Source of the DNA: a phage
Assembly: GCA_021146965.1 (NCBI GenBank)
Contig: GCA_021146965.1_4847.1
DNA: 46,431 bases
Reading direction: 5' to 3' (one strand)
Shown here: positions 1-46,431 of the stretch, piece after piece
Numbering within the stretch: the first letter of the stretch is position 1
Layout: each line of letters begins with the position of its first letter
Position numbers and translations under genes: made by a program
The notes under the pieces: generated by a model
Seen by the model: the letters and a program-made list of their open reading frames with translations, nothing else
The model's database searches: none
Told to the model about the DNA's origin: nothing

Positions 1-8
1 AAAAAAAA

Positions 9-401
9 ATGGCAGCACCAACACCTGAAGAATTAGTAAGCCAGATGGCATCACGTGGAATGACTATCACCACAACGGATGCGTCTGGTATTCTGTGCCT
101 TGTGGCATCAATCAGTGAATGCCTTGAGCTGAACTACCCCAATGATGAATGCCGGCAAAATGCGATCATGCTGTGGGCTTCCATCCTGATTAGCGCAAAT
201 ACCGCAGGGCGCTACGTCACCAGTCAGAGCGCACCATCTGGCGCATCGCAATCATTCGCTTATGGCAGCAAGCCGTGGGTGGCGCTATACAATCAGATGA
301 AACTACTGGATACAGCAGGATGCACTGGCGATTTAGTGGAAGACCCGGACGGCGGCGGCAAGCCGTGGTTTGCGGTTGTGCGTGGGAGTAAATGCAAATG
401 A
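9..401 (+). CDS. hypothetical structural protein (head-tail joining region)
   Basis: 130-aa ORF at start of a co-directional, tightly overlapping gene string preceding tail genes; no recognisable motif; start may be truncated by window edge. Confidence 0.45.
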   Translation: MAAPTPEELVSQMASRGMTITTTDASGILCLVASISECLELNYPNDECRQNAIMLWASILISANTAGRYVTSQSAPSGASQSFAYGSKPWVALYNQMKLLDTAGCTGDLVEDPDGGGKPWFAVVRGSKCK

Positions 402-739
402 CTTCACTGGCTAACTGGAGCTACACGCAACCATGCACCATCTGGCACAAAAGAGGCACTGACAAGTACGGCAAGCCAACTTTTGACGCGCCAGTGAGCA
501 TCATGTGCGATTATGGCTTTAACGATGATGTATCGACCGATGCGAAAGGCAATGAGATTGTGCAGAAAAATACATTCTGGACAGAATACACTGACGCTAA
601 TGTTGGTGATTACATCATGATTGGCACGGTGACAGAAGCTGACCCGCTGGCGGCTGGCGCAAATCAGATTCTGAATGTGATTAACTATGGCTCAACTTTC
701 AACAGGTCAGAGCCACCTGACTTTGCACTGGTGACATAA
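392..739 (+). CDS. putative head-tail adaptor / head closure protein
   Basis: 115-aa ORF overlapping upstream stop (ATGA coupling); size and position typical of head-tail connector proteins. Confidence 0.45.
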   Translation: MQMTSLANWSYTQPCTIWHKRGTDKYGKPTFDAPVSIMCDYGFNDDVSTDAKGNEIVQKNTFWTEYTDANVGDYIMIGTVTEADPLAAGANQILNVINYGSTFNRSEPPDFALVT

Positions 740-1137
740 TGCCAGCGAAATTAAGAGGCGTCCGACAGGCCGTAGAGAGAACATCGCAGATTGTGGATGA
801 GATAATCGCCACGAAAGCTGTGCGTGCAATTAAGTCAGCGACATACATCATCCGCACCGAATCAGCCACGCTAACGCCAATTGATACATCAACGCTAATT
901 AACAGTCAGTTTGATACCGTGGAAGTTAGCGGAACGCGAATCACTGGCAAGGTTGGCTACTCTGCAAAATATGCACTGTACGTCCACAATGCCAGCGGTA
1001 AACTTGCAGGGAAACCGCGCAGCAACGGCAACGGCACGTATTGGTCGCCGGGTGGTGAACCACAATTCCTGACCAAAGCAGCGCAACGCACAAAAGACCT
1101 TGTTGATAGCGTGATTAAGAAGGAGATGACACTCTAA
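739..1137 (+). CDS. putative HK97 gp10-like tail component
   Basis: 132-aa ORF; position between adaptor and tail genes; sequence style (YALYVHNASG...GTYWSPGGEPQFL) resembles HK97 gp10 family from memory. Confidence 0.45.
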   Translation: MPAKLRGVRQAVERTSQIVDEIIATKAVRAIKSATYIIRTESATLTPIDTSTLINSQFDTVEVSGTRITGKVGYSAKYALYVHNASGKLAGKPRSNGNGTYWSPGGEPQFLTKAAQRTKDLVDSVIKKEMTL

Positions 1138-1511
1138 TGAATATGCTTGAACTGGTTGATGCATATCTTCAGGATGCAGGATTGTACGATGGCTGGACTT
1201 CGCAGCTGCAGTTCTGGAATGACACCGGAGATGGAAGTGAGCAATTTATTGTTCTGCAATCCAACGGTGGCACTCAGGTTATGGATGGCCTCGGCGGTGA
1301 CTTCTATTTTTCGCTGTATGTTGTTGGCAAACAAGGCCAATACAATGTTGCTGATGTTGATTCGAAGGCCAATGAGATTATCGAATACATCAAAACACAC
1401 CCGATTGATTCATGCGTTAACTACATCCAGTTGCAAGCGCCACTTGGCAGGGCAATGCTGACGGAAGAAAAAAGACCAGTGCATGAACTGCTATTGCGTG
1501 TTGTGAAATAA
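1137..1511 (+). CDS. putative tail completion / tail terminator protein
   Basis: 124-aa ORF, start overlaps upstream stop; last gene before terminator and major tail gene. Confidence 0.4.
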   Translation: MNMLELVDAYLQDAGLYDGWTSQLQFWNDTGDGSEQFIVLQSNGGTQVMDGLGGDFYFSLYVVGKQGQYNVADVDSKANEIIEYIKTHPIDSCVNYIQLQAPLGRAMLTEEKRPVHELLLRVVK

Positions 1512-1514
1512 ATA

Positions 1515-1540
1515 AAGCCGCATGAAGCGGCTTTTAATTT
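1515..1540 (+). terminator. rho-independent terminator
   Basis: hairpin AAGCCGC-atga-GCGGCTT followed by T-rich run directly after stop of 1137..1511. Confidence 0.6.
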
Positions 1541-1616
1541 GGTGGACACGGACGAATTTGAACCTTCAATCAGCCGATTATTAGTCGGTTGCTTTAACCA
1601 ATTAAGCTACGCGTCC
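1540..1616 (-). tRNA. tRNA-like gene (77 nt, encoded CCA; anticodon loop CUAAUAA, anticodon reads AAU, identity uncertain)
   Basis: minus-strand sequence GGACGCG-TA-GCTT-AATTGGTTA-AAGC-A-ACCGA-CTAATAA-TCGGC-TGATT-GAAGG-TTCAAAT-TCGTC-CGTGTCC-A-CCA folds as cloverleaf: 7-bp acceptor stem (one G-U), 4-bp D stem with GG in D loop, T8/A9, U33, T-loop TTCAAAT; one mismatch each in anticodon and T stems. Confidence 0.45.
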
Positions 1617-2137
1617 ATAAGTGCTGGTTTAAGCATTGCCAGCGTGCTTTCTTAACATCCAGCCCCGTAACCCATACATACCCCTACATATGATTGCGAT
1701 AATGCTGGATATTAAGTGTTGTGGTGGCCGGTGCTGATCTCCGGCATAAGGCGCTTATTCGGCGGCGTCGAGCTTGCTTATTCGCTTGAGCCATCCTCGT
1801 GAGTCAGCCACGTCCCACTGCGCATCAGCCTGCGCATTCACCACAACGGAAAGAGCACTGATGCGCTCACTTGGGACTCCTTAGCCATAACCCACGGGCT
1901 TCTGGTACACCAATGCTCTTACCTGTTGTGTTCCCTGACTTATTAATCACACCTCAGGGACGCAGTGCGCCGAATTTGTTTACAAGGAATCGGAAGACCT
2001 TGCTGACTTACAGGCTATTACGTCGCCATCAGAACAACATCATCGTTTGCATTTATCTTTGTGGTCAGTTTCTAAAAAGTCCGCAAAGTCGCTCACGAAA
2101 ACTATCTGAAATACAATCTACACCACAAAATAATCGC

Positions 2138-2158
2138 TGTCAACACCTGTGATATAAT
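2138..2158 (+). promoter_or_regulatory. putative sigma70 promoter with extended -10 (TGaTATAAT)
   Basis: TGTCAACAC at 2138-2146, TGA+TATAAT at 2150-2158, 37 nt upstream of major tail gene ATG; same TGTCAACAC...TGaTATAAT arrangement recurs at 3531-3556. Confidence 0.45.
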
Positions 2159-2194
2159 CACCACGTTAGCAGCTAACACAATTCGGAGATCGAA

Positions 2195-2914
2195 ATGGCT
2201 ATTTGTGCAAATGATAAAGGCATTCTGGTCGGTCGCATGACCCGACTGTTCCTTGCTGAAGGGTGCGGCGACGCAGTTCCGGATGCAGGCGACTGGAAGT
2301 ATTTAGGCTCAACCACCAGTAAAGGCGTTGACTACTCGCCGCAGACCACTACGTCGGAAGCGGATACCGCTGGCGGCTTTGTTTCTACTCTCGTTACCAG
2401 CTCTGATATGACCATCAGTGCAGAGGTAGAAATCCGCAAGAATGACCCGAGCGATGAGTTTGGCTTCCATCGTCTTGTTGAGATTTACACCACTGAACTG
2501 AAGGCTCGCCGCCAGCCTTCCTTGTGGGTGCGTCAGGTGACTGGTGCAACTATCGTTACCGCGTATTGCAACATCACCAGCATCAGCTACGAAGGTGGCA
2601 CGAACGATATCGTTACTGGTAGCCTTGAGTTTAAGGTTTACGATTCTGACAGCGTTACCGTAGAAAGCCTTGAACCTCTGGCATTCACTACCTACCTGCA
2701 ATCAACTGGCACGGCCGGAAGCCCGTTAACCGTTGCTGTTGAAGGTGGCGTTGCTCCTTACACTTATGTATGGCGCAAAGATGGCGCAGTTGTTGATGGT
2801 GAGTCTGGCGCATCTCTGGCAAGCCCTACCGCTGGCGTGTATACCGTCACGGTAACTGATTCATCTACCGCCCCGGAAATTATCATCAGCACGGCGTGCA
2901 CGGTATCCCGATAA
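2195..2914 (+). CDS. major tail protein with C-terminal Ig-like (Big_2-type) domain
   Basis: 239-aa ORF with GGAGA RBS; C-terminal ~70 aa (TVAVEGGVAPYTYVWRKDGAVVDGESGASL...YTVTVTD) is a typical Ig-like decoration domain of siphovirus major tail proteins; followed by terminator. Confidence 0.6.
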   Translation: MAICANDKGILVGRMTRLFLAEGCGDAVPDAGDWKYLGSTTSKGVDYSPQTTTSEADTAGGFVSTLVTSSDMTISAEVEIRKNDPSDEFGFHRLVEIYTTELKARRQPSLWVRQVTGATIVTAYCNITSISYEGGTNDIVTGSLEFKVYDSDSVTVESLEPLAFTTYLQSTGTAGSPLTVAVEGGVAPYTYVWRKDGAVVDGESGASLASPTAGVYTVTVTDSSTAPEIIISTACTVSR

Positions 2915-2916
2915 AG

Positions 2917-2945
2917 AAAAGCCCCGAAAGGGGCTTTGTTTTATT
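2917..2945. terminator. rho-independent terminator (likely bidirectional)
   Basis: AAAAGCCCC-gaaa-GGGGCTTT hairpin followed by GTTTTATT; lies between convergent genes 2195..2914(+) and 2941..3141(-). Confidence 0.65.
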
Positions 2946-3141
2946 CTTGTGGTGGTTCTGGCAGATTGGCCCAGTGGGTAGCTGGAATTCCGTGACAGCA
3001 GTCCAATTCACTAACAAATATCTTGCTGCCAATATTATCGACAGCTTTACATGCCGCAGTTCTAACAACACCGCGAAATGCTGTAAGAACCATCGTTCCT
3101 TCTTCTGGCATTCGCTCACTACACTTAATCCACTGGCTCAT
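2941..3141 (-). CDS. DUF551-like protein
   Basis: 66-aa ORF MSQWIKCSERMPEEG...IPATHWANLPEPPQE matches the DUF551 pattern recalled from phage proteins; translationally coupled (ATGA) to upstream ORF. Confidence 0.5.
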   Translation of the reverse strand: MSQWIKCSERMPEEGTMVLTAFRGVVRTAACKAVDNIGSKIFVSELDCCHGIPATHWANLPEPPQE

Positions 3142-3281
3142 ATCACCTTGTCCTCATCAAAAATCACGCCAATAACGCGAAGTAAGTCTTTCGCCATGCG
3201 TTCCGCTTCCTCGTAGTCGTAACCTGCATCAACATACAAATCAGTGTAGAAAATCAGGTCAGCTTTTGTTTGTTCGTTCAT
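3138..3281 (-). CDS. small hypothetical protein (47 aa incl. stop)
   Basis: ORF MNEQTKADLIFYTDLYVDAGYDYEEAERMAKDLLRVIGVIFDEDKVI linking two flanking genes by ATGA overlaps at both ends; below ORF-track size cut-off. Confidence 0.4.
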   Translation of the reverse strand: MNEQTKADLIFYTDLYVDAGYDYEEAERMAKDLLRVIGVIFDEDKVI

Positions 3282-3472
3282 TTCTTGTCGCCACTGTTAA
3301 CTAATGCCCAAACAAGTGCCGCAACCCATCCAATAAAGCTCCACCCGACAAGAATATTCAGTACACAGATTGCTGTCGTGTTTGTGTGCTTGCGTTGCAA
3401 AGCCACAAATGATGGAAGAAGATAAACAAATATAACCAATCCAGCAAAAAGCAACAAAATAACAACATCCAT
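3278..3472 (-). CDS. superinfection-immunity-like small membrane protein
   Basis: 64-aa ORF with two hydrophobic helices; motif YLLPSFVALQRKHTNTTAICVLNILVGWSFIGWVAALVWAL resembles the Imm_superinfect family signature (LP..IA..R.H.N..aI...N...GWt.iGWv.AL.WA) from memory. Confidence 0.5.
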   Translation of the reverse strand: MDVVILLLFAGLVIFVYLLPSFVALQRKHTNTTAICVLNILVGWSFIGWVAALVWALVNSGDKK

Positions 3473-3530
3473 AACTCACCTCATTCATATCTCGTTTCGA
3501 TGATTTGAATCTACATCACCACCTCGCAGG

Positions 3531-3556
3531 TGTCAACACTACTGAGATGATATAAT
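3531..3556 (+). promoter_or_regulatory. putative sigma70 promoter with extended -10 (TGaTATAAT)
   Basis: TGTCAACAC 3531-3539 and TGA+TATAAT 3548-3556, ~30 nt upstream of 3586 ATG. Confidence 0.45.
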
Positions 3557-3585
3557 CAACATCAGTCAAATTCAGGATGCAAAAC

Positions 3586-4323
3586 ATGAGCAATCGCACG
3601 CCACTAACAGAAATCGGGGAGATGCGCATCTCGCTTTCTGACAGGAGTTTTTTCTTTAAGCCATCATTCCGTGCCATGAATGAAATTGGCACGCCAAAAG
3701 AAATCGTCGAGGTATACGCTAAGCTCAATGGCATTGATTATATTGCGCCGTTGCAGCACGTCGAATACCTGCCATTTGGCGCGCAGATGCAGGTTATGAA
3801 GACCATCAGCAAACCTGTGTATGGTCGCCATGTACTGAGCGCAGCCTATATCGTCATGCAATCATGCTGTGAAGATGATATTTCTGTGCTGATTGGTGGA
3901 TGGAAGCCAACACCGCGCGGTGTGCGATACGTGCCGGGAGTAATGCCAATTGGCGGCACTGGACATTTGCCAGGTGGAACAGGTGGAATTATTGAGATTG
4001 CCCGCTCATTAATGGAGCACGGCATTATTGGCAAATCACCACTCAAAGTGCCTGAGCGTCTGGAAGAGCAGGGTAAGAAAACCACAAATGAGTTTCATGC
4101 GTCGCAATACATCATCTCAGCGCGCACGCATTTCGACATGACGCGTGATGAGGCCGAAAACCTGTCCATGACAGAGTTTCAGATGATGATTAAAAATAAA
4201 TATCCAGAGCCGAAAGGGTTAACGAAAGAAGAGCGCGCGGCAGAGTACGATCAGGCTAAAGCAGACCGTGAGCGCATGAAGGCACTGGCTGAACGCAAAG
4301 CGAAAAAAGCGAGGAATACATAA
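3586..4323 (+). CDS. putative tail assembly chaperone
   Basis: ORF immediately upstream of tape measure gene (1-nt overlap TAATG); start moved from 3577 to ATG 3586 for AGGA spacing; basic C-terminus; function assigned mainly by position. Confidence 0.45.
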   Translation: MSNRTPLTEIGEMRISLSDRSFFFKPSFRAMNEIGTPKEIVEVYAKLNGIDYIAPLQHVEYLPFGAQMQVMKTISKPVYGRHVLSAAYIVMQSCCEDDISVLIGGWKPTPRGVRYVPGVMPIGGTGHLPGGTGGIIEIARSLMEHGIIGKSPLKVPERLEEQGKKTTNEFHASQYIISARTHFDMTRDEAENLSMTEFQMMIKNKYPEPKGLTKEERAAEYDQAKADRERMKALAERKAKKARNT

Positions 4324-6697
4324 TGGCTGAAGAAGTCGGCGGAATTGTCTATGAAGTCGGGATGGATGTTAAAGGCCTGAAGGCTGGCGCGACAACAGCC
4401 AATAAGACTTTAGGTGACCTTGAATCATCAACCAACAAAACCACAAGCGCCCTTGGCAAGCTGGATAAAAACGCCAGAAATGCTGGCAGCGGAATGAAAA
4501 ATGCTGGCGGCGCAGCTTCAGGGCTAAAAACGCAGATGACGGCTCTTGCTGGCGCAATATCCGTGTCACTGATTATCGAATGGGGAAAGCGATTCCTTGA
4601 TGTTGCCGATAACATGACACAACTTCAGGCAAGGATTGCTCGCTTGTCAACTGATGCGAAAACCGCGAACGAAACATTCAGTACACTGGCAAATATCGCC
4701 TCGACCACTGGCGCAAGTCTCAGCGACACCACGAAGCTGTGGGAAACATTGACGTCATCACTGAAAGAGGCTGGCGCGACAAATGCGCAGGTTCTTAACC
4801 TTACTGACACTCTGCAAAAGATAGGACGAATCGGCGGGTCATCAACAGAAGAAATGGCGAACGCCCTGCGTCAGTTCGGTCAGTCAATTGCTTCTGGCAC
4901 AATCCGCGCCGAAGAATTTAACTCCATCCTTGAACAGATGCCTGAACTTGCGCGCCAGATTGCAGCTGGACTTGGCATTTCAATGGGCGAACTTCGCGCC
5001 AGAATGCTTGACGGAAAGCTGACGGCAGAAGATGCACTGAATGCCATTCAGGACAGGACAAGCATCGTCAATGCTGAGTTTGAAAAACTTCCTCGCACAA
5101 TGGATCAGGCCGTTGGTTCTCTTGAAGTTTCATTCTCCAAACTTGTGGTTGCCGTTAACGATGCCACTGGCGCATCAAAAACAGCAGTAGAGATTATCGA
5201 CCAGCTGGCAAAATACATTGATTTCCTCGGCGACAAATCAACCAGCACGAGCGACAAGATTCTATCTCTCGCCACGGTTATCTCGAAGCTAAACCCAGGC
5301 GCATGGGCACAAATGGGGGTTGATGCGCTTTTCGGTGATGATGATATTGAGAAGCAAAAACAATATAACGATCAAGTCGAGCGATTCGTTAAGGCTTCAA
5401 AAGAAGGTTACGAGCAGACAAAGAAACAGGCTGAAGCAACAAAACACCTGAAGATTGCACAAGCACCAACCAAAGACAAGAAAGGCAAAGGAAAGGGCAA
5501 AAGCGCCGAAGAACGGCAAGCTGAGTCAGTTGCTGAAAAGCTGGAGAAATTACGCCAGCAAACCATGCTTAATGCCACATCTACCAGCGAACTCTCCCGC
5601 GATCAAGCCATCCTCAACGCGCAGCAATCGCTTGGCAAGGCTGCCACTCAGGAACAAATAAAACTGGCTGGCGAGTACGCTGCGAAGATTTGGGACCAGA
5701 GAAACGCGCTGAAGGAGCAGGCAGCAGCTGAGAAAGAAAAGCAGCGCGTAGAAAAATCATATCAGGGGTTGCGCGCCATTGCGTCACCAACATCTGGCAT
5801 TGATAGTGAATACCAGCAACGCATGGCTGACCTTGACGCCTACGCCGCAGCATATCCACAAAAAATCACGGAGATTGAGCAGACTCGCGCAGCAATTGAG
5901 GCACAGTACCGCCAGCAGAGAATGGACGCCATGTGGGCTGAATGGCAGCAGCAAAGCCTCGGGGCGCAATTGTTCGGCACGGCGCTTGATTCAGCGATGA
6001 GTACAGCATCAAACAGCATCACTGGATTGCTCACAGGCACAATGAGCGTTCAGGATGCAATGCGCAGCCTCGGCTCTACGGTGCTGAATTCTCTGGTAAA
6101 CAGCTTTGTTGAAATGGGCGTTCAGTGGGTTAAATCCGCCGTTATGGGGCAGACTGCGCAGGTTGCGGCAACAGCTACCACCACAGCGGCGCAAACGGCA
6201 GGACTCGCAACCACAACAGCAGCATCAACTGCAGCGGCAGCAACCACTACCGCAGCATGGACTCCAGCGGCAATCGTAGCATCAATCGGTTCATTCGGCG
6301 GGGCGGCTGCAATTGGTGTAGGTGCTGTTCTCGGGGCACTGGCAATGGGTATCGCTGGCAAGCGAAAAAATGGCGGCTCAGTTAGCGCCGGAAGTATGTA
6401 CGAAGTGGGCGAAAATGGCTTGCCTGAAATATTCCAGGCGTCCAACGGTCGCCAGTATATGATTCCCGGCAACGATGGCTCAGTTATCAGCAACAAAGAC
6501 ATTACCGGAAGTGGCAGTGGCGTTGTGGTTTATAATAACGTGATAAATAACAGCTCTGCTCAGGTTAGCAGCAGTGCCAGAGATAATGGTGATGGCAGTG
6601 TGACGATTGAGACTATCGTTAGTGATATCGAAAACAACGGCCCTATCGGGCAAAGCATTGGAAGAAACTACTCAGCAAGCCGGAGGGCAACTGAATA

Positions 6698-6698
<1 letters not shown>
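4323..6698 (+). CDS. tail tape measure protein
   Basis: 791-aa protein, long coiled-coil-like central region, Ala/Thr-rich hydrophobic segment (AQTAGLATTTAASTAAAATTTAAWTPAAIVASIGSFGGAAAIGVGAVLGALAMGIAG) typical of TMPs; largest tail gene. Confidence 0.8.
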
Positions 6699-10502
<3,804 letters not shown>

Positions 10503-10541
10503 TACAATATACATCAAATTCACAAAGGAGCATTTATTATA

Positions 10542-12809
10542 ATGGCTACCACACCAACCAATAAACCAATTCCGTCAGAAGACCCGCGCGACCTGAAGTT
10601 TAATGCTGGTAAAATTGACGAAGTTGTCAACTCTGACAATCACTACTACACCGATCGCTTTGGTCATCGCCGCTTTACAATTGCAGGATTCCAACACACC
10701 GCAGAAGAAGCAATTCGTAACTATGGCTACATCACAATGGATAGCTTCGAGGATGGCGCGACGCTGACGTTACCGAATCAGGTTTTGCGCTATGAAGCTA
10801 CTGGAGAATATTACCGCTGGGATGGTGAATTCCCTAAAACAGTCGCTTCTGGTTCAGCTCCTGCATCCGCTGGCGGTGTTGGAATTGGGAAATGGTTGAG
10901 TGTTGGTGATGCAGCCCTGCGCAGCCAGATTTCAGACCCGGATGGTGCGTCCAGTTACCCTGAATTGCAGATGGCAAGATGGCGTGATGAGGGTGATGTT
11001 CGAGGCTGGGGTGCTAAAGGGGATGGTGTAACGGATAGTACGGAGAATATAGCTGCTTCACTAAATTCTCAAAAAGCTGTCGTAGCATCAGACGGTGTAT
11101 TCTCTAGTTCTGGTATTAATAGTAATTACTGTAACTTAGACGGTAGAGGCAGTGGTGTACTAAGTCACCGTTCAAGTACAGGTAACTACTTAGTATTTAA
11201 CAATCTACGCTCAGGTCGCTTAAGTAATATTACGGTAGAAAGTAATAAGGCGACCGATACCACTCAAGGGAAGCAGGTATCTCTTGCTGGTGGTAGTGAT
11301 GTTACTATAAGTGATGTTAATTTCTCAAACGTTAAGGGCATTGGTTTCAGTTTAATCACATACCCTAATAATGCACCCTCTGATGGGCTTATGATTAAAG
11401 GCATTCGAGGTAGCTACTCCGGCTATGCTACTAATAAGGCGGCTGGATGCATACTTGCTGATTCCTCGGTTAACTCCCTCATAAATAACGTCATTGCTAA
11501 GAACTACCCTCAGTTCGGGGCTGTAGAACTGAAAGGTACAGCCAGTTATAACATAGTCAGCAATGTTATAGGGGCAGACTGCCAGCATGTAACTTACAAC
11601 GGTACAGAAGGGTCAATAGCTCCCTCTAACAACCTTATCAATGGGGTAGTGGCTAATAATCCTAAATATGCAGCGGTTGTTGCAGGCAAAGGTAGTGCCA
11701 ACTTAATCTCAGATGTGCTTGTAGATTTCTCAATCTCTGATGCTAGGCAGGCTCACGGTGTTACAGTAGAAGGTTCTGATAACGTCATAAATAATGTGCT
11801 TATGTCAGGATGTGATGGTAATAACTCTTTAGGGCAAGCTCAGACTGCTACAATTGCGCGCTTTATAGGTACAGCTAATAACAACTATGCGTCTGTATTT
11901 CCTAGCTACAGTGCTACAGGTGTTATTACTTTCGAATCAGGTTCTACCCGTAACTTCGTAGAGGTAAAGCATCCGGGAAGGAGAAACGACCTTCTCAGTA
12001 CTGCTAGTGCTATTAGCGGTGCAGATACTATTGACGGCACTAATAATAGCAACGTAGTGCACGCCCCTGCATTAGGGCAGTACATAGGCAGTATGTCCGG
12101 TAGGTTCGAATGGCGGATTAAGTCCATGTCACTTCCGTCAGGCGTTCTTACCTCGGCTGATAAGTACAGAATGCTTGGGGATGGTGCTGTGTCATTAGCT
12201 GTAGGAGGGGGTACTTCTTCTCAAGTTCGCCTATTTACTTCTAATGGTACTTATCGGACAGTATCACTCACCAACGGTAACGTGCGTCTTCCTACCAGTA
12301 GCACAGGTTATTTGCAGTTAGGTTCTGATGCAATGACCCCAGATAGTACTAATACATACGCATTAGGTTCCGCAAGTAGAGCATGGTCTGGCGGTTTTAC
12401 TCAATCAGCATTCACTGTTGTCTCAGATGCTAGGGATAAAACAGAGCCTCTTAATATCTCAGATGCTTTACTGGATGCTTGGTCTGAAGTTGACTTTGTG
12501 CAGTTTCAGTACTTGGACCGAATTGAGGAGAAGGGTGCAGACTCAGCTAGATGGCACTTCGGCATCATCGCTCAGCGAGCTAAGGAGGCATTCGAACGTC
12601 ACGGTATAGATGCACATCGCTATGGCTTCCTGTGCTTCGACAGTTGGGATGATGTATACGAGGAAGATGCCAATGGCTCTCGTAAACTGATTACACCAGC
12701 AGGTTCCCGCTACGGTATTCGTTACGAGGAAGTACTGATATTAGAGGCTGCGTTGATGCGGCGTACTATTAAGCGTATGCAGGAAGCATTAGCTGTTATG
12801 TCTAAGTGA
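10542..12809 (+). CDS. tailspike protein with pectate-lyase-like beta-helix and C-terminal intramolecular chaperone (peptidase S74-type) domain
   Basis: 755 aa; GWGAKGDGVTD motif typical of right-handed beta-helix depolymerases; C-terminal ~130 aa (SDARDKTEPL...WHFGIIAQRAKEAF...YGIRYEEVLILEAALMRR) matches the auto-cleaving chaperone domain of endosialidase/T5 L-shaped fibre type. Confidence 0.8.
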   Translation: MATTPTNKPIPSEDPRDLKFNAGKIDEVVNSDNHYYTDRFGHRRFTIAGFQHTAEEAIRNYGYITMDSFEDGATLTLPNQVLRYEATGEYYRWDGEFPKTVASGSAPASAGGVGIGKWLSVGDAALRSQISDPDGASSYPELQMARWRDEGDVRGWGAKGDGVTDSTENIAASLNSQKAVVASDGVFSSSGINSNYCNLDGRGSGVLSHRSSTGNYLVFNNLRSGRLSNITVESNKATDTTQGKQVSLAGGSDVTISDVNFSNVKGIGFSLITYPNNAPSDGLMIKGIRGSYSGYATNKAAGCILADSSVNSLINNVIAKNYPQFGAVELKGTASYNIVSNVIGADCQHVTYNGTEGSIAPSNNLINGVVANNPKYAAVVAGKGSANLISDVLVDFSISDARQAHGVTVEGSDNVINNVLMSGCDGNNSLGQAQTATIARFIGTANNNYASVFPSYSATGVITFESGSTRNFVEVKHPGRRNDLLSTASAISGADTIDGTNNSNVVHAPALGQYIGSMSGRFEWRIKSMSLPSGVLTSADKYRMLGDGAVSLAVGGGTSSQVRLFTSNGTYRTVSLTNGNVRLPTSSTGYLQLGSDAMTPDSTNTYALGSASRAWSGGFTQSAFTVVSDARDKTEPLNISDALLDAWSEVDFVQFQYLDRIEEKGADSARWHFGIIAQRAKEAFERHGIDAHRYGFLCFDSWDDVYEEDANGSRKLITPAGSRYGIRYEEVLILEAALMRRTIKRMQEALAVMSK

Positions 12810-12887
12810 GTAATACTAGTACGGTTAGATCAGTAGAGTTGGTTAACAGTAGCCTACGTACTACCAGGCTATTATTTATCAAGGTAT

Positions 12888-12915
12888 AAAACCCCGCCCA
12901 GGCGGGGTTTGTTTT
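12888..12915. terminator. bidirectional rho-independent terminator
   Basis: AAAACCCCGCC-cag-GCGGGGTTTGTTTT hairpin between convergent tailspike (+) and ssb (-). Confidence 0.65.
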
Positions 12916-12919
12916 ATCA

Positions 12920-13426
12920 TCAGAACGGAATGTCGTCGTCGAAGTCAATCGGCGGCTCATTGCCTCCTTGTGGGCTTTGTTGTTTTTGTGGCTGTTGTTG
13001 TTGCGGATTTGTCCCCCATCCACCTTGAGGTTGCTGTCCTGATTGCTGGCGTGGTTGTTGCTGATCAGAATCATCACGTCTACCACCAAGCATCTGCATA
13101 ACACCACCCATCTGCGGAATGACAATCTCAGTGGTGTATTTGTCCACGCCGTTGCTGTCAGTCCACTTACGAGTGCGTAGCTGGCCTTCGATATAAACCT
13201 GAGAACCTTTGCGAAGGTATTCGCCTGCAATCTCAGCAAGTTTCCCGAAGATGACCACGCGATGCCACTCGGTCTGTTCTTTCTTTTCTCCTGTCTGCTT
13301 ATCTTTCCACTGCTCAGATGTTGCAACAGAAAGGTTGGCAATTGAAGAGCCTGATGCTGAATATTTAACTTCAGGATCGTTTCCGAGGGTACCGACAATA
13401 ATTACTTTATTTACGCCGCGTGCCAT
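12920..13426 (-). CDS. ssb: single-stranded DNA-binding protein
   Basis: 168 aa; OB-fold N-terminus ([20 protein letters not shown]...WHRVV.FGKLAE), Gln/Pro/Gly-rich linker and acidic C-terminal tail DFDDDIPF. Confidence 0.9.
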
Positions 13427-13429
13427 TTA

Positions 13430-14470
13430 TTAAAATCCTTCAATTGGAGTTGGTTTATGTTCGGTTTTTGTTTCTTCCTGCTGTTCTGGCTGATGATGTT
13501 GCGGTTTAGCCAGTTTTGCAGGGTTGAAATTATCCTGTGGAGTTATTACCACAGGAGGTAATTGCTCATCATTGATAAAAGACTCAATGCGATCATATTC
13601 AGCAGCAGAAGCAGCGAGAGAAGGCCATATTGCACGAATCTTATCTTTCAGGTTATCAGGTATTGATTTCGCCTCTTCCTTCAGTCCTTCCATTCCTTTT
13701 GCTGCTGAAAGCTGAAGTCGTGAGCGCCATGATTCAAACTCTTCGTCAACTTTAACACCAGAGTCCACCCATTTGATGAGTCCTCGACCATGAGCCTCTC
13801 CAATATAGCCATGACGAACGCTTTCACGACCAGACTCAAAGAAGATGGGGCGTAGCTCTTCTGGTAATTTGGTGAACTCCTGAATTTTTCCTCCATCGTG
13901 CATCATCATGCTCACGGTCATCTCGAACATGAAATCTTTCTCGCACACTGGCTGTAACCCAAGTGATACAGGTTCCTTCGGGTTTGCGAAGTCAGTTTTC
14001 TGGCGAGCGCGAAGACAGACAATGATATGCATATTGCTTTGTAGCATGGCATTCATGAACTTCTTGTGTTCAGCTTTGGCGCGCTTCCAGTCAGCCATCT
14101 TTTTACCGTTAAGCAGCGGCTTTTCAGCAATCTCCGTGCAACTGCCTTCACCTTCCCATTCATGCGAACCTGAATCAATAACAAGAACCTTAACGCCGGC
14201 AGCCTGAAACTCTTCAATGGCCTGACGGTAACGGGCCGGGCTGAATGGAGCATACATATCAGCGTGCAGGAATTTGCCATCAAGGATGTTTGAGTACAGG
14301 CGACCGCGACCATTTTCAGTATCAAGGAATCCGATTTCTTCTGGTGAGTCAACCATCCCGCGAGCCAGCTTAAGTGCGCTGTATGTTTTTCCGCTACCAG
14401 ACTGGCCTGAAATACCGATGACTACACGAGAACCTGAACGCTCTGCTGGTTTAATATTGAGAATACCCAT
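13430..14470 (-). CDS. Sak4-like RecA-fold ATPase (ssDNA annealing/recombination)
   Basis: Walker A GISGQSGSGKTYSA near N-terminus, ~340 aa, adjacent to ssb; start placed at ATG 14470 (GAGGTG 6 nt upstream) rather than GTG 14479. Confidence 0.7.
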   Translation of the reverse strand: MGILNIKPAERSGSRVVIGISGQSGSGKTYSALKLARGMVDSPEEIGFLDTENGRGRLYSNILDGKFLHADMYAPFSPARYRQAIEEFQAAGVKVLVIDSGSHEWEGEGSCTEIAEKPLLNGKKMADWKRAKAEHKKFMNAMLQSNMHIIVCLRARQKTDFANPKEPVSLGLQPVCEKDFMFEMTVSMMMHDGGKIQEFTKLPEELRPIFFESGRESVRHGYIGEAHGRGLIKWVDSGVKVDEEFESWRSRLQLSAAKGMEGLKEEAKSIPDNLKDKIRAIWPSLAASAAEYDRIESFINDEQLPPVVITPQDNFNPAKLAKPQHHQPEQQEETKTEHKPTPIEGF

Positions 14471-14487
14471 TTTCATCACCTCACTAA

Positions 14488-15426
14488 TTATAAATTAAAC
14501 TGTTTTTTGAACCATTCAGGCGTTTCCATTTCTATGACAGGATTACCCATTGAATAACCGGGCCACGAATTGGCTTTTTTGCACGCCTTGTAAATTTCCA
14601 TAGCGCCATGCAACTGAATTCGACCGATGCGTAATTGCTCTTCAGTCAAGCGAATTAACGCAGGAATAAATGGTGCTTTCTTTTCCTGAACGAGAAGATT
14701 AACAGAGCGTGGCGCATGACCATATGCCGCAACAAACATGTCGTGCTGCATCGCCATTTTCATAAAGTACCCAAGTCTCGCAGCATGACGGAAAAACTCT
14801 TCTGGCTTGGCGCTCACCGCTGTTTTGTAGTCGATTATGTCGCCACCTTTGGTAAGGCAGTCAAAGCGAACTTTTGCCTTCTCTCCGTTAAGTTCACCTA
14901 GAATTGACACTTCAGCATAAGCACCAGCGAGAAGACTGCTGTAATAGCTGTTTGCGTGGATTACAGCACGCATTTGCTGAATAGCGTCATAATCACCACC
15001 TTCCAGCATTTGCTTTCCTACAGCAGCTTTTTCAGCCTCTTCACGGATGACATCGTAAATTTTCACTGGCTCGCCAGTCGCCTGGATGATTTTGATCACC
15101 TCAGCTTTCGACTTTCCTGAAAGTCCTTTGATGCCTCGTTCTTTTGCCCATGAGTTCATATCACTTACAGTAACAAGCAGGTCATCACCAAAATCTTCTT
15201 TGGTTGGCATTCGTGCATATTCAGCATCAAAACGCTCTGGTTCAAGCAACGCAGTATGGCTACCTGTACCGAATATAAGAGCTTTTGATTGCTCATCCTC
15301 TTCGTCTTTGTATCGCCATGCTGCCGGGCATCTGTCAAGTATATTCCATAATCCAGAACCATTAATGTGCTCTGTGTCAGCATGATAATCCTGATTGCTT
15401 AATTCATTGTTGAAATAAACTCTCAT
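14488..15426 (-). CDS. PD-(D/E)XK family exonuclease (RecB/Cas4-like)
   Basis: ~310 aa with D...D-x-K-type nuclease signature (GGDIIDYKTAVSAKPEEF) and position in recombination module; start ATG 15426/15429. Confidence 0.6.
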   Translation of the reverse strand: MRVYFNNELSNQDYHADTEHINGSGLWNILDRCPAAWRYKDEEDEQSKALIFGTGSHTALLEPERFDAEYARMPTKEDFGDDLLVTVSDMNSWAKERGIKGLSGKSKAEVIKIIQATGEPVKIYDVIREEAEKAAVGKQMLEGGDYDAIQQMRAVIHANSYYSSLLAGAYAEVSILGELNGEKAKVRFDCLTKGGDIIDYKTAVSAKPEEFFRHAARLGYFMKMAMQHDMFVAAYGHAPRSVNLLVQEKKAPFIPALIRLTEEQLRIGRIQLHGAMEIYKACKKANSWPGYSMGNPVIEMETPEWFKKQFNL

Positions 15427-15428
15427 CA

Positions 15429-16055
15429 TCACTCTCCGTGGTTACAGAATTCTTTATGCATCTTTTCTCTGAATTTCATCACAGACAACCTCGCTCTCTC
15501 AATATCATTGAATAACCCAAGATGGTATCTTTTCCCGTTAACATCACAGTAAGCATGCCACTTTTTAACCTGTTTTTGCCAATACACACCTTTAACTCCT
15601 GATGTGTTATTTTTTGGTTTTTTAGCGTTATACTGGTTCTGCATATTTGTTGCGATTCTTAAGTTGCAAATCCTGTTATCGTCACGCACACCGTTAATGT
15701 GATCAATTTGACCTTCAGGCCAGAAACCATAATAAATCAACCATACCAAGCGATGCGCGTAGTATCTTTTATTATTTATGCTTATCTCTATGTATCCGTT
15801 ATGTTTTTTCCTGCCAGCGACACTACCCTTTCTTACACCTCCACCCGTCTTATTTCTAATGAAAACCCCTGTTTCATGGTTGTAATTTAAGCTATCCAAA
15901 ACAACATAACGTGGTATTCTTTTTCTTCTTCCTATGGTGTTTGACTCTGCACTTCCCTGAGCAAAATCTTGCTTTTGCAGTTCCGATAAACTCATTTCCA
16001 CAAACCTCGCACTTCTTAACGGTGATAGCCATTTCTTACCCTCTATTGTAATCAT
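15429..16055 (-). CDS. HNH homing endonuclease with AP2 DNA-binding domain (paralog 1 of 4)
   Basis: IDHINGVRDDNRICNLR HNH motif plus AP2-like SGVKGVYWQKQVKKWHAYCDVNGKRYHLGLF; paralogous to 25547..26059, 34748..35260, 36012..36542. Confidence 0.8.
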   Translation of the reverse strand: MITIEGKKWLSPLRSARFVEMSLSELQKQDFAQGSAESNTIGRRKRIPRYVVLDSLNYNHETGVFIRNKTGGGVRKGSVAGRKKHNGYIEISINNKRYYAHRLVWLIYYGFWPEGQIDHINGVRDDNRICNLRIATNMQNQYNAKKPKNNTSGVKGVYWQKQVKKWHAYCDVNGKRYHLGLFNDIERARLSVMKFREKMHKEFCNHGE

Positions 16056-16100
16056 TTTCCGTTACATTGCAAGTAACTTTTATTTGTTACTAACGATACA

Positions 16101-16526
16101 TTAATCTACGTCATCCAGCAAGCCAAAATAGAAAAGCGTGGCTTTTTTTAATTCATCAAGCCCATAAGCTATGGCAGCATAATGACCAAGCCTGCACATC
16201 TCTGTTAGCACTGCTGATTGATCCTTGCTCACCCTGCTTTTGCTTTTATCGCGGCGCTTTGCTTCAATCATCCCACAACTGTGATTTACCCCCGGAGTCA
16301 TTATCACATTGTCGCCTATACCAGCCTTAACCCCCATCTTCTGGCGCTTCAGCACAAACTGCACCCTGCTTGATGTGCCAGTTTCGTTGGGTACATGAAA
16401 CCACAGAACATCAGGGAAGCGGTGTTGCATCCATGTTCCATAACCCATCTGGTCAGTCTCCTCTTTTGGGCATTCTCCTCGATAACCGCTATCAAATACC
16501 CATATACCGCTATCAAGCTGCTTCAC
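16101..16526 (-). CDS. VRR-NUC domain nuclease
   Basis: 141 aa; GMIEAKRRDK...SKDQSAVLTEMCRLGHYAAIAYGLDEL fits VRR-NUC (D..EAK then Q..w...G) pattern; adjacent to SF2 helicase as commonly seen; GTG start with AAGGA RBS. Confidence 0.6.
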   Translation of the reverse strand: MKQLDSGIWVFDSGYRGECPKEETDQMGYGTWMQHRFPDVLWFHVPNETGTSSRVQFVLKRQKMGVKAGIGDNVIMTPGVNHSCGMIEAKRRDKSKSRVSKDQSAVLTEMCRLGHYAAIAYGLDELKKATLFYFGLLDDVD

Positions 16527-16536
16527 TTTGTTATCC

Positions 16537-18435
16537 TTAAAATTCTTTTCGGTGGATTATGTCGCGACCTTTATCATTAATGCGATGCGTGATGCGTTTT
16601 GGCGCTTTAATCAACCCCGCATACATCATGAACTGCTTGGCGTTCTGGCATTTCAATATTTTCCCAGCCATTGACTTATCATCAAGGTGTGGGAATACAG
16701 CCTTTGCCTTGAACATGTTTTTCATGTGAGTTGCGCCGTCATAAGGGTAGAAAACTTCATTAGCCCAGCCTTCTTTGCCATCACAACGGTTAATCCAGTA
16801 GCGATATAAAATCCCCTCTCCGTCCTTCGTTAGTTGAACCTTGAAATCCATAACATCAGCCCACTCGTTATCTGTATAAGCACGCTCATTCAGTGCCGAA
16901 TTAGGGTCGCGCAACACGTGATCGCAATGTCTGCAATAGCGCGCAGTGGGGTCGTTTTTAGTGCCGCAACCATCATCAAAAATCCGGATTCCGTGCTTAT
17001 CAAAACCGCAACGGATGTAACTGAAAAATTCTTCGCAGCGACCATCTGGAGATAGCGGGTCTTTCCCTATGCATCGACGCGCATATGGGCTGTTCATTGT
17101 TCCACATGTATGACACGGAACTTGTTCGCCACTGCGTTTTGAACGTTGCGCTTCAGCCTCTTCCAGAATCGGGTCTTCATACAGCTGACCAAGCTCAAAC
17201 ATCGTGCCAGAGAAATCAAGAACCAGATGGTCTTCTTTATGATACCCGGCATCAATTTGCTCTTTCTTCAGTAGGCGCATTCCGCGACCAAGAAGCTGGA
17301 CAAGGAGAGTTAGCGACATTATTTTTCGCAATATGCAGCTCGTATCCCATAACGGTATATTTACGCCAGTGGTAAGGGCGGCTATCTGGAATGTGAATTT
17401 TTTACGCCCGGTGTATGCATCTTTTAGAGCCTTCCTTCTGGCTTTTGACCCCATATCTTCTGTAACTATTGAATAACTTCCTTCGGGTAGGTATTTTGCC
17501 GCCTCCTGACAATGTTTTTTACCAGCACATGTAATCAGTACGCCGTTTCTGTTTTTAGTCAACTCCATAACCTTGAGCATGATTTTCTGCGTCAACGTAC
17601 CTTGCTCAAGAATTTCTTTCTGCATCTGCTTGAGCTGCTCGGCGGTAAAGTCCTGAGTACCATCAACATCTGAACCATGAAAATCCGAAAGGTCATAATG
17701 CAGACTATCAACATCATGAAGACCAAAAATTGTTGGAACAAGAAAACCGTTTTCAACCATGTACTTGGTGTCTATGTTGATAATCTCTTTCTTCCAGAAA
17801 GCGCCTTTTATTGATGTAGTTCCGCGAAACGGTGAGCCTGTATAACCTATTATTCTCAACTCATGGCCATGCTTATCTTTACACCTTTTCATTAGCTCAT
17901 TAATTATCACTGCATACTGCGTATCACCATTATTAACAACATCAATGTCATTAACCATATGATTTTCATCGATCAGCAGGAATCTTGGGCAAAAGTCAGA
18001 GAGCGCACCTTTTGCAATAACATTCCCATGCTCATCTTTTTTATCAAACAAAGCATTTACAACAGTACCCTCAGAACCACAGATTATTGGGTACGTAGAA
18101 CTTTTCCTACCCAACGAAGCACTGAATAGCGAGTTTCTAACACCAAGCAACCATAGCTCTTCCGCATCTTGCTCCACTATTTCGCCCTGTCTTGATAAAA
18201 TCATCCCTGAATAGCCCATCTCCTGAAAACGCTTTGCTATCATGGCAATCATCAGTGACTTTCCGCTACCGACACTTGCTGTTACATAGCTTGGGCCAAC
18301 ATAATGACGAATCACATCGCCAGTTAACTTATATATCAACCACTGATAGGGTCTTGGCTCGATATCACCAGTATCCAGATAAGATTTCAGCAGATTAATA
18401 TCAATCTCTGAAATCATTTTGTCGATTTTATGCAT
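16537..18435 (-). CDS. SF2 DNA helicase (DEAD/DEAH-type) with C-terminal zinc-ribbon region
   Basis: motif I ASVGSGKSLMIAMIA, motif II LLIDENH, Cys-rich C-terminal segment (CHTCG...CRHCDH); start at ATG 18435. Confidence 0.8.
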   Translation of the reverse strand: MHKIDKMISEIDINLLKSYLDTGDIEPRPYQWLIYKLTGDVIRHYVGPSYVTASVGSGKSLMIAMIAKRFQEMGYSGMILSRQGEIVEQDAEELWLLGVRNSLFSASLGRKSSTYPIICGSEGTVVNALFDKKDEHGNVIAKGALSDFCPRFLLIDENHMVNDIDVVNNGDTQYAVIINELMKRCKDKHGHELRIIGYTGSPFRGTTSIKGAFWKKEIINIDTKYMVENGFLVPTIFGLHDVDSLHYDLSDFHGSDVDGTQDFTAEQLKQMQKEILEQGTLTQKIMLKVMELTKNRNGVLITCAGKKHCQEAAKYLPEGSYSIVTEDMGSKARRKALKDAYTGRKKFTFQIAALTTGVNIPLWDTSCILRKIMSLTLLVQLLGRGMRLLKKEQIDAGYHKEDHLVLDFSGTMFELGQLYEDPILEEAEAQRSKRSGEQVPCHTCGTMNSPYARRCIGKDPLSPDGRCEEFFSYIRCGFDKHGIRIFDDGCGTKNDPTARYCRHCDHVLRDPNSALNERAYTDNEWADVMDFKVQLTKDGEGILYRYWINRCDGKEGWANEVFYPYDGATHMKNMFKAKAVFPHLDDKSMAGKILKCQNAKQFMMYAGLIKAPKRITHRINDKGRDIIHRKEF

Positions 18436-18698
18436 TACCAAATCCTCGCACCAAGACGTTCAATTGTTTGTTTCTTTGTTTCATCATCTATTCCGCTATA
18501 AAAATACATATAACTAAGATTCCATAGATAATCTTCTGGTCGCTCATCGGCAAACAAATCATCCCACTCAAAAATCCATTCTCCAGTTCTCTGTCTTCTG
18601 TATATGGTTAGCCATGTATTGCTTCGTGGCGGGTATCCGAAGGAAACAGGGATTGGCTTGCCATGAAAAATCCTCTTAAAAATGCTATCAAGGAACAC
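18435..18698 (-). CDS. hypothetical protein
   Basis: 87-aa ORF, GTG start with upstream AGGA; first gene of leftward transcript from 18699-18773 intergenic region. Confidence 0.4.
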   Translation of the reverse strand: MFLDSIFKRIFHGKPIPVSFGYPPRSNTWLTIYRRQRTGEWIFEWDDLFADERPEDYLWNLSYMYFYSGIDDETKKQTIERLGARIW

Positions 18699-18713
18699 TG
18701 CTATATCCTTTTA

Positions 18714-18742
18714 TTGATGTTTCTACGTCAGTTAGCTTATAC
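18714..18742 (+). promoter_or_regulatory. putative sigma70 promoter for primase gene
   Basis: TTGATG (18714-18719) - 17 nt - TTATAC (18737-18742); spacer contains TCTACGTCA motif copy. Confidence 0.4.
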
Positions 18743-18773
18743 TCAATCTACACCAACAATCAAGGGTAAATTT

Positions 18774-19727
18774 ATGAGATACGACTGGAAAGACATTGAG
18801 CCAAAAATGATCGGAAATTGGCAAGCTGCCATCATGTCTATCGTCAATGTGGATAGCAGAGTTTTCAATGGCAAGCACCAGCCATGCCCGTCATGCTCAG
18901 GAAAAGACAGGTATCGCTTTGATGACAACTTCGAAACAAAAGGCGATGGCGGCGCAATCTGCAATCAGTGCGGTTCCGGCAGCGGCATGAATTGGCTGAT
19001 GAAACTCTCCGGAATGAGCTTTCCTGAAGCGCTGGAGGCACTTGGTGGATTCCTGAATATGCACCCGCGTGAAAAGCTGGAGGCAATCAGGAAAGAGCTA
19101 CCGAAGATAAATCACAGCGATGACTTCATCACCGAGCAGGAAGTCGCAGCAATCATGGCTAAAACGACTCGTGTCGCGATGAATGAGTGGACTTTGATAA
19201 ATGGTATTGGTTGCGACGTTAACGTCACCAGAGGCAAATCTGGAGAACTTATTGCGGTTGAGATGATGCGAGCTGACACAATGAAACTGTGCAACGTGGC
19301 ATTCATTGGCATGGATGGTGATTCAATCAGAACGTTTTTCCGCGCAGGATACAACAAGGACTCAGCCATCAACGGCAAACTCACGCGCGGCGCGATAAGC
19401 CCAATCGGAGAAGACAACGGGAAGTTCATTTACCTGGTATCTGATTATGCCGATGCGTGGAAATGCCACTACTTCACTGGCGCTCATGCCTGGTGCTGCT
19501 GGTCGCCGGAAAACATGTGGGAGGTTGTGCGCTCGGTTAGCGATGAAACGAAGGCGAGATTGCGCTGCATAGTTAATTATAAATTCGACGAACTTTGCGC
19601 TGCGGAAAATGCAGGGCTTCCGGTGATGCTTCCTGATGATGCTGAAACAATAAGGATGGCAAAGAGAATCAGGAGAAAGATTTATGACGCTGGCGAGCTG
19701 ATAGAGAAAATGCCAGTAAGCAGATAA
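18774..19727 (+). CDS. putative DNA primase (P4-alpha-type zinc-binding domain plus toprim-like region)
   Basis: HQPCPSCSGKDRYRFDD...GGAICNQCGSGSGMNWLMKLSGMSFPEALEAL is the classic primase zinc-binding signature; start at ATG 18774 with AAGGG RBS; encoded opposite to surrounding replication genes. Confidence 0.65.
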   Translation: MRYDWKDIEPKMIGNWQAAIMSIVNVDSRVFNGKHQPCPSCSGKDRYRFDDNFETKGDGGAICNQCGSGSGMNWLMKLSGMSFPEALEALGGFLNMHPREKLEAIRKELPKINHSDDFITEQEVAAIMAKTTRVAMNEWTLINGIGCDVNVTRGKSGELIAVEMMRADTMKLCNVAFIGMDGDSIRTFFRAGYNKDSAINGKLTRGAISPIGEDNGKFIYLVSDYADAWKCHYFTGAHAWCCWSPENMWEVVRSVSDETKARLRCIVNYKFDELCAAENAGLPVMLPDDAETIRMAKRIRRKIYDAGELIEKMPVSR

Positions 19728-19755
19728 AATAAACCCTCCGACTGGAGGGTTTTTG

Positions 19756-20061
19756 TTATGCTTTGATGTTAACTTTTATTGCGAACACTTCCACCGGGTC
19801 AGGACCGAAGTGTGGGTGGGTGATGGTCTTAACCGTCCATCCATCGTATGGGATATCAATACGCCTGGATTTATCGTCCTTCTTTGGATATCCTTTTGTG
19901 ATAATTAACCTTTCGTACTTCCTTCCAATCTGTCCGCTGTCTTTAAAGTTAATAAGGCGCTTCTTCCAGTAGTCATTAAAAAGGCGATACTCTTCCGTTT
20001 TCTCTCCGCGAATCATGGCATCGAAGTATTCACCTTTGACAGCAAGTTGCAGGTTAGCCAT
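19756..20061 (-). CDS. ASCH-domain-like protein
   Basis: N-terminus MANLQLAVKGEYFDAMIRGEKTEEYR resembles ASCH/PUA-like fold signature; start at ATG 20061. Confidence 0.45.
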   Translation of the reverse strand: MANLQLAVKGEYFDAMIRGEKTEEYRLFNDYWKKRLINFKDSGQIGRKYERLIITKGYPKKDDKSRRIDIPYDGWTVKTITHPHFGPDPVEVFAIKVNIKA

Positions 20062-20318
20062 TACCGCGCCTCCAGTCTCCATACCGCCTGACCAATCCGG
20101 CTGGCATAGGTGTCTTTGGATACCGCTACGTCTTTAGCCAGCTTCATAAGAATTTTTCGCAAATCTGCCGAACGCCATTCTTCATCAGGAAATTCCTTCT
20201 CCATTGCCAACCGCAAATTCCATGTTGCTATCCTGAATGGATATTCCCCGCCGAGAGCTTTCTCTTGCAGGGCAGCCCGGGAACGCATCACCTGCAAAAC
20301 CTTCTCTTTTACATCCAT
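20061..20318 (-). CDS. hypothetical protein
   Basis: 85-aa ORF in leftward operon, ATG start. Confidence 0.45.
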   Translation of the reverse strand: MDVKEKVLQVMRSRAALQEKALGGEYPFRIATWNLRLAMEKEFPDEEWRSADLRKILMKLAKDVAVSKDTYASRIGQAVWRLEAR

Positions 20319-20328
20319 TTCCTTACCC

Positions 20329-20520
20329 TCACTTAATCATCAATTTTGAAATGTCAACATAACCAACAGAAAATCTGTGCCAGTAATCATCAAGTACGTG
20401 GTAATTAGATCGAATCCATACTTTGTTAATCCCAGACCAGAAAAACCACGTCGAATAACCATACGGTCTGAAATTCCATGAGCCTTCTGAGCGGCAAAGT
20501 TCGCCTGATATTGTTATCAT
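20329..20520 (-). CDS. hypothetical protein
   Basis: 63-aa ORF, ATGA-coupled to upstream gene. Confidence 0.4.
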   Translation of the reverse strand: MITISGELCRSEGSWNFRPYGYSTWFFWSGINKVWIRSNYHVLDDYWHRFSVGYVDISKLMIK

Positions 20521-22073
20521 TTCAACCTCGGATTTATGTGAACAGTGTTTCCGATAAATACGCAGTAACCATCCTCTTCAAGTGATGGCAATACACTTGA
20601 TCTGAGTCGGTCATAAATTTTAGGTATCCCTTTGAATGGTCGCACGTTTTTAAGTGAATCATAAAGCCACTTCACCGTTACGCTATTTTTCCCTTTCTGA
20701 GCGGCGGAGCGTAGTTTTTCGGCAACAACATCAAACTCAGATCGTTCACCAGCATACCCATTTGATTCAACAGCATCAGTGAACGTTTTTGTCAGTGCGT
20801 CATAAACACTGATGGCGCGACTAATTTCATTTTCACCGATAATCTTTGAACGCTTTCCTCCATCGCACCAGTTTTCAGCAGCGTGAAATATTGCTGCCAG
20901 ACGTATTATTTGCTTATCAGCTTTACCCATCGCGCCACGAAGAAGAACGTGGTCCCACTTACCGCCGGGAAGGAAGTTTTTCTCCCACTGATTTCGTAAC
21001 AGGCCGATCATTCTTGCTGAGTCATTGTGAAGCGTCAGTTTTGTTTTTTCTGCTGACACAACATTATGTATAAATCTTGCATATTCCGACCTCAAGCTGT
21101 CTGGCATTGGCTTGCTTACAGGGCAATCATTAACCATGTCCCAGTGTTCGCGATAGCCAAGCATTGATTGCTCTCGCAACATCAGGAAACGTTCAGAAAG
21201 ACCGTTCCCCCTGTCGCCAGCGGCAAGAATGGCATCAATACTTTCATCCTGCGCAATCACACTTATGTTTCCAAGCACGTAACCAGATGAAACGCCACGA
21301 CCAACACGAGCAGAGCCAATGAATCCGCCATCCCATCCCTTCAGGATGACTTCGGCGTTTGCCTTTCCACCTTCCTTTCCGTAAGAGAGGCCAAGACATG
21401 TGTTAAGAACGCTTGCCTCGTCACTTATCAGATTAAAAAAGCCACCTTCATGGATTGCCTGATGCTGAACAGCCTCCGGCGTTGCGTCAGTAAGTGGGTA
21501 TGTAATCGTATAAAGCTCTTCCAGCTTCTCCTTTTCCCGAGCAATATCGTCGCCGATTAGTGCCTTTGCATTCTGATTGCTGGCCTCTTTATATGCCTTC
21601 ATCAATTCTTCAATGCGAAGATTTATTTTTATGATCTGCTTTTCCATCTTTTTGGAAAGGTTGTCATATTCAATCTTCACCGGATTCATGTGCATTGAGT
21701 TGATAGCGGTTTTCCCTGCTGATGGAGGCTGAGAAGTAACCACGTAAAGAGAAACTGGAAGCTCTGAATGGTAATACTCAACGCTAAAGTTTCTCGTCAT
21801 TGCGCTGGCGACGCAACCAAGTAAATGCATGAACGATGTATTTATTGGGAACTGAACTGCGCGAGCTGCAGCGATTGCATAACGAGACAGCAAATCAGTC
21901 CTGTGCTCACTGGTCAGTTCTGTTTCTGAATACGTTACATCACGCTCCTTACCTTCCTTGATGTCCAGCCACATATTTGAGCTTGGTATCATGCCATAAT
22001 GGAAGGCAACGCGAGCCGGAGATACTTTCAATTCCCTTGCTTCGTTGAAGATGTCTTGAGCTGTGATCATCAT
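20517..22073 (-). CDS. putative replication protein with degenerate P-loop (DUF3987-like)
   Basis: 518 aa; YVVTSQPPSAGKTAIN P-loop-like motif; sits next to primase and origin-like region; family assignment from memory only. Confidence 0.4.
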   Translation of the reverse strand: MMITAQDIFNEARELKVSPARVAFHYGMIPSSNMWLDIKEGKERDVTYSETELTSEHRTDLLSRYAIAAARAVQFPINTSFMHLLGCVASAMTRNFSVEYYHSELPVSLYVVTSQPPSAGKTAINSMHMNPVKIEYDNLSKKMEKQIIKINLRIEELMKAYKEASNQNAKALIGDDIAREKEKLEELYTITYPLTDATPEAVQHQAIHEGGFFNLISDEASVLNTCLGLSYGKEGGKANAEVILKGWDGGFIGSARVGRGVSSGYVLGNISVIAQDESIDAILAAGDRGNGLSERFLMLREQSMLGYREHWDMVNDCPVSKPMPDSLRSEYARFIHNVVSAEKTKLTLHNDSARMIGLLRNQWEKNFLPGGKWDHVLLRGAMGKADKQIIRLAAIFHAAENWCDGGKRSKIIGENEISRAISVYDALTKTFTDAVESNGYAGERSEFDVVAEKLRSAAQKGKNSVTVKWLYDSLKNVRPFKGIPKIYDRLRSSVLPSLEEDGYCVFIGNTVHINPRLK

Positions 22074-22309
22074 GAAATCCTTTTTACGTAAACCATGTCT
22101 TTATCAGGGTATCCAACCTTTGTTGAGAATTTCATTCCTTCATTCCTGCGCATGAAGTAGTTTAATGCGTTCCTCAGGTTTGCAATTCCTCCAAACCTCT
22201 TCGAGTTAATCATCACAGTCTCACCTACTGAAACCGCCGACAACCCAGAAAGAGCTGCATTCTTTTTGCCGTACTTGTCAAGTTTCACAAAAGCCTCCAA
22301 CAGCAACAA
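22070..22309 (-). CDS. hypothetical protein (first gene of leftward early operon)
   Basis: 79-aa ORF with TTG start per track; ATGA-coupled to downstream gene. Confidence 0.35.
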   Translation of the reverse strand: MLLLEAFVKLDKYGKKNAALSGLSAVSVGETVMINSKRFGGIANLRNALNYFMRRNEGMKFSTKVGYPDKDMVYVKRIS

Positions 22310-22362
22310 ATTATAATTGAATCATATCATAACTATTGAATCATGCAACATCAAATACGACT

Positions 22363-22671
22363 CACGTGGGTAGCGTGGGGCAGCCGTGGGGAACATCACC
22401 TTCCCCACGAAGTTTCACTCTAAGTATATGTAATATAATATAATTATTATTATTTGGGTTAATGGGTAATATTATTATTCATATTATAGATAGTAATTAA
22501 CATAATATTAACAAATGGATTATTTGAATATATTTATAAGGGGATGGGTATGAAATCTTCCCCTTTTTACCCACGAAAAATAAAAACATTAAAATCAATT
22601 ATTTACGATGAAAAACGTGGGGCAACTGACCTTCCCCACGACCTGCCCCACGGGTAAAAATTTACCCCACG
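22363..22671. repeat. iteron-like CGTGGGG/CCCCACG heptamer clusters flanking a ~200-bp AT-rich core (putative origin of replication / divergent control region)
   Basis: left cluster: CGTGGG(G) at 22363-22370, 22374-22380, 22384-22391 plus inverted CCCCACG 22403-22409; right cluster: CGTGGGG 22616-22622 plus inverted CCCCACG 22634-22640, 22646-22652, 22665-22671; core 22411-22610 is very AT-rich. Confidence 0.6.
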
Positions 22672-22694
22672 AGCACGTTTTTAACGCATTCATG

Positions 22695-22723
22695 TTGACG
22701 TAGAATCACAACTGATGTAGATT
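22695..22723 (+). promoter_or_regulatory. putative rightward early promoter
   Basis: TTGACG (22695-22700) - 17 nt - TAGATT (22718-22723), 30 nt upstream of first rightward ORF. Confidence 0.55.
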
Positions 22724-22753
22724 GAACTCATAGGAACAAACGAGGGTGAAGAG

Positions 22754-22900
22754 ATGAGAATCAAAGACCGTGAAGAATTTGAAGATGCACAGACTATGGC
22801 GCGCATTGCAGTTAACCGCACAAACAACAGCATTCCTGCAGAAGCATTCTGGAACGCAGCGATGCAGGCTTTAATCTCAGCGTATGGACTCAGCAAATGA
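22754..22900 (+). CDS. small hypothetical protein (48 aa)
   Basis: ATG with GAGGGTG RBS; first of a string of ATGA-coupled small early ORFs. Confidence 0.4.
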   Translation: MRIKDREEFEDAQTMARIAVNRTNNSIPAEAFWNAAMQALISAYGLSK

Positions 22901-22992
22901 CAGGCGCAACACTCGAACTTATCGCCAGTCTGGTTATCGTTGCTGGCATCATTATCGCAGTGGCAGTTTCCAAATCAGGGTATAAGGAGTGA
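22897..22992 (+). CDS. small hydrophobic protein (31 aa)
   Basis: MTGATLELIASLVIVAGIIIAVAVSKSGYKE; single TM helix; ATGA-coupled. Confidence 0.3.
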   Translation: MTGATLELIASLVIVAGIIIAVAVSKSGYKE

Positions 22993-22996
22993 CAAG

Positions 22997-23077
22997 ATGA
23001 GCAACTGGCATAACGAACACATCATGCAATGGTATCGTCGCCGCATTAAGGCAATCATTAACTCTTATGAGGTTTAA
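22997..23077 (+). CDS. small hypothetical protein (26 aa)
   Basis: short ORF with AAGGAG RBS; very low confidence. Confidence 0.2.
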   Translation: MSNWHNEHIMQWYRRRIKAIINSYEV

Positions 23078-23081
23078 CAAG

Positions 23082-23240
23082 ATGAACAACAAGCCAATTC
23101 AGCCAACAGAAGAAATGATTGAAGCAGGTATCCGTGAGCTTATGGAAAACATTGATGTTGAGTGTATGACAGATGATGAGATGAGTGACACCGTGGTTTT
23201 CATCTGGCAAGCAATGTATCAGGCGCACACGGAGAAATAA
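23082..23240 (+). CDS. small acidic hypothetical protein (52 aa)
   Basis: ATG ORF in early region. Confidence 0.35.
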   Translation: MNNKPIQPTEEMIEAGIRELMENIDVECMTDDEMSDTVVFIWQAMYQAHTEK

Positions 23241-23243
23241 CAA

Positions 23244-23426
23244 ATGGCAAAGACTATCTATCGTCGCGAGAAGCTGGAGCCTGAACTCGGTCACGTTGGC
23301 GCACAGAACTTTATGAGTAAGCAGGCACGCAATGCAATGGAATCTATCCGCGTGAATCGCGTTGTGCGCGTGTTTAATGGTGAAGGTAAGCGAAGAGTAA
23401 TGGATGAGCTGATTATCGTATTTTGA
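23244..23426 (+). CDS. hypothetical protein
   Basis: 60-aa ORF from track, ATG start. Confidence 0.4.
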   Translation: MAKTIYRREKLEPELGHVGAQNFMSKQARNAMESIRVNRVVRVFNGEGKRRVMDELIIVF

Positions 23427-23462
23427 CATCGATTCAGCAGGCTTATTTCTAATGGTGATGAT

Positions 23463-23696
23463 ATGGAAAAAGTAAAAACATATGAGTTCTGGTTTATGCA
23501 GAACAAAATGTATGCAAGCAGGACAATCAAGCGAGTGCACTGGTGGAATAAGTGGCTAATCATTTTCGGCTGCATGGTGCTGGCAAAGTGCAAATTCAAA
23601 GCGATTGACATTACGGATGAGGATGCGCTCAAAATCGCAAAGATTGAGTTTGAAGAAGATGGTTATTACGAAGAAATTATGGGGGTTAGGGTATGA
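23463..23696 (+). CDS. hypothetical membrane-associated protein
   Basis: 77-aa ORF with hydrophobic segment WWNKWLIIFGCMVLA. Confidence 0.4.
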   Translation: MEKVKTYEFWFMQNKMYASRTIKRVHWWNKWLIIFGCMVLAKCKFKAIDITDEDALKIAKIEFEEDGYYEEIMGVRV

Positions 23697-23983
23697 GTGA
23701 AGTGAAGATATACACATTGGTTATGGGAGAAAAAGAGATTCTTAATTTTAAGCATGGAGAAGAGCTGAGGATCGGGCAGTTCGTTAAATACAAGGACTAT
23801 GCAGAACTCGAAACTAAATGCGATGAGCTACTTAAAGAAATTAAAAACATGCAGGACCAAGCCATTGATGATGGATGCCGAATTGCAGAGCTTGAAGAAG
23901 CCTTGCGAGATAAGCAGGCACTAATTCCTGATGAGCACGACACGACAGCACGGCAATTCGAAAGCCTGGCTAAAAGTGAATAG
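23693..23983 (+). CDS. hypothetical coiled-coil protein
   Basis: 96-aa ORF, ATGA-coupled. Confidence 0.45.
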   Translation: MSEVKIYTLVMGEKEILNFKHGEELRIGQFVKYKDYAELETKCDELLKEIKNMQDQAIDDGCRIAELEEALRDKQALIPDEHDTTARQFESLAKSE

Positions 23984-24046
23984 CTACCCGTTCATATTAA
24001 TTATCAGTGCGCTCTATGTGGCGCACGTTTTAGTGGAGGCACATCA

Positions 24047-24154
24047 ATGAACAACCACCAACGACGCCGATACACCACTGGTGCTAAAATTTTCCTTACT
24101 GTTTATGTGCTTGCACTGGTAGCAGCTATCGCAGGAGTTGTGCATTATGTTTAA
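24047..24154 (+). CDS. small membrane protein (35 aa)
   Basis: GTGGAGG RBS; basic N-terminus followed by one TM helix. Confidence 0.35.
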   Translation: MNNHQRRRYTTGAKIFLTVYVLALVAAIAGVVHYV

Positions 24155-24326
24155 CGATATCAGTGACGCAATGCAAAACATGCGGGAACGCTACTGGGAT
24201 GGCGGTATGATGTGTCATTACATGATGGTGCAGCTCAGCAATCGCATTGAGGTTGTGCCTGACAATGGCGTGCATGACATTAAGTGCATGTGCTCAACGA
24301 GGGCTTTCGCAAATGCAAACCACTAA
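24147..24326 (+). CDS. hypothetical Cys/Met-rich protein
   Basis: ORF in track (24138..24326); ATG at 24147. Confidence 0.35.
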   Translation: MFNDISDAMQNMRERYWDGGMMCHYMMVQLSNRIEVVPDNGVHDIKCMCSTRAFANANH

Positions 24327-24480
24327 ACAGAAAGTCTGGCAACTCGCAAAGCAGCACGAATTAGACGATTTCATCGAGAAGGTTGCAAAGACATTCCCTG
24401 ACGCGCTTGAAGTCGTTCATGTGCAGACGCGAAATGAAAATGCATGGTGCTACACAAAAAATCATACAAATGGTAGATGA
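24313..24480 (+). CDS. hypothetical protein
   Basis: internal ATG of track ORF 24247..24480; overlaps neighbours as in coupled operon. Confidence 0.3.
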   Translation: MQTTKQKVWQLAKQHELDDFIEKVAKTFPDALEVVHVQTRNENAWCYTKNHTNGR

Positions 24481-24907
24481 AATGAAGCTAACAAAAAAAC
24501 AACGCGAAGAGCTACGCATGAAGTTCGGTGGTCGCTGTGCTTATTGTGGGTGTGAGCTACCCGAGAAAGGTTGGCATGCAGACCATGTTGAACCAGTGCT
24601 ACGTAAATCTGAGCAGTGCATGAAGGCAGCGGCGAAAGGGATTTTCAAGCTGAAGGCAACCGGTGAGCTATATCGACCAGAAGCCGAGCGACTGGAAAAC
24701 CTTTACCCTGCGTGCGCCCCCTGCAATCTGATGAAAACTTCCTATTCCCTGGAAATGTTCAGGAAGCAGGTATCTCTTCAGGTTGCTCGTGGGCGCAAAA
24801 GCAGCATGAATTTCCGCACTGCAGAGCGTTTCGGTCTTATCGCCGTGGTGGAGAGACCAGTTGTTTTCTGGTTTGAGAAATACCAGGAAGAGAACGAAAA
24901 AAAATAA
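24470..24907 (+). CDS. HNH endonuclease (classical zinc-finger HNH, packaging-associated type)
   Basis: CAYCGCEL...WHADHVEPV...NLYPACAPCNLMK; located just upstream of terminase genes as for cos-phage HNH proteins; start uncertain (24434/24470). Confidence 0.7.
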   Translation: MVDEMKLTKKQREELRMKFGGRCAYCGCELPEKGWHADHVEPVLRKSEQCMKAAAKGIFKLKATGELYRPEAERLENLYPACAPCNLMKTSYSLEMFRKQVSLQVARGRKSSMNFRTAERFGLIAVVERPVVFWFEKYQEENEKK

Positions 24908-25003
24908 ATGTGTTTATGATGCTCTGTTGGCAAGCGCGATAATGATGGTGTACAATAAACGCACAACCACCATTTGTGAGTTACTCAAAGAACACGAAAA
25001 GAC

Positions 25004-25444
25004 ATGGCGAATCCAAATCCAAAACACAAGTTTTCCTCTACAAATCAACCGCCTCCGCGCGGTAAGAGTTATCGCACAGTGCTGCTTGAGGCGCTTCGTG
25101 CTGCAAATACACCGATGAATGAGATTGAATTCGTCACGTATTACATCAATAGGGCCATGACATGCGAAGACGCTCAGGCAACTGGTATGCTTCGAGAGAT
25201 ATTCCTGCGGCTCAACCCAATTCCTAAGCCTGTAGCTCCTCCTGTGGAGTTTGACTTCCCTGCTGACGGAACTCCGGTTCAGAAAATGGATGCAATCATC
25301 AAGGGTGTCTCCACTGGCGTCGTGCCTGCTGACATCGGCAAGATGATGGCTGACATTATCAAGTCTGGCCTTGATATTCAGGAAATCACCGAACTCGCAG
25401 CGCGACTTGAGCGACTGGAGAAATTGCTGGAACAGCAACAGTAA
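25004..25444 (+). CDS. terS: putative terminase small subunit
   Basis: 146-aa ORF immediately upstream of terminase large subunit region; assigned by position and size. Confidence 0.4.
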   Translation: MANPNPKHKFSSTNQPPPRGKSYRTVLLEALRAANTPMNEIEFVTYYINRAMTCEDAQATGMLREIFLRLNPIPKPVAPPVEFDFPADGTPVQKMDAIIKGVSTGVVPADIGKMMADIIKSGLDIQEITELAARLERLEKLLEQQQ

Positions 25445-25546
25445 CTGATTTATAATAATTAATGCGGCAAAGGGTAGCTCCCTGCCCGGATTGGTCTCCG
25501 GGCTGCCGCATCCATCCAGTGACCGCCTTTAACCGAGGATTCAATA

Positions 25547-26059
25547 ATGCGACCCTTAAAAGAAGAAAAACTCACGCAAGACAGGCTGAAAGAGTTGCTG
25601 CATTATAACCATGATACTGGTATTTTCACATGGGTTCAGCGCGCCTCAAAAAGCGTAAGAGTTGGTAATTCAGCTGGCAGTAAGAATAAGTCAGGCTATA
25701 TAGATATACGCATCGATAAGTCTTTACACAAAGCTCATCGGCTTGCGTGGCTTTACATTTATGGTGTGTGGCCCAATGGGAAAATAGATCACATCAATAA
25801 CGTGAAGACAGATAACAGAATCTGCAACCTGAGAGAAGCAAGCAATAATGAAAACGGATGGAATGCTGGTAAACCATCGACAAATACGTCAGGAGTAAAA
25901 GGTGTGAGTTGGGATGCAGAGAAAAATAAATGGAAGGCGCATTGCAGGGTTTTTGGGAAAAAATATACAGTAGGTAGGTTTTCATCAAAAGAATATGCTG
26001 AGAGAGCCGTGGCGGAGTTCAGAGAGAAACATCACGGGGAGTTTTTTAATCATGGCTAG
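25547..26059 (+). CDS. HNH homing endonuclease with AP2 domain (paralog 2 of 4), inserted between terS and terL
   Basis: IDHINNVKTDNRICNLREA motif plus AP2-like SGVKGVSWDAEKNKWKAHCRVFGKKYTVGRF; 3' end overlaps terL start. Confidence 0.8.
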   Translation: MRPLKEEKLTQDRLKELLHYNHDTGIFTWVQRASKSVRVGNSAGSKNKSGYIDIRIDKSLHKAHRLAWLYIYGVWPNGKIDHINNVKTDNRICNLREASNNENGWNAGKPSTNTSGVKGVSWDAEKNKWKAHCRVFGKKYTVGRFSSKEYAERAVAEFREKHHGEFFNHG

Positions 26060-27476
26060 AAAAAGACTCTCAAGTGTGGCAATCGAAAAACTTGAACAGG
26101 CGGTTGGAAACTCAACTTCAAAGCCTGAGTCTGCTGTATTTGGCATTGTTAACAAACTGCTTGCCGATGGTACGCCTAATGTTATAAAGCGCCTAAAAAT
26201 GACATCAACAGGCGTATCTGAAACAAACGAAGAACCAACAATCCTCATTCCCGAGAGAATGGAATTACTGCTTTATCCTCGTCGTTTCAAAGTGTTCTAT
26301 GGTGGTAGGGGGAGCGGAAAGACGGCTAACGTTGTTTCTTACCTCATCGAAAAGGCAAGATTCCGTAACAGTCGCGTCGGATGCTTTCGTGAGATACAGA
26401 ACTCAATCAAAGAATCAAGCTATGCCGAACTGGTTGATGAGATAAACAGGAAAGGACACACTCAGGAATATCGTTGCGTGGATGGTGAAATAACCCACCA
26501 TTCAACGAGGTCAAAGTTTGTTTTCCGTGGTTTGTGGCGAAATATAACCGCCATTAAGGGTATGGCTGGCCTTACAGATGTATTCTGTGAAGAATCAGAA
26601 AATATCAGCCAGGTTTCATGGGATACGCTAATCCCAACAGTCCGCGCCGCTGGCTCTGAAATTATTATTGTTTTTAACCCAAACAAAGAGACGGACCCGA
26701 CATGGACTAACTTTGTTGCGCCTTATATTGACAAGATGGTTGACGGCATATATCAGGATGATGACATCGTTGTTGTTAATGTTAATTACATCCACAACCC
26801 GTGGTTCACGGAAGAACTTAAGCAGCACATGAACCAGATGAAAGCTGTGGATTATGATCGCTACCTTTGGGTGTATGAAGGCTTATTCAACAAGCGGTCT
26901 GACGAAGCTGTTCTCGGGGGGAAATGGCAAACACTCGACTTTGAACCATCTCCTGAGTGGGGTGGGCCTTACTACGGCATTGACTTTGGTTTTTCTCAGG
27001 ATGCAACAGCAGCAACTGAATCATATGTAGAAGATTTGGGTGATGGACGAAGAAACCTGTATATCTATCGTGACTTTGCAAAGGTTGGCCTTGAGATAAC
27101 TGACACGCCGGAAGCGATGCGCTCAGCATTCCCAAATTCAGAGAAGTACAGATGGTATGGGGATTGCGCAAGACCTGAAACAATAAGCCATATACGACGC
27201 TCTGGATTCGATATTCATCCGTGCGCAAAATGGCCGGGGAGCATTGAGGACGGTATTACGTGGCTGCGTGGGTGTGACAGGATTTACGTGCACTCAAGAT
27301 GCAGGCACGTCATTGAAGAGATGACAATGTACAGCTATAAGGTGGACAAATTAACAGGTAACATACTCCCTGATATAGTTGATAAATACAATCACGCGAT
27401 TGATAGTTTACGCTATGGACTTGGAGATCACATCGTTCAACGCGGTAGCGGGATGCTAATCCGGCGCAGGCGATAA
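26052..27476 (+). CDS. terL: terminase large subunit
   Basis: Walker A FYGGRGSGKT; ~475 aa; start placed at ATG 26052 (track ORF begins 25995 inside HNH gene). Confidence 0.85.
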   Translation: MARKRLSSVAIEKLEQAVGNSTSKPESAVFGIVNKLLADGTPNVIKRLKMTSTGVSETNEEPTILIPERMELLLYPRRFKVFYGGRGSGKTANVVSYLIEKARFRNSRVGCFREIQNSIKESSYAELVDEINRKGHTQEYRCVDGEITHHSTRSKFVFRGLWRNITAIKGMAGLTDVFCEESENISQVSWDTLIPTVRAAGSEIIIVFNPNKETDPTWTNFVAPYIDKMVDGIYQDDDIVVVNVNYIHNPWFTEELKQHMNQMKAVDYDRYLWVYEGLFNKRSDEAVLGGKWQTLDFEPSPEWGGPYYGIDFGFSQDATAATESYVEDLGDGRRNLYIYRDFAKVGLEITDTPEAMRSAFPNSEKYRWYGDCARPETISHIRRSGFDIHPCAKWPGSIEDGITWLRGCDRIYVHSRCRHVIEEMTMYSYKVDKLTGNILPDIVDKYNHAIDSLRYGLGDHIVQRGSGMLIRRRR

Positions 27477-27492
27477 ATCCGCATCACCACAC

Positions 27493-27524
27493 TTGACCAA
27501 TCTACACCGAGCGCATAGTATAAT
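27493..27524 (+). promoter_or_regulatory. putative promoter for accessory cassette
   Basis: TTGACC (27493-27498) - 17 nt - TAGTAT (27516-27521), overlapping TATAAT 27519-27524; contains CAATCTACACC motif copy. Confidence 0.45.
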
Positions 27525-27552
27525 CTACATCAGGCTTATCGGAGATATCACT

Positions 27553-27759
27553 ATGCGCAGCTATGCAGGGTTCACACAGGAGGAGAAAGAGCAGGTTTAT
27601 TCACTGGCTCGGGCTGGTGTGCCAGATGAGGTGATTTGCCGTCGGTATGACATCGACGAGGATTTCCTGCTGCGCGTTATTGATGATGTCTTCGTTAACC
27701 TGCAAGAGAAGCGCGGATATAAAGGTATCTGCTGCAAGAATGATTTTTTGAGAGGGTGA
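27553..27759 (+). CDS. hypothetical protein
   Basis: ATG with GGAGA RBS; internal start of track ORF 27493..27759. Confidence 0.4.
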   Translation: MRSYAGFTQEEKEQVYSLARAGVPDEVICRRYDIDEDFLLRVIDDVFVNLQEKRGYKGICCKNDFLRG

Positions 27760-27763
27760 TGTG

Positions 27764-27958
27764 ATGATTAAGATGAGCAAGATGAGCAACAGAAGCAAGG
27801 TTTGCAGGATTGCTTTATTGCCAATCTTCCTGCCTGTGTGGTTGTTATGGGTTTTATTTTCTGGGGCGAGAAATCTATTTGAGTATCTTGAATTTTGTCA
27901 GGCAAAGGTTATACGAAAATTCCATAATGTCATTGATAAGTGGTTTCCGCTTGGTTGA
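27764..27958 (+). CDS. small membrane protein
   Basis: hydrophobic segment IALLPIFLPVWLLWVLF; ATG 27764 after GAGGGTG. Confidence 0.4.
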   Translation: MIKMSKMSNRSKVCRIALLPIFLPVWLLWVLFSGARNLFEYLEFCQAKVIRKFHNVIDKWFPLG

Positions 27959-27967
27959 GGTGATGTG

Positions 27968-28135
27968 ATGAAAATTGAAGAAACAGTTAACTGCATGGCG
28001 ATTAATGTGTTCACGGATTGCGATACCATTTGCGTGCAGGATTTCACTGGCGATTATGTCAGGATTGACAAACACCAAGCCGCGCAGCTAATCGAAGTCC
28101 TGCAACGCTGGGTTAATGGTGAGGAAATTGAGTGA
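27968..28135 (+). CDS. small hypothetical protein (55 aa)
   Basis: ATG with GAGGTG RBS; below track cut-off. Confidence 0.35.
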   Translation: MKIEETVNCMAINVFTDCDTICVQDFTGDYVRIDKHQAAQLIEVLQRWVNGEEIE

Positions 28136-28320
28136 TGAGTGTTTATTTCATTCATGGTGAAGTGCTTGATGGTGGTGATGTTGTTACCAAGGTTTGCGCG
28201 ACATCTACGGCATCAAACGCCAGTGAAGCGTTTGATTGGTTTTTGGGTTGCGAATTGGTTGTAAAGTACGAAATAAAAGGCTACGACGTCATCATTGATA
28301 AACTGGAAAAGGTGGAGTGA
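28135..28320 (+). CDS. hypothetical protein
   Basis: ATG 28135 overlapping upstream stop. Confidence 0.4.
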   Translation: MSVYFIHGEVLDGGDVVTKVCATSTASNASEAFDWFLGCELVVKYEIKGYDVIIDKLEKVE

Positions 28321-28523
28321 TGGACAGAAAACATCTTCACGATATGGCAGTTGAACTTAGAAAAAAGTTTGAAGGCATCTGGTTTGATAGTCATGATGAA
28401 TTCAATAATAAGCAGTATCAGGTTTACGCAAAATGCAGGGGATTGGTTCTTGGTGATAGGATGGAAAATGCCGTATTCCATCACAGCAACGACACGATGC
28501 ACAGGCGAGCTTTCGACTACTGA
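28320..28523 (+). CDS. hypothetical protein
   Basis: ATG 28320 overlapping upstream stop (ATGA). Confidence 0.4.
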   Translation: MDRKHLHDMAVELRKKFEGIWFDSHDEFNNKQYQVYAKCRGLVLGDRMENAVFHHSNDTMHRRAFDY

Positions 28524-28528
28524 TACCA

Positions 28529-28563
28529 TGCTATAATCCCTCCATCGTGAGGGATTTTTTATT
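28529..28563 (+). promoter_or_regulatory. hairpin with T-run (terminator-like) overlapping an extended -10 element TGcTATAAT
   Basis: TGC+TATAAT at 28529-28537; AATCCCTC-catcgt-GAGGGATT hairpin 28535-28556 followed by TTTTTATT; 9 nt upstream of portal ATG. Confidence 0.4.
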
Positions 28564-28568
28564 GGTGA

Positions 28569-30915
<2,347 letters not shown>

Positions 30916-30998
30916 GGGCTTGGTTTTGTCTTGTGAGCATACACAGAACAAATATTATTATCGCATAGCACAATATCTCTACGATGCTGAATATTGTT

Positions 30999-31643
30999 TT
31001 AATCATCCAGTTTCACGCCTGGAATTTTTCCTACTGCAATGGCTTCATAAATTAGCTTGGCCTCGTCCTCGCGCCTGTAATCTTGAGCTGCCATTTCTAA
31101 CACCGCGCAGATAGACTCAAGTACAGCCTCATGCTTCTTTTCTGCTTCTGTGCGTAGTGGTTTTAGGCTTTCCGGTACGAAGCAGCATGACCGACCAGCA
31201 CCACCTTCATCCCAATAGCAAACAGCCACATCGTTTCCGTCCGTTGTTGTCTTGTGCGCTACAACTTCCATTTCAGTGCCAGCATCAGGAATCCAGTCAT
31301 TGCAGTATCCTAACTTTGGATTAAAGAAGAATTCTACTTTTGCACCAACTGGCGGCAGGCCTTCTCCATTCCATGTCTGCTTTTGCAATGCTGCTAGCGC
31401 GGATTCATACAAGTCGCGAGTTATCATACAATAATCCGTGGCTACGCTGACATAGCGACCGGGTATGGGGATTGCCACGGTGTACTGAAATGGCACATCA
31501 AAACCATCGCTATATCCCTTTGGGAAACAAAAAGCAATTGTGATACTGTCACCATTGAAATCACCAACTCGACACCTCTCAGCACCATCAGGCCACCCAC
31601 CACGCTTAGGTAATTCTTGAACTAACAGGTCGATAAGTTTCAT
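30999..31643 (-). CDS. hypothetical protein
   Basis: 214-aa ORF on opposite strand to flanking morphogenesis and lysis genes; no recognised motif. Confidence 0.5.
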   Translation of the reverse strand: MKLIDLLVQELPKRGGWPDGAERCRVGDFNGDSITIAFCFPKGYSDGFDVPFQYTVAIPIPGRYVSVATDYCMITRDLYESALAALQKQTWNGEGLPPVGAKVEFFFNPKLGYCNDWIPDAGTEMEVVAHKTTTDGNDVAVCYWDEGGAGRSCCFVPESLKPLRTEAEKKHEAVLESICAVLEMAAQDYRREDEAKLIYEAIAVGKIPGVKLDD

Positions 31644-31942
31644 TTTGTTTCTCCCAATGCTTTATTAACCGCGGCACGTGCATTATCCAGAGCGCGACGC
31701 TTGCTTGATGTTGTCCAGCATTTTCCGGAGTGGTCGTCGTAGATTTCCAGAAGTTGCTGGAGTGCTGATAACAGGTCAGGAGATGCCGCTATTAGCCTTG
31801 CGTTATGCCATTGCTCGGTTTTATCACCGTTATATGTTGGAGTGAATGCAACCTCGACACCAATATCCGAGATAACATCTGGCGCGTTATCATCACCAAC
31901 AACAACTTCCCATTTTCCATGCGTACCTTTAAATTCTTTCAC
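31640..31942 (-). CDS. small protein, paralog of 45127..45468 (Ead/Ea22-like?)
   Basis: shares KEFKGT.G.W N-terminus and AA(S/A)P(D/E)LL.ALQ..L / NKALG C-terminal motifs with 45127..45468; probable GTG start 31942 preceded by GAGGT; 5' ends of the two paralogs share 19 identical nt. Confidence 0.5.
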   Translation of the reverse strand: MKEFKGTHGKWEVVVGDDNAPDVISDIGVEVAFTPTYNGDKTEQWHNARLIAASPDLLSALQQLLEIYDDHSGKCWTTSSKRRALDNARAAVNKALGETK

Positions 31943-31950
31943 ATCCAACC

Positions 31951-32094
31951 TCACTTAATATACTCAACAATCTCAACTTCACGCATCTGCACCAGGCCAA
32001 ATGGTGCAACCACCTTACCGCACGGACGGATTTTGATTTGCTCAAGGTTGAACACTCCGCAGCGTCCGTTTTCTTTGAATTTGACCATTACCAT
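31951..32094 (-). CDS. small hypothetical protein (47 aa)
   Basis: ATG ORF MVMVKFKENGRCGVFNLEQIKIRPCGK...; below track cut-off. Confidence 0.3.
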   Translation of the reverse strand: MVMVKFKENGRCGVFNLEQIKIRPCGKVVAPFGLVQMREVEIVEYIK

Positions 32095-32096
32095 AA

Positions 32097-32267
32097 TTAA
32101 TACCCGTTTTTCTTGGCTAATTGTTGCGCACGTTTCTTCGTGTACCCACAGGCCATCAGGCGCTTGACCTCGTTGCGGCGCCTTGCGAAATGGTACTCAC
32201 GAGAATTAAATGCACATTCGTTGCTAAAGTTAACATTACGTGGATTCATCTTCATCACCTCATTCAT
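32097..32267 (-). CDS. small basic hypothetical protein (56 aa)
   Basis: ORF MNEVMKMNPRNV...KRAQQLAKKNGY; internal ATG 32249 has better RBS spacing. Confidence 0.3.
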   Translation of the reverse strand: MNEVMKMNPRNVNFSNECAFNSREYHFARRRNEVKRLMACGYTKKRAQQLAKKNGY

Positions 32268-32353
32268 CACTTGATGTAGATACTATGCACCACCAACCAA
32301 TCTACGTCAACACCATTGTGATAGAATTAATCATTATTTGAACTGGAGGCAGA
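32268..32353. promoter_or_regulatory. divergent promoter/operator region with inverted motif pair
   Basis: TTGATGTAGAT (32271-32281) and inverted CAATCTACGTCAACA (32298-32312) between divergent operons; GGAGG RBS at 32345-32349. Confidence 0.45.
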
Positions 32354-32632
32354 ATGAAACTATCGCAACGAGGCGTGGAGACGTTTGGAATTACCGATGC
32401 CGTGAATATATCGCCTTACATCACTACCGAGACAACGCAGAATCAGTTCGACGCGCTGGCAAGTCTTGCCACCGACATTGGCATTTACGCGTTCCGTAAA
32501 TCAACGCTTCTGAAGAAGCACAACCTCCGCTGCTTCTCATGTGCTGTTGCGCATTTCATCGCGTGGGGCGAGAAGACTGGCGACAAAGCAAAACGCAAAG
32601 CTGAAAAAGAGGTTTACTGGTATGGCTATTAG
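32354..32632 (+). CDS. GH24 (P22 gp19-type) lysozyme-like protein lacking the catalytic N-terminal core (probable gene remnant)
   Basis: 92 aa; C-terminal part TTQNQFDALASLATDIGIYAFRKSTLLKKHNL matches the conserved Q.Q.DAL.SL..N.G..AF..ST.L..LN segment of P22-type lysozymes, but the E/D/T catalytic region and ~55 aa are absent; 3' end overlaps endolysin start. Confidence 0.5.
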   Translation: MKLSQRGVETFGITDAVNISPYITTETTQNQFDALASLATDIGIYAFRKSTLLKKHNLRCFSCAVAHFIAWGEKTGDKAKRKAEKEVYWYGY

Positions 32633-33086
32633 TAAAAACATGAAGGCGTTTCTGGATATGCTGGCGTACAGCGAGGGCACTGATAACGGGCGGCAGAAAA
32701 CCAATAATCATGGTTATGATGTGATTGTTGGCGGCTCACTGTTTACCGACTATTCCGACCACCCGCGCAAGCTGATTAGCCTGCCAAGGCTGGGCATTAA
32801 ATCCACCGCCGCCGGTCGCTATCAGGTACTGGCTAAGTTTTATGATGCGTACAAAAAGCAATTGCGTTTACCGGACTTCTCCCCCGCATCGCAGGACGCC
32901 ATTGCAATGCAGCTAATCCGTGAATGCAAGGCCACCGCTGATATTGAGGCTGGTCGCATTGCTGATGCCATCCATAAATGCCGCTCCCGCTGGGCCTCAT
33001 TGCCGGGCGCTGGGTATGGTCAGCATGAGCAGAAGCTGGATAAGCTGATTCAGGTATACAAAGAGGCTGGCGGAGCTGTGGCATGA
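32622..33086 (+). CDS. endolysin, lambda R-type lytic transglycosylase
   Basis: KAFLDMLAYSEGTDNGRQKTNNHGYDVIVGG.LFTDYSDHPRK...AGRYQ...WASLPGAGYGQ.E.K...L...YKEAGG aligns along its length with lambda R as recalled. Confidence 0.85.
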   Translation: MAISKNMKAFLDMLAYSEGTDNGRQKTNNHGYDVIVGGSLFTDYSDHPRKLISLPRLGIKSTAAGRYQVLAKFYDAYKKQLRLPDFSPASQDAIAMQLIRECKATADIEAGRIADAIHKCRSRWASLPGAGYGQHEQKLDKLIQVYKEAGGAVA

Positions 33087-33322
33087 AAAAGCTAAGCAAC
33101 TGGCTGCTCGCCGCGTGGATTTCATTCTGCTCGCTGTTACAACTATGGCCTGATGCAATGATACATGTGTGGGTAATGATGCCGGATGACCTGAAAGCAG
33201 CGCTACCGCTAATCGTGGTCAAAGGTGTGAGTTACTCAATTATGCTTGTCGGCATCCTCGGCAAAATGCACGGCATGAGGAAGGAAAACCGGAGGCTGCG
33301 CAATGATGTCGATTCTCGTTAA
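33083..33322 (+). CDS. putative holin (two-TMD small membrane protein)
   Basis: 79 aa, two hydrophobic helices and charged C-terminus (RKENRRLRNDVDSR); ATGA-coupled to endolysin; unusual position downstream of endolysin. Confidence 0.4.
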   Translation: MKKLSNWLLAAWISFCSLLQLWPDAMIHVWVMMPDDLKAALPLIVVKGVSYSIMLVGILGKMHGMRKENRRLRNDVDSR

Positions 33323-33794
33323 ATACTGGCGACCGCTGGCAATTATTATAATTGTTGCCGCTGGCGCGTTGTGGGTGGCAAATAAAGTGTCCGGTTATGG
33401 CGAGCAACAATATGCCGCCGGATACGCGAAGGCAGTCGCAGAACAGAAGGCCGCAGACGAACAAGAGGAGCAACGACGCAATGCAGAACTGCAAAAGATT
33501 CAGGCCGACGCACAGCAAAGGATTGATGCTGCGCGCAATGATGCTGTTAATGCTGCCGCTAAGTCTGGCAGGTTGCAGCAACAACTCACCAGTATCCGCA
33601 AGCAGCTCGTCGGATATTCCACCGCTGAGTCCATTGGCAACCCAGCCGCAGAAACCGGAGTTTTGCTTGCAGACGTGCTCCGCAAATCTGTCGAAAGAAA
33701 TCAACAGCTGGCAGATTACGCTGACAGGGGGAGAGAGGCAGGATTGACGTGTGAGGCACAGTATAATTCTCTGCGTAATAAAAAAGCCCCGTGA
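33303..33794 (+). CDS. Rz-like inner-membrane spanin (i-spanin)
   Basis: N-terminal TM helix (WRPLAIIIIVAAGALWVA) followed by coiled-coil periplasmic domain; contains embedded +1-frame lipoprotein ORF. Confidence 0.7.
   Translation: MMSILVKYWRPLAIIIIVAAGALWVANKVSGYGEQQYAAGYAKAVAEQKAADEQEEQRRNAELQKIQADAQQRIDAARNDAVNAAAKSGRLQQQLTSIRKQLVGYSTAESIGNPAAETGVLLADVLRKSVERNQQLADYADRGREAGLTCEAQYNSLRNKKAP
33526..33747 (+). CDS. Rz1-like outer-membrane lipoprotein spanin (o-spanin), embedded in Rz
   Basis: MLRAMMLLMLPLSLAGC lipobox signal peptide, Pro-rich mature region, entirely inside Rz in another frame (lambda-type embedded architecture). Confidence 0.65.
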   Translation: MLRAMMLLMLPLSLAGCSNNSPVSASSSSDIPPLSPLATQPQKPEFCLQTCSANLSKEINSWQITLTGGERQD

Positions 33795-33808
33795 TGGGGC
33801 TTTGTTTT
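33783..33808. terminator. bidirectional rho-independent terminator
   Basis: AAGCCCC-gtgat-GGGGCTTTGTTTT hairpin between convergent Rz (+) and 33829..34206 (-). Confidence 0.65.
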
Positions 33809-33828
33809 AACCTTCTCCGTAGCCAATG

Positions 33829-34206
33829 TCACGCATAAAGCGCCTCCATCTTGTACCCAAACATAATTGCATTCTGATGCTCAGTGCTACCAGAAAACAC
33901 CAGATAGCGTTTACCTCGATTATCCGTAACGATGTAGGCAGCTGGTGAGTTTTCCTTCCTAAATCTGGCTTCGTCATCACTCCCTTCATACATCCTCCCA
34001 CTCGCTGGCAGATACAAATCGAATGTTTGAATTTCCGTTCCGCTGCATTCATTGCTACGTTCATTGAACAGGATAGCCAATCTTGGGTTGCCATTGGAAT
34101 GCTTTGCAGGGAATGCGATTCTCCAGCCATCGTACATATACTGACTTGGGTAGGATAGCCATGACTTACCGCGCCTACCCTCCGTAAGAATCGGCTTACT
34201 CGCCAT
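33829..34206 (-). CDS. hypothetical protein
   Basis: start at ATG 34206 with GGAGGA RBS (track ORF extends to 34254). Confidence 0.45.
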   Translation of the reverse strand: MASKPILTEGRRGKSWLSYPSQYMYDGWRIAFPAKHSNGNPRLAILFNERSNECSGTEIQTFDLYLPASGRMYEGSDDEARFRKENSPAAYIVTDNRGKRYLVFSGSTEHQNAIMFGYKMEALYA

Positions 34207-34471
34207 TATGATCCTCCACAATCCGCACCAGTGAGCACTCAAGATTCGGTGCATTGTAATTACCAGCCAGAAACAGCACGCTACCAGTGCTAATAAGCAC
34301 CTGCTTCTCGTTCGCCTGCGACAGATTCTGCACGATGAATTGCGCTGTTTCTGTGCCGATTTTCAGCACTGCGCTGCCGTCGCTGTTCAGTGATACAAGT
34401 TGTGCGGAAGTGTCAGTAATGTTGGTGAAGTTCGCGTTTCGCTGCGCGATTGTGATGTCGCAAAAAGACAT
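34196..34471 (-). CDS. hypothetical protein
   Basis: 91-aa ORF in leftward cassette. Confidence 0.4.
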   Translation of the reverse strand: MSFCDITIAQRNANFTNITDTSAQLVSLNSDGSAVLKIGTETAQFIVQNLSQANEKQVLISTGSVLFLAGNYNAPNLECSLVRIVEDHNGE

Positions 34472-34773
34472 TATTTAATCTCTCCGTTCAGTTCATTAAC
34501 AATTAACGTTGCATAGCCAGCAATATCTTTCCAGCTGTCATCATAAGTCGGGTCGCCATTCAGAATGCGCCCAATCTTGTGCTGAATCATGTCGAGCGCC
34601 TCGCGTTGACTTGGTGTGAGATTGCGCCAGCCATCTACCTTGCGCATCACATCTTTCAACTCCTGCATAATTTCAGCGCCGTCTTTGAATTTACCGTATC
34701 GACTACCGCGTTCGGTGATGAGTCGCTCTGTTGCGTCAGTATGGCGCTTATCGCCCGTGATTTGTGAACTCAT
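34471..34773 (-). CDS. hypothetical protein
   Basis: 100-aa ORF, ATG start. Confidence 0.45.
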   Translation of the reverse strand: MSSQITGDKRHTDATERLITERGSRYGKFKDGAEIMQELKDVMRKVDGWRNLTPSQREALDMIQHKIGRILNGDPTYDDSWKDIAGYATLIVNELNGEIK

Positions 34774-35260
34774 TGTGATGCATTCTCCTGAATTCTTTTA
34801 TTTTTGCTTCTGCTTCTCTTATGTCGGAAAAGTAACCAACTGTGAATCTTTTGCCATTTACTCCAACTCTTGCATGCCACTTGTTGTGCGATGAACTCCA
34901 GTTAACCCCCTTGATACCGCTAGTGTTGTTTTTGTTCATTGCTTTGTTGTGGCTATTCTCAAATTTGCTGGCCTCCCTTAAATTGCACGCCCTGTTGTCA
35001 TTGCGAATGCCATTAATGTGGTCAATCATTTCACTTGCTGGCGCGCCATGAATGCATATCCATGCCAATCTGTGAGCAAGAAAAGCCCTACCGCAAAGAA
35101 TTATTTGCACATATCCATCTGGCTTTAAGTAGCCAGCCACACTCCCTTTTTCTGCAATCCTATTCCTTGTCTTTAGCCATTTAAATTCCCCAGTTAGTGG
35201 ATTGTAGTAAAGGTAACTCAATATAAACTCCCTACTCGGCTCATCTCTCCTATGCCTCAT
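34748..35260 (-). CDS. HNH homing endonuclease with AP2 domain (paralog 3 of 4)
   Basis: IDHINGIRNDNRACNLREA plus AP2-like SGIKGVNWSSSHNKWHARVGVNGKRFTVGYF. Confidence 0.8.
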   Translation of the reverse strand: MRHRRDEPSREFILSYLYYNPLTGEFKWLKTRNRIAEKGSVAGYLKPDGYVQIILCGRAFLAHRLAWICIHGAPASEMIDHINGIRNDNRACNLREASKFENSHNKAMNKNNTSGIKGVNWSSSHNKWHARVGVNGKRFTVGYFSDIREAEAKIKEFRRMHHNEFTNHGR

Positions 35261-35463
35261 TTCTCATCCTCTTTCATTGTCACCCTATTATTCTCGTCAA
35301 CACTGAAGTTGGCCCGAATCAAATCATACATATCTTCCTTAGGCATATCAGCCAGCGCCACATAGCAACGGGCGAAGTAGCGAACATCACGGAGTGTCAG
35401 CGGTTGTCGCTTCTCCACAATGCTGGTGATAATGTCCATCGGCTCGCGTCGTGGTCTTGGCAT
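35257..35463 (-). CDS. hypothetical protein
   Basis: 68-aa ORF, ATGA-coupled to HNH gene downstream. Confidence 0.4.
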   Translation of the reverse strand: MPRPRREPMDIITSIVEKRQPLTLRDVRYFARCYVALADMPKEDMYDLIRANFSVDENNRVTMKEDEK

Positions 35464-35490
35464 ATTTACTACTCCTTCTCGAAAAACATC

Positions 35491-35535
35491 TTGACGTTTC
35501 TACATCATTTAGTCAATACTTGTTGACGTAGATTG
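35491..35535. promoter_or_regulatory. divergent promoter/operator region with tandem TTGACG... motif copies
   Basis: TTGACGTTTCTACATCA (35491-35507) and TGTTGACGTAGATTG (35521-35535) between divergent genes 35257..35463(-) and 35563..35760(+). Confidence 0.45.
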
Positions 35536-35562
35536 TACCACAACGGAAAAGGTGATGTGGAA

Positions 35563-35760
35563 ATGCGATACAAAGAAATAGCAGCGAGATACCAGAAGGA
35601 AGTTCGCGAGGTTATGGAAATCCTTAACGTTCGCGAGGATACCATTAAGTTTGTGGAAACCGCCATGTGTTCACTGGCGCTTGAAGCGGAGGTTGCGGGT
35701 CGTGAAAAGGCTGACGAACTTATATCTGCGGTGGTTTATAGTTCAACCAGTAACGGTTGA
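35563..35760 (+). CDS. hypothetical protein
   Basis: internal ATG of track ORF 35533..35760 with AAAGGTG RBS. Confidence 0.4.
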   Translation: MRYKEIAARYQKEVREVMEILNVREDTIKFVETAMCSLALEAEVAGREKADELISAVVYSSTSNG

Positions 35761-35820
35761 AGATGAAGGTTATCTGTGCGTTGAGCACGTTGTTATCAAA
35801 TTCTACGGGAGAAATTATAA

Positions 35821-36015
35821 ATGGCGCATGACGAACTGTACGAAGAATCGTTAATCCAGAGGTTGAATGAAGTTGAGCGCACTCGCGAATGGCTGGAGTG
35901 CGAGTTACGAGAAGTGCGCAACCGCCTGCAACGCAAGCGCAGTCAGCAAAGAGATGTCATCGACTGGTCTGGGGGTACACCTAAATTTAACAATCTGGGA
36001 GAATGGTTGAAATGA
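35821..36015 (+). CDS. hypothetical coiled-coil protein
   Basis: 64-aa ORF. Confidence 0.4.
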   Translation: MAHDELYEESLIQRLNEVERTREWLECELREVRNRLQRKRSQQRDVIDWSGGTPKFNNLGEWLK

Positions 36016-36542
36016 GCAACATTAGTAAGGAAAGCATTTTAAAGTTCCTCCAGCATGATGAAAATACAGGAAACTTTCTATGGATTGATAATTTCTCAAG
36101 AAAATCAAAGAAAGGGAAGGTGGCTGGAGGTATTACATCGCATGGGTATTGGAGAATTCAACTCCCCATCGGGAGGTTTTACGCACACAGAATGGCGTGG
36201 ATTGTTTGCAATGGAGATATACCAAACGGATATGAGATTGATCACATAAATGGGAACAAGAAAGATAATCGCATCAGCAACCTAAGATTGGTCACAAGAG
36301 GTCAAAATGTTATGAATGTAGGCGTGAAAAACAATAATACAAGCGGAGTTAAGGATGTTGTTTGGGACTCTTCGCGAGAAAGGTGGAGGGTTCAAATTAC
36401 AGCCAATGGCAAGCATTATTATGGAGGTAGATTCTCGTCAATAACACAAGCAAAAGAGGAGAGGAACAGGCTCATAAAGATGGTTCACGGGAAATTTTTG
36501 AATACAAAAGGTGAGCAATATGACACTACTAATGAACGATGA
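36012..36542 (+). CDS. HNH homing endonuclease with AP2 domain (paralog 4 of 4)
   Basis: IDHINGNKKDNRISNLRLV plus AP2-like SGVKDVVWDSSRERWRVQITANGKHYYGGRF; ATG 36012 with GGGAGA RBS. Confidence 0.8.
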   Translation: MSNISKESILKFLQHDENTGNFLWIDNFSRKSKKGKVAGGITSHGYWRIQLPIGRFYAHRMAWIVCNGDIPNGYEIDHINGNKKDNRISNLRLVTRGQNVMNVGVKNNNTSGVKDVVWDSSRERWRVQITANGKHYYGGRFSSITQAKEERNRLIKMVHGKFLNTKGEQYDTTNER

Positions 36543-36756
36543 GAAATTACTTGAATGCCCGTTTTGTGGTTGTGATGACGTAAGTGTTATTGATGACGGC
36601 GAATGGTTGCACGTTGAGTGCGGAGATTGTTTTTGCCGCACTGACTCGTATTGCTGCGCATCCACGGCAATGAAGAAATGGAACACAAGAGGTGGACACC
36701 TCTACACTTCCGACGACTTCAATCAGGCAGCAGAGGAGCGTGATTATGGACTATAA
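36520..36756 (+). CDS. Lar-family restriction alleviation protein (zinc ribbon)
   Basis: LECPFCGCDD...HVECGDCFCRT...AMKKWNTR pattern matches the Lar restriction-alleviation family as recalled; start 36520 or 36532. Confidence 0.5.
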   Translation: MTLLMNDEKLLECPFCGCDDVSVIDDGEWLHVECGDCFCRTDSYCCASTAMKKWNTRGGHLYTSDDFNQAAEERDYGL

Positions 36757-37234
36757 ATCACAAATCATGCGCGTGATTATGAATCACCCCGGAGCAACGC
36801 GCGCATACATTGAGAAGCATTGCGGAGGTAAGCATTCAAGCACCACAACGCATCGCTTACATGAGATGCTTGCTCTTGGATTCATTCGTCGCGAGAAGTC
36901 AGTGATTCGCGGCGGCAAGTGGCAGTATAAATATTTCATCTCTGATGATGCAGCCGGTATTGATGATGCTATTAAGTGCCATTTGCTTGATAACGCTGGC
37001 GCGGAAGTGAAAGAAATCAGTACCACCACTGGCATTGATTATCGCATCGTGAAAAGCCGCATCCGCATTATGTTTCATAACGGTGATGTGACGCGAAGCT
37101 ATGACCACCACAAGAAGCTGTGGCGTTATTCATGGAAGGAGAAGGAAGTCAATGTAAGCAATCTATTTAATTCACTTCTTCGCAGCGTAAGGGGTCAGCA
37201 TGGGAAAAGCCAAACGCAAGAAGCAAGAGTATGA
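36746..37234 (+). CDS. hypothetical protein with two tandem winged-helix-like repeats
   Basis: internal ATG with GAGGAG RBS; two similar ~55-aa repeats; C-terminal end uncertain. Confidence 0.4.
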   Translation: MDYKSQIMRVIMNHPGATRAYIEKHCGGKHSSTTTHRLHEMLALGFIRREKSVIRGGKWQYKYFISDDAAGIDDAIKCHLLDNAGAEVKEISTTTGIDYRIVKSRIRIMFHNGDVTRSYDHHKKLWRYSWKEKEVNVSNLFNSLLRSVRGQHGKSQTQEARV

Positions 37235-37372
37235 ACCTCTACCGCCATGCGAAATGTCAGGAATGCCGCAGCAGGAGGATGTGATTCTCACCGAGGCTGA
37301 GTGGCGCAAGGTGGCAAGAGTGCAAATCATGTTCCGCAAACTTGCTGAGGATGTACTAAATGAAATGGGCTA
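37199..37372 (+). CDS. small basic hypothetical protein (57 aa)
   Basis: ORF MGKAKRKKQEYEPLPPCEMSGMPQQEDVILTEAEWRKVARVQIMFRKLAEDVLNEMGY in alternative frame bridging flanking genes; below track cut-off. Confidence 0.3.
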
Positions 37373-37713
37373 TTAAGCATAAATCCGGCAGAACTCTGTT
37401 TGTAACATCGGATGAGTTTATTGCCAATAACCGTAGAAAGATGGGCTGGATAGTAGAGGAAGTGAAGATGACGAGTAGAGAGCAGTTTGAGCTCCAATGC
37501 AGAAATGGGTTGATCAATGGCGGATTAGCAGTGTTTGAAAATGGTGTTTACGCTTCCGAATTAACAAGAGCTGTCTGGGCTGGATGGAAAGCATCGCGCG
37601 CAGCAATTGAAATTGAATTGCCAGAGGAAGAAAGTTTGGGATGCCACGCTATTTACTATGCAGAAGATGTTATTGAGGCAATTGAACAATCAGGCTTAAA
37701 GGTGAAAAAATGA
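37360..37713 (+). CDS. hypothetical protein
   Basis: 117-aa ORF. Confidence 0.45.
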   Translation: MKWAIKHKSGRTLFVTSDEFIANNRRKMGWIVEEVKMTSREQFELQCRNGLINGGLAVFENGVYASELTRAVWAGWKASRAAIEIELPEEESLGCHAIYYAEDVIEAIEQSGLKVKK

Positions 37714-38036
37714 TTATCCAACTAAACGACATTATGAAAGCAGACATCATTCAGCTTGAAGATTATGACGTGCAACTGGCGTTTGAAATCGAAACAGTTG
37801 AGCGTCAGCTGCAGTATGCTGATAAGAAGAATGATCGTGTCTGGCACGAGAAAGCACTTAAGGCGCGCGACCACATGAAACGCACGCGAGCGCTTATCAA
37901 AACGCGACTCGACAAGCTGTATTTTGGTGAAGAACGCATGTTGCATGGCGCGATACTGGCGCAAATCCGCAAGGAAATGCCAATTGGCAAGTTTATGTCA
38001 TACGTTCACCGCGCAAAGCAGGAGGCCGGGTTATGA
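37710..38036 (+). CDS. hypothetical protein
   Basis: 108-aa ORF, ATGA-coupled. Confidence 0.45.
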   Translation: MIIQLNDIMKADIIQLEDYDVQLAFEIETVERQLQYADKKNDRVWHEKALKARDHMKRTRALIKTRLDKLYFGEERMLHGAILAQIRKEMPIGKFMSYVHRAKQEAGL

Positions 38037-38221
38037 GCGAACCAAAATTTCCAGAGCTGCCTGTTGAGGTTCAGGTTGCATTGATCAATGCGGCAAGTGC
38101 AATGGCGACAAAGAAGATTGAGGCAATAGGCAGTGATTACAACAGGAGCATAGACTGGTTTCAGAGGGAGTATCAAAAAATCTGCGACGCACTCTACAAA
38201 GAAAACAGAGGTAGATCATGA
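38033..38221 (+). CDS. hypothetical protein
   Basis: 62-aa ORF, ATGA-coupled. Confidence 0.4.
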   Translation: MSEPKFPELPVEVQVALINAASAMATKKIEAIGSDYNRSIDWFQREYQKICDALYKENRGRS

Positions 38222-38364
38222 TTTCATTGCTTTGGATATTATCAGCATATGCATTTGCGAGAGTATTTGAGGCCGACACTCTGTACCAGATGATTTGCTA
38301 TGGCGCTCTGTTCTGTCTCTCTGGTGCTGCGCTCGCATTCATTGATGATGTGATTTCAGAATAA
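38218..38364 (+). CDS. small membrane protein (48 aa)
   Basis: two short hydrophobic helices; ATGA-coupled; below track cut-off. Confidence 0.35.
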   Translation: MISLLWILSAYAFARVFEADTLYQMICYGALFCLSGAALAFIDDVISE

Positions 38365-38558
38365 CTCCGTATATCTTTTGTTCATCATGGGCTGCTATCA
38401 TTTAATCAGGAAGTAGCCCATGAACATAATCCCTATCACTTACTTTCTCACGCTATACGCACTCACCAATTCGCCATTGTTTGCACTGGCTACCGCCTCG
38501 TGGTGCTATATCTCCCTGTGTTATAATTCGACCACAAACTAACCGTGGAGAGTTAACC

Positions 38559-40452
<1,894 letters not shown>

Positions 40453-40453
<1 letters not shown>

Positions 40454-41526
40454 TGGAAAAGATTATTTTTACCAAAGACTTGGTAGCCAACTCCGCAGTG
40501 GTGGCTGACCAGTGGAAACATCTCACCATCGACCGCAAGGTGTTCTGCAATGCAGAAGCTGAACTGGCGAAAACATACGGTGTTAACGCCACCGCGCTGG
40601 TAACGAAAGATTACTGGCGCGACGTGGATAACGTCACCACCCGTGTTTTCCGCAACGAAGCTGGCCAGGACATGATGGCTGACCTGATGGGTATCGCGGC
40701 AAACATTAACATTGGTAAGACTGTGGCAATCAGCCGCATTGCTTCCGATGCTGGCAAGGTAGTCCGCACTCTGTCTGGTCAGGAGCCGGAAGACTTGGAT
40801 AAAACTCGCTACGATTACACTGGCGACGTGATTCCAATCTTCAAAACTGGCTACAGCCGCGAATGGCGCGAACTGCTGGGTATGCAGTCTGAAGGTTTTG
40901 ACCCCCTGCTGGACGATCAGGCTAACGTCACCTTTAACCTACGTTCCGACATGGCGCAGTATCTGCTGACCGGCGACCAGACTCTGAACGTGAACGGCGT
41001 TTACACTGGCTACGGTATCACCAACCACCCGAACACCATTCAGGTCAACCTGAACGTTTCCGATGGCGGCCTGAATATCGACCTGCAAACCGCAACGCCA
41101 GATGAAATCGTGAAATTCTTCAATCAGGATTTCCAGGCTATTCTGGATGCGCAGAACGTATTTGAGCAGGTGACTCTGTGGGTTTCCCCGGCAGTGCGTC
41201 GCAGTTTCATGCGTCCGTATTCTAATGCGGCTGGCTTCAAAGGCGGCACGGTTGAGCAGTACATCACGCAGTTCGGTAATGGTCGCATTGGTAAGATTGG
41301 CACCAACTTCCTGCTGACTGGCAACCATTTCGTTGGTTACGTTCGCAACGACATGTACATCCGTCCGCGTGTTGCTCAGCCTGTCTCCACCTATGCGGCA
41401 GCTCGCACCAACCCGCACGATAACTTTAACTTCCTCGTATGGTCTGCTTTCGGTCTGCAGATTCGCAAGGATGCCGCTGGAAAAAGCCGCGTCTTTAATG
41501 GCTATGGTAGCCAGAAAGCTAAATAA
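40453..41526 (+). CDS. major capsid protein (HK97-fold)
   Basis: 357-aa ORF in canonical position after protease/scaffold and decoration genes, followed by strong terminator; size and composition typical. Confidence 0.65.
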
Positions 41527-41529
41527 TAA

Positions 41530-41556
41530 AAAAGGGGGTTTATCCCCCTTCTTTGT
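41530..41556. terminator. bidirectional rho-independent terminator
   Basis: AAGGGGG-tttat-CCCCCTT hairpin flanked by A-run and T-rich tract, between convergent MCP (+) and 41540..42346 (-). Confidence 0.6.
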
Positions 41557-42346
41557 ATCTAATTTCACCGTAAACCATGTACTGTAACATGTAACAAAAC
41601 TCCCATTCCGTCATATCTGTCCGTAGCCACTTCCTGTTCTTCTTGTAATTGTACTCCGCCAGCTCCGCTTTTAAATTGTGAAGAGCATTAACCAGTTCTG
41701 GATATACGAGGTTATTCTTAACAAACCAGTTGACAGATAAAATATGGTCAATATGCCAATTATTGCGGTCATCAAAACTCATCCATGGAAGCATGGTTGA
41801 TTTTATATGCTTAATGAAATCATCCTTTGAGTACCCGAGAACATCATCTACTGTTCTATCAAGCGCAATGTCAGATACTCTCATATCAAGCCGCTCAAGC
41901 ATTTTTCTTAGGAACACGTGGTGTGGGTGCTTCTTTTGCCATTGCCTGACATTATCCAGAGCCTTTTTATTGCCTTTCTCTGAGTAGTACCATCTGCGAT
42001 AAGCTTCCCTTTTCTTTTGTAAAAACTCCTCCTTTTTCTCTGGATTCTCGTTAAGCCTTTGCATCTTCCTTTTGTTGTACTCCTGTTGTGATTGTTTTCT
42101 TTTCTTTTTGTACTCGCTGTTATCCTTGTTTTTCTGCCACTCCTTTTTTCTGTACTCACTTTCCTTGCGTTTGCGCTCCTCTGTTGTTCTCTGCTTCCTT
42201 GTTCTTTCGTATACGCAATGCTTGCATCCGCCTGATGCTGTAAAAAACACAGTTCCACCACATACAGAGCATGGAATCCATTCACACACAAATTGCTTCA
42301 GTCCAGCAACCCTTGCTTCTTGCGCGGCTTCTTTTCTTGTTTTCAT
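41540..42346 (-). CDS. zinc-ribbon protein with Lys/Glu-rich low-complexity region and C-terminal HNH-like motif
   Basis: N-terminal CEWIPCSVCGG...CKHC zinc ribbon; ~100-aa K/R/E-rich segment; C-terminal NWHIDHILSVN...NALHNL reminiscent of HNH core; AGGAG RBS. Confidence 0.5.
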   Translation of the reverse strand: MKTRKEAAQEARVAGLKQFVCEWIPCSVCGGTVFFTASGGCKHCVYERTRKQRTTEERKRKESEYRKKEWQKNKDNSEYKKKRKQSQQEYNKRKMQRLNENPEKKEEFLQKKREAYRRWYYSEKGNKKALDNVRQWQKKHPHHVFLRKMLERLDMRVSDIALDRTVDDVLGYSKDDFIKHIKSTMLPWMSFDDRNNWHIDHILSVNWFVKNNLVYPELVNALHNLKAELAEYNYKKNRKWLRTDMTEWEFCYMLQYMVYGEIRYKEGG

Positions 42347-42432
42347 AAAGTCACTCCTAATTTGGTTTTATATTACCACGAGTGTAACTAGTGTGCTACA
42401 ATTAACCAGCATTAACTCATGAGGATATTTAA

Positions 42433-42630
42433 ATGGCTAAATACGAAGTGATTGCGCGAGGCATCTTTGTCAAAGAAAAAGGCAAGATTCGTGAGTTGCA
42501 GCTTGGCGAGGTGATTACCGAACCTGCTGATCATCTGATGTCAAAGCTGCGCGTTATGCCAGAACTGGAAAAATCTTTCGAAGTCGCAACCCCGCAAGAA
42601 AAGACGACAAAGAAAAAGAAAGCAGAGTAA
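42433..42630 (+). CDS. hypothetical protein
   Basis: 65-aa ORF with GAGGA RBS followed by terminator. Confidence 0.45.
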   Translation: MAKYEVIARGIFVKEKGKIRELQLGEVITEPADHLMSKLRVMPELEKSFEVATPQEKTTKKKKAE

Positions 42631-42635
42631 ACTGA

Positions 42636-42660
42636 ACCCGCATAATGCGGGTTTTTTATT
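42636..42660 (+). terminator. rho-independent terminator
   Basis: ACCCGCAT-a-ATGCGGGT hairpin followed by TTTTTTATT. Confidence 0.65.
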
Positions 42661-42670
42661 GGGGGTTTCT

Positions 42671-43489
42671 ATGGCTGTCAGGTACGAAATAAACACAACT
42701 CCGGCTGACGGAGAGGTTTTGCTTAGCGAAACCATGTCTGCGGACTGGTCAGCATTACAGGTGCAGATTGTGCCGCTAAATTCTTCCGGTGGCTATGTGC
42801 CATTAACAAGCGGGTCTGTTTACGTAATGGTATCGCCGTTTGCGTCTGGTGATTTCTGGATTGACGTCAACAATAATAATTATTATGGCGTAGCGCTGCG
42901 GCTGAAGGTGATCAAGTCCCAAATACCTGCTGGCATTGCATCTCTGAAAGTCCTTGTATGGCGAGCAGCTACATCAGTGCCATCAAGTCAGGTTGTGGCA
43001 CAGTCCTATGCAGAGTTTGCTAACAAGCAAGGGAAGTTATTCACTGCGTCGCGCAGAGTAACTGATGTCGCTGGCAGCTCAAACCTTGACAGCATATTTA
43101 TCACCGGAACAAAGCAGGTGATATTCAACCAGCGCATTATTGGTTACACGGGGAAAGGTGTTGTTGCATCAATCTATCGCGGCGCAGTTGCCACTGGCGG
43201 TACGACGGCAGAGATTAACAACCCAAACGACATAACGCCACAAGCAGCTACGGCGCAGTTAATTACTGGCGCTACCGTGACAAACATCGGGCAGCTGACG
43301 GTGGCGGCAACATACAGTGAGGGTAACGCATCGAATCAGGGGCAGGGTAACTCGCAGGCGAAGCTCGGCGAGCAGATTATCATGGCACCGAATACGACGT
43401 ACTTACTTCGCATAACATCACTAGATACTGCGGCGCAGAATATCAATGCGTACGTTTCATGGTTTGAGGATGATACTTATCTGGCGTGA
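42671..43489 (+). CDS. hypothetical protein (possible structural/decoration protein)
   Basis: ATG 42671 (track starts at TTG 42659); Ser/Thr/Gly/Ala-rich beta-like composition. Confidence 0.45.
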   Translation: MAVRYEINTTPADGEVLLSETMSADWSALQVQIVPLNSSGGYVPLTSGSVYVMVSPFASGDFWIDVNNNNYYGVALRLKVIKSQIPAGIASLKVLVWRAATSVPSSQVVAQSYAEFANKQGKLFTASRRVTDVAGSSNLDSIFITGTKQVIFNQRIIGYTGKGVVASIYRGAVATGGTTAEINNPNDITPQAATAQLITGATVTNIGQLTVAATYSEGNASNQGQGNSQAKLGEQIIMAPNTTYLLRITSLDTAAQNINAYVSWFEDDTYLA

Positions 43490-43495
43490 TAAAAG

Positions 43496-43522
43496 AAAAG
43501 CCCCGCAAGGGGCTTTTTATTG
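43496..43522. terminator. bidirectional rho-independent terminator
   Basis: AAAAGCCCCG-caa-GGGGCTTTTT hairpin between convergent genes. Confidence 0.65.
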
Positions 43523-44059
43523 CTACAGACGCATAGGCATAACAACAATCTTCGCAGTCTCTCCAGATGGCGCACTAAGACAGCAAACAGCGGCATCTGT
43601 GTTTCCATTTAGTTCAAATTTAACGCAACAGAATCTTGGGTTAAACAGCTTTGCCACCTTCTCGATATCAACAAGGTAGCCAGCATTGAAGCCAATTTTC
43701 TCTGCCGGCAAGGTCTGATTCGGAATGACGCGATCAATATCAGGGAATCGACCATCAATCTCTTCGCAGATACCTGCTCCAACCATCGCGCCGGCTTCAT
43801 CATGATACGTTGCAATTTTCGACTTTGTATCAATGATGGCGTGCTCATAACGCTTTGTTGGTGACTTGCCAATCTTGATGATTACATTTTCTGTCAGCTT
43901 ATTGTCATGGTTGCCACCAATAAATGCGCGATGACCGTCAGTTGAGGCAATGCGACCATCTTGCATAAAGCAAATACCATTCAGGTAGTAGCGCACATCA
44001 TTGCGAGCCTGAAAGATTAATGCTGATTCAAGTAATAATTTGCTGATTTTTAGTTTCAT
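43523..44059 (-). CDS. truncated DnaN (DNA polymerase III beta sliding clamp)-like protein
   Basis: ~178 aa; N-terminal ~115 aa align with E. coli beta clamp domain II (NDVRYYLNG, STDGHRAF, EEIDGRFPDIDRVIP vs QDVRYYLNG, ATDGHRLA, KLVDGRFPDYRRVLP); C-terminal ~60 aa align with the end of domain III and finish with VVMPMRL, identical to the DnaN C-terminus; start at ATG 44059 (AGGTG RBS). Confidence 0.7.
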   Translation of the reverse strand: MKLKISKLLLESALIFQARNDVRYYLNGICFMQDGRIASTDGHRAFIGGNHDNKLTENVIIKIGKSPTKRYEHAIIDTKSKIATYHDEAGAMVGAGICEEIDGRFPDIDRVIPNQTLPAEKIGFNAGYLVDIEKVAKLFNPRFCCVKFELNGNTDAAVCCLSAPSGETAKIVVMPMRL

Positions 44060-44232
44060 CACTTCACCTTAATCATGTGTTGTTTTGCAACCTTCAGGCA
44101 TTCTTCAAAAATGCCACCATTCTTTGCGCTCTGATTGCGCTTGTAATACTGAATTGCCGCATCAATTGCCATCTGGTCGATTTCAGGCAGTTTTGCGCGC
44201 AGCTGTTTTTCGATGAATTGTTCGGCGTTCAT
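44059..44232 (-). CDS. small hypothetical protein (57 aa)
   Basis: ORF MNAEQFIEKQLRAKLPEIDQ...; stop overlaps start of DnaN-like gene; below track cut-off. Confidence 0.4.
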   Translation of the reverse strand: MNAEQFIEKQLRAKLPEIDQMAIDAAIQYYKRNQSAKNGGIFEECLKVAKQHMIKVK

Positions 44233-44317
44233 TTTTCAACCTATTTGCAGTATGGGCACGTTGATTTCGTTCCGCTACCACCATGTCGTGGGCAACATAT
44301 TTTCTCTATTGGTGTCA

Positions 44318-45127
44318 TCACATCTTCTCCAGAATTGCCATAACCTCGTGAATGTCAGCAACAGGAATCTGAATAAATTCCTCATCCTCTGCCACCACAT
44401 GACCAGCAGGGAGAATTACATGGTCAGCTGGCTTCAGTAACTCAATCAGGCGGTCTACTGGCTTAATCTTTTTCGACTTCAGCACTTTGGCTGTGACCTT
44501 ATCCTTGCCTTGCGCCTTCGCTTCTTCGACCGCTTCGTCGATAACTTTTACCGCATCATCTCCATGTTCGCGCGTTACCGCTACGGCATTTGCATAGCTG
44601 ATCTGTCCGGCACTGATTCGCGCTTTTACTTCCGCAGGCACATCACCCAACGACAGGTGCATTTGCACGTCAGATACTGAGCGGCCTACCTTCTTGGCGA
44701 TTTCCTCGTTTGTCCAGCCAAAACCTTTCAGACGCGTGTAAGCCTTTGCGCGTTCAAACGGGTCAAGTTGCTTGCCCTGACTTGATGACACCATGAATGC
44801 GATTTTGTCAGCCTCGTCGCCAGTAAAATCCTTACACTCAATGCGAACGATTGGTGCGCCGCGCTCAATGGCTCGCAATGCGCCGAGGTAGCGATGCTGC
44901 CCATCAAGAATGCGGATACCTTTATCGTCAGGAATAACTGTTAATGCTGGCAATGGCTGACCTGACTCCCAGCACTGCGCGAAATATTCCACATGCTGCT
45001 CATCTGCTTCACGGATGTTGTATCCCGGCTCCAGATAGATTTGCTCTACTGGCACGAGGTAGGTTTTGTTAACAGCGATACCGTTACGCGTTTCTTTGTC
45101 TGAATAGATTTTGCTTAGTGTTTTCAT
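44318..45127 (-). CDS. ParB-like protein (ParB/Srx N-terminal domain plus HTH)
   Basis: ILDGQHRYLGALRAIERGAPIVRI matches ParB/sulfiredoxin-fold core; central TNEEIAKKVGRSVSDVQMHLSL resembles ParB HTH. Confidence 0.6.
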   Translation of the reverse strand: MKTLSKIYSDKETRNGIAVNKTYLVPVEQIYLEPGYNIREADEQHVEYFAQCWESGQPLPALTVIPDDKGIRILDGQHRYLGALRAIERGAPIVRIECKDFTGDEADKIAFMVSSSQGKQLDPFERAKAYTRLKGFGWTNEEIAKKVGRSVSDVQMHLSLGDVPAEVKARISAGQISYANAVAVTREHGDDAVKVIDEAVEEAKAQGKDKVTAKVLKSKKIKPVDRLIELLKPADHVILPAGHVVAEDEEFIQIPVADIHEVMAILEKM

Positions 45128-45468
45128 TATTTCTTTCCTAATGCTTTATTGATAGATTCTTCAGCTAACAGCAATTCATCTGGGTATTGTTCATTCCAGT
45201 TTTGTTTGTATGCCTTGCTAAGCATTTTTTGCAGAGCTTCAAGCAACTCAGGTGCTGCTGCCATTAAATTAAAGTCATGCTCAACACTGCTATCAATCTC
45301 CCAATGCATCCCGTTGTATTTAGCACCCTTGCTAGAGAAGGCAATATTTCTGTCATCGTCGTGGTGACAGCCAGGTGTGTCATCAGTTCGACAAGACGGG
45401 TAAATAGCTGCGCAACCCCCGCGAATGTCTGCGACCCACGGCCCGGGCGTACCTTTAAATTCTTTCAT
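45127..45468 (-). CDS. small protein, paralog of 31640..31942 (Ead/Ea22-like?)
   Basis: MKEFKGTPGPW N-terminus and AAAPELLEALQKML / NKALG C-terminal motifs shared with 31640..31942; start ATG 45468 with GAGGTG RBS. Confidence 0.5.
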   Translation of the reverse strand: MKEFKGTPGPWVADIRGGCAAIYPSCRTDDTPGCHHDDDRNIAFSSKGAKYNGMHWEIDSSVEHDFNLMAAAPELLEALQKMLSKAYKQNWNEQYPDELLLAEESINKALGKK

Positions 45469-45492
45469 TTTCATCACCTCTAATATTTATTG

Positions 45493-45554
45493 TTGTTTCT
45501 ACGTCACTAACTATAAACGCACCACCAATCTACGTCAACAGGAATATGCTAAAA
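45493..45554. promoter_or_regulatory. divergent promoter/operator region with two motif copies
   Basis: TTTCTACGTCA (45497-45507) and CAATCTACGTCAACA (45526-45540); on minus strand these give TTGACG - 17 nt - TATAGT; TAAAAT at 45549-45554 for rightward genes. Confidence 0.45.
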
Positions 45555-45585
45555 TCATGCTAATCAAACAACAGGAGATTTAAAC

Positions 45586-45705
45586 ATGGGTTCAACCAAC
45601 TCACCATCTCGTTCGCGCGCTACTGGCAACACAAAAACTGGCGGCAAAACTGGCGTGGTGAAGCCAAACGGCTCTACCCGTTCACCATCGCGCGGTAAAA
45701 AATAA
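45586..45705 (+). CDS. small basic Ser/Thr/Gly-rich protein (39 aa)
   Basis: ORF MGSTNSPSRSRATGNTKTGGKTGVVKPNGSTRSPSRGKK with AGGAGA RBS; TAATG-coupled to next gene. Confidence 0.35.
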   Translation: MGSTNSPSRSRATGNTKTGGKTGVVKPNGSTRSPSRGKK

Positions 45706-46142
45706 TGTTCGGCGCAGATGTTGCCATCATGATCATGTATGTGCTTGGATTTGCCTGCACGGGCATGGTTGCGTTTCTGGTGTTCATTCCGGCAATGGTG
45801 ATGTCTGTGTATCTTGGATGGGTGCTTGTTGATTCATTTCCCGCCGAATATCTGTATTACCTTGCGCAGTGTATGGTCTGGTTGTTTCCGGCTATTGCGC
45901 TGCGTAAAAGTACAAAGATGGCGCTCTGCGTGCTGACGATGAGCCTTTACGAATGGCTGGTTGCGATAGAGTCATTCGTATGGGAATTTATCACGCCTGT
46001 AGCAACGCCGCTTCATGCGCAGTACGCATTTATTATCGGCATCCATCTGTTCATCCTTTTCATCACTTTTAAATGGGGCGGCGAAATTGGACATTATTCT
46101 TGGCGTGGTTGCCATCGTTTTTTCGCTGATTCAAATCTATAA
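45705..46142 (+). CDS. polytopic membrane protein
   Basis: 145-aa ORF with at least four hydrophobic helices; C-terminal end uncertain because an overlapping frame encodes a TM-plus-basic-tail peptide. Confidence 0.45.
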   Translation: MFGADVAIMIMYVLGFACTGMVAFLVFIPAMVMSVYLGWVLVDSFPAEYLYYLAQCMVWLFPAIALRKSTKMALCVLTMSLYEWLVAIESFVWEFITPVATPLHAQYAFIIGIHLFILFITFKWGGEIGHYSWRGCHRFFADSNL

Positions 46143-46174
46143 GTGCTGGAAACATATTATCAGCGAGACTCGCA

Positions 46175-46431
46175 ATGAACGAAACACTAAGACAGGCCGC
46201 AGAGCAAGTTATAAGCGGGACGACGGGGCAGGTGATTGACAAGGCTGGATATGCCTCCATTGGTACTGGTATTGGACTGAAAGTTGCAGAGCAAACGCCT
46301 GTCACGCAGTCTTATTTTGAGGCTATGATTCCACACAGTCTGACAGAGTTGGCGGCAGTAGCGTCAATCCTCGGCGCCCTGTCTCTGGTAATAAAGAACC
46401 TCTTTGAAATGTGGTGGAAGGTACGGGAGTC
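46175..46431 (+). CDS. holin-like small membrane protein (3' end beyond window)
   Basis: hydrophilic N-terminus, Gly-rich ASIGTGIG segment, TM helix LAAVASILGALSLVI followed by KNLFEMWWKVRE; architecture recalls small phage holins; open to window end. Confidence 0.3.
   Translation, partial: MNETLRQAAEQVISGTTGQVIDKAGYASIGTGIGLKVAEQTPVTQSYFEAMIPHSLTELAAVASILGALSLVIKNLFEMWWKVRE

Follow-up and report, generated by a model that had tools for sequence, protein, structure and literature searches.

What lies between the terminase large subunit gene (terL) and the portal gene in this phage, and was it inserted there? The window analysed is a 46,431-nt stretch of phage DNA (GCA_021146965.1_4847.1), and the terL–portal segment examined covers positions 27,493–28,563. 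Its left flank is terL (26052–27476, + strand), which matches the PHROG terminase large subunit families (E 4e-53). The mechanical ORF of terL starts at 25995, while the annotation of relatives (474 aa) places the start at 26052; the annotated gene is 1425 nt long in Sf11, HC6, and Skate. The right flank is the portal gene (28572–29984, + strand; phrog_146 portal, E 3e-94), preceded by a Shine–Dalgarno (SD) sequence, GGTGA, at 28564–28568. The original prediction described a self-contained cassette of five small genes and took it to be an acquired island, inserted between two genes that are normally adjacent. Judged from the sequence, the first half of this description is right: the five genes make up a genuine, self-contained unit of transcription, bounded by a promoter and a terminator of its own. 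The second half is not. The comparison of relatives indicates an ancient, constantly reshuffled slot common to about 200 related phages rather than a recent insertion.

The comparison set consisted of 34 distinct terL–portal gaps from Skate/Sf11-like siphophages. All 34 (535–2390 bp) hold an array of one to seven genes, in 29 gene orders and with 24 downstream families, ten of which were seen once. The supposedly normal adjacency of terL and portal occurs in 0/34 gaps of this lineage, and even the smallest gap still holds o1, the first gene of the array. VSt472 and L020 carry o1 only, and SB28 carries o1 and one other gene. Each gap has the same promoter, first gene, and terminator/promoter element. 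Gene content thus differs in nearly every phage while both boundaries and the gene-to-gene junctions stay constant. The flanking genes are also mixed: terL and portal each occur as two alleles, and every one of the four pairings was seen.

The five small coupled ORFs proposed from the sequence (27553–28523) proved to be real genes, since variation among relatives is heaviest at the third codon position of the + frame in all five families. The numbers of variable sites at codon positions 1, 2, and 3 are 10/8/47 for o1, 12/4/16 for o2, 10/1/26 for o3, 21/22/47 for o4, and 16/12/25 for o5, and SD-like motifs precede all five ORFs. A 96-aa antisense ORF (28281–28571) was rejected as spurious, with the variation falling on + strand codon position 3. 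From o1 to o5, the stop/start arrangements are TGAtgtgATG, TGAggtgatgtgATG, TGATG, and TGATG. An exact 13-nt direct repeat, GGTGATGTGATGA, flanks o2 on the + strand: the left copy (27755–27767) contains the SD and stop/start overlap of the o1/o2 border, and the right copy (27959–27971) lies at the o2/o3 border. The junction after o1 recurs before many different genes in relatives, and genes of the o2–o5 type are swapped at conserved stop/start junctions.

The predicted promoter-like element (P_o1, 27493–27521, + strand) is present and conserved across relatives, with a -35 TTGACC (27493–27498), a 17-nt spacer, and a -10 TAGTAT (27516–27521). Its hexamers alone are at chance level (9/12 match, with 16 such sites in 8 kb vs 11.8 ± 3.1 expected), and within the whole 46-kb window P_o1 alone matches TTGAC-N18-TAnnAT. 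In 32 distinct relatives, the stretch from the -35 to the second of the boxes described below shows 0.019 changes per base, compared to 0.175 at third-codon positions of o1 and 0.071 in the adjacent leader; the promoter is about 9 times more constrained than synonymous-type sites. Variation is lowest in the -35 and -10 hexamers, and where 1 nt is deleted the 17-bp spacing to TAGTAT is preserved. The layout is the same in L045, where o1 is only 68 per cent identical. By this pattern of conservation, P_o1 is a sigma-70-type promoter with a near-consensus -35, and we infer that it is active.

P_o1 also contains two copies of a genome-wide, promoter-associated box, AATCTACRYC. Box 1 (AATCTACACC, 27499–27508, + strand) lies in the spacer and adjoins the -35, and box 2 (AATCTACATC, 27522–27531, + strand) lies directly 3′ of the -10, over the expected transcription start. 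Both are conserved in relatives, and in L045 box 2 overlaps the -10 (TAGAATCTACATC). The sequence AATCTACA occurs 7 times vs 1.15 expected (0/100 shuffles reach 7), and the box 10-mer with at most one mismatch occurs 18 times vs 4.65. We considered whether the boxes could be opposite-strand -10 elements (TAGATT/TAGAAT), and rejected this because each box is oriented like its downstream gene, late operons included. An inverted repeat spanning the -10 and the o1 start (GCGCATAGT/ACTATGCGC) was likewise set aside as an operator, since its right arm is variable in relatives and absent in L045. A literature search for the box sequence returned unrelated primers only.

The far end of the array carries the hairpin and T-run that had been predicted there. 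This putative intrinsic terminator (28535–28560, + strand) consists of an 8-bp stem (AATCCCTC/GAGGGATT) with four GC pairs, a 6-nt loop, and the T-run; the hairpin covers 28535–28556, with the 5′ arm at 28535–28542 and the loop at 28543–28548. Its folding energy is -16.9 kcal/mol (z = -3.8), and 0/200 shuffles fold as well. Relatives have five versions of the stem, with compensatory changes that keep the pairing in all. The extended -10 noted upstream of portal, TGcTATAAT (TGCTATAAT, 28529–28537, + strand), is present as well and is predicted to serve the portal and head genes. Its hexamer (28532–28537) overlaps the 5′ arm of the hairpin. Among relatives, TG and TATAAT are invariant and the intervening base is C, T, or A; the sequence upstream is unrelated and has no conserved -35. 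The counterparts of this element are TGATACAAT in L045 and TGATATAAT in L048, a remote lineage in which the order of terminator then promoter is kept with unrelated sequence and the parts are separated. The composite is present in a single copy in the window at up to 3 mismatches, and there is none between the array genes. From the comparison of relatives, each of the elements originally described (promoter, ORFs, hairpin plus T-run, and extended -10) is functional rather than a chance match, although their activity is inferred.

The lead gene, o1 (27553–27759, + strand), encodes an acidic protein of 68 aa (pI 5.0), and follows the promoter as the first + strand gene in 34/34 gaps. It was found in 206 phage records, against about 207–208 with this portal type, and the host breakdown of the two is identical. 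Within the Skate-like group o1 is at least 91 per cent identical, even where terL is only about 70 per cent identical. Whether o1 can be removed was judged from the deposited genomes of genome-reduced seszw mutants (PMC9825161). It is kept in all of them, down to 36 kb, while an HNH gene of the same gap is commonly lost (62 contigs with o1 vs 24 with HNH). The family is tiny, with sixteen representatives in 1.84 billion proteins. The original prediction had counted all five genes as accessory genes without a recognisable function. This description holds for o2–o5, but by its distribution o1 belongs to the core genes of the lineage.

In a structure model, o1 folds into a three-helix helix-turn-helix (HTH) similar to LuxR-type domains and to region 4 of sigma factors. 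It can be superposed on sigma-70 region 4 and LuxR-GerE HTH domains (matches of 1.2–1.6 Å), though the Foldseek matches were not significant (E ≥ 0.9). Nothing was found at E ≤ 1 among Pfam families such as Sigma70_r4 and GerE, NCBIfam gave no match, and PDB sequences gave chance-level matches only, the best being NarL (E = 2); these searches provide no sequence-level link to any HTH family. On the strength of the modelled fold, o1 is probably a regulator of the sigma region 4/LuxR-like kind. The modelled helix 3, which opens with the invariant residues D-E-D-F-L-L-R-V, is acidic and hydrophobic, and its acidity extends to remote homologs. This would be unusual for a DNA-recognition helix and argues for caution about DNA binding.

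The remaining genes are true accessory genes by their distribution, each present in 4–25 of the 34 gaps. The rarest is o2 (27764–27958, + strand; 64 aa, basic, pI 10.2), found in 4/34 gaps and 10 phage records and with a weak match to phrog_20630. It is the membrane protein expected among the five, with one transmembrane segment: a single strongly hydrophobic 19-residue window (residues 13–31, mean hydropathy 2.21) follows a basic N-terminus. The acidic o3 (27968–28135, + strand; 55 aa, pI 4.3; phrog_13627, E 2e-30) is present in 19/34 gaps and is usually paired with o4 (28135–28320, + strand; 61 aa, acidic, pI 4.5). The commonest accessory gene, o4 is fast-evolving, diverging to 57 per cent identity, and is modelled as a compact beta-beta-alpha-alpha-beta fold. 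Last is o5 (28320–28523, + strand; 67 aa, neutral; phrog_17303), found in 10/34 gaps and 24 phage records, among them Klebsiella, Vibrio, and Aeromonas relatives at about 52 per cent identity. Searches of all five proteins against Pfam, NCBIfam, and PADLOC gave nothing usable, and PHROG matches were to families of ‘unknown function’ only. Weak matches of o5 to KPBB_C (E 0.0017) and TRP75 (E 0.055) were dismissed, as both are far below cut-offs. PADLOC and fold searches of o2–o5 found nothing, PDB sequence searches with o3, o5, and the putative small terminase (TerS) gave chance-level matches only, and Rfam identified no RNA family in the array. Conserved morphogenesis factors, which would be at odds with an accessory role, are not what o2–o5 appear to be, given that VSt472 and one other phage do without them. 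For o1, which is conserved, this analysis did not find evidence of a role in morphogenesis.

Taken together, we consider it probable that the array is an autonomous transcription unit in a lineage-wide variable slot, in which o1 is a regulator and the genes behind it are exchanged. Host RNA polymerase would transcribe the array from P_o1. The terminator would stop these transcripts and any read-through from terL, leaving the head operon to be driven separately. Portal transcripts are expected to start about 7 nt after the -10, inside the hairpin loop; they would lack the 5′ arm and therefore could not form the terminator, reading on into portal. How strong the promoters are, when they act, how efficiently the hairpin terminates, and where within it transcripts start are all predicted from sequence. 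As a small regulator important to the phage, o1 would probably act on phage transcription, either via the AATCTACRYC boxes at most phage promoters (including the two in its own) or via RNA polymerase itself. We found nothing that ties o1 specifically to these boxes. The genes o2–o5 would be dispensable passengers riding o1's promoter, perhaps of the host-takeover, anti-defence, or superinfection-exclusion kind; their size, charge, variability, and position are what suggests an anti-defence or exclusion role. Co-infecting relatives may swap them through recombination, both within the conserved flanks and where SD/stop-start junctions are reused.

One more far-reaching possibility, which we put forward tentatively and think doubtful as it stands, is that o1 is an undescribed master switch of Skate/Rouf-like siphophages, made first and reprogramming transcription. 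P_o1 would then be the genome's only promoter with a consensus -35. In one version, o1 would bind the boxes, which lie close to or at the -35 position in almost all other phage promoters (these being of the extended -10 type); the boxes that overlap its own promoter would allow autorepression. In the other, which takes up the acidic ‘recognition’ helix, o1 would be a region-4 mimic that docks on RNA polymerase or sigma and shifts the enzyme from -35-dependent to extended -10 promoters. Either way, the promoter on which the passengers hitch-hike would be the earliest and most reliable that the phage has.

Other explanations make different sense of the same position. The universal presence of o1 between terL and portal (and just upstream of portal even in L048) could reflect a function in packaging or head assembly, either as a DNA-recognition HTH of the TerS kind or as a protein associated with the portal. 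Its retention in every genome-reduced seszw mutant would fit, and no small terminase is recognisable by sequence in this phage, where a 146-aa ORF (25004–25444) matches a PHROG of unknown function only. However, this same ORF, with a C-terminal coiled-coil-like tail, takes up the canonical TerS position upstream of terL, and a protein of 68 aa is too short to include the oligomerisation core required by small terminases. Given its own promoter and a terminator before portal, o1 is also predicted not to be co-transcribed with the head genes, and its model superposes more often and more closely on sigma region 4 and LuxR-type domains (the 1.2–1.6 Å noted above). We therefore regard a packaging role as unlikely. 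We think it a little less likely still that the boundaries are kept mainly as recombination substrates, with promoter and terminator features secondary, despite the reuse of boundaries and junctions regardless of the neighbouring gene, the four terL/portal allele combinations, and the precedent of T4-type PeSLs, composites of promoter and terminator through which shuffling has been proposed to occur (PMC2839356, PMC4122927). The variation fits a signal function and goes beyond mere sequence homology: stem changes are compensatory, TGnTATAAT differs at its n position only, and the promoter hexamers vary least. Moreover, L048 has unrelated sequence but the same order of terminator then promoter, and the composite is single-copy in the genome.

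The reading that we consider most improbable is a classical moron, acquired recently by this phage between adjacent terL and portal genes. It would account for the array's own promoter and terminator, its lack of known function, and perhaps for a GC content (43.4 per cent) slightly below that of terL (45.2 per cent) and portal (48.7 per cent). The window as a whole is at 46.5 per cent, and single genes range from 38.5 per cent in o2, the lowest in the array, to 49.5 per cent in o1, the highest. Searching 5,426 E. coli genomes for the array also gave no match, a result that lends no support to a prophage or host origin. Yet no relative has an empty site, o1 co-occurs with portal in about 206 records (of 208 for the matching portal), and the same design is found where o1 is 68 per cent identical and in a remote lineage with an o1-like protein (E ~7e-6). 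In addition, Klebsiella, Vibrio, and Aeromonas relatives carry o5-like genes in this array too. Recent acquisition of the complete cassette is already contradicted.

The array nevertheless shares features with morons, which are independent promoter-gene-terminator units between conserved genes, e.g. HK97 gene 15 (PMC3594210). It is a unit of small genes with its own predicted sigma-70-type promoter and factor-independent terminator, it sits in the structural/packaging region, and o2–o5 are not needed for virion construction. It differs in that the slot is always filled and led by a core gene, so the array is not an ‘obvious addition’ missing from relatives; only individual o2–o5 genes are absent from relatives in the way that a moron is absent where its flanking genes are adjacent. 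It also has several coupled genes where a moron has one, its GC difference is small, and the members of the group are described as lytic isolates, so that expression from a repressed prophage is probably not its rationale. T4-type hyperplastic regions, with their PeSL promoter/stem-loop cassettes (PMC2839356, PMC4122927), resemble it in having variable, mostly orphan small genes at a fixed place between conserved core genes, in the composite of sigma-70-like promoter and stem-loop terminator at the border (here 28529–28560), and in close relatives that differ by insertion, deletion, and replacement at conserved short sequences. PeSLs, however, are a dispersed repeat flanking each ORFan, whereas the composite here is single-copy and the array genes are joined by SD/stop-start junctions of 8–13 nt. 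The promoter here overlaps the terminator stem and would serve a downstream core gene, portal. PeSL copies are proposed to recombine into indels or mini-circles; exchange here is suggested indirectly, by the reused junctions and flanks.

The nearest systems to o1, going by its model, are sigma region 4 and LuxR-GerE HTH domains, together with small phage transcription factors such as Mu C. T4 AsiA, MotA, and gp33 act at the sigma region 4/beta-flap interface. Unlike these HTH families, o1 has no sequence-profile membership, no partner domain in its 68 aa, and an acidic character both overall and in the modelled helix 3; binding to DNA or RNA polymerase is putative. Overall, we see an unremarkable type of phage plasticity locus whose regulatory core is tidy and possibly new.

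In the group's roughly 200 genomes, these genes are at present annotated as ‘hypothetical proteins’ with no connection to one another. Viewing them as one promoter-to-terminator unit yields a rational target list, with o1 as a candidate essential regulator and o2–o5 and about 20 alternative families as candidate host-interaction or anti-defence genes. The genome-wide box motif and o1 together offer a tractable entry into the group's unstudied transcription programme. The phages are widely isolated for Salmonella and E. coli biocontrol, and for phage engineering the slot, which naturally tolerates genes, could provide an insulated, promoter-equipped payload site between terL and portal. The terminator-embedded promoter would be a compact insulator design, reusable in synthetic constructs.

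The seszw homolog of o5 is kept in 62 genomes, including all of the seszw mutants, and a gene of this family may therefore not be freely dispensable in every phage. Across the gaps, o5 occupies the last slot, where it alternates with an unrelated family (cluster 3).

The interval between the end of terL at 27476 and the start of the portal gene at 28572 holds five small plus-strand genes (o1 to o5, together 'the array'). The phage belongs to the Skate/Sf11/VSt472 group of siphophages, whose hosts are Salmonella, Escherichia, and Shigella, and its closest deposited relatives are the E. coli phages HC6, 6947, and HC8A. Members of the group are spread over the ICTV genera Skatevirus, Cedarrivervirus, Macdonaldcampvirus, Shuimuvirus, and Buchananvirus, though the BASEL authors handled them as one cluster (10.1101/2024.09.12.612763). 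From GenBank phages and IMG/VR we assembled 44 related loci and took the terL–portal gap from each, which gave 34 distinct gaps of 535 to 2390 bp. None is empty (0/34). The design is the same in remote relatives: a metagenomic relative (L045, o1 68% identical) has terL, two minus-strand genes, o1, three small genes, and portal in that order, and a remote lineage (L048) also carries an o1-like protein (E about 7e-6, profile search) just upstream of portal. The premise of the original prediction, that terL and portal are normally adjacent, is thus untrue in this lineage, though the promoter, five ORFs, hairpin with T-run, and extended -10 that it described were all found at the predicted positions.

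Clustering the ORFs of the gaps gave 38 families overall. The o1 family is present in 34/34 gaps, every time as the first plus-strand gene past the promoter. The twenty-four families downstream of it (ten of them seen once) occur in 29 gene orders, with one to seven genes per gap; the most frequent are o4 (25/34 gaps), o3 (19), an alternative last gene that we call cluster 3 (16), o5 (10), and o2 (4). In VSt472 and one IMG/VR phage o1 is the sole array gene, and SB28 has o1 and one other. The approximate order is terL, an optional minus-strand gene, promoter, o1, a variable slot, o3, o4, a second variable slot, o5 or cluster 3, terminator, and portal, with an HNH endonuclease gene inserted at the o5/cluster 3 end in some loci. 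Counted by protein, 206 phage records have o1 and 208 have the matching portal; their distribution over host genera is identical but for one distant Yersinia phage and the record of a 1.5-kb fragment. The equivalent counts are 10 for o2 and 24 for o5. The genes o2 to o5, which vary between gaps, are accessory as proposed, but o1 is a core gene and the reading as an acquired island fails for the array as a whole. We describe the locus instead as an ancestral, shuffled accessory array with a core, regulator-like lead gene and conserved boundary signals. In many relatives (L003, L004, L007, L011, and others) one or two small minus-strand genes of 50 or 117 aa lie between terL and the array promoter, accompanied by an extra box element (TATCTACGTCAACATTTATTATT).

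The array promoter (P_o1, 27493-27521) reads TTGACC, 17 nt, TAGTAT. The window lacks the minus-strand insertion, so the terL stop is only 16 nt from the -35. By themselves the hexamers occur at chance level (16 sites vs 11.8 expected in 8 kb), and the case for a real promoter must therefore rest on comparison with relatives. Among 32 distinct sequences, the segment from the -35 through the second box (27493-27531) shows 0.019 changes per aligned base, compared with 0.175 at the third codon positions of o1 and 0.071 in the leader that directly follows that box. TTGAC is intact in 31/32 sequences, and the sole change to TAGTAT, to TAATAT, is an improvement. A common 1-nt deletion abolishes an alternative TATAAT register and leaves TAGTAT at 17 bp. 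The L045 promoter is TTGACC, 17 nt, TAGAAT. Nowhere else in the window does a TTGAC-type -35 stand 17 bp from TAnnAT. The o1 -10 and start codon are spanned by a perfect 9-bp inverted repeat (GCGCATAGT/ACTATGCGC, 27511-27519 and 27550-27558); it is probably fortuitous, as relatives differ in its right arm and L045 lacks it.

At the other end of the array, the -10 hexamer of the portal promoter (28532-28537) overlaps the terminator hairpin (5' arm 28535-28542, loop 28543-28548, 3' arm 28549-28556), which folds at -16.9 kcal/mol (z = -3.8). The element occurs once in the genome, and relatives keep it as CATGnTATAATCCC-hairpin-TTTTTT-ATTGGTGACATATG. Loci differ in their last gene, so that the sequence ahead of TG is unrelated from one to the next, and the n of the extended -10 can be C, T, or A. 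The stem takes the forms CCCTC/GAGGG, CCCATC/GATGGG (with two different loops), CCCC/GGGG, and CCCTTACA/TGTGAGGG, every one of them paired. Where an HNH gene precedes portal, the pair is present in an independent version, TGATATAAT followed by a hairpin and T-run, and in L048 promoter and terminator parts of unrelated sequence lie about 40 nt apart. Judged from these alignments, the variation is a signature of selection for a putative intrinsic terminator and extended -10 promoter, beyond sequence identity alone. Portal transcripts would start about 7 nt past the -10 hexamer, inside the hairpin loop. Transcripts from P_o1 or terL would carry the full hairpin and U-run and should terminate, whereas those from the portal promoter would carry the 3' arm only and should continue past it. 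In this way the head operon would be insulated from the array by an element that restarts transcription within 30 nt.

Each of the five predicted coupled ORFs has an SD-like motif and stop/start coupling. Variable sites among relatives at plus-frame codon positions 1/2/3 number 10/8/47 for o1, 12/4/16 for o2, 10/1/26 for o3, 21/22/47 for o4, and 16/12/25 for o5; because variation concentrates at position 3, all five are real coding genes. The longer ORF that lies antisense to o5 (28281-28571) is spurious, as variation there tracks position 3 of the plus frame. The expected membrane protein is o2, with a single clear transmembrane segment, and o3 (pI 4.3) and o4 (pI 4.5) are both acidic. PHROG matches for o2 to o5 are to 'unknown function' only. 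The model of o4 is confident (pLDDT 94.8, beta-beta-alpha-alpha-beta) and matches generic eL20/PurS-like folds only; its identity falls to 57% while its length stays at exactly 61 residues. By analogy, and from their size, charge, and variability, the passengers likely serve in host takeover, anti-defence, and, for the membrane protein, exclusion.

Short border sequences recur whichever gene comes next (...GGTGGAGTGATG after o4, cluster 8, and cluster 17, the last two being other gap families; ...GAGAGGGTGAtgtgATG after o1), and an exact 13-nt direct repeat lies on both sides of o2. Across L001-L044, terL (C-terminal 150 aa) has two main alleles (about 99% vs about 70%), as does portal (N-terminal 150 aa; about 97% vs about 75%). 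All four combinations of these occur, which makes the locus a recombination seam. Four gaps have a third portal variant (about 88%), and an HNH gene lies within at least three of them (those of seszw and relatives).

The lead gene is far better conserved than its neighbours, with at least 91% amino acid identity where terL is only about 70% identical. Its family is tiny (16 representatives among 1.84 billion proteins), with no sequence match in Pfam, NCBIfam, or PDB. The AlphaFold model is confident (pLDDT 81.6), with three helices (9-20, 25-31, 36-53). Foldseek ranked HTH domains at the top, not significantly, and the likeness to sigma region 4 and LuxR-type HTHs is in fold only. The protein is acidic (pI 5.0), and helix 3 opens with an invariant D-E-D-F-L-L-R-V; in remote homologs, too, this helix is acidic. 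As this is atypical for a recognition helix, o1 may instead bind protein. A CRISPR genome-reduction study of seszw deposited dozens of mutant genomes (PMC9825161). Exact seszw o1 is found in 60 + 2 contigs and its o5-family neighbour in 62, compared with only 24 for the intact HNH gene of the same gap, which was the sole loss in one 40.5-kb mutant that we inspected. Among Salmonella records o1 numbers 128 and portal 129, a difference that a 1.5-kb Salmonella fragment record can explain, and the portal set takes in mutants down to 35,993 bp. This retention is suggestive of essentiality, short of proof.

A box motif, AATCTACRYC, is strongly over-represented and lies at most phage promoters, often with a second TCTACGTCA copy 17-30 nt off. 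AATCTACA has 7 copies in the window vs 1.15 expected (0/100 shuffles reach 7), and AATCTACAYC with at most one mismatch has 18 vs 4.65. Copies lie at 2115-2124, 3508-3517, 18745-18754, 32299-32308, and 45527-45536, at 22714-22723 and 35525-35534 on the minus strand, and in P_o1 at 27499 (abutting the -35) and 27522 (just past the -10). Extended -10 elements (TGATATAAT, TGATAGAAT, TGCTAAAAT) lie downstream of boxes. For the major-tail and tape-measure units, the box precedes TGATATAAT (at 2150 and 3548) by 38-43 nt. In two intergenic regions between divergent genes (32299 and 45527), AATCTACGTCAAC begins 23 nt ahead of TGATAGAAT or TGCTAAAAT, an arrangement similar to that at 35534. In annotated Bas79, 10/20 TCTACRYC copies are in non-coding DNA (4.1% of the genome), the rest are mostly 20-80 nt upstream of a start, and every copy is oriented like its downstream gene. 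L045 is enriched too (5 copies vs 0.23 expected). We found no description of the motif in the literature searched, and the annotations of the group include no transcription regulator. That o1 binds these boxes is speculative; it is the basis of a more novel reading, o1 as a master switch of phage transcription, which we consider rather unlikely. Before the o1-like gene of L048 (370-400) is an inverted repeat, GCCGGTAG-N11-CTACCGGC. The box's CTAC core is present in its arms (as GTAGATT on one strand), and the repeat may be an operator of related specificity.

The array is a well-known kind of thing in phage genomics, and its novelty is modest. It resembles a moron (PMC3594210) in being an independent unit among structural genes that runs from promoter to terminator, but a moron is by definition present in one phage and absent from its relatives, which is not true of the array as a whole. 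T4-type hyperplastic regions have similar composite promoter/terminator elements, PeSLs (PMC2839356, PMC4122927); here, however, the composite is single-copy, its promoter and terminator overlap rather than adjoin, and the genes are linked by coupling junctions rather than PeSLs. Most deserving of experiment are the overlap of promoter and terminator and the proposed link between o1 and the box. On the Bas79 genome map, small-gene clusters break up the structural genes at several further places.

Just upstream of terL, HNH endonuclease genes (24383-24907 and 25547-26059) bracket a putative small-terminase ORF, the second overlapping the start of the mechanical terL ORF. Their presence differs among relatives, some of which have another HNH gene inside the gap. 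The bracketed 146-aa ORF (25004-25444) lies where a small terminase is canonically encoded, and its C-terminal tail resembles a coiled coil. Sequence searches of PHROGs, Pfam, NCBIfam, and PDB did not identify it as TerS, which leaves the group without an annotated TerS. Some portal homologs (P0106, P0108) are named 'anti-CBASS protein Acb1 family' or 'Acb1-like N-terminal domain-containing' by NCBI and UniRef, which looks like name transfer via a shared domain model and is no evidence of anti-CBASS activity. Last, a tRNA-Ile gene (anticodon AAT; Rfam 56.3 bits, ARAGORN) lies on the minus strand at 1540-1616 amid plus-strand ORFs, in what comparison with Bas79 suggests is a head-tail/tail gene region.

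What the first reader, a model, noticed from the sequence alone, without database searches (positions are those of the whole stretch)
31640..31942. Two paralogous small proteins with identical 5' ends at distant loci
ORFs 31640-31942 and 45127-45468 share N-terminal (MKEFKGT.G.W) and C-terminal (AA.P.LL.ALQ..L, NKALG) motifs, and nucleotides 31921-31939 equal 45447-45465 exactly (GCGTACCTTTAAATTCTTT). This indicates a duplicated translation-initiation module or a recent recombination between the two accessory cassettes. Each gene heads a leftward operon.
Basis: seen in the sequence. Interest (0 to 1): 0.4.

Follow-up and report, generated by a model that had tools for sequence, protein, structure and literature searches.

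The report
Two mosaic small phage accessory paralogues
Two small, non-essential phage genes in this Skate-like Salmonella/E. coli phage are old paralogues of a very large, catalogued but uncharacterised family (Pfam PF27050, PHROG 1273), and their identical 21-base start encodes the family's conserved N-terminal peptide, which related phages use as a crossover point for swapping protein modules.

Summary
Genes A (31640-31942, -) and B (45127-45468, -) are homologous (31% identity, E=5e-10). They share an exact repeat, which is 21 nt rather than 19 (31921-31941 = 45447-45467).

- **Family:** both genes belong to PHROG 1273 / Pfam PF27050 'Phage_P22_Y8K6' (P22 orf78 is probably the namesake), not Ead/Ea22.
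- **Repeat:** it is coding sequence for the conserved cap KEFKGT. The ribosome-binding sites and start codons differ, so it is not a duplicated initiation module.
- **Recent conversion:** 7% of random pairs of family genes share the same 21 nt, and everything else between A and B is diverged. Recent conversion in this genome is not supported.
- **Operons:** B heads its operon. A is the third of four genes in its operon.

The family has a fixed layout: cap, variable beta module, conserved NAxLIAAAPELLEALQ helix, variable helical module, KALGE tail. All four combinations of the A and B modules occur in related phages. One recombinant has its breakpoints in the 21-nt cap and in the central motif.

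A locus-A orthologue is deleted in viable phage seszw mutants. No solved structure resembles the confident AlphaFold models. The function is unknown. An early host-takeover or counter-defence binder is my inference, at about 0.3.

The parts
31640..31942 (-). Gene A: 100-aa member of PHROG 1273 / Pfam PF27050. GTG start; TGA stop overlaps the ATG of the downstream 214-aa gene (ATGA).
   Evidence: The AlphaFold2 model has pLDDT 88.7, with three strands followed by three helices.
45127..45468 (-). Gene B: 113-aa paralogue in the same family. ATG start; TAA stop overlaps the ATG of the ParB-like gene (TAATG).
   Evidence: The AlphaFold2 model has pLDDT 91.5.
31921..31941 (-). Copy 1 of the exact 21-nt repeat. 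On the coding strand it reads TG AAA GAA TTT AAA GGT ACG C, that is start-codon TG, codons 2-7 (KEFKGT) and one further base. It is the 5' crossover zone for N-module exchange.
   Evidence: The L027 breakpoint is mapped.
45447..45467 (-). Copy 2 of the exact 21-nt repeat, in gene B.
31805..31909 (-). Variable N-terminal beta module of A (residues 12-46). In related phages this segment is replaced by other module types, including the B type and unrelated PHROG modules.
   Evidence: The conservation profile falls to 0.39-0.45 here.
31757..31804 (-). Conserved central motif of A (NARLIAASPDLLSALQ, residues 47-62). It contains the invariant Pro55 and Leu58 and is the 3' crossover zone for N-module exchange.
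31640..31756 (-). C-terminal helical module plus the KALGE tail of A (residues 63-100 and the stop codon). In 22 of 23 sampled Skate-like loci it is conserved as one DNA block together with the first ~20 codons of the next gene; L029 carries the B-type C module instead.
45277..45435 (-). N-terminal module of B (residues 12-64), with conserved Cys19, Gly-Cys-His 33-35, Arg40-Asn41 and Trp56. The same module sits at locus A in Seszw_1 and BS5.
45229..45276 (-). Conserved central motif of B (DFNLMAAAPELLEALQ, residues 65-80).
45127..45228 (-). C-terminal helical module of B (KMLSKAYKQNWNEQYPDE...) plus the NKALGKK tail and stop codon.
45510..45538 (-). Sigma-70-like promoter (TTGACG-17-TATAGT) directly upstream of B. 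It contains the shared 17-mer TGTTGACGTAGATTGGT.
32282..32310 (-). Sigma-70-like promoter (TTGACG-17-CATAGT) of the four-gene operon that contains A. It carries the same 17-mer.
45466..45480 (-). Ribosome-binding/start module GAGGTGATGAAAATG of B. It is shared with the first gene of A's operon (32247-32261) and with a site at 14468-14482, but not with A.
30999..31643 (-). Downstream 214-aa gene (PHROG 7798, function unknown), overlapping A's stop (ATGA; likely translationally coupled). It is itself mosaic: the first ~20 codons and the 3' end are conserved and the middle is variable.
31951..32094 (-). Upstream 47-aa gene (PHROG 21280). It is the conserved block that abuts the start of A.
44318..45127 (-). 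ParB-like gene (HTH_ParB, KorB) immediately downstream of B.
30901..30921 (.). Terminator-like hairpin, scored on both strands, closing A's operon.
43496..43517 (-). Terminator-like hairpin closing B's operon.

Best explanation
A and B are anciently diverged paralogues of one very large family of small (about 100 aa), mildly acidic, cytoplasmic phage accessory proteins. The family is catalogued as Pfam PF27050 'Phage_P22_Y8K6' and PHROG 1273.

**Architecture.** Three short conserved elements frame two interchangeable variable modules. The conserved elements are the N-terminal cap M-K-E-F-K-G-T-x-G-x-W, a central helix motif NAxLIAAAPELLEALQ, and a C-terminal tail AAIxKALGE. The variable modules are an N-terminal beta module and a C-terminal helical module.

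**The repeat.** The 21-nt identity is the coding sequence of the cap. It is kept by selection on the peptide plus shared codon preference. It is not a translation-initiation element and not a fresh gene-conversion tract.

**What the conserved elements do in evolution (shown).** Because the cap and the central motif are conserved in DNA, they serve as short homology patches. Recombination at these patches, between phages and between the two loci, swaps modules. All four N/C combinations of the A and B modules exist in related phages, with breakpoints in the cap and the central motif.

**Expression and essentiality.** Both genes lie downstream of near-identical sigma-70-type promoters, so early co-expression by host RNA polymerase is inferred. 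An orthologue at locus A is dispensable for lytic growth (shown, in phage seszw).

**Function (inferred, about 0.3).** The protein is a modular binder used in host takeover or counter-defence. The variable N module would set target specificity. The conserved elements would supply the fold or a common docking function.

The confidence of 0.7 applies to the family assignment, the explanation of the repeat and the module exchange, not to the functional guess.
For: **Homology and family**
- A and B align with E=5e-10. Both match PHROG 1273.
- Every listed homologue but one (the 67-aa fragment P0205) carries a precomputed PF27050 hit, including proteins 94-95% identical to A and B. The family name appears.
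- A profile built from A, B and 46 homologues finds 37,968 cluster representatives at E<=1e-3. It also hits P22 orf78 at E=4e-9.

**Architecture**
- The alignment shows an invariant or near-invariant cap, central motif and tail around unalignable segments.

**Shuffling**
- The module contingency table has 18 four-gamete squares, and the B-type N module is seen with at least 14 C types.
- At locus A, L026 and L027 carry the B-type N module with the A-type C module. L079 carries the A-type N module with the B-type C module.
- At DNA level, L027 follows the locus-A sequence up to ...GAATTTAAAGGTACGC. It then follows the B orthologue closely (only scattered mismatches in the alignment) for about 200 nt up to ...AATTTAATGGC, and then returns to A type.
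- Locus A is a patchwork of conserved and variable blocks that ignore gene boundaries. The whole B ORF is a variable cassette.

**Not an initiation module**
- The ribosome-binding sites differ.
- Synonymous sites of the cap vary across the family, and 7% of random pairs share the 21 nt.

**Expression**
- Both promoters contain the exact 17-mer TGTTGACGTAGATTGGT.

**Non-essential**
- The seszw mutant MZ375301.1 lacks the gene after codon 7, plus the downstream sequence (L026 2862-3845) that holds the homologue of the 214-aa gene, and is a viable phage (PMC9825161).

**Context for the functional guess**
- In lambdoid prophages the family sits in the PL operon just after N and around kil, sometimes in two copies. 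In P22 it sits between ral and gene 17.
- In Seszw_1 the B slot holds a PHROG 14587 'anti-restriction protein' instead.
- No genome returned by tblastn carries the B-type N module at both loci.
- The family's median pI is 5.0.
Against: - No experiment or annotation gives a function. There are no hits in PADLOC or NCBIfam, and I found no literature on the family.
- The counter-defence idea therefore rests on genomic position and diversity alone.
- Early expression is inferred from promoter consensus, not measured.
- The PF27050 model itself is missing from the local Pfam copy. Direct scoring of A and B was not possible, and one search shows no Pfam hit.
- The conserved motifs could be conserved purely for folding. 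Their use as crossover points is then a by-product, not a function.
- Some locus-A variants lack the cap entirely, so the cap is not indispensable for whatever the C module does.
Confidence: 0.7

Rival explanations
1. The identical 5' ends record a recent gene-conversion or recombination event between the two loci within this genome.
For: - The 21-nt patch is the only perfect repeat among the 20 largest direct-repeat families listed for the window.
- Module transfer between the two loci has happened in relatives, with a breakpoint in this patch.
- Both loci in Skate-like phages prefer GAA/AAA/ACG codons, whereas other clades use GAG/AAG/ACT. This is compatible with some homogenisation.
Against: - The identity stops after 21 nt, and the flanks on both sides are unrelated.
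- Given the same peptide, the expected probability that all six codons are identical is 0.059, and 38 of 528 random pairs of family genes share the same 21 nt.
- Close relatives vary only at GGT/GGC in this patch.
- In this genome A and B carry different N and C modules, so no tract has been transferred.
Confidence: 0.1
2. The repeat is a functional nucleic-acid element: a shared translation-initiation or 'downstream box' module, or a small regulatory RNA or protein-binding site, duplicated at both genes.
For: - Codon 2 is AAA in all 33 distinct family genes examined, never AAG. This fits the known preference for AAA as the second codon in highly expressed E. coli genes (my own knowledge, not tested here).
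- The patch is A/T-rich.
Against: - The Shine-Dalgarno sequences, spacers and start codons differ between A and B.
- B's true leader module GAGGTGATGAAAATG is shared with two other genes but not with A.
- Codons 3-7 vary at synonymous sites across the family.
- No Rfam family matches here.
- Some locus-A genes have no cap at all.
Confidence: 0.07
3. The genes are Ead/Ea22-like proteins, as suggested by the first reader and by the label 'Ead protein' on the A orthologue in phage ZK22.
For: - The depositor of PQ126513.1 labelled the 303-bp orthologue 'Ead protein'.
- Ead_Ea22 genes occur in the same lambdoid early-left regions.
Against: - There is no PF13935 hit at E<=1.
- The family profile gives E=1.7 against a genuine PF13935 protein and does not hit P22 EaD. 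It does hit P22 orf78.
Confidence: 0.03
4. B, and by extension the family, is a dedicated accessory factor of the ParB-like and clamp-like replication/partition module with which it is co-transcribed, rather than a host-directed protein.
For: - B's stop overlaps the ParB-like gene's start (TAATG).
- The operon also encodes a protein with weak similarity to the beta clamp (DNA_pol3_beta_2 E=0.0095, below Pfam's cut-off).
Against: - In relatives the same slot upstream of a >98% identical ParB holds unrelated genes: PHROG 14587 in Seszw_1, a 207-aa gene labelled 'EaC protein' in ST1UNAM, and a different PF27050 variant in Skate.
- A sits in a different operon, and family members in lambdoid prophages are not next to ParB.
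Confidence: 0.08

Closest known systems
Pfam PF27050 'Phage_P22_Y8K6' / PHROG 1273; P22 orf78 (NC_002371 29076-29312, between ral and orf87/gene 17) is probably the namesake, inferred from its ~8.6 kDa size and the profile hit
   Same: - The central AAPELLEAL helix motif and the AAIxKALG tail are shared (A1 profile against P22 orf78, E=4e-9).
- Both are small proteins located in an early operon among accessory genes.
- PF27050 is precomputed on homologues 94-95% identical to A and B.
   Different: - P22 orf78 is shorter (78 aa). Only its C-terminal part aligns (profile positions 55-115), so the MKEFKGTPGPW cap is not matched.
- The window's phage is a virulent Skate-like siphovirus, not a lambdoid temperate phage, and it carries two copies at separate loci.
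- The function of the family is unknown in every case.
Mosaic module exchange at conserved boundary ('linker') sequences in lambdoid phages, as in the modular theory of phage evolution (recalled from memory, not read here)
   Same: Short conserved DNA patches flank variable segments. Recombinants with breakpoints in these patches are observed.
   Different: Here the exchanged units are sub-genic protein modules of about 100-200 nt inside a 300-bp gene. The 'linkers' are themselves conserved coding motifs of the protein. Exchange also occurs between two paralogous loci of the same genome type.
Early-operon anti-restriction and host-takeover genes (lambda/P22 ral; PHROG 14587 acidic 'anti-restriction protein')
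   Same: - The genomic niche is the same: the first genes after an early promoter, next to ral in P22.
- The gene occupies the same slot as PHROG 14587 in Seszw_1.
- Both are small, acidic and non-essential.
   Different: There is no sequence or fold similarity to ral, ArdA, Ocr or any PADLOC or NCBIfam model. No anti-restriction phenotype has been reported for this family.
Ead/Ea22-like proteins (Pfam PF13935)
   Same: They occur in the same early-left accessory regions of lambdoid prophages. One depositor used the name 'Ead protein' for the A orthologue.
   Different: No detectable homology.

Membership tests
PHROG 1273 (unknown function) | Significant full-length match to the PHROG profile. 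| tested here: met
   A: E=9.9e-22 over residues 1-99. B: E=4.7e-18 over residues 1-112.
Pfam PF27050 Phage_P22_Y8K6 | A score above the gathering threshold against the PF27050 HMM. | not testable with these tools
   The model is absent from the local Pfam copy, and one search returns nothing. Indirect evidence: every homologue listed except the 67-aa fragment P0205, including P0001 (94% identical to A) and P0121 (95% identical to B), carries a precomputed PF27050 hit. The family name is shown.
Pfam PF27050 Phage_P22_Y8K6 | Homology to P22 orf78, the probable namesake protein (inferred from its ~8.6 kDa size). | tested here: met
   A profile of A, B and 46 homologues hits only ORF 29079-29348(-) of P22, which is orf78, at E=4e-9. 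The match covers the central motif to the tail.
Pfam PF27050 / PHROG 1273 architecture as defined here | Cap (F4, K5, G6, T7, W11), central motif (P55, L57, L58, A60, L61) and tail (K94, A95, L96, G97). | tested here: met
   All of these positions are invariant or >=90% conserved in 48 sequences, and both A and B have them.
Ead/Ea22-like (Pfam PF13935) | A match to the Ead_Ea22 HMM. | tested here: not met
   No hit for A or B at E<=1.
Ead/Ea22-like (Pfam PF13935) | Homology to a genuine Ead_Ea22 protein or to P22 EaD. | tested here: not met
   The A1 profile gives E=1.7 against the PF13935 protein of L072, and it does not hit P22 eaD.
Known anti-restriction or anti-defence proteins (PHROG 14587, ArdA/Ocr-type) and defence proteins (PADLOC) | Sequence match to a model of the family. 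| tested here: not met
   PHROGs returns PHROG 1273 for both genes, plus one weak second hit for A (phrog_17194, unknown function, E=0.011), and no anti-restriction family. PADLOC and NCBIfam return nothing at E<=0.1.
Known anti-restriction or anti-defence proteins | Demonstrated relief of a defence system. | not testable with these tools
   This needs plating assays on defence-carrying hosts.

The most novel reading that the evidence does not exclude
PF27050 may be a combinatorial 'cassette' protein family. Three conserved coding linkers (cap, central helix, tail) would be maintained partly because they allow rapid recombinational shuffling of target-recognition modules between phages and between paralogous loci. 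The result would be a diversifying set of small early proteins that bind and neutralise, or evade, variable host defence components. That would make it a recombination-driven specificity system, analogous in logic to tail-fibre or immunity-region mosaicism but operating inside a 100-aa protein.
Probability: 0.2. Interest if true: 0.6.

Novelty: new member of a known kind. Interest (0 to 1): 0.3.

Why it matters
For this window the result is mostly clarifying:
- The repeat is explained.
- The 'Ead' label that circulates in GenBank for this gene is shown to be unsupported.
- The genes are placed in a catalogued family.

The wider point is that PF27050 is very large. A profile search finds about 38,000 clusters at 50% identity. 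The family is typically placed in early operons beside ral, kil and gene 17, often occurs in two copies per genome, and is visibly shuffled module by module, yet it has no known function and no solved structure.

If the variable modules are specificity determinants for host targets, the family would be a rich and easily engineered source of phage counter-defence or host-takeover factors. The natural chimeras found here already form a swap series for testing which module carries which activity.

Tried and rejected
- **Pfam (local copy):** no hit for A or B, because the PF27050 model is absent. Ten longer distant relatives also gave no informative domain.
- **NCBIfam and PADLOC:** nothing.
- **PDB sequence profile search:** only a chance-level hit to Cet1, E=0.6.
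- **BFVD Foldseek:** only uncharacterised phage proteins.
- **AFDB50:** the library was not available.
- **Literature searches:** PF27050, phrog_1273, P22 orf78, and the peptide strings KEFKGTPGPW and AAPELLEAL returned nothing relevant.
- **Supplements of the Silas-lab accessory-gene screen (PMC12373910):** the family motifs do not occur in them.
- **Rfam on the whole window:** only one tRNA, nothing at either locus.
- **A third paralogue in the window:** none. The profile hits only A and B.
- **My first module-clustering attempts:** one failed on a wrong regular expression, and the next merged the A and B C-modules through the shared tail. Trimming the tail fixed this.
- **A dedicated partnership with the ParB-like gene:** set aside, because the slot holds unrelated genes in relatives.
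Full report
**1. What the window is.** Megablast of both regions against phage records finds 156 and 174 records. Most are Salmonella and E. coli siphoviruses of the genus Skatevirus and relatives (Skate, Seszw_1, BS5, Bas78/Bas80) at about 90-95% identity. At 46.4 kb, the window is about the size of a complete genome of this type.

**2. Checking the observation.** On the minus strand, gene A runs 31942..31640. It has a GTG start preceded by GAGG, and a TGA stop that overlaps the ATG of the next gene. Gene B runs 45468..45127, with an ATG start and a TAA stop that overlaps the ATG of a ParB-like gene.

BLASTP of A against B gives 31% identity over the full length with E=5e-10. The 19-mer occurs exactly twice, with none expected in shuffles. 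The exact identity actually extends to 21 nt, 31921-31941 = 45447-45467, and is the only perfect repeat among the 20 largest direct-repeat families listed for the window. On the coding strand it reads TG-AAA-GAA-TTT-AAA-GGT-ACG-C: two bases of the start codon, codons 2-7 (KEFKGT) and one further base.

**3. Operon structure.** A is not at the head of an operon. A promoter-like site (TTGACG-17-CATAGT, 32310..32282) is followed by four genes: a short first gene (32270/32249..32097), a 47-aa gene (32094..31951), A, and a 214-aa gene (31643..30999). A terminator-like hairpin scored on both strands at 30901-30921 closes the unit.

B is the first gene after TTGACG-17-TATAGT (45538..45510). It is followed by the ParB-like gene, a 57-aa gene and a protein with weak beta-clamp similarity (DNA_pol3_beta_2 E=0.0095, below Pfam's cut-off; its best PHROG is labelled RusA-like), then a terminator at 43517..43496.

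The two promoters share an exact 17-mer, TGTTGACGTAGATTGGT. A third copy with two mismatches faces rightward at 35521-35537. This suggests one co-regulated set of host-polymerase promoters, probably early. That timing is inferred, not measured.

**4. The repeat is not an initiation module.**
- The ribosome-binding regions differ: GAGGTTGGAT-GTG for A and GAGGTGATGAAA-ATG for B.
- B's leader GAGGTGATGAARATG recurs at 32247-32261 (the first gene of A's operon) and at 14468-14482, but not in front of A.
- Among 33 distinct family genes that encode M/V-KEFKGT, synonymous sites vary: GAA/GAG, TTT/TTC, AAA/AAG, GGT/GGC/GGA and ACG/ACT. Only codon 2 is invariably AAA.
- The expected probability that two such genes are identical across all six codons is 0.059. 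In practice 38 of 528 random pairs (7%) share the same 21 nt.

The identity is therefore what a conserved peptide plus shared codon preference produces. Outside the patch, the A and B DNA sequences are essentially unrelated, so there is no sign of a recent conversion tract in this genome.

**5. What the proteins are.** Both match PHROG 1273, a family of unknown function (E=1e-21 and 5e-18). The local Pfam copy gives no hit. However, every homologue listed from the 5.8-billion-protein collection except one 67-aa fragment carries a precomputed PF27050 hit, including proteins 94-95% identical to A and B. Gene tables name this family 'Phage_P22_Y8K6'.

A profile of A, B and 46 diverse homologues (alignment A1) hits only orf78 in P22, at E=4e-9. 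This 78-aa ORF lies between ral and orf87/gene 17 in the early-left operon and is probably the family's namesake, judging from its ~8.6 kDa size. The profile does not hit P22 EaD, and it scores E=1.7 against a genuine Ead_Ea22 protein. The Ead/Ea22 idea, and the 'Ead protein' label on the A orthologue in phage ZK22, are therefore unsupported.

The same profile finds 37,968 cluster representatives (50% identity clusters) at E<=1e-3 among 1.84 billion proteins. The family is very large.

**6. Architecture and shuffling.** The alignment shows near-invariant positions in three places: the cap (F4, K5, G6, T7, W11), the central helix (P55, L57, L58, A60, L61) and the tail (K94, A95, L96, G97). The segments between them cannot be aligned across subtypes.

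I split 324 proteins at these motifs and clustered the pieces. This gave 88 N-module types and 116 C-module types. The B-type N module is joined to at least 14 different C types, and there are 18 four-gamete squares.

Mapping genes to loci in 23 Skate-like contigs gave the following:
- Locus A, between the 47-aa and 214-aa genes, nearly always keeps the A-type C module.
- The N part at locus A varies widely. It can be A-type, several other cap-bearing types, the B type (Seszw_1 = L026, BS5 = L027), or unrelated modules without the cap (PHROG 24647 and 34533).
- The reciprocal chimera, A-type N with B-type C, also sits at locus A (L079).

All four combinations of this window's modules therefore exist in nature.

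At DNA level, L027 follows locus-A sequence through ATGGAAGAATTTAAAGGTACGC. It then follows the B orthologue L024 closely (only scattered mismatches) for about 200 nt, and switches back to A type at ...AATTTAATGGC|GCATC.... The 5' breakpoint lies inside the flagged repeat and the 3' breakpoint lies at the central motif.

A conservation profile shows locus A as alternating conserved and variable blocks that ignore gene boundaries:
- Conserved: 32260-32360, 31930-32109, 31580-31779 and 30880-31059.
- Variable: 32110-32259, 31780-31929 and 31060-31579.

At locus B the whole ORF is a variable cassette between the conserved promoter/leader and the ParB-like gene. In relatives the slot holds another PF27050 variant (Skate), a PHROG 14587 acidic 'anti-restriction protein' (Seszw_1) or a 207-aa gene labelled 'EaC protein' (ST1UNAM). 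No phage record found by tblastn carries the B-type N module at both loci.

**7. Structure.** AlphaFold2 gives confident models: A has pLDDT 88.7 and B has 91.5. Each has a short beta-sheet followed by helices (three in A; two long helices, a short turn and a final helix in B). The first ten residues (the cap) are coil with lower confidence.

**8. Essentiality.** The CiPGr genome-reduction study of the Skatevirus phage seszw (PMC9825161) deposited many viable mutants. In MZ375301.1 the locus-A gene is cut immediately after codon 7 (MKEFKGT-stop). The adjacent downstream sequence (L026 2862-3845), which holds the homologue of the 214-aa gene, is also deleted. At least 27 further mutant records show the same truncated match pattern and probably carry the same deletion. 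The gene is therefore dispensable for lytic growth on the laboratory host.

**9. Function.** Nothing establishes a function. The evidence is contextual:
- The family sits in early operons. In lambdoid prophages it is immediately after N and around kil, sometimes in two copies. In P22 it is between ral and gene 17.
- In Skate-like phages it shares a slot with a putative anti-restriction gene.
- It is non-essential, very diverse and modular.

This is the profile of host-takeover or counter-defence genes. I propose, at roughly 0.3 probability, that these proteins are small modular binders whose N module sets target specificity.

The rival that B serves the ParB-like/clamp-like module is weakened because the slot holds unrelated genes upstream of a ParB that is >98% identical.

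**10. Verdict.** Its explanation is ordinary for phages: two old paralogues of a catalogued but uncharacterised family, whose conserved N-terminal cap yields a 21-nt identity. The added value is that this cap and the central motif are actual crossover points for sub-genic module exchange between the two loci and among phages. Novelty: new member of a known kind. Interest: about 0.3.

Noticed in passing
window 32296-32312 (-), 45524-45540 (-), 35521-35537 (+): A 17-nt extended promoter motif, TGTTGACGTAGATTGGT, occurs exactly at the heads of both leftward operons. A third copy with 2 mismatches faces the rightward genes that start near 35533. Only 0.12 matches are expected by chance. It looks like a co-regulated, probably early, promoter set, or possibly an operator.
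   Followed up: partly
window 14468-14482 (-), 32247-32261 (-), 45466-45480 (-): A ribosome-binding/start module, GAGGTGATGAARATG, is repeated three times (0.01 expected by chance). Two of the three copies are at first genes of leftward transcription units; the unit at the 14468 copy was not examined. This is the real 'shared initiation module' in the window, and gene A does not have it.
   Followed up: partly
window 30999-31643 (-): The 214-aa gene downstream of A (PHROG 7798, function unknown) is itself mosaic. Its first ~20 codons and its 3' end are conserved in nearly all Skate-like phages, while the middle is only 30-57% identical or is replaced. A's C module and this gene's N-terminus form one conserved DNA block, which could reflect a functional pair or translational coupling.
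   Followed up: partly
L026/L078 (phage seszw, MZ375301.1 and at least 27 other mutant records): The engineered genome-reduced seszw mutants from PMC9825161 are in GenBank as separate 'complete genomes'. They delete the locus-A family gene after codon 7. This also explains the odd fusion protein P0113 ('seszw2t2_62').
   Followed up: yes
L003 1432-1692 (Seszw_1), L076 2042-2665 (ST1UNAM), L002 2625-2996 (Skate): The slot occupied by B is a swap site. In relatives it holds an 86-aa acidic PHROG 14587 'anti-restriction protein', a 207-aa gene labelled 'EaC protein' with no Pfam hit, or a different PF27050 variant.
   Followed up: partly
window 1540-1616 (-): The window has a single tRNA gene. 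ARAGORN calls it tRNA-Ile with the unusual anticodon AAT, and it scores 56 bits against Rfam's tRNA model.
   Followed up: no
window 34751-35260 (-) and 36003-36539 (+): Two HNH_3 endonuclease ORFs are present, one with a sub-threshold AP2-domain hit (E=9.7e-05, below Pfam's cut-off). They are likely homing endonucleases inserted among small early genes.
   Followed up: partly
window 2913-2942, 33779-33808, 43492-43521: Three copies of a near-identical GC-rich hairpin, AAAAGCCCCG..GGGGCTTTT, form a terminator family at operon ends. One of them closes B's operon.
   Followed up: no
L072 8001-8348 and 8862-9155 (Klebsiella variicola prophage): Two PF27050 paralogues flank the kil gene in the PL operon of a lambdoid prophage. 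Carrying two diverged copies per genome is therefore not peculiar to this window.
   Followed up: partly
B residues 19, 33-35, 40-41, 56 (window about 45301-45414): The B-type N module has invariant or near-invariant residues across 37 homologues: Cys19, Gly-Cys-His 33-35, Arg40-Asn41 and Trp56. In more distant relatives the Cys of the G-C-H triplet is not kept, but the His is. This could be a metal or ligand site.
   Followed up: no

Follow-up and report, generated by a model that had tools for sequence, protein, structure and literature searches.

A leftward four-gene cassette between the head-morphogenesis and lysis genes of a Skatevirus-like phage as a candidate slot for exchangeable accessory genes

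The morons of the lambdoid phages HK97 and HK022 are independent promoter-gene-terminator units located amid late genes. The minus-strand cassette described here lies in a virulent, Skatevirus-like siphophage, and the window analyzed is the whole 46,431-nucleotide contig GCA_021146965.1_4847.1. The cassette resembles a moron in being compact, in having a promoter-like site and a terminator, in its location between morphogenesis and lysis genes, and in contents that are dispensable and variable among relatives. It differs from morons in having four genes, in being counter-oriented, in occupying a position that is ancestral to a whole phage group rather than sporadic, and in matching the surrounding DNA in composition. 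No lysogeny features were found in the examined parts of the phage, so that prophage expression is not at issue as it is for morons. The non-essential accessory genes of the P22 and lambda early left operons (the ea genes, orf78/orf87, and the ral region) share with the cassette the small size of their proteins and a mosaic distribution, and on one temperate-type contig the pair of distal cassette genes is found close to an AlpA-like gene and an HNH gene. Unlike these genes, however, the cassette is embedded in a late region, and the phage that carries it is a virulent siphophage. Klebsiella phage KpV52 (Jedunavirus) has a counter-oriented cassette, gp06-gp05-gp04, with the same pair of genes in the same order, where a PF27050-type gp06 (E = 3.2e-20) is followed by an overlapping gp05 of the mosaic family (E = 7.3e-28), together with an annotated TTGACG-17-TAGAGT promoter, a terminator, and a Mu-F neighbor. 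In contrast to our locus, the KpV52 cassette sits between the portal and Mu-F genes, lacks the 47-aa gene, and has a different third gene. MuF polymorphic toxin/immunity pairs comprise an extra C-terminal toxin domain and a co-oriented immunity gene directly downstream; such a pairing was rejected here, because the MuF protein shows the Phage_Mu_F domain alone (residues 182-292) and the neighboring gene is convergent. The general libraries searched gave no sequence or fold match to counter-defense proteins (Ocr, Ard, Ral, and similar) and none to known takeover proteins, and the pI of 4.67 of the 214-aa protein (family median 4.9) is acidic without being extreme.

The features of the locus are collected in Table 1. 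An earlier note on this DNA had described a leftward four-gene cassette flanked by head-morphogenesis and lysis genes, and the cassette and both flanks are borne out: the four open reading frames occupy positions 30999-32270, or 30999-32249 after refinement of the starts, between the Mu-F gene and the lysis cluster. An ATGA overlap joins the stop of the second-to-last gene to the start of the 214-aa gene, the stop of the 47-aa gene is overlapped by a GAGG Shine-Dalgarno sequence, and the 47-aa gene starts 2 bases beyond the stop of the promoter-proximal gene. GTG at 31942 is most likely the start of the 100-aa gene in place of the mechanical start, because an MKEFKG... N-terminus is found in all relatives. 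The promoter-proximal gene most likely begins at ATG 32249, as indicated by a GAGGTG Shine-Dalgarno sequence 8 nt upstream and by homolog alignments that begin at residue 6-7 of the 56-aa reading; position 32267, where the earlier note had ended the cassette, is an in-frame ATG six codons upstream of 32249. Three of the four proteins have PHROG matches and the fourth, the 50-aa protein, is supported by tblastn homologs (E = 2e-11). Scans against Pfam, NCBIfam, and PADLOC matched none of the four, with no match to the PADLOC-DB defense-system models at E up to 1; no membrane segment was found in any of them, and Rfam and tRNA scans gave nothing within the cassette.

Table 1. Coordinates of the cassette, its flanking genes, predicted control elements, and a related gene elsewhere in the window
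Feature	Position	Strand	Remarks
Mu-F-type head-morphogenesis gene	29929-30915		328-aa product
Bidirectional intrinsic-terminator hairpin, AAGCCCTC-loop-GAGGGCTT	30901-30921	both	T-run on each strand; both-strand scan
Mechanical cassette reading frames	30999-31643 (214 aa), 31640-31954 (104 aa), 31951-32094 (47 aa), 32097-32270	-	
Acidic soluble 214-aa mosaic protein	30999-31643	-	phrog_7798, E = 5.7e-61
100-aa PF27050 protein ("Ead-like" in the earlier note)	31640-31942	-	phrog_1273, E = 4.4e-21
Basic 47-aa protein	31951-32094	-	phrog_21280, E = 5.1e-36; pI 9.2
Very basic 50-aa protein, promoter-proximal variable slot	32097-32249	-	pI 10.4; tblastn, 15 records, best 57-61% identity
Inverted second motif copy, TTGATGTAGAT	32271-32281	+	At the predicted leftward transcript start; invariant in 8 related phages
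Leftward sigma-70-like promoter (predicted)	32282-32310	-	-35 TTGACG 32310-32305; 17-nt spacer; -10 CATAGT 32287-32282; scan score 9/12
Extended -10 TGaTAGAAT for the rightward lysis genes (putative)	32319-32327	+	Read from the sequence
Lysis cluster (lysozyme, transglycosylase, holin, Rz)	from 32354		
Paralog of the 100-aa gene	45127-45477	-	phrog_1273, E = 9e-19; blastp E = 6.6e-7

The cassette had also been described as inserted. A recent horizontal insertion was rejected, as both composition and conservation speak against it: the G+C content of the cassette (0.45-0.48) is the same as that of the remainder of the contig, and the same position is occupied across the whole phage group: some 150 published Skatevirus-like genomes have the cassette there, as do distant relatives in Roufvirus. 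Conservation of position was compared in seven published relatives and 67 IMG/VR loci, and in 46 of the latter the gene for the mosaic protein is convergent to Mu-F and directly adjoins it. A related cassette adjoins Mu-F in Jedunavirus. The position is ancestral to the Skatevirus-like group.

The terminator hairpin overlaps the stop codon of the Mu-F gene and is predicted to stop transcription arriving from either side, rightward from the head genes and leftward from the cassette. The minus-strand terminator RNA folds with -19.4 kcal/mol (z = -2.84) and is followed by the U-run UUUUUGUU. A terminator is annotated at the equivalent site in the Skate record, and independent annotations of homologous cassettes place a terminator in Skate and in KpV52, with a promoter in KpV52 as well. 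The 86-bp divergent control region at the other end carries the inverted motif pair that the earlier note had reported, with TTGATGTAGAT on the plus strand and TTGACGTAGAT at 32310-32300 on the minus strand. The motif, TTGAYGTAGAT, is present in the window in 12 copies at up to one mismatch compared with 1.65 expected, none of 100 shuffles having as many as 12, and its core GRYGTAGAW occurs 15 times compared with 2.5 expected.

The -35 element of the predicted leftward promoter is contained in the motif copy at 32300-32310, and the promoter elements are kept in seven of eight relatives; the promoter scan overall performed no better than chance (10 sites compared with 8.3 expected). In seszw the control region is naturally 18 bp shorter, such that TTGACG directly abuts TATAGT, and a simple -35/-10 reading of the leftward promoter does not fit this deletion. 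The putative promoter of the lysis genes has no recognizable -35, and the motif copy at 32300-32310 stands there instead. Its extended -10 is invariant in seven relatives, with one substitution in BS5, and Vibrio phage pYD38-A keeps the motif copy and the extended -10 together, as TGATAAAAT. Further copies of the motif at 22697 and 35525 head rightward, late-looking units, and a pair at 27500 and 27523 closely follows the terminase gene. Reading the motif as a sign of early promoters was rejected for this reason: with copies in such places, the motif alone is no early mark. A literature search on the motif and on PF27050 gave nothing relevant. The cassette looks like a transcription unit of its own on the opposite strand; the independent expression that the earlier note had considered probable, and its timing, we infer from the sequence.

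The 214-aa protein matches phrog_7798 over its full length (residues 1-214 to profile positions 1-221 of 221). It is built from a conserved N-terminal helix, MKLIDLLVQELPKRGGWP, a variable beta module (about residues 22-75), a conserved linker YESALAA..WNGEGLPPVG, a Tudor/SH3-like barrel (about residues 100-162), an RTEAEKK motif, a variable helix, and a highly conserved C-terminus, IYEAIAVGKIPGVKLDD. The family is very diverse, with more than 1,500 clusters at 50% identity, and the variable modules are swapped at sharp DNA boundaries in combinations that differ among phages. The barrel is similar to small Tudor/SH3-like beta-barrels (e.g. 6if4_A, 3lgf_A, and 6hq9_B) at an identity of only 10-13%; this fold is generic and common to many binding proteins, and relatives of the mosaic protein hold several sequence-unrelated segments at the barrel position. 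Sequence searches of the PDB with the 214-aa and 104-aa proteins returned nothing, matches in BFVD were all uncharacterized viral proteins, and the longer family members retrieved by a search of representatives had no Pfam domains and hence offered no informative fusions. No detectable relationship of the 214-aa protein to a known structural component was found, and sequence, profile, and fold searches gave no homology to structural or morphogenetic virion proteins for the cassette proteins.

The 100-aa protein begins with a conserved MKEFKGT.G.W; a half of variable beta structure follows, and three helices make up the C-terminal half, which is conserved (NARLIAASPDLLSALQQLLEIYDD...NKALGE). 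Its AF2 model has a pLDDT of 87.4. PF27050.1 is carried by all 120 of the listed homologs; a Pfam version without this entry, searched at E up to 10 with the 100/104-aa protein, with three orthologues, and with the paralog, returned no family. The gene had been called an Ead-like paralog. Paralogy holds, as seen from blastp and the common phrog_1273 (Table 1), whereas the likeness to Ead does not: alignment of the 100-aa family with P22 EaD by hhalign gave a probability of 0.4%, on which grounds the relation was rejected, and the label could be traced only to an annotation in phage ZK22. The Ead_Ea22 Pfam family is presumably PF13935, with P22 EaD as its prototype. P22 orf78, a gene of the early left operon, resembles the C-terminal helices of the 100-aa protein (hhalign probability 94%, E = 1.3e-7). 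The paralog is the first gene of another leftward unit, with two copies of the motif ahead of it (45528-45538 and 45497-45505), and over its first 74 residues it shares 89% identity with the N-terminal half of the BS5 cassette gene. ParB-like, RusA-like, HNH, and EndoVII-like proteins are encoded in further leftward units of the contig. The PF27050 and mosaic genes are paired in KpV52 and in unrelated contigs, and both families neighbor SSB, KilA-N, HNH, and AlpA-like genes in other phage types. These neighbors, the contents of the further leftward units, and the resemblance to orf78 suggest an early-type setting.

The 47-aa gene is the most conserved of the cassette, with 146 phage records that are mostly 90-98% identical, and is present in every genome in which its position was examined. 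It is kept in LPST10 and in the small seszw mutants examined, down to the smallest (36,655 bp), and so persists where the two distal genes are lost; it may have a different, possibly important role. The 50-aa gene is a rare allele with its best relatives in 9NA-like (Nonanavirus/Sashavirus) phages, and its slot holds unrelated genes in other phages. As for the two distal genes, the viable engineered mutant seszw_300S lacks genes 69-72, among them those orthologous to the 214-aa and 100-aa genes (gene numbers as inferred from locus tags in the mutant genome records), and the work on seszw describes loss of a fragment spanning genes 69-71 (PMC9825161). LPST10, a natural relative, likewise lacks both genes: there and at three other loci the mosaic gene is reduced to a 26-residue remnant, LPST10-type phages keeping just a 36-codon fusion remnant. 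HNH endonuclease genes are inserted into the cassettes of Bas80, LPST10, and Sf11. By the evidence from these relatives, the two distal genes appear not to be required for plaque formation.

Our preferred explanation, which we hold to be slightly more likely than not, sees the cassette as an autonomous operon of accessory genes that occupies a conserved slot with exchangeable contents and is probably early, dispensable, and host-interacting. Host RNA polymerase would start at the sigma-70-type promoter in the 86-bp region and read leftward through four translationally coupled genes, stopping at the hairpin common to the Mu-F gene. The products would be small, soluble, non-virion proteins, namely the rare basic 50-aa, the conserved 47-aa, the 100-aa PF27050, and the 214-aa mosaic protein, in the last of which conserved terminal helices would frame exchangeable beta modules, the Tudor/SH3-like barrel among them. 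These proteins would most likely bind components of the host or of competitors early in infection, for host takeover or counter-defense, instead of acting in head assembly or lysis. The conserved DNA islands between the variable segments would serve as recombination joints, giving each phage its own combination of modules. The motif copies overlap the predicted leftward -35 and transcript start, and one occupies the place of the missing lysis -35; a phage regulator bound to both could therefore shut off the cassette and affect expression of the lysis genes. An extension of this explanation that we regard as unlikely is that the PF27050 and mosaic proteins form a two-component, combinatorially diversified counter-defense or host-targeting system. 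The two highly conserved ends of the mosaic protein (MKLIDLLV.ELPKRGGWP and IYDAIAAGKIPGVKL) would then attach to a partner, from host or phage, that is itself conserved, each swappable beta module, including the barrel, would recognize a different variable host protein, and shuffling at the conserved DNA joints, including exchange with the 45127-45477 locus, would track host diversity.

That the cassette instead serves morphogenesis or lysis, through non-essential helpers of Mu-F, portal, or head assembly or through regulators of lysis timing, seems quite unlikely. The convergent position of the mosaic gene beside Mu-F in the 46 IMG/VR loci, the shift of the KpV52 cassette to between portal and Mu-F, and the control region common to the cassette and the lysis genes are in line with such a role, and the fact that the cassette always adjoins Mu-F, even in Jedunavirus, would allow a connection with head assembly. 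However, the cassette is read from the other strand and has a promoter-like site and a terminator of its own; its proteins lack membrane segments and show no homology to structural, chaperone, or lysis proteins; mutants and natural variants without the two distal genes are viable; and both families also turn up in unrelated phages, in early regions remote from the head genes. We consider it rather improbable that the variable genes are selfish or neutral cargo of a recombination or homing hot spot that persists by hitch-hiking. Conservation of the mosaic termini extends from phages of enterobacteria to those of Vibrio and into temperate-phage contexts, reading frames are intact across the more than 1,500 clusters, and the gene pair is kept in different genera, which together point to purifying selection on function, although the HNH genes in Bas80, LPST10, and Sf11, the sharp mosaic boundaries, the unrelated genes in the first slot, and gene loss without loss of viability would all be expected of such cargo.

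The moron-like architecture, the module diversification typical of arms races, and the presence of P22 exclusion genes in comparable, independently transcribed units are compatible with a cassette directed at other phages, by superinfection exclusion or inter-phage competition, and not at the host. We find this decidedly improbable, as the four proteins have no membrane segment, unlike many exclusion proteins, PADLOC defense models are unmatched, and a virulent phage has a short window for exclusion. Finally, the 47-aa or 50-aa protein could itself be what binds the recurrent motif, in which case the cassette would regulate the phage's own transcription program. Both proteins are basic (pI 9.2 and 10.4), the 47-aa gene is kept in every genome examined, and motif copies overlap the predicted promoter of the cassette. 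The distributions of the two proteins nevertheless differ from that of the motif, and both were rejected as motif binders: the 50-aa protein is found in only 15 records and the 47-aa protein only in the Salmonella/Escherichia/Shigella group, with no homolog of the latter detected in pYD38-A-type Roufvirus loci, yet Vibrio phage pYD38-A has the exact motif TTGACGTAGATTG. A regulatory role of this kind is accordingly highly improbable.

The cassette is best regarded as a slot for exchangeable accessory genes rather than as anything exotic. The control region common to the cassette and the lysis genes, which combines a conserved motif pair with a putative lysis promoter that lacks a -35, provides a testable handle on the timing of transcription in these phages, and the mosaic family, which is large, uncharacterized, and without a Pfam domain or named relative, is a reasonable target for accessory-gene screens. 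For engineering, the two distal genes may be removed to free space, whereas more care is called for with the control region and the 47-aa gene, since even the smallest of the seszw mutants keeps both. If the preferred explanation is true, the slot would amount to a ready collection of modules for host interaction in a common group of Salmonella, E. coli, and Klebsiella phages that are in development for therapy and biocontrol.

The window derives from a siphophage of the Skatevirus/Buchananvirus/Swiduovirus cluster. Megablast matched the region to 154 phage records, mostly Salmonella and Escherichia, none of which reached 80% coverage of the region; the closest whole-genome relatives are the E. 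coli phages HC6 and 6947 (~96% identity over 25 kb). The four-gene leftward cassette proposed in the earlier note is present as four minus-strand ORFs occupying 30999-32270 and is densely packed: one stop codon overlaps the next start as ATGA, a gap of 2 nt separates another pair, and one stop codon is overlapped by a Shine-Dalgarno sequence. By comparison with relatives, the 104-aa ORF most likely starts at GTG 31942, giving a 100-aa product with the N-terminus MKEFKG, and the first gene most likely starts at ATG 32249, giving 50 aa; GAGGTG precedes this ATG and the alignments of first-gene homologs begin at residue 6-7. The downstream flank holds a lysozyme-like ORF, a lambda-R-type transglycosylase gene, a holin gene and an Rz spanin gene. 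The two endolysin-type genes lie in tandem with an 11-nt overlap, the first being the 92-aa lysozyme-like ORF, whose match to the 125-position Phage_lysozyme profile is confined to positions 55-114, and the second encoding the transglycosylase; HC6 carries one 146-aa "lysozyme R" in their place. ARAGORN located a single tRNA gene and called it tRNA-Ile with the anticodon AAT, which is unusual if unmodified; Rfam (56 bits) confirmed it as a tRNA.

Features of the window that bear on the leftward cassette
Feature	Position	Strand	Remarks
214-aa ORF (mosaic gene)	30999-31643	-	PHROG match E 5.7e-61, function-unknown family
104-aa ORF (PF27050 gene)	31640-31954	-	PHROG match E 4.4e-21, function-unknown family
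47-aa ORF	31951-32094	-	PHROG match E 5.1e-36, function-unknown family
56/57-aa ORF (first gene)	32097-32267/32270	-	tblastn homologs
Mu-F-type head-morphogenesis gene	29929-30915	+	Pfam Phage_Mu_F, phrog_758; upstream flank
Terminator hairpin	30901-30921		T-runs on each strand
Tandem endolysin-type genes	32354-32632, 32622-33086		
Conserved DNA islands	30999-31061, 31345-31409, 31579-31657, 31640-31794, 31921-32098, 32240 onward		
Conserved mosaic termini	30999-31061, 31579-31643		
Motif copy TTGATGTAGAT	32271-32281	+	86-bp region 32268-32353
Inverted motif partner TTGACGTAGAT	32310-32300	-	86-bp region; pair span 32271-32310
Extended -10, TGaTAGAAT	32319-32327		Ahead of lysis genes
Motif pair 18721/18746	18721-18756		Transcription-unit head
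Motif pair 22697/22714	22697-22722		Transcription-unit head
Motif pair 27500/27523	27500-27533		Just past terminase gene
Motif pair 35498/35525	35498-35533		Transcription-unit head
Motif pair 45497/45528	45497-45538		Transcription-unit head
PF27050 paralog	45127-45477	-	First gene of its unit
Small membrane-type ORF	27761-27958	+	Between terminase and portal genes
HNH and EndoVII-type endonuclease genes	34748-35260, 41540-42346	-	Among small leftward units
tRNA-Ile	1540-1616	-	

The cassette had been described as inserted, a description that does not hold, since its position is conserved across relatives and its G+C (0.45-0.48) is that of the surroundings. It stands between the Mu-F and lysis genes in Skate, Sa179lw, ZK22, HC6, swi2, BS5, Bas80 and seszw, with a common plan. 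One or more variable genes come first, then the 47-aa gene, conserved at 80-94% identity, and a PF27050 gene whose C-half is conserved and whose N-half varies; the mosaic gene of 190-280 aa comes last, in some phages after inserts, for instance an HNH endonuclease gene in Bas80. In the Roufvirus relative pYD38-A, a mosaic gene of 284 aa occupies the equivalent position. In 67 IMG/VR loci, taken because they encode a relative of the 214-aa protein, Mu-F and portal genes are convergent to the mosaic gene in 46, and the PF27050 and 47-aa genes lie directly upstream of it in ~27. In ~21 IMG/VR loci the mosaic gene is found in phages of other types, with a PF27050 gene within 4 kb in nine and directly or almost directly upstream in three; among the neighbours there are genes for SSB, for KilA-N, AlpA-like and HNH endonuclease proteins and for an ATPase, all typical of early regions. 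The other leftward units of the window encode ParB-like, RusA-like, HNH and EndoVII-like products. A similar counter-oriented cassette, PF27050-gp06 followed by mosaic-gp05, lies between portal and Mu-F in the Klebsiella phage KpV52 (Jedunavirus), where a TTGACG-17-TAGAGT promoter and a terminator are annotated. The small membrane-type ORF of the window has homologs in seszw (gene 69, E 1e-10) and pYD38-A (VPRG_00031), which in each of those phages close the counter-oriented cassette; cassette genes thus appear to change place within the genome. Endonuclease genes of the HNH/EndoVII type, dispersed among small leftward units in the window, lie inside the cassette at two relatives' loci (L007, 2195-2680; L081, Salmonella phage LPST10, 2894-3373), and such insertions may drive mosaicism.

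Searches of Pfam, NCBIfam, PADLOC and PDB sequences gave no match for the 214-aa protein, which is acidic (pI 4.67), with no membrane segment found. Its family is very large: the first search gave 2,734 clusters at 90% identity, and a profile search of representatives (E up to 0.001) gave 1,555 at 50% identity, and no cluster found is named or carries a Pfam domain. In the alignment both ends are near-invariant (N-terminus MKLIDLLVQELPKRGGWP, C-terminus IYDAIAAGKIPGVKLDD). Between them come, in order, a segment (residues ~22-75) that cannot be aligned and sorts into discrete types, a linker that is conserved (YESALAASQKPAWNGEGLPPVG), a beta domain whose place is taken in some members by unrelated sequence, the conserved motif RTEAERKR, and a variable helix. 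Since one N-module is seen with six or more different middle domains, the modules evidently assort independently. In the DNA, conserved islands alternate with segments lacking detectable similarity, and the boundaries between them are sharp. The first ~18 and last ~17 residues are conserved around a swapped interior in enterobacterial, Vibrio and temperate-phage members alike, which suggests that the termini may be short motifs by which the protein docks onto a conserved partner.

The PF27050 gene had been called Ead-like with a paralog elsewhere in the window. The paralog is confirmed (E 6.6e-7, with a PHROG common to both) and heads another leftward unit with two motif copies. The name is not, as the family profile does not align with P22 EaD (probability 0.4%), and this kinship was rejected; the profile matches instead P22 orf78 (E 1.3e-7, probability 94%), an early-left operon gene flanked by ral and orf87. 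Pfam scans, run on a copy lacking PF27050, assigned no family to these proteins; all homologs listed for the 100-aa protein carry PF27050. Its model (pLDDT 87.4) has a three-strand meander and three helices, with no informative structural neighbours. This family too is modular: the 89% identity between the N-terminal 74 residues of the paralog at 45127-45477 and the N-half of the BS5 cassette gene indicates that modules move between the two loci.

The seszw cassette comprises genes 69-74, numbered from the locus tags of deposited mutant genomes, in which genes 70, 72 and 73 are the orthologues of the 214-aa, PF27050 and 47-aa genes. Loss of a fragment with genes 69-71 was reported in the seszw genome-reduction study (PMC9825161). 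Many deposited viable mutants lack ~1.4 kb of the cassette region; seszw_300S (36,991 bp) lacks genes 69-72 and retains 73 and 74, and the 47-aa gene is present even in the smallest mutant (36,655 bp). In LPST10, whose cassette also holds an HNH endonuclease gene, and in three other loci, what follows the 47-aa gene is a 36-codon fusion ORF joining a PF27050-type start to the last ~18 mosaic residues. The LPST10 copy (L081, 3971-4081) starts MTKREVYQLF and has the mosaic end IIYDAIAAGKIPGVKLDD; it is the relic of a natural deletion in which both the PF27050 and the mosaic gene were lost. These mutants and natural variants show that the two distal genes are accessory; the cassette's constant member is the 47-aa gene.

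The cassette is bounded by a terminator hairpin overlapping the Mu-F stop codon; on the cassette strand its energy is -19.4 kcal/mol (z -2.84) and it is followed by UUUUUGUU, and at the equivalent position in the record of Skate a terminator is annotated. The inverted motif pair proposed for the divergent region is present. The minus strand carries a sigma-70-like putative promoter, TTGACG-17 nt-CATAGT, in a promoter scan that overall was not above chance, and its predicted start coincides with the motif copy at 32271-32281. In eight related phages this control region is nearly invariant despite the differing adjacent first gene, and the distant Vibrio phage pYD38-A also has a motif copy and an extended -10 upstream of its lysozyme gene; the exact TTGACGTAGATTG occurs in its equivalent intergenic region (L012, 1495-1535). 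Allowing up to one mismatch, the motif has 12 sites in the window against 1.65 expected, and its core GRYGTAGAW 15 against 2.5. The full form is TGTTGACGTAGATTG, and pairs vary in spacing and orientation at transcription-unit heads on both strands. Copies overlap promoter-like hexamers at the -35, the spacer or the transcript start, differing positions that fit a phage-regulator operator at least as well as a promoter element. The motif looks like the operator of a conserved phage regulator, or an unusual promoter element. In seszw, wild type and mutants alike, 18 bp are naturally missing (L013, 577-663, against window 32282-32299), so the two motif copies are fused and no spacer separates TTGACG from TATAGT, which is a caveat on the promoter reading.

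The earlier finding is real, and its core interpretation, expression independent of morphogenesis, is reasonable. The cassette could also be a helper in head assembly or lysis, selfish cargo, an inter-phage exclusion unit or a self-regulation unit; each of these has some support, less than the best-supported reading, that it is a dispensable accessory operon, transcribed on its own and probably early, whose products are soluble binding-type proteins with variable parts swapped at conserved joints. The cassette's structure, its conservation, its mosaicism and its dispensability are demonstrated by these results; use of the leftward promoter, early timing and a role in host interaction we infer, and a two-component, combinatorially diversified host-targeting system is an unlikely form for that role to take. 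The architecture is moron-like, and phage accessory cassettes of this sort are already known; the genes of this one stand as "hypothetical proteins" in ~150 published genomes, and the cassette has already been partly shown to be removable.

Follow-up and report, generated by a model that had tools for sequence, protein, structure and literature searches.

The window, that is, the whole stretch of 46,431 nucleotides analysed here, is essentially the complete genome of a siphophage of enterobacteria of the Skate/Vi II-E1 type, and its lysis operon runs on the plus strand in the order promoter, 92-aa gene, lambda R-type endolysin, holin, i-/o-spanin and terminator. The promoter element is putative, and was read from the sequence as an extended -10 (TGaTAGAAT, 32319..32327, +). 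A leftward promoter-like site (TTGACG/CATAGT) lies at 32310-32282, making this a region of divergent promoters, and it was the only site returned by our promoter scan, because the scan needs a -35 hexamer. The block from -39 to -1 is nearly invariant in 34 unique relatives, and a similar TGgTAGAAT is found in the distant L090 lineage. As stated in the initial annotation, the first gene of the operon (32354..32632, +), which starts with ATG and encodes 92 aa, has a strong RBS; this Shine-Dalgarno sequence, GGAGG (32345..32349, +), lies 4 nt ahead of the ATG and is conserved in relatives. On the basis of Pfam and PDB matches, syntenic alignments, an AF2 model, Foldseek, dN/dS and membership in phrog_10457, we describe this gene as a ΔN-lobe GH24 gene, or "pseudo-endolysin".

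The second gene (32622..33086, +) encodes an intact lambda R-type endolysin of the lytic transglycosylase family (154 aa, phrog_90), and its reported full length was supported by an alignment of residues 3-153 with PDB 3d3d/1am7 at an E-value of about 7e-62. Its catalytic-Glu motif reads AYSEGT, versus AWSEGT in lambda, with SEGT kept, and its dN/dS is 0.035; Pfam-A gave no match for this protein, which PDB and PHROGs recognise. This R homologue is presumably the working muralytic enzyme of the phage. Its Shine-Dalgarno sequence, AAAGAGG (32606..32612, +), is located within the 3' end of the 92-aa ORF, at a site equivalent to an RBS annotated in the Skate record, and the last 10 codons of that ORF form a nearly invariant block with a synonymous divergence (dS) of only 0.065. 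The two genes had been described as fused head-to-tail with an overlap of 10 nt. The overlap does exist, but measures 11 nt including the stop codon (32622-32632) and, because the frames differ, the ORFs are overlapping and probably translationally coupled rather than fused. An RNA hairpin occluding the Shine-Dalgarno sequence at this junction was considered and rejected, as the region folds no better than shuffled sequences (z = 0.18). A programmed +1 frameshift generating a fragment-R fusion was likewise discarded: the R frame is open for 36-68 codons upstream in most lineages, with stops 7 and 10 codons upstream in two of 37 loci, and such openness is within chance. Downstream, a holin of 79 aa (DUF7940, PF25612, phrog_13249; 33083..33322, +), annotated as class II in Skate, overlaps the R stop codon with its start, and is followed by an Rz-like i-spanin of 163 aa (DUF2514, PF10721 with E=1e-29, phrog_312; 33303..33794, +). 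Embedded in the latter is an o-spanin of 88 aa with lipobox LSLAGC (33481..33747, +), recognised by translation and positioned as in the Skate and Vi II-E1 annotations. A bidirectional intrinsic terminator (GCCCC-GTGA-GGGGC, flanked by a T run on either side; 33783..33809), found by scan and in the sequence and annotated at the equivalent place in Skate, closes the operon.

The proposal that the 92-aa ORF keeps the C-terminal segment of P22 gp19-type lysozymes was confirmed by our searches. The ORF matches PF00959 (Phage_lysozyme) with an E-value of 1.6e-10 and 41.8 bits, against a cut-off of 22.3 bits, but this match covers residues 19-78 only, corresponding to profile positions 55-114 of 125, whereas the intact endolysin of the neighbouring phage CF-SP1 spans positions 1-125 (E=1.8e-45). 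In a phmmer search of PDB, residues 19-74 aligned with residues 71-126 of P22 lysozyme (2anv), and the corresponding part of six further GH24 endolysins was also aligned, with E-values down to 1.8e-9. The ORF has its own PHROGs family, phrog_10457. The protein has neither a signal peptide nor a membrane segment (maximum 19-residue hydropathy, 0.83), and resembles no anti-defence or regulatory family in Pfam, PHROGs or NCBIfam. Its pI is 9.2, versus 5.4 in the lineage linked to a GH108 enzyme, so that net charge is not conserved, a point that we count against our preferred explanation. No discussion of this gene was found in the portion of the literature covered by our search.

Alignment with the syntenic GH24 homologues of 145-146 aa showed that the 92-aa protein lacks 50 plus 5 residues. 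The larger gap corresponds to the catalytic lobe with Glu/Asp/Thr and the beta-hairpin, the smaller one to the GKxxxGL loop of the cleft. The initial annotation had noted the lack of the N-terminal catalytic region and of about 55 residues, but the loss is an in-frame internal deletion and not an N-terminal truncation, as the first ~8-15 codons (MKLSQRG...) are common to the intact homologues. Promoter, RBS, N-terminal helix and the C-terminal lobe with its helices have in fact all been kept, and in CF-SP1, VLCpiS13d and pIS4-A the intact GH24 gene shares the promoter, the RBS and the first ~26 nt with it. The C-lobe is 47-53% identical to that of the syntenic intact enzymes, and a clade-specific motif, H-N-x-x-C-[FY]-x-C, is found in both. 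Taken together, these comparisons indicate that the 92-aa gene arose in situ from the GH24 endolysin that holds this slot in sister phages. With the Asp, the Thr and the beta-hairpin segment absent, a complete GH24 catalytic triad is not found in the protein. The otherwise invariant GH24 Asn (N41) has also been replaced and, together with the loss of the GKxxxGL loop, this weakens the case for an enzyme-like binding of peptidoglycan.

Both deletions occur in identical register in three lineages, namely the window/Skate type, the L083/P0052/Flyfo type and the P0054 type, which are 36-57% identical to the window protein and 92-98 codons in length. Such a register points to a single old event, and the loss is old and fixed. 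Other short GH24 proteins made up of helix A and the C-lobe, and thus candidates for independent recurrences, are P0067, P0167 and phrog_7910. Three further ideas on the fragment were pursued and dropped. A split lysozyme made of two pieces would need the N-lobe to be encoded elsewhere in the window, and when the whole window was searched by tblastn with the N-lobes from five GH24 enzymes only noise was returned, the best match away from the 5' end of the fragment itself having E = 0.04. A His/Cys metal site was suggested by the invariant H56, C60 and C63, but the fourth ligand, H67, is a Gln in other lineages, and the motif is also present in the intact enzymes. Finally, the C-lobe showed a 1.5-2x excess in evolutionary rate in the fragment compared to the intact enzymes that was not significant, with p < 0.05 in only 1 of 16 Tajima relative-rate tests.

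The AF2 model of the 92-aa protein (pLDDT 82, pTM 0.73) has six helices and no strands, and the two-lobe fold with a substrate cleft is not seen in it. Its top Foldseek matches are GH24 endolysins, with a query-normalised TM of 0.65-0.76, and the alignments reach both ends of the GH24 domain while skipping the N-lobe, so that only helix A and the C-lobe are aligned. Among the matches are an engineered minimal T4 lysozyme (mT4L; 4u15, 4u16) and a truncated T4L (5i14), which we take, from their names, to be N-lobe-deleted constructs. The isolated C-terminal subdomain of T4L (residues 1-12 plus 75-164) is described as folding autonomously (bioRxiv 10.1101/353649).

The initial annotation had anticipated that related genomes would hold versions with an intact GH24 gene at this locus, and this was indeed the case: CF-SP1, TanjaMuster_Bas81, Klebsiella phage VLCpiS13d, Aeromonas phage pIS4-A and others carry an intact GH24 gene of 145-146 aa there and no R gene. 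Alleles of this kind were found in at least 12 Skate-type phages and in many Klebsiella Rouf-type phages, and the BASEL collection holds both states, with ΔGH24 plus R in Bas77-79 and intact GH24 in Bas81. In one of the deep lineages, seen in L090, a GH108+PG_binding_3 enzyme and not R comes after the fragment, and a second independent sample is identical to L090 over the 43 nt past the fragment stop, up to the end of the contig. Based on this arrangement, the remnant has outlasted the replacement of R by GH108 as the downstream endolysin. Homology between alleles breaks exactly at the 5' end of the first gene and at the holin ATG. With these boundaries, [ΔGH24 + R] acts as an alternative module to [GH24], the two being exchanged by recombination in the interval from the promoter/5' codons to the start of the holin. 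In the cases compared, holins adjoining one allele and the other share 99% and 91% identity; co-adaptation of the holin was dismissed on this ground, as no holin is allele-specific. Because the phages with intact GH24 have virtually the same holin and spanin without the fragment, these partners do not need the fragment as such, which is a further point against the explanation that we prefer.

The gene is also well preserved. All 37 close copies are intact as 92-codon ORFs, and a copy at 80% or higher protein identity was found in 140 GenBank phage records. Its omega is 0.12 (CI 0.07-0.19), similar to that of the holin (0.13), with the i-spanin at 0.28; over codons 19-82, omega falls to 0.08 with a normal dS of 0.40. 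At least 161 substitution events have not produced a single stop codon, which 5% of random changes would do, and the core and GH24-signature residues are invariant across lineages. Residues 8-18, the junction region, are instead relaxed (omega 0.36), which also counts against our preferred explanation. Two metagenomic variants, P0029 and P0033, have internal double frameshifts that, if real, would make parts of the protein dispensable. They are the only exceptions to an overall lack of the signs of neutral decay, that is, dN/dS near 1, stops, frameshifts and patchy presence.

Several explanations could account for such a gene. One is that found in the databases, where the 92-aa protein is treated as an active muramidase and the phage would thus have two endolysins; the Skate record, in fact, notes that it "has Ex5Dx8T motif; endolysin_glycosidase". 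An acidic residue at position 15 in all lineages, which can be aligned with the catalytic Glu ending helix A, and the many GH24 signature residues remaining in the C-lobe speak for it. The canonical T4 lysozyme motif, however, is Glu-x8-Asp/Cys-x5-Thr, so that the annotated E-x5-D-x8-T has the reversed spacing, and neither E9 nor T24 is conserved in the L083, P0052 and P0054 lineages. The beta-hairpin lobe, half of the substrate cleft, is gone, the model is strandless, and the cleft loop and the GH24-invariant Asn are lost as well, all of which makes an active enzyme scarcely credible. The Skate genome paper names the transglycosylase alone as the endolysin (PMC6606912). The initial annotation saw here a decayed gene caught in a replacement in progress, one that would still be translated and, on such a reading, be drifting neutrally towards loss. 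The absence of the catalytic lobe, the relaxation of residues 8-18 and the frameshifts in the two metagenomic variants would fit this scenario, but a confidence interval for omega that excludes 1, no stop or frameshift over those substitution events in 37 loci, and an architecture that persists at 36-57% identity, in three lineages, even where the neighbouring enzyme has been exchanged, do not, and we consider ongoing decay very unlikely. The further suggestion made there, that the remnant was retained for another role, is instead the one that the evidence favours.

The ORF could also be kept only as a cis-acting leader, translated for the sake of coupling to the endolysin, with the peptide as a by-product. 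The promoter-proximal RBS of the operon does lie at its 5' end and the endolysin RBS and overlapping start at its 3' end, stop and start overlap in all lineages (by 11 nt in the window, by 14 nt in L083 and as ATGA in L090), the low dS of the last 10 codons indicates constraint at the nucleotide level, and the fragment is retained whichever endolysin comes next. Coupling, however, would require nothing more than an open frame, yet codons 19-82 combine low omega with normal dS, the length stays at 92-98 codons despite the divergence between lineages, and the core and signature residues do not change; moreover, R has its own GAGG RBS and no significant occluding structure is seen at the junction. 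A leader function alone is in our view unlikely. Alternatively, the protein might be functional but have a job unrelated to lysis, for example as a cytoplasmic factor directed at the host or its defences, and be found in this operon by ancestry. This would reconcile selection on the protein with a holin and spanin that work with or without it, and would agree with the absence of a signal peptide and membrane segment; the apparent extended -10 could also allow transcription by host RNAP before late times. Lysozyme domains have been co-opted elsewhere, as in SpmX and in T7 lysozyme, which binds RNA polymerase. Against it, the fragment always accompanies a non-GH24 endolysin and is never seen beside an intact GH24, which ties it to the lysis-enzyme module, and the protein shows no likeness to anti-defence or regulatory families. 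We likewise judge a non-lysis role to be improbable.

The explanation that we favour, with moderate confidence, is that the 92-aa protein is a pseudo-endolysin that has lost catalysis, is kept by selection and accompanies the true endolysin. It probably has a non-enzymatic function, and would be made, folded and useful to the phage. According to this model, an ancient in-frame deletion took the small catalytic lobe with Glu/Asp/Thr and the beta-hairpin from a GH24 endolysin, and a second one the 5-residue cleft loop. The N-terminal helix is now joined to the C-terminal lobe with its helices, and these together are what can fold alone in T4 lysozyme. Cleavage of the cell wall would have passed to the downstream enzyme, R here and GH108 in one distant lineage, while the remnant would still be transcribed from the ancestral promoter and translated from a strong RBS, with probable coupling to the next gene. 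Rather than drifting, it is under purifying selection about as strong as that on the holin, and [ΔGH24 + endolysin] behaves as one module exchanged with the single-gene [intact GH24]. As to what the pseudo-endolysin does, our guess is that it might be an accessory that assists lysis without catalysis, by binding or regulating the endolysin, the cell wall or the holin and spanins, and that it would thereby continue a second task which the C-lobe would also have in the intact enzyme. A more specific version, which we put forward as possible but doubtful, is that it represents a new component of the Gram-negative lysis cassette which, as a subunit or regulator devoid of catalysis, would pair with the endolysin that follows it (R/GH108) or with the holin/spanin and continue a second, hitherto unrecognised function of the C-lobe. 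If this were true, the GH24 endolysins of these phages would have two functions, with the gene pair as an example of subfunctionalisation by domain loss.

Such a reading would have practical implications. In about 140 phage genomes of GenBank/RefSeq, this gene is entered as "endolysin" or "lysozyme" ("endolysin x2"), which is misleading, and several of these phages have been proposed as biocontrol or therapy agents; lacking the catalytic machinery, the 92-aa gene should not be cloned as an enzybiotic. It would also provide a clean natural case in which the loss of one structural lobe has converted the gene for an enzyme into one for a conserved protein with no enzymatic role, the lobe remaining being the one that folding studies found able to stand alone. 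If the remnant acts in lysis, the otherwise well-charted holin/endolysin/spanin scheme of Gram-negative phages would gain an accessory not described before. BASEL phages Bas77-79 and Bas81 are near-isogenic natural comparators, which makes the question directly testable.

Among known systems, the closest are the GH24 endolysins of the P22 gp19/T4 lysozyme type, and in particular those of CF-SP1, TanjaMuster_Bas81, VLCpiS13d and pIS4-A, which are homologous to the fragment and alike in locus, promoter, RBS and first codons. Unlike them, the fragment has no catalytic lobe or cleft loop and is followed by an unrelated second endolysin, features that, judging from sequence, would exclude a normal muramidase. 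The T4L C-terminal subdomain and the mT4L of GPCR crystallography resemble it in consisting of the N-terminal helix and the C-terminal lobe with the small lobe excised; these, however, are laboratory constructs with no biological role, whereas the fragment is natural and kept by selection. Lambda R is a full-length homologue of the downstream gene, and is soluble with no signal or SAR segment, but it stands alone after the holin, while R of the window overlaps a GH24 remnant and precedes the holin. An analogy could also be drawn with the multi-subunit endolysins of phages of Gram-positive hosts, such as PlyC (PlyCA + PlyCB), and CD27L/CTP1L and Lys170 with their separately made non-catalytic C-terminal domain, where, as may be the case for the fragment, a small non-catalytic protein encoded together with a catalytic one also works with it. 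We know of no PlyC-like arrangement described for Gram-negative hosts; the fragment, from a phage of a Gram-negative host, would differ in being the remnant of a dead catalytic domain and not a cell-wall-binding domain. SpmX of Caulobacterales, lastly, is a precedent for a GH24 muramidase domain co-opted for a non-lytic role in localisation. Its structure (PDB 6h9d) is the best-TM match to our model in Foldseek (TMq 0.75-0.76), and NCBIfam NF051871 (SpmX, whose muramidase domain is named a localisation factor) gives a weak match to the 92-aa protein. SpmX is, however, a bacterial membrane protein that keeps the whole two-lobe domain and is not closely related to the fragment, which has retained only one of the two lobes.

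The genome in the window is nearly complete at 46 kb and is that of a siphophage of the Skate/Vi II-E1 type. Its lysis region, which has a portal gene and a Mu-F-like head gene upstream, is 99% identical to that of Salmonella phage vB_SenS_ST1UNAM and approximately 90% identical to those of over 100 phages of Salmonella, E. coli and Shigella. The region is a compact plus-strand operon that starts at a conserved promoter region and is closed by a bidirectional terminator (33783-33809). A 92-aa ORF (32354-32632), with GGAGG 4 nt 5' of its ATG, is followed by a 154-aa homologue of lambda R (32622-33086), a 79-aa DUF7940 holin (33083-33322), a 163-aa DUF2514 i-spanin (33303-33794) and, embedded in the i-spanin gene, a lipoprotein o-spanin (33481-33747). 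Facing the lysis promoter is a small variable insert beside the divergent promoter, a 57-aa minus-strand ORF (32097-32270) found at just 4 of 40 related loci; its 47-aa neighbour (31951-32094, phrog_21280) is there in 35. Just 3' of the operon lies a 170-aa homing-endonuclease-like ORF with HNH_3 and AP2 domains (34748-35260, minus strand), similarly annotated in ST1UNAM, and the stretch between the terminator and this ORF varies among relatives. Among the ORFs at the left end, a minus-strand tRNA gene (1543-1616) is called tRNA-Ile with anticodon AAT by ARAGORN and scores 56 bits with Rfam RF00005.

As the initial annotation had proposed, the 92-aa product keeps the C-terminal segment of GH24 lysozymes: it matches Pfam Phage_lysozyme (E=1.6e-10) over profile positions 55-114 of 125 only, and aligns with residues 71-126 of P22 lysozyme and with the corresponding segment of further GH24 endolysins of solved structure. 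The intact endolysin claimed downstream is also there, since lambda lysozyme R (PDB 3d3d/1am7, E ~7e-62) is matched by the 154-aa product over the full length, intact catalytic-Glu motif included. That description of the ORFs is therefore correct with three adjustments: the Glu/Asp/Thr lobe is indeed lost, but by an internal rather than an N-terminal deletion; the 92-aa ORF does end inside the start of R, but overlaps it by 11 nt, not 10; and the two are not fused, because they lie in different reading frames. In spite of its strong PDB match, the R homologue has no match in current Pfam-A, so that a pipeline relying on Pfam alone would overlook the true endolysin and mark just the dead fragment; in the 2008 record of Vi II-E1, the equivalent gene carries an old PF00959.8 match.

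The origin of the 92-aa gene can be read from its relatives. Searching a phage collection with tblastn gave a clean split between 140 records with a 92-aa copy at 80% identity or more and the next-best matches, at about 50% identity, which are full-length enzymes. Intact GH24 genes (145-146 aa) do occupy the identical locus in related phages, among them Salmonella phage CF-SP1, E. coli phage TanjaMuster_Bas81, Klebsiella phage VLCpiS13d and Aeromonas phage pIS4-A, with the same divergent promoter 5', the same holin and spanin directly 3', and no R gene. The Skate-type phages with this arrangement number at least 12, and those of the Klebsiella Rouf type run to dozens (a Skatevirinae/Roufvirinae grouping is proposed in PMC11769527). 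In DNA and protein alignments, the promoter, RBS and first codons (MKLSQRG...) are common to both forms; the 92-aa gene then lacks 50 residues, corresponding to the catalytic lobe, before the C-lobe resumes in frame, and a second gap removes a 5-residue loop (GKxxxGL). The rest of the window encodes no part of the missing lobe. The holins of CF-SP1, beside an intact GH24 gene, and Skate, beside the truncated gene and R, are 99% identical, and those of pIS4-A and the related locus L083, in the Rouf-type background, 91%. Between such genomes, blastn homology is lost about 26 nt into the first gene or just before its ATG, and is regained exactly at the holin ATG. Given these holin identities and breakpoints, the intact GH24 gene and the truncated gene plus endolysin are alternative cassettes swapped by recombination; no intermediate with an intact GH24 gene and a second endolysin was seen in our sample.

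Both deletions are shared, at identical positions in the alignment, by more distant relatives. One form, of 93 aa and 52-57% identical to the window protein, precedes R in Rouf-type backgrounds (L083, L095 with protein P0052, and Flyfo siphovirus Tbat1_6). A 98-aa form (P0054, 36% identical) occurs in the 45-kb phage contig L090 (ENA ERZ27235435 k119_44397), where it is followed not by R but by a GH108 + PG_binding_3 endolysin and then by a DUF7940 holin (L090:4001-5071); the remnant thus outlived a swap of its accompanying enzyme. L091, a contig from an independent sample, agrees with L090 at every position of the 440 nt compared (3901-4340 of the locus), as far as its own end, which lies 43 nt past the fragment's stop codon. 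Other short (80-110 aa) metagenomic GH24-like proteins (P0067, L092:120-425; P0167, L093:3001-3333; P0081) continue from a helix-A-like N-terminus directly with the C-lobe, and some of them show the N-to-D/S change as well (DIGID, MSIG); phrog_7910 (96 positions) aligns in their register; the catalytic lobe of GH24 may have been lost more than once.

The gene had been regarded as decaying, a reading contradicted by its conservation. In all 37 loci of our selection sample (33 IMG/VR contigs, three GenBank phages and the window) it begins with ATG and is undisrupted at 92 codons. Its pooled Nei-Gojobori dN/dS is 0.12 (bootstrap CI 0.07-0.19), compared to 0.13 for the holin, 0.28 for the i-spanin and 0.035 for R, and no stop codon arose across at least 161 substitution events, where 5% of random changes would be expected to create one. 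The 92-aa form was uniform in a search of 5.8 billion proteins (~30 clusters, more than 1,400 member sequences). Neutral decay is accordingly very improbable. The ORF could instead be a pure translational-coupling leader, and it is in fact probably coupled to the working endolysin as first cistron of the operon; a leader only, however, is unlikely, as length is conserved and constraint acts on the protein. Omega is 0.08 (dS 0.40) in codons 19-82 and relaxed (0.36) at the post-deletion junction, residues 8-18, and only the last 10 codons, which hold the RBS and start of R, are constrained at the nucleotide level (dS 0.065).

Several observations concern variation along the two genes. Where the two genes meet, from the 3' end of the 92-aa ORF into the 5' end of R (32600-32690, about 90 nt), synonymous sites hardly vary among 34 unique relatives. 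The RBS and the overlap would by themselves account for a shorter constrained stretch than this, and no significant RNA structure turned up there (z = 0.18). The endolysin frame is open for 36-68 codons 5' of its ATG in most lineages (32514-32621 in the window; equivalents in L083, L095, L096 and L090), and a 211-aa "lysozyme" is annotated from it in the Tbat1_6 record; this is probably chance or over-annotation rather than a fusion made by +1 frameshifting. Metagenomic variants P0029 and P0033 shift to the +1 frame for ~13 and ~30 codons before returning, keeping the 92-aa length. Either compensated indels or assembly errors may lie behind them; if they are genuine, segment 72-85 is dispensable. 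Codon 45 (32486-32488) is Tyr in the window copy and in the consensus reported for it and the near-identical ST1UNAM, and Asp (IGIDAF) in most other members checked; Asn18 and Ala70 are also minority states.

The data show how the gene evolved, that its catalytic parts are gone and that it is under purifying selection. We infer that the protein is expressed, folds and has a function, and the 92-aa product most likely descends from the ancestral endolysin as a folded protein without catalytic activity, that is, a pseudo-enzyme. A second active endolysin is scarcely credible, since the lobe is missing. The fragment accompanies non-GH24 endolysins only and is missing from loci with an intact GH24 enzyme; the most economical model is therefore that the C-lobe has a second function, which the intact enzyme would also supply and R or GH108 could not. 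This might be a non-catalytic part in lysis, for instance as a binding partner or regulator of the endolysin, of the wall or of the holin/spanin apparatus, although any specific role is a guess held with low confidence; we consider it improbable that the function lies outside lysis. PHROGs (phrog_10457) and RefSeq already label the family "endolysin", in the announcement of the Skate genome the transglycosylase alone is called the endolysin (PMC6606912), and our literature search found no paper discussing the gene. It is of interest mainly as an annotation correction and as a lead open to testing, for which BASEL phages Bas77-79 and Bas81 offer natural comparisons.

The AlphaFold2 model, built on an alignment of 36 homologues, is compact and all-helical (pLDDT 82, pTM 0.73; six helices, no strands). 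The fragment keeps most residues invariant in the GH24 C-lobe; in place of the GH24-invariant Asn (N41) stands D, S or A, and constraint on the RR motif's first Arg is relaxed. An H-N-x-x-C-F-x-C motif (32519-32554, residues 56-67; H56, C60, C63), which could be a disulfide or metal site, does not vary in any fragment lineage. Beyond these lineages, the only GH24 enzymes to share it are the syntenic intact ones; P22 gp19 and the others lack it. At position 15, which can be lined up with the catalytic Glu, an acidic residue is retained. The "E-x5-D-x8-T" motif of the Skate record was rejected as the GH24 catalytic motif: its spacing is wrong for GH24, and the motif itself is not kept from lineage to lineage. 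The best Foldseek matches of the model are GH24 endolysins, and the hits also include what we take to be engineered minimal or truncated T4 lysozymes. The SpmX alignment (6h9d) covers 142-143 columns of a 147-148-residue target (query-normalised TM 0.75-0.76) and, spanning almost the whole target, matches both domain ends and skips the small lobe. In T4 lysozyme, the N-terminal helix is a structural element of the C-terminal subdomain, which is described in a preprint as folding autonomously (bioRxiv 10.1101/353649); that subdomain is the same kind of unit as the natural deletion product, an N-terminal helix joined to a C-terminal lobe.

Follow-up and report, generated by a model that had tools for sequence, protein, structure and literature searches.

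Lysis genes of a Skate-like siphophage: a self-contained cassette with a predicted DUF7940 holin encoded downstream of the endolysin

The analyzed window, a stretch of phage DNA of 46,431 nucleotides, carries, at positions 32354-33803, the lysis genes of a Skate-like siphophage as a self-contained cassette. Five genes, all on the plus strand, were distinguished: (i) a lysozyme-derived gene encoding a 92-aa protein (32354-32632), (ii) a gene of a lambda-R-type endolysin (32622-33086), (iii) a gene of a 79-aa membrane protein, the predicted class II holin (33083-33322), and a spanin pair composed of (iv) Rz (33303-33794) and (v) the embedded Rz1 (33481-33747). A family match was obtained for every cassette gene (Pfam, PHROG, PDB), and dN/dS values indicated purifying selection in all four genes tested. 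Neighboring genes overlap by 11 nt (92-aa gene and endolysin gene), through an ATGA junction (endolysin and 79-aa protein genes) and by 20 nt (79-aa protein and Rz genes). The order given in the initial annotation of this DNA, i.e., endolysin, 79-aa membrane protein and embedded Rz/Rz1, holds in all its sequence-level statements; the gene list itself was incomplete, as the cassette begins earlier, with the 92-aa gene at 32354, which had been omitted.

The region shares 99.6% identity with Salmonella phage ST1UNAM and about 91% with phage Skate, and the records of both list a lysozyme, a lysin/endolysin, a holin and a spanin at the matching places. The cassette is already known as the published and annotated host-lysis module of Skate-like Salmonella and E. 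coli phages; for Skate, the arrangement is already given in the record and in the genome announcement, which name a class II holin, an endolysin of the transglycosylase type and embedded i-/o-spanins (PMC6606912).

Upstream of the cassette lie the portal gene (28572-29984), a Mu-F-like head gene (29929-30915) and a minus-strand cluster, while downstream, small genes, two of them encoding HNH endonucleases, fill about 4.7 kb ahead of the protease, decoration and capsid genes, which start at 38481. This gene order bears out the earlier placement of the cassette between the minor head gene (Mu-F-like) and the protease/capsid genes. That location had been contrasted with the end of the late operon, a contrast that does not apply here: the cassette is a small unit of its own, with its own ribosome-binding sites and a probable terminator hairpin at its end, and therefore it need not sit at the end of the late operon. 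The first gene is preceded by a divergent intergenic region of 83 nt, in which a candidate extended -10 promoter (TGaTAGAAT; 32319-32327, plus strand) and a Shine-Dalgarno sequence (GGAGG; 32345-32349, plus strand) were read directly from the sequence. The promoter is a candidate called by eye only, since the sigma-70-like sites in the region are not above the number found in shuffled sequences (9 vs. 7.7); a consensus promoter scan did not report the site at 32319-32327, because it is not accompanied by a good -35 hexamer. At the other end, a G+C-rich hairpin (33783-33803; 8 bp, -13.6 kcal/mol, z = -3.3 on both strands) has the stop codon of Rz in its loop, and its plus-strand tail is only GUUUU. 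It is likely a bidirectional terminator closing the cassette, and a terminator is annotated at the matching place in Skate.

The first gene of the cassette encodes a remnant of a GH24 (T4/P22-type) lysozyme. The 92-aa protein matches phrog_10457 and PF00959, the latter match being limited to positions 55-114, and its PDB matches cover the C-terminal half of lysozymes only. In an alignment with the complete GH24 enzymes (144-146 aa) occupying the matching position in Roufvirus phages and in Salmonella phage gmqsjt-1, it covers their residues 1-9 and 68-142; compared with these full-length relatives, about 55 residues are missing, including the N-terminal segment with the catalytic Glu/Asp/Thr. 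The gene is under purifying selection (dN/dS 0.03-0.20, p between 1e-4 and 1e-10). The remnant, instead of being a leftover in decay, may be a non-catalytic protein with its own role in lysis, e.g., in murein binding or in modulating the holin or the lambda-R-type enzyme, which we put forward tentatively, as a possibility that is rather doubtful. If true, the cassette would encode five components of lysis, one of them a dead enzyme that was co-opted.

The second gene encodes a 154-aa endolysin with an ATG start, a lytic transglycosylase of the lambda R type. Residues 3-153 match the lambda lysozyme structures 3D3D/1AM7 (E 6.5e-62), and the protein also matches phrog_90. In the structure-database alignment it is identical to lambda R in the segment SEGTDNG, which holds the catalytic Glu. 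The gene is under purifying selection (dN/dS 0.035-0.06). A hydropathy scan detected no hydrophobic segment and neither an N-terminal signal nor a SAR segment; the enzyme is soluble and, having no signal or SAR segment, requires a holin. Since one of the two lysozyme-like proteins of the cassette does not have the catalytic segment, the claim of "two active lysins" for these phages deserves caution.

The third gene is coupled to the endolysin gene, as noted in the initial annotation: its ATG shares "TG" with the endolysin TGA (GCATGAAA), and GGAG is located 7 nt upstream. The encoded 79-aa protein was assigned to the Pfam family DUF7940 (PF25612; 34.6 bits, cut-off 27), as were all of its 51 database homologs. 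In PHROG, it matches two groups named "holin": phrog_13249 (2.9e-49, residues 1-79 of 79) and phrog_1356 (3e-6). A Pfam search to E 1 revealed no match to a characterised holin family, DUF7940 being the only hit, and NCBIfam has no family for this protein, for the 94-aa protein encoded at 46175 or for a 145-aa multi-TMD neighbor. The gene is under purifying selection (dN/dS 0.08-0.19), and its product differs from the ST1UNAM counterpart at 2 residues. A word-based protein search reached close relatives only (67-92% identical), and distant homologs came from tblastn, in which 218 phage records matched; among the matches listed, those of the Skatevirus group have the homolog between the endolysin and spanin genes.

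Two hydrophobic segments were distinguished in the 79-aa protein. Residues 39-61 are clearly hydrophobic (KD19 2.0), while residues 6-22 are weaker, with marginal hydrophobicity (KD17 at most 1.35), for which reason a strict Kyte-Doolittle scan (19-residue window, threshold 1.6) misses TMD1 and yields one segment only. The net charges are +2 at the N-terminus, -2 in the loop (residues 23-42) and +4 in the basic C-terminal tail (KMHGMRKENRRLRNDVDSR), a distribution that fits a predicted N-in/C-in topology. An AlphaFold2 model (pLDDT 79.5) is a helical hairpin, with helices at residues 2-32, 35-40 and 43-78. A Foldseek search of this model against viral structures gave no match at E <0.4, which is not surprising for a fold consisting of a helical hairpin only. 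Two TMDs were also reported in the swi2 protein, based on TMHMM (data not shown by its authors; PMC8185280). Both helices contain invariant polar residues (S14, C16, S17, K47, S50, Y51 and S52). The sequence has no dual start or antiholin feature. The most conserved part of DUF7940 is the inter-helix motif PDAMxHVWxxMPxxLKAxxP and not the helices, which we count against the holin reading.

The last two genes encode a two-component spanin. Rz is an i-spanin, a type defined by an N-terminal TMD and a periplasmic coiled-coil domain; its TMD is predicted at residues 9-29, and it matches PF10721 (DUF2514; 104 bits, 1.1e-29) and phrog_312 "Rz-like spanin" (2.8e-50), and has a single Cys at residue 150. 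The o-spanin Rz1 is produced as an 88-aa precursor with the lipobox LAGC at residues 29-32, and matches phrog_11621 "Rz-like spanin" (1.1e-35); the corresponding ORF is annotated as O-spanin in Skate. In its mature form of 57 aa, the lipoprotein has Ser at +2 and contains six Pro and another two Cys residues. Both the coordinates and the frame offset of 1 confirmed the earlier observation that Rz1 lies wholly inside Rz, in the +1 frame as in lambda, with an LAGC lipobox.

Cassettes of the closest relatives, i.e., Skate (CPT_Skate_015-019), ST1UNAM, Vi II-E1, swi2 and seszw, agree with the one described here in all five genes and in their order, overlaps and genomic position; they share 91-99.6% DNA identity with it and show no difference of substance. 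The order and the location had been called atypical. This is true relative to lambda only, as both are the same in every relative inspected within the Skatevirus, Buchananvirus and Roufvirus group (six to seven phages: Skate, ST1UNAM, seszw, gmqsjt-1, Sa179lw, pIS4-A and VLCpiS13c). Endolysin, holin, spanin is the ancestral order in the Skatevirus-Roufvirus phage group. At 99% identity or more, an identical set of 70 records matches the cassette and the portal gene. The deposited genomes of seszw mutants were used to judge retention: the cassette is intact in the 36,991-bp CRISPR-reduced mutant, which lost neighboring genes. According to the CiPGr paper, 53 of the 81 seszw genes are removable.

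The Roufvirus phages (Aeromonas pIS4-A and Klebsiella VLCpiS13c) and Salmonella phage gmqsjt-1 carry an orthologous DUF7940 gene (60-95% identical), likewise ATGA-coupled behind an endolysin gene and followed by a DUF2514 spanin gene; in Roufvirus, the cassette also follows a head-morphogenesis gene and a minus-strand cluster. The difference lies in the lysin, since one full-length GH24 lysozyme replaces both the 92-aa remnant and the lambda-R-type enzyme. In most Skatevirus genomes the GH24 enzyme is reduced to the 92-aa remnant, and the lambda-R gene is placed between this remnant and the predicted holin gene.

More distant DUF7940 proteins (35-37% identity), annotated as holins, occur in Septimatrevirus (gp26 of Pseudomonas phage Kaya, and Stenotrophomonas phage QH3) and in Burkholderia phage BcepNazgul (gp39). 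They share the motif PDAMxHVWxxMPxxLK, two aligned hydrophobic segments, and endolysin and Rz-like neighbors. In contrast to the cassette described here, their genes are located upstream of the endolysin gene (the usual holin position) and encode proteins of 95-127 aa; BcepNazgul gp39 (Nazgul39) has an extra strong N-terminal TMD, and a further single-TMD protein gene precedes the DUF7940 gene in both groups. Across the Skatevirus-Roufvirus group, Septimatrevirus and Nazgulvirus, DUF7940 genes thus have an endolysin gene and a spanin gene as neighbors; the endolysins are of at least three types unrelated to each other, and two different gene orders occur.

With the lambda S-R-Rz/Rz1 cassette, that of the Skate-like phage shares a homologous endolysin, an embedded two-component spanin with Rz1 in the +1 frame and the presumed mechanism. 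Unlike in lambda, the holin gene is located after, and not before, the endolysin gene, and the predicted holin has two helices (three in lambda), is unrelated in sequence and does not have a dual start. Moreover, the cassette forms a separate unit placed between head genes, and it includes the additional lysozyme-remnant gene. PRD1 also has the endolysin gene before the holin gene; a literature search for this arrangement in PRD1 gave no hits.

The 79-aa protein is the best and the only family-supported holin candidate, and its hole formation and timing are predicted. Typical holin features are its small size, the hydrophobic segments (residues 6-22 and 39-61, predicted to span the membrane), the basic tail and the lysis genes on both sides. 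The initial annotation had found no holin upstream of the endolysin gene, and our hydropathy scans detected no other membrane protein there. A canonical holin was also looked for elsewhere: since the strict threshold misses TMD1, the genome-wide scan for membrane proteins was repeated with a less strict cut-off, using the genes annotated in ST1UNAM, and no other small membrane protein in the genome matched a holin family. The earlier designation of the 79-aa protein as the only candidate holin therefore stands in that it is the best and the sole family-supported one, while the proposal of a second holin-like ORF at 46175 does not. The latter (46175-46431 in the window) continues round the window end to encode a 94-aa protein with one C-terminal hydrophobic helix; it has no holin-family match and is a conserved single-helix protein of the head-tail operon.

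In a literature search, no paper mentioning DUF7940 was found, and hole formation was found for no DUF7940 protein. A paper on the UE-M6 holin was retrieved as well and concerns an unrelated protein. The sole published test was performed with ORF49 of swi2, whose product is 94.9% identical to the 79-aa protein: a pColdTF trigger-factor fusion produced at 16 C and taken from the soluble fraction had no lytic or antibacterial effect (PMC8185280). Since such a fusion construct cannot insert normally in the membrane, this negative result is weak and uninformative on holin function. The "holin" label of the 79-aa protein is purely a prediction.

Other roles of the 79-aa protein were weighed against this prediction. 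One is that of an antiholin or regulator, the real hole-former being encoded elsewhere, e.g., by the gene of the 94-aa protein (46175) or of a small single-TMD protein. We consider it unlikely, and less likely than the co-option of the 92-aa remnant. It would agree with the Y-K-lysA-lysB/lysC cassette of P2, in which a membrane-protein gene is also located between the endolysin and spanin genes, namely the antiholin gene lysA just downstream of endolysin K; however, P2 has a separate holin, Y, encoded upstream, whereas the cassette described here has no upstream holin (PMC9671378). It would also agree with Septimatrevirus and BcepNazgul, where the second membrane protein (one TMD and a coiled coil) is encoded directly upstream of the DUF7940 gene, so that in those phages either of the two may be the holin, and with the negative swi2 fusion test. 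However, Skatevirus and Roufvirus phages have no other membrane protein in or beside the cassette, and there is, to our knowledge, no precedent for a cassette that encodes an antiholin but no holin to go with it. As for the hole-former itself, the 94-aa protein is highly conserved among the relatives listed and is retained in the reduced seszw genomes, but its ORF overlaps the gene of a head-tail adaptor, its sole PHROG match is named "membrane protein", and it was never annotated as a holin among the matches listed (205 records match); the 145-aa multi-TMD neighbor is deleted in viable reduced phages.

The predicted two TMDs in N-in/C-in topology, with TMD1 markedly less hydrophobic than TMD2, would also suit a class II pinholin like S68 of phage 21; the weak first helix of the 79-aa protein would then exit the membrane, and its pores would be small and depolarising only. 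Pinholins work with SAR endolysins. A SAR domain was sought in the 154-aa enzyme, the 92-aa remnant and the GH24 enzymes of the relatives, and no hydrophobic segment was found; neither the lambda-R-type enzyme nor the Roufvirus and gmqsjt-1 lysozymes have one at the N-terminus. Moreover, TMD1 is rich in Leu/Trp and not in Gly/Ala/Ser, and a pinholin is very unlikely. Even closer to exclusion is a releasin-like accessory protein helping the endolysin to cross or leave the membrane without holes, as Mu gp25 does, which we regard as extremely improbable. Releasins of the DUF2730 family are likewise small membrane proteins of lysis cassettes encoded downstream of the endolysin gene, but they span the membrane once (N-out/C-in), carry an acidic cytoplasmic domain of 73 aa and act on SAR endolysins (PMC9239132), whereas the 79-aa protein matches DUF7940 only, has two predicted helices and a basic tail, and accompanies an endolysin without a SAR domain. 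A membrane protein unrelated to lysis (a superinfection exclusion protein or a moron), present in the cassette by chance, would be compatible with the absence of an experimentally determined function and with a Pfam family that is still a DUF. The translational coupling of the gene to lysis genes on both sides, its presence alongside genes of an endolysin and a spanin in three lineages distant from each other, and its retention in the examined genome-reduced phages that lost other accessory genes make such a coincidence highly improbable.

Most likely, then, the cassette encodes a canonical holin-endolysin-spanin system, in which the 79-aa protein would be the holin. The genes would be expressed from one transcript and translated with overlapping starts and stops. 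The soluble lambda-R-type transglycosylase would build up in the cytoplasm, while the DUF7940 protein would enter the inner membrane as a helical hairpin, N-in/C-in and with its basic tail in the cytoplasm, accumulate, trigger and form lesions large enough for release of the enzyme. Degradation of the murein would be followed by disruption of the outer membrane by the Rz/Rz1 complex. The gene order has little wider biological weight, being a habit of the clade and not a new mechanism. The endolysin slot ahead of the predicted holin gene was swapped in evolution while holin and spanin stayed, which is a tidy example of modular replacement.

The cassette comprises five ORFs on the plus strand: (i) a 92-aa ORF (32354-32632), preceded by GGAGG; (ii) a 154-aa endolysin ORF (ATG 32622 to 33086), overlapping the former by 11 nt; (iii) a 79-aa ORF (33083-33322), whose ATG overlaps the endolysin TGA (GCATGAAA) and which has GGAG 7 nt upstream; (iv) a 163-aa ORF (33303-33794), preceded by GGAGG and overlapping the 79-aa ORF by 20 nt; and (v) an 88-aa ORF (33481-33747), preceded by GAGGAG and located inside the 163-aa ORF in the +1 frame. 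The left flank holds the portal (PF06381) and Mu-F-like head protein (PF04233) genes, a terminator hairpin and small genes clustered on the minus strand. On the right flank, genes clustered on the minus strand, among them one for an HNH/AP2 endonuclease, are followed by a plus-strand cluster that encodes a further HNH endonuclease, and beyond these by genes annotated in relatives as encoding prohead protease, decoration protein and major capsid protein. On the basis of this ORF, frame and neighbor map, the gene order, coupling, embedding, lipobox and location described in the initial annotation are therefore all correct.

The two endonuclease genes, 34748-35260 (-) and 36003-36542 (+), are of the HNH_3 homing type (one also AP2); the region between the cassette and the protease/capsid genes is variable, and the content of the small-gene clusters around them differs among relatives. 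An 8-bp G+C-rich hairpin (33783-33803; -13.6 kcal/mol, z = -3.3), whose loop holds the last stop codon of the cassette, folds on either strand. Together with a second near-palindromic G+C-rich hairpin (30901-30921), also folding equally on both strands, it brackets the minus-strand cluster and the cassette; the two look like bidirectional terminators at which transcription converges. The 83-nt divergent intergenic region upstream of the cassette contains TGaTAGAAT, a possible extended -10 promoter; a consensus scan of the cassette region revealed no promoter above chance.

A megablast search with positions 32300-34000 matched 160 phage records, representing small siphophages of Skatevirus and its neighbors. 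Salmonella phage vB_SenS_ST1UNAM matched best (99.6% over the full length); E. coli phage ZCEC08 came next (96.9%), and Skate, Vi II-E1, SeSz-2, C1 and Bas77-79 matched at about 91%. The cassette is already known and is ordinary for its phage group, although its order and location had initially been called atypical; the underlying observation is correct and its main interpretation reasonable. In the GenBank record of Skate (Center for Phage Technology annotation) the five genes are named endolysin/glycosidase, endolysin/transglycosylase, class II holin, I-spanin and O-spanin, in agreement with the genome announcement (PMC6606912). For phage swi2, one holin, two lysins and Rz/Rz1 were described, and no lytic activity was reported for the holin (PMC8185280), which is 94.9% identical to the 79-aa protein (tblastn). 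Since that holin was tested as a trigger factor fusion, expressed at 16°C and recovered from the soluble fraction (PMC8185280), the negative result is of little weight for a membrane protein.

Over residues 3-153 the 154-aa protein aligns with lambda lysozyme (structures 3D3D and 1AM7; E 6.5e-62), and its SEGTDNG segment is identical to that of lambda lysozyme in the alignment. This segment holds the catalytic Glu. The 163-aa protein has an N-terminal TMD; it matches DUF2514 (1.1e-29) and a PHROG labeled "Rz-like spanin". A PHROG with this label is also matched by the embedded 88-aa ORF, which carries LAGC at residues 29-32, with Ser at +2, and has a 57-aa mature part with six Pro and two further Cys. 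In the Buchananvirus Escherichia phage Sa179lw an extra annotated 53-aa ORF (locus L012, 3221-3382), devoid of hydrophobic segments, lies between the holin and Rz genes.

The 79-aa protein is predicted to be the holin. It matches Pfam DUF7940 (34.6 bits; threshold 27) and the PHROG "holin" families 13249 (2.9e-49) and 1356 (3e-6). Hydropathy analysis distinguished a clear hydrophobic segment (39-61) and a weaker one (6-22), and the charge distribution (N-terminus +2, loop 23-42 -2, tail +4) would fit an N-in/C-in topology. An AlphaFold2 model (27 homologs, pLDDT 79.5) is a hairpin with helices 2-32, 35-40 and 43-78. Residues invariant among the 27 homologs (63-92% identity) include W7, W12, S14, C16, S17 and W22 in the first helix and K47, S50, Y51 and S52 in the second. 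The best-conserved part of the DUF7940 family alignment, PDAMxHVWxxMPxxLKAxxP, lies not in the helices but between the hydrophobic segments (residues 23-42; 33149-33208), and is conserved from enterobacterial to Pseudomonas and Burkholderia phages. Homologs are encoded in 218 phage records (tblastn), and among the matches listed the Skatevirus, Buchananvirus and Roufvirus records carry the gene between the endolysin and spanin genes. More distant homologs (35-37% identity) are annotated as holins in Pseudomonas phage Kaya, Stenotrophomonas phage QH3 and Burkholderia phage BcepNazgul; these phages carry the holin gene first, then an endolysin gene of another type and then Rz/Rz1. The chief reason for regarding the protein as the holin is that its family accompanies lysis genes in independent lineages, next to unrelated endolysins and in two gene orders; a functional test of any DUF7940 protein was not found in the literature.

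The position of the gene, resembling that of P2 LysA, could also indicate an antiholin, but the cassette would then be left without a holin. A pinholin would depend on a SAR endolysin, and the cassette has none; the hydropathy scan detected no hydrophobic segment in the 154-aa endolysin. The same requirement applies to Mu-type releasins, which moreover belong to DUF2730 and have one helix. Septimatrevirus and BcepNazgul loci encode, directly upstream of the DUF7940 "holin", a protein of 104-146 aa with a single TMD and a coiled-coil region (L008 386-724, L009 2106-2420, L007 1935-2375); this is possibly a further membrane protein for lysis, one that has no counterpart in the Skatevirus cassette.

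Small membrane proteins were also searched for among all ORFs of the window and, with laxer settings, among the annotated genes of ST1UNAM; few were detected, and apart from the 79-aa protein none had a holin-family match. Besides several single-helix peptides (31-72 aa), the scan yielded a 64-aa, two-helix Imm-type superinfection immunity protein (3278-3472, -; PF14373), similar to a class II holin in size and architecture but of a different family, and encoded downstream of the gene annotated in relatives as major tail protein, within a minus-strand island. A 145-aa protein with about four hydrophobic helices (45705-46142, +; phrog_14688, labeled "lipoprotein") is encoded just upstream of a 94-aa ORF, and its homolog is deleted in the viable genome-reduced phage seszw_300S. 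The 94-aa ORF (46175-46431, +), proposed in the initial annotation as a second holin-like ORF, runs off the end of the window and resumes at positions 1-28, and the window therefore appears to be a circularly permuted whole genome. It overlaps the head-tail adaptor gene, and its product is 95-99% conserved in most relatives and present in 205 records, those listed all being from the same phage group. The holin proposal is not upheld: the protein has a single, C-terminal hydrophobic helix and no holin-family match, and none of the matches listed is annotated as a holin.

CRISPR-based reduction of Skatevirus seszw showed 53 of its 81 genes to be removable (PMC9825161). The 36,991-bp mutant seszw_300S lost four cassette-adjacent genes and kept all four annotated cassette genes. 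Searches with the cassette and with the portal gene each gave 70 records of at least 99% identity, so the cassette appears to be present in all deposited seszw genomes. Comparison of the window, Skate, seszw and Sa179lw in pairs gave a dN/dS of 0.035-0.06 for the endolysin gene, 0.08-0.19 for the 79-aa gene, 0.03-0.20 for the 92-aa gene and 0.13-0.41 for Rz, which carries the embedded second frame.

The 92-aa gene, absent from the initial annotation, encodes a lysozyme remnant. Its product aligns with positions 55-114 alone of a 125-position phage lysozyme profile, and with solved lysozymes in their C-terminal half only. At the same place, Roufvirus phages (loci L010 and L011) and Salmonella phage gmqsjt-1 (L015, 2064-3203) encode a full GH24 lysozyme (144-146 aa) whose gene is ATGA-coupled to that of the same holin (up to 95% identical); the lambda-R-type gene and the remnant are both absent there. 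The 92-aa protein aligns to the first 9 and last ~75 residues of these enzymes and lacks the stretch that carries the catalytic Glu, Asp and Thr. The published claim of an active second lysin rests on a trigger factor fusion of swi2 "lysin2" with an effect of about one log (PMC8185280). The remnant measures 92 aa in each of the four genomes compared; its gene persists in CRISPR-reduced seszw genomes and shows non-synonymous changes far below expectation (Fisher p between 1e-4 and 1e-10); by these comparisons the remnant is under purifying selection, though catalytically truncated. In the simplest history, the ancestral order would have been endolysin, holin, spanin; a lambda-R-type gene would have been inserted downstream of the original GH24 gene, ahead of the holin gene, and the GH24 gene would have been shortened yet retained. 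The endolysin slot has undergone exchange, whereas the holin and spanin genes have remained in place.

Follow-up and report, generated by a model that had tools for sequence, protein, structure and literature searches.

Free-standing HNH homing endonucleases of phages spread by intronless homing, for example T4 MobE between nrdA and nrdB. The HNH-AP2 architecture was reportedly described by Magnani et al. in 2004. Phages also carry counter-defence clusters, such as Tad2 or Lar arrays, in which very small, fast-exchanging genes adjoin a promoter. The Tad2 Thoeris sponge is the subject of Yirmiya et al. (bioRxiv 10.1101/2023.05.01.538930), and Tad2 sponges of the Thoeris signal make up the family PF11195 (bioRxiv 10.1101/2025.07.12.664507).

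Here we compare with these systems a locus in a phage sequence of 46,431 nucleotides (GenBank assembly GCA_021146965.1), below called the window, which is the near-complete genome of a virulent enterobacterial siphophage. The locus, at 33829-35463, is a leftward five-gene operon of small, lineage-specific phage genes with an HNH homing-endonuclease gene inserted that we read as mobile. Like the free-standing HNH homing endonucleases of phages, this gene is a small ORF of the HNH_3 type with a putative DNA-binding tail resembling AP2. It lies between conserved genes with apparent translational coupling to both, is sporadic among close relatives, has flanks less conserved than itself and is one of multiple paralogs in its genome. 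Unlike the known free-standing HNH genes, the insertion appears to take the place of the downstream gene's N-terminal domain and to supply a new start codon, and two unrelated HNH lineages are found at the site. Similar to phage counter-defence clusters, the operon has very small, fast-exchanging genes next to its promoter, with a Tad2-like gene in the operon of relatives and Lar in the divergent operon of the window. It differs from those clusters in that its five proteins include no member of a known anti-defence family. Our main reading, to which we give a probability of about 60%, is a mosaic accessory operon transcribed by the host polymerase and remodeled by a homing endonuclease, the non-HNH genes most likely serving in counter-defence or host takeover.

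A sequence-only reading of the window had listed proteins of 125, 91 and 100 aa, a third AP2-HNH paralog and a 68-aa protein in a tightly coupled minus-strand operon. All five ORFs are present within 33829-35463 at the coordinates it gave. On the minus strand, they are the promoter-proximal orf68 (35257-35463, 68 aa), the free-standing HNH-AP2 gene (34748-35260, 170 aa), orf100 (34471-34773, 100 aa, a stand-alone DUF6378 domain), orf91 (34196-34471, 91 aa) and orf125 (33829-34206, 125 aa), which is the last gene. Read from the sequence in the direction orf68 to orf125, neighboring genes overlap by 4, 26, 1 and 11 nt, in line with the coupling that had been proposed. Each of the five is preceded by a Shine-Dalgarno sequence, and the genes look translationally coupled. 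Among the relatives retrieved with the orf91 protein, nucleotide diversity in orf68, DUF6378 and orf91 is 0.02-0.05 at codon positions 1 and 2 versus 0.19-0.24 at position 3. The five ORFs are under purifying selection and are genuine genes, not chance ORFs. The operon is located between the lysis and head genes, outside the replication module.

Over positions 33700-35700 the window is 99.8% identical at the nucleotide level to the genomes of Escherichia phage vB_Eco_ZCEC08 (PP213477, with the homologous locus at 8148-9782) and Salmonella phage vB_SenS_ST1UNAM (OQ469755), both with the same five CDS. The ZCEC08 annotation has four hypothetical proteins and one 'HNH homing endonuclease', and in the records of both phages the genes carry only these two kinds of label. 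The ZCEC08 paper contains no analysis of the locus (PMC12001532). In GenBank the relatives number 167. The lineage is that of the virulent enterobacterial siphophages of the ZCEC08, ST1UNAM, Swiduovirus and Akiravirus group. To compare the locus within it, we collected 24 IMG/VR loci through a conserved 26-mer and 32 loci through the orf91 protein, and mapped their ORFs.

The approximately 36 related loci, designated here by L numbers, form a mosaic of two conserved anchors, orf68 and orf91, and three variable slots. The slots are the orf68/DUF6378 junction, an optional ORF of 70-75 aa, and the terminator-proximal end. The locus had been suggested to be hypervariable and accessory, with a comparison among related phages as the check. 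That comparison bears out the variability for the three slots but not for the operon as a whole, as the orf68/orf91 scaffold is conserved and the C-domain of the second slot is a conserved anchor as well. Both orf68 and orf91 are lineage-conserved homology anchors, between and after which cassettes are exchanged. The operon would then be a mosaic accessory array, changing by the swapping of such cassettes.

The first gene past the promoter, orf68, is very highly conserved and is assigned to phrog_14963 (E=3e-43). Its family of 73 clusters is confined to this phage lineage, the long contigs that bear it all being phage-sized at about 40-49 kb. A homologue is found in 30 of the 32 loci retrieved independently of orf68, via orf91; the two loci without it (L052 and L059) both have little sequence upstream of orf91. 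In the other direction, nearly all loci retrieved via orf68 contain an orf91 homologue. The orf91 protein (phrog_16624, E=8e-55) is 89-98% identical in 32 viral contigs, with diversities of 0.026, 0.016 and 0.241 at codon positions 1, 2 and 3. It is 101-102 aa long in most relatives versus 91 aa in the window, where its last five codons, at the junction with orf125, differ. Profile searches of each ORF, as had been recommended, gave Pfam matches to HNH_3 and DUF6378. Pfam, NCBIfam, PADLOC and PDB had no match for orf68, orf91 or orf125.

The HNH protein matches Pfam HNH_3 (PF13392) with 42.1 bits (E=6.8e-11) against a cut-off of 24.8, and is assigned to phrog_99. Its match to AP2 (PF00847) is under the cut-off, at 23 bits versus 33.3 (E=9.7e-5), and the AP2-region block NTSG.KGV.W...W...NGK..G.F is conserved in the HNH alignment. 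A sequence search of PDB returned nothing significant for this protein. The catalytic motif IDHIN-x4-DNR-x2-NLR-x6-N-x2-N is invariant in five paralogs or homologues. In coordinate order, this gene comes third among the window's HNH-AP2 paralogs, of which there are four (15435-15929, 25547-26056, 34748-35260 and 36003-36542). These are 37-46% identical to each other and all keep the catalytic motif.

Presence of the HNH gene is polymorphic; phages ASO78B and Bas81 have none at this site. Where it is present, the gene is more conserved than its surroundings. Its DNA is 98.2% identical to that of L004 with flanks at 90-92.6% and an abrupt shift at the ORF boundaries, and 95.3% identical to that of L016 with flanks at about 90-92%. 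Only three GenBank phages encode this allele at 99% identity or more, and the next-best HNH proteins are less than 60% identical. A second HNH lineage, about 40% identical, is found at the same site in four other loci, together with a short stand-alone C-domain gene. Because of the presence/absence polymorphism, the conservation above that of the flanks and the second lineage at the site, we read the gene as a mobile insertion. The pattern is typical of a homing endonuclease, suggesting homing as the mechanism.

The HNH gene lies in the second slot, between orf68 and orf91. Here, 21 of 31 loci have DUF6378 as the C-domain, and the other 10 have an alternative domain of 67 aa. Homology between the two domains was rejected, with an hhalign probability of 0.13%. 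In HNH-free phages the C-domain normally follows a hypervariable N-domain in a single protein of 140-209 aa, and at least four unrelated sequence types of N-domain are found. An alignment for orf100 has an invariant C-domain behind hypervariable N-termini. In the window, L041/L016 and EcoIv28_Lewi, the HNH gene takes the place of the N-domain and DUF6378 is a stand-alone ORF of 100 aa. The N-domain is absent from all six HNH-containing loci versus two of 25 HNH-free loci (hypergeometric p ~4e-5). The first 13 codons of orf100 are read in a second frame within and just past the 3' end of the HNH gene, and orf100 matches positions 74-163 of the 163-aa phrog_17775. It thus appears to be a truncated or chimeric version of a modular gene composed of an N-domain and DUF6378.

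We propose that in the window phage the HNH gene replaced the N-domain segment of the slot-2 gene. The likely route would be double-strand-break repair templated by an HNH-carrying phage, with orf68 and DUF6378 as the homology arms. Expression of the DUF6378 domain would continue, with its new ATG and Shine-Dalgarno lying within the HNH 3' end. The polarity could be reversed, with the HNH gene ancestral and the N-domains inserted afterwards; the two HNH lineages and the many N-domain types speak against this order.

It is also conceivable that the HNH-AP2 protein has been domesticated and is now an immobile part of the operon, such as a nuclease of the packaging or recombination machinery, instead of an active homing element. 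In keeping with a resident function, the catalytic motifs are intact in all four window paralogs, one paralog is directly upstream of a large ORF of 493 aa (25995-27476), and the gene is tightly coupled to its neighbors in translation. The ZCEC08 authors also place homing endonucleases under DNA packaging (PMC12001532). We nevertheless consider domestication unlikely, as most relatives lack the gene at this site despite having the same flanking genes, and the gene is more conserved than those flanks with sharp boundaries. A second lineage occupies the same site, and HNH presence correlates perfectly with N-domain loss.

The DUF6378 domain left behind by the proposed insertion scores 30.4 bits with its Pfam model (PF19905), for which 27.1 is the cut-off. 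Clustering at 50% identity gives 6666 clusters for the family, in which R22, G23, Y26, G27, F29, E58, K66, R69, G73, D79 and D83 are conserved. Among 40 long DUF6378 proteins we found no known Pfam domain as a fusion partner. A profile search of PDB with DUF6378 found no relative, and in the literature the domain is mentioned only as an annotation label. AF2 models orf100 as a four-helix bundle, with moderate confidence (pLDDT 68.7). The predicted bundle, together with the conserved acidic and basic residues E58, D/E61, K66, R69, D79 and D83, would fit a MazG-like all-alpha NTP pyrophosphohydrolase that cleans or depletes nucleotides. This assignment is very unlikely, as neither the sequence nor the fold resembled solved MazG, dUTPase or HisE proteins, the fold comparison being a weak one at a pLDDT of 68.7.

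Like orf100, orf125 appears to be a chimeric or truncated version of a modular gene. Its mechanical ORF is 141 aa; we prefer the start at 34206, giving 125 aa, because a GGAGGA Shine-Dalgarno is found there and the L031 homologue has no upstream ATG. The protein consists of an orphan N-domain (aa 1-87, 33946-34206) and a C-motif of 38 aa (aa 88-125, 33832-33945) with the sequence PAAYIVTDNRGKRYLVFSGSVEHQNAxMFGYKMEALYA. The N-domain occurs in only five protein clusters, all on phage-sized contigs where these are long enough to tell. The C-motif alone is found in about 40 clusters, behind unrelated N-termini of very different lengths. For the whole gene, dN/dS is 0.085 against the L030 homologue (76% nucleotide identity), the sole full-length divergent homologue with DNA used for this calculation. 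For the N-domain, pN/pS is 0.16 with synonymous sites saturated. In the AF2 model the C-motif is predicted as beta-beta-alpha-beta with a pLDDT of about 90, and the N-domain has low confidence (pLDDT 41-65). A BFVD structure search with orf125 recovered only the C-motif family. One match, L0ASW4, carries DUF551 as its name, which is the only source of that lead. Assignment of the C-motif to DUF551 was rejected, as 15 family members gave no Pfam match at E<=5. The HNH gene as an insertion, the modular nature of the 100- and 125-aa proteins and the orientation of the TTGACG copies described below are all absent from the sequence-only reading.

The terminator-proximal slot occupied by orf125 varies in content. 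Among relatives, 167 to 723 nt separate the orf91 end from the terminator. In L031 an orf125 homologue is present and the HNH gene absent, so the modules assort independently. An 84-aa gene is found in this slot in four of the 36 related loci (L031, L005, L039 and L054), and in L031 it directly follows the orf125 homologue. The 84-aa proteins of L005 and L031 match the Pfam Tad2-like family PF11195 with 86-88 bits against a cut-off of 25. Those of L039 and L054 were grouped with the L005 and L031 copies by BLASTP.

Downstream of orf125, at a distance of 26 nt, is a bidirectional intrinsic terminator at 33783-33803, a GC-rich hairpin AAAGCCCC-loop-GGGGCTTT with T-runs on both sides, found by terminator scan and in the sequence itself. 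The spanin gene is convergent with the operon and its stop codon is inside the hairpin loop; the hairpin closes the rightward lysis cassette as well as the leftward operon. It is kept in relatives and is annotated as a terminator by two programs in phage ASO78B.

Upstream, a divergent promoter region of 99 bp (35464-35562) extends from orf68 to the first rightward gene, with its ATG at 35563. An alignment of 24 haplotypes has conserved blocks there, TTGACn, TAGTCAATAC and GATTsTAyCACAA. The best leftward candidate in the window by promoter scan, P_L(a) at 35532-35561 on the minus strand, has TCCACA, an 18-nt spacer and a TG-n-TACAAT extended -10 (TGgTACAAT). It is a consensus match only, with a -10 conserved as TA(C/G)AAT in relatives. 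A second leftward candidate, P_L(b) at 35487-35516 on the minus strand, has TTGACT, an 18-nt spacer and AAGATG. Its -10 is degenerate in the window and AATAAT or AACAAT in relatives, and the equivalent site in ASO78B is annotated as a promoter. On the plus strand, promoter scan and conservation point to a rightward candidate at 35491-35520 (TTGACG, an 18-nt spacer and AATACT).

The operon had been proposed to be driven from this region, in which two TTGACG copies were noted. The two copies are there, at 35491-35496 and 35523-35528, but both are on the plus strand, the wrong way for a leftward operon, so the rightward unit is the only one for which they could be -35-like boxes. The first is the -35 of the rightward candidate and is conserved, as TTGACn, in all relatives; the second is not. 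A role for TTGACG as a phage-specific promoter motif was rejected, since its 28 copies in the window are no enrichment over the 24.8 +/- 5.3 expected. Initiation in 35464-35562 is plausible from the leftward sigma-70-like candidates, and the TTGACG motif is no evidence for it. The promoter scan gave six sites versus 4.8 +/- 2.4 in shuffled sequence, which is no excess, with the elements conserved among relatives. Promoter use is thus a prediction from sequence, in which host RNA polymerase would probably transcribe the operon from 35464-35562 and stop at the 33783-33803 hairpin. An RNA element in the locus or the orf68 5' region, which is strongly conserved, was rejected. An Rfam scan gave no match at E<=1, and the fold z-scores were +0.37 and +0.12. 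A repeat search returned only short two-copy chance matches.

The sequence-only reading gave the operon no function. Searches of the operon proteins against Pfam, NCBIfam, PADLOC and PHROG matched no known anti-defence family. None of the five proteins matches PF11195, and tblastn of the whole window found no Tad2-like gene. The field is narrowed by two neighbors, the Tad2-like gene of the relatives and a Lar restriction-alleviation protein in the divergent arm of the window (Lar_restr_allev, PF14354; 36511-36756, E=6.7e-10). Because Tad2-like is encoded in the operon of a minority of relatives and Lar in the divergent operon of the window, we propose a counter-defence role. The operon is probably a counter-defence gene array, and from this context the non-HNH genes most likely act in counter-defence or host takeover.

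We also considered whether the non-HNH genes are instead core developmental genes, such as regulators or helpers of nucleotide and DNA metabolism, with the variability confined to dispensable appendages. The conservation described above fits a core role as well as an accessory one: orf68 is in 30 of 32 loci, orf91 in nearly all, and DUF6378 or the alternative domain in 31 of 31. Purifying selection on orf68, orf91 and DUF6378 is strong, and orf68 is first after the promoter and very highly conserved. In other phages, DUF6378 genes are found within replication or nucleotide-metabolism modules (PMC13432834, PMC11836647). However, the operon is outside the replication module, with lysis genes on one side and head genes on the other, and the orf68 family, at 73 clusters, is restricted to the lineage. 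The adjoining slots exchange freely and hold Tad2-like in relatives. Two unrelated slot-2 C-domains are interchangeable, which is unusual for an essential enzyme. A core role therefore seems doubtful to us, and we prefer an accessory operon with a probable counter-defence role.

A more specific version of that role, which we hold only tentatively, is that the operon forms a counter-defence island, with one or more of its proteins acting as a new inhibitor of an immune system. The shared C-modules, namely the 38-aa motif, the alternative C-domain and DUF6378, would then be scaffolds for exchangeable N-terminal specificity domains. Candidates for the inhibitor are the orphan 87-aa N-domain of orf125, which is in the position of Tad2-like in relatives, the lineage-wide orf91, and DUF6378.

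The locus is of an ordinary kind, a mosaic small-gene region of a virulent siphophage, and GenBank already contains the sequence. It offers a clean natural case in which two unrelated HNH lineages appear to compete for one site and to remodel the neighboring gene. The pattern of a conserved C-module behind a hypervariable N-terminus is found in two genes of the one operon. At a locus marked by Tad2-like and Lar, orf125, orf91, DUF6378 and orf68 form a shortlist of small candidate anti-defence proteins. DUF6378 is a very large phage family, and any phenotype found for it would extend to thousands of phages.

Around the divergent promoter region (35464-35562), four-fold degenerate sites are unusually uniform among the related phage loci. 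Over about 420 bp (35344-35760), with the divergent promoter at its centre, diversity at these sites is roughly 4-fold below that of the neighbours. The block takes in codons 1-40 of orf68, the first gene of the leftward operon, and the entire first rightward gene. The values are 0.068 and 0.072 inside it; for orf91, the DUF6378 gene and the second gene of the rightward arm they are 0.28-0.34 (Mann-Whitney p=4e-5). The loci compared were retrieved independently of the block. The segment may serve as an anchor for recombination and be homogenised from phage to phage, or it may hold a cis element that works at the nucleotide level. Tests for RNA structure gave no signal, and an Rfam search of 35344-36100 gave no match.

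Beyond the HNH gene of the operon, the window encodes three more HNH_3-AP2 paralogs (37-46% identity). One is on the minus strand at 15435-15929. Another (25547-26056, plus strand) lies directly upstream of, and overlaps, a 493-aa ORF (25995-27476) that we take to be a putative large terminase, judged by its size and position. The third (36003-36542, plus strand) lies shortly beyond the divergent promoter, as part of the rightward arm. This last paralog is absent from the related phages ASO78B and Bas81, with a 222-nt ORF in its place.

At slot 2, the position between orf68 and orf91, DUF6378 is replaced in 10 of the 31 related loci by a 67-aa alternative C-terminal domain (NKYLHEIKPGVFVDVYDVLMAWNVTNPALQHLIKKALQAGERGHKSREQDLQDIIDSAIRAKELEIK), as in L033 (2070-2501), L036 (1709-2287) and L062 (2235-2501). 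The domain had no match in Pfam. It also makes up the C-terminal end of several PHROGs without an assigned function (phrog_2452, 35158 and 13223), and a Cys-rich middle segment (…NCRCKP…) is also found in some of the proteins with this domain.

In some relatives, the homologous operon has at its 3' end an 84-aa gene of the Tad2-like family (PF11195), a Thoeris sponge family. The copies in L031 (3153-3407) and L005 (Acinetobacter phage vB_AbaM_AB4P2, CDS15) were assigned by Pfam scan, and those in L039 and L054 by BLASTP clustering with these two. In GenBank OR544125, the L005 record, the gene is labelled only "hypothetical protein". Across the locus, OR544125 is about 90% identical to the Escherichia/Salmonella phage group of the window; its host or morphotype label looks doubtful.

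Elsewhere, the window encodes one tRNA-Ile with the unusual anticodon AAT (1540-1616, minus strand), and the same tRNA is given for the related phage ZCEC08 (PMC12001532). The lysis cassette includes two neighbouring lysozyme-like ORFs. In the first (32354-32632, 92 aa), the match to Pfam Phage_lysozyme is confined to positions 55-114. An endolysin ORF (32541-33086) that matches phrog_90 follows and overlaps it. The annotations of ZCEC08 and ASO78B call each of the two "lysozyme", while Bas81 has one endolysin gene. The pair could represent a split or duplicated endolysin.
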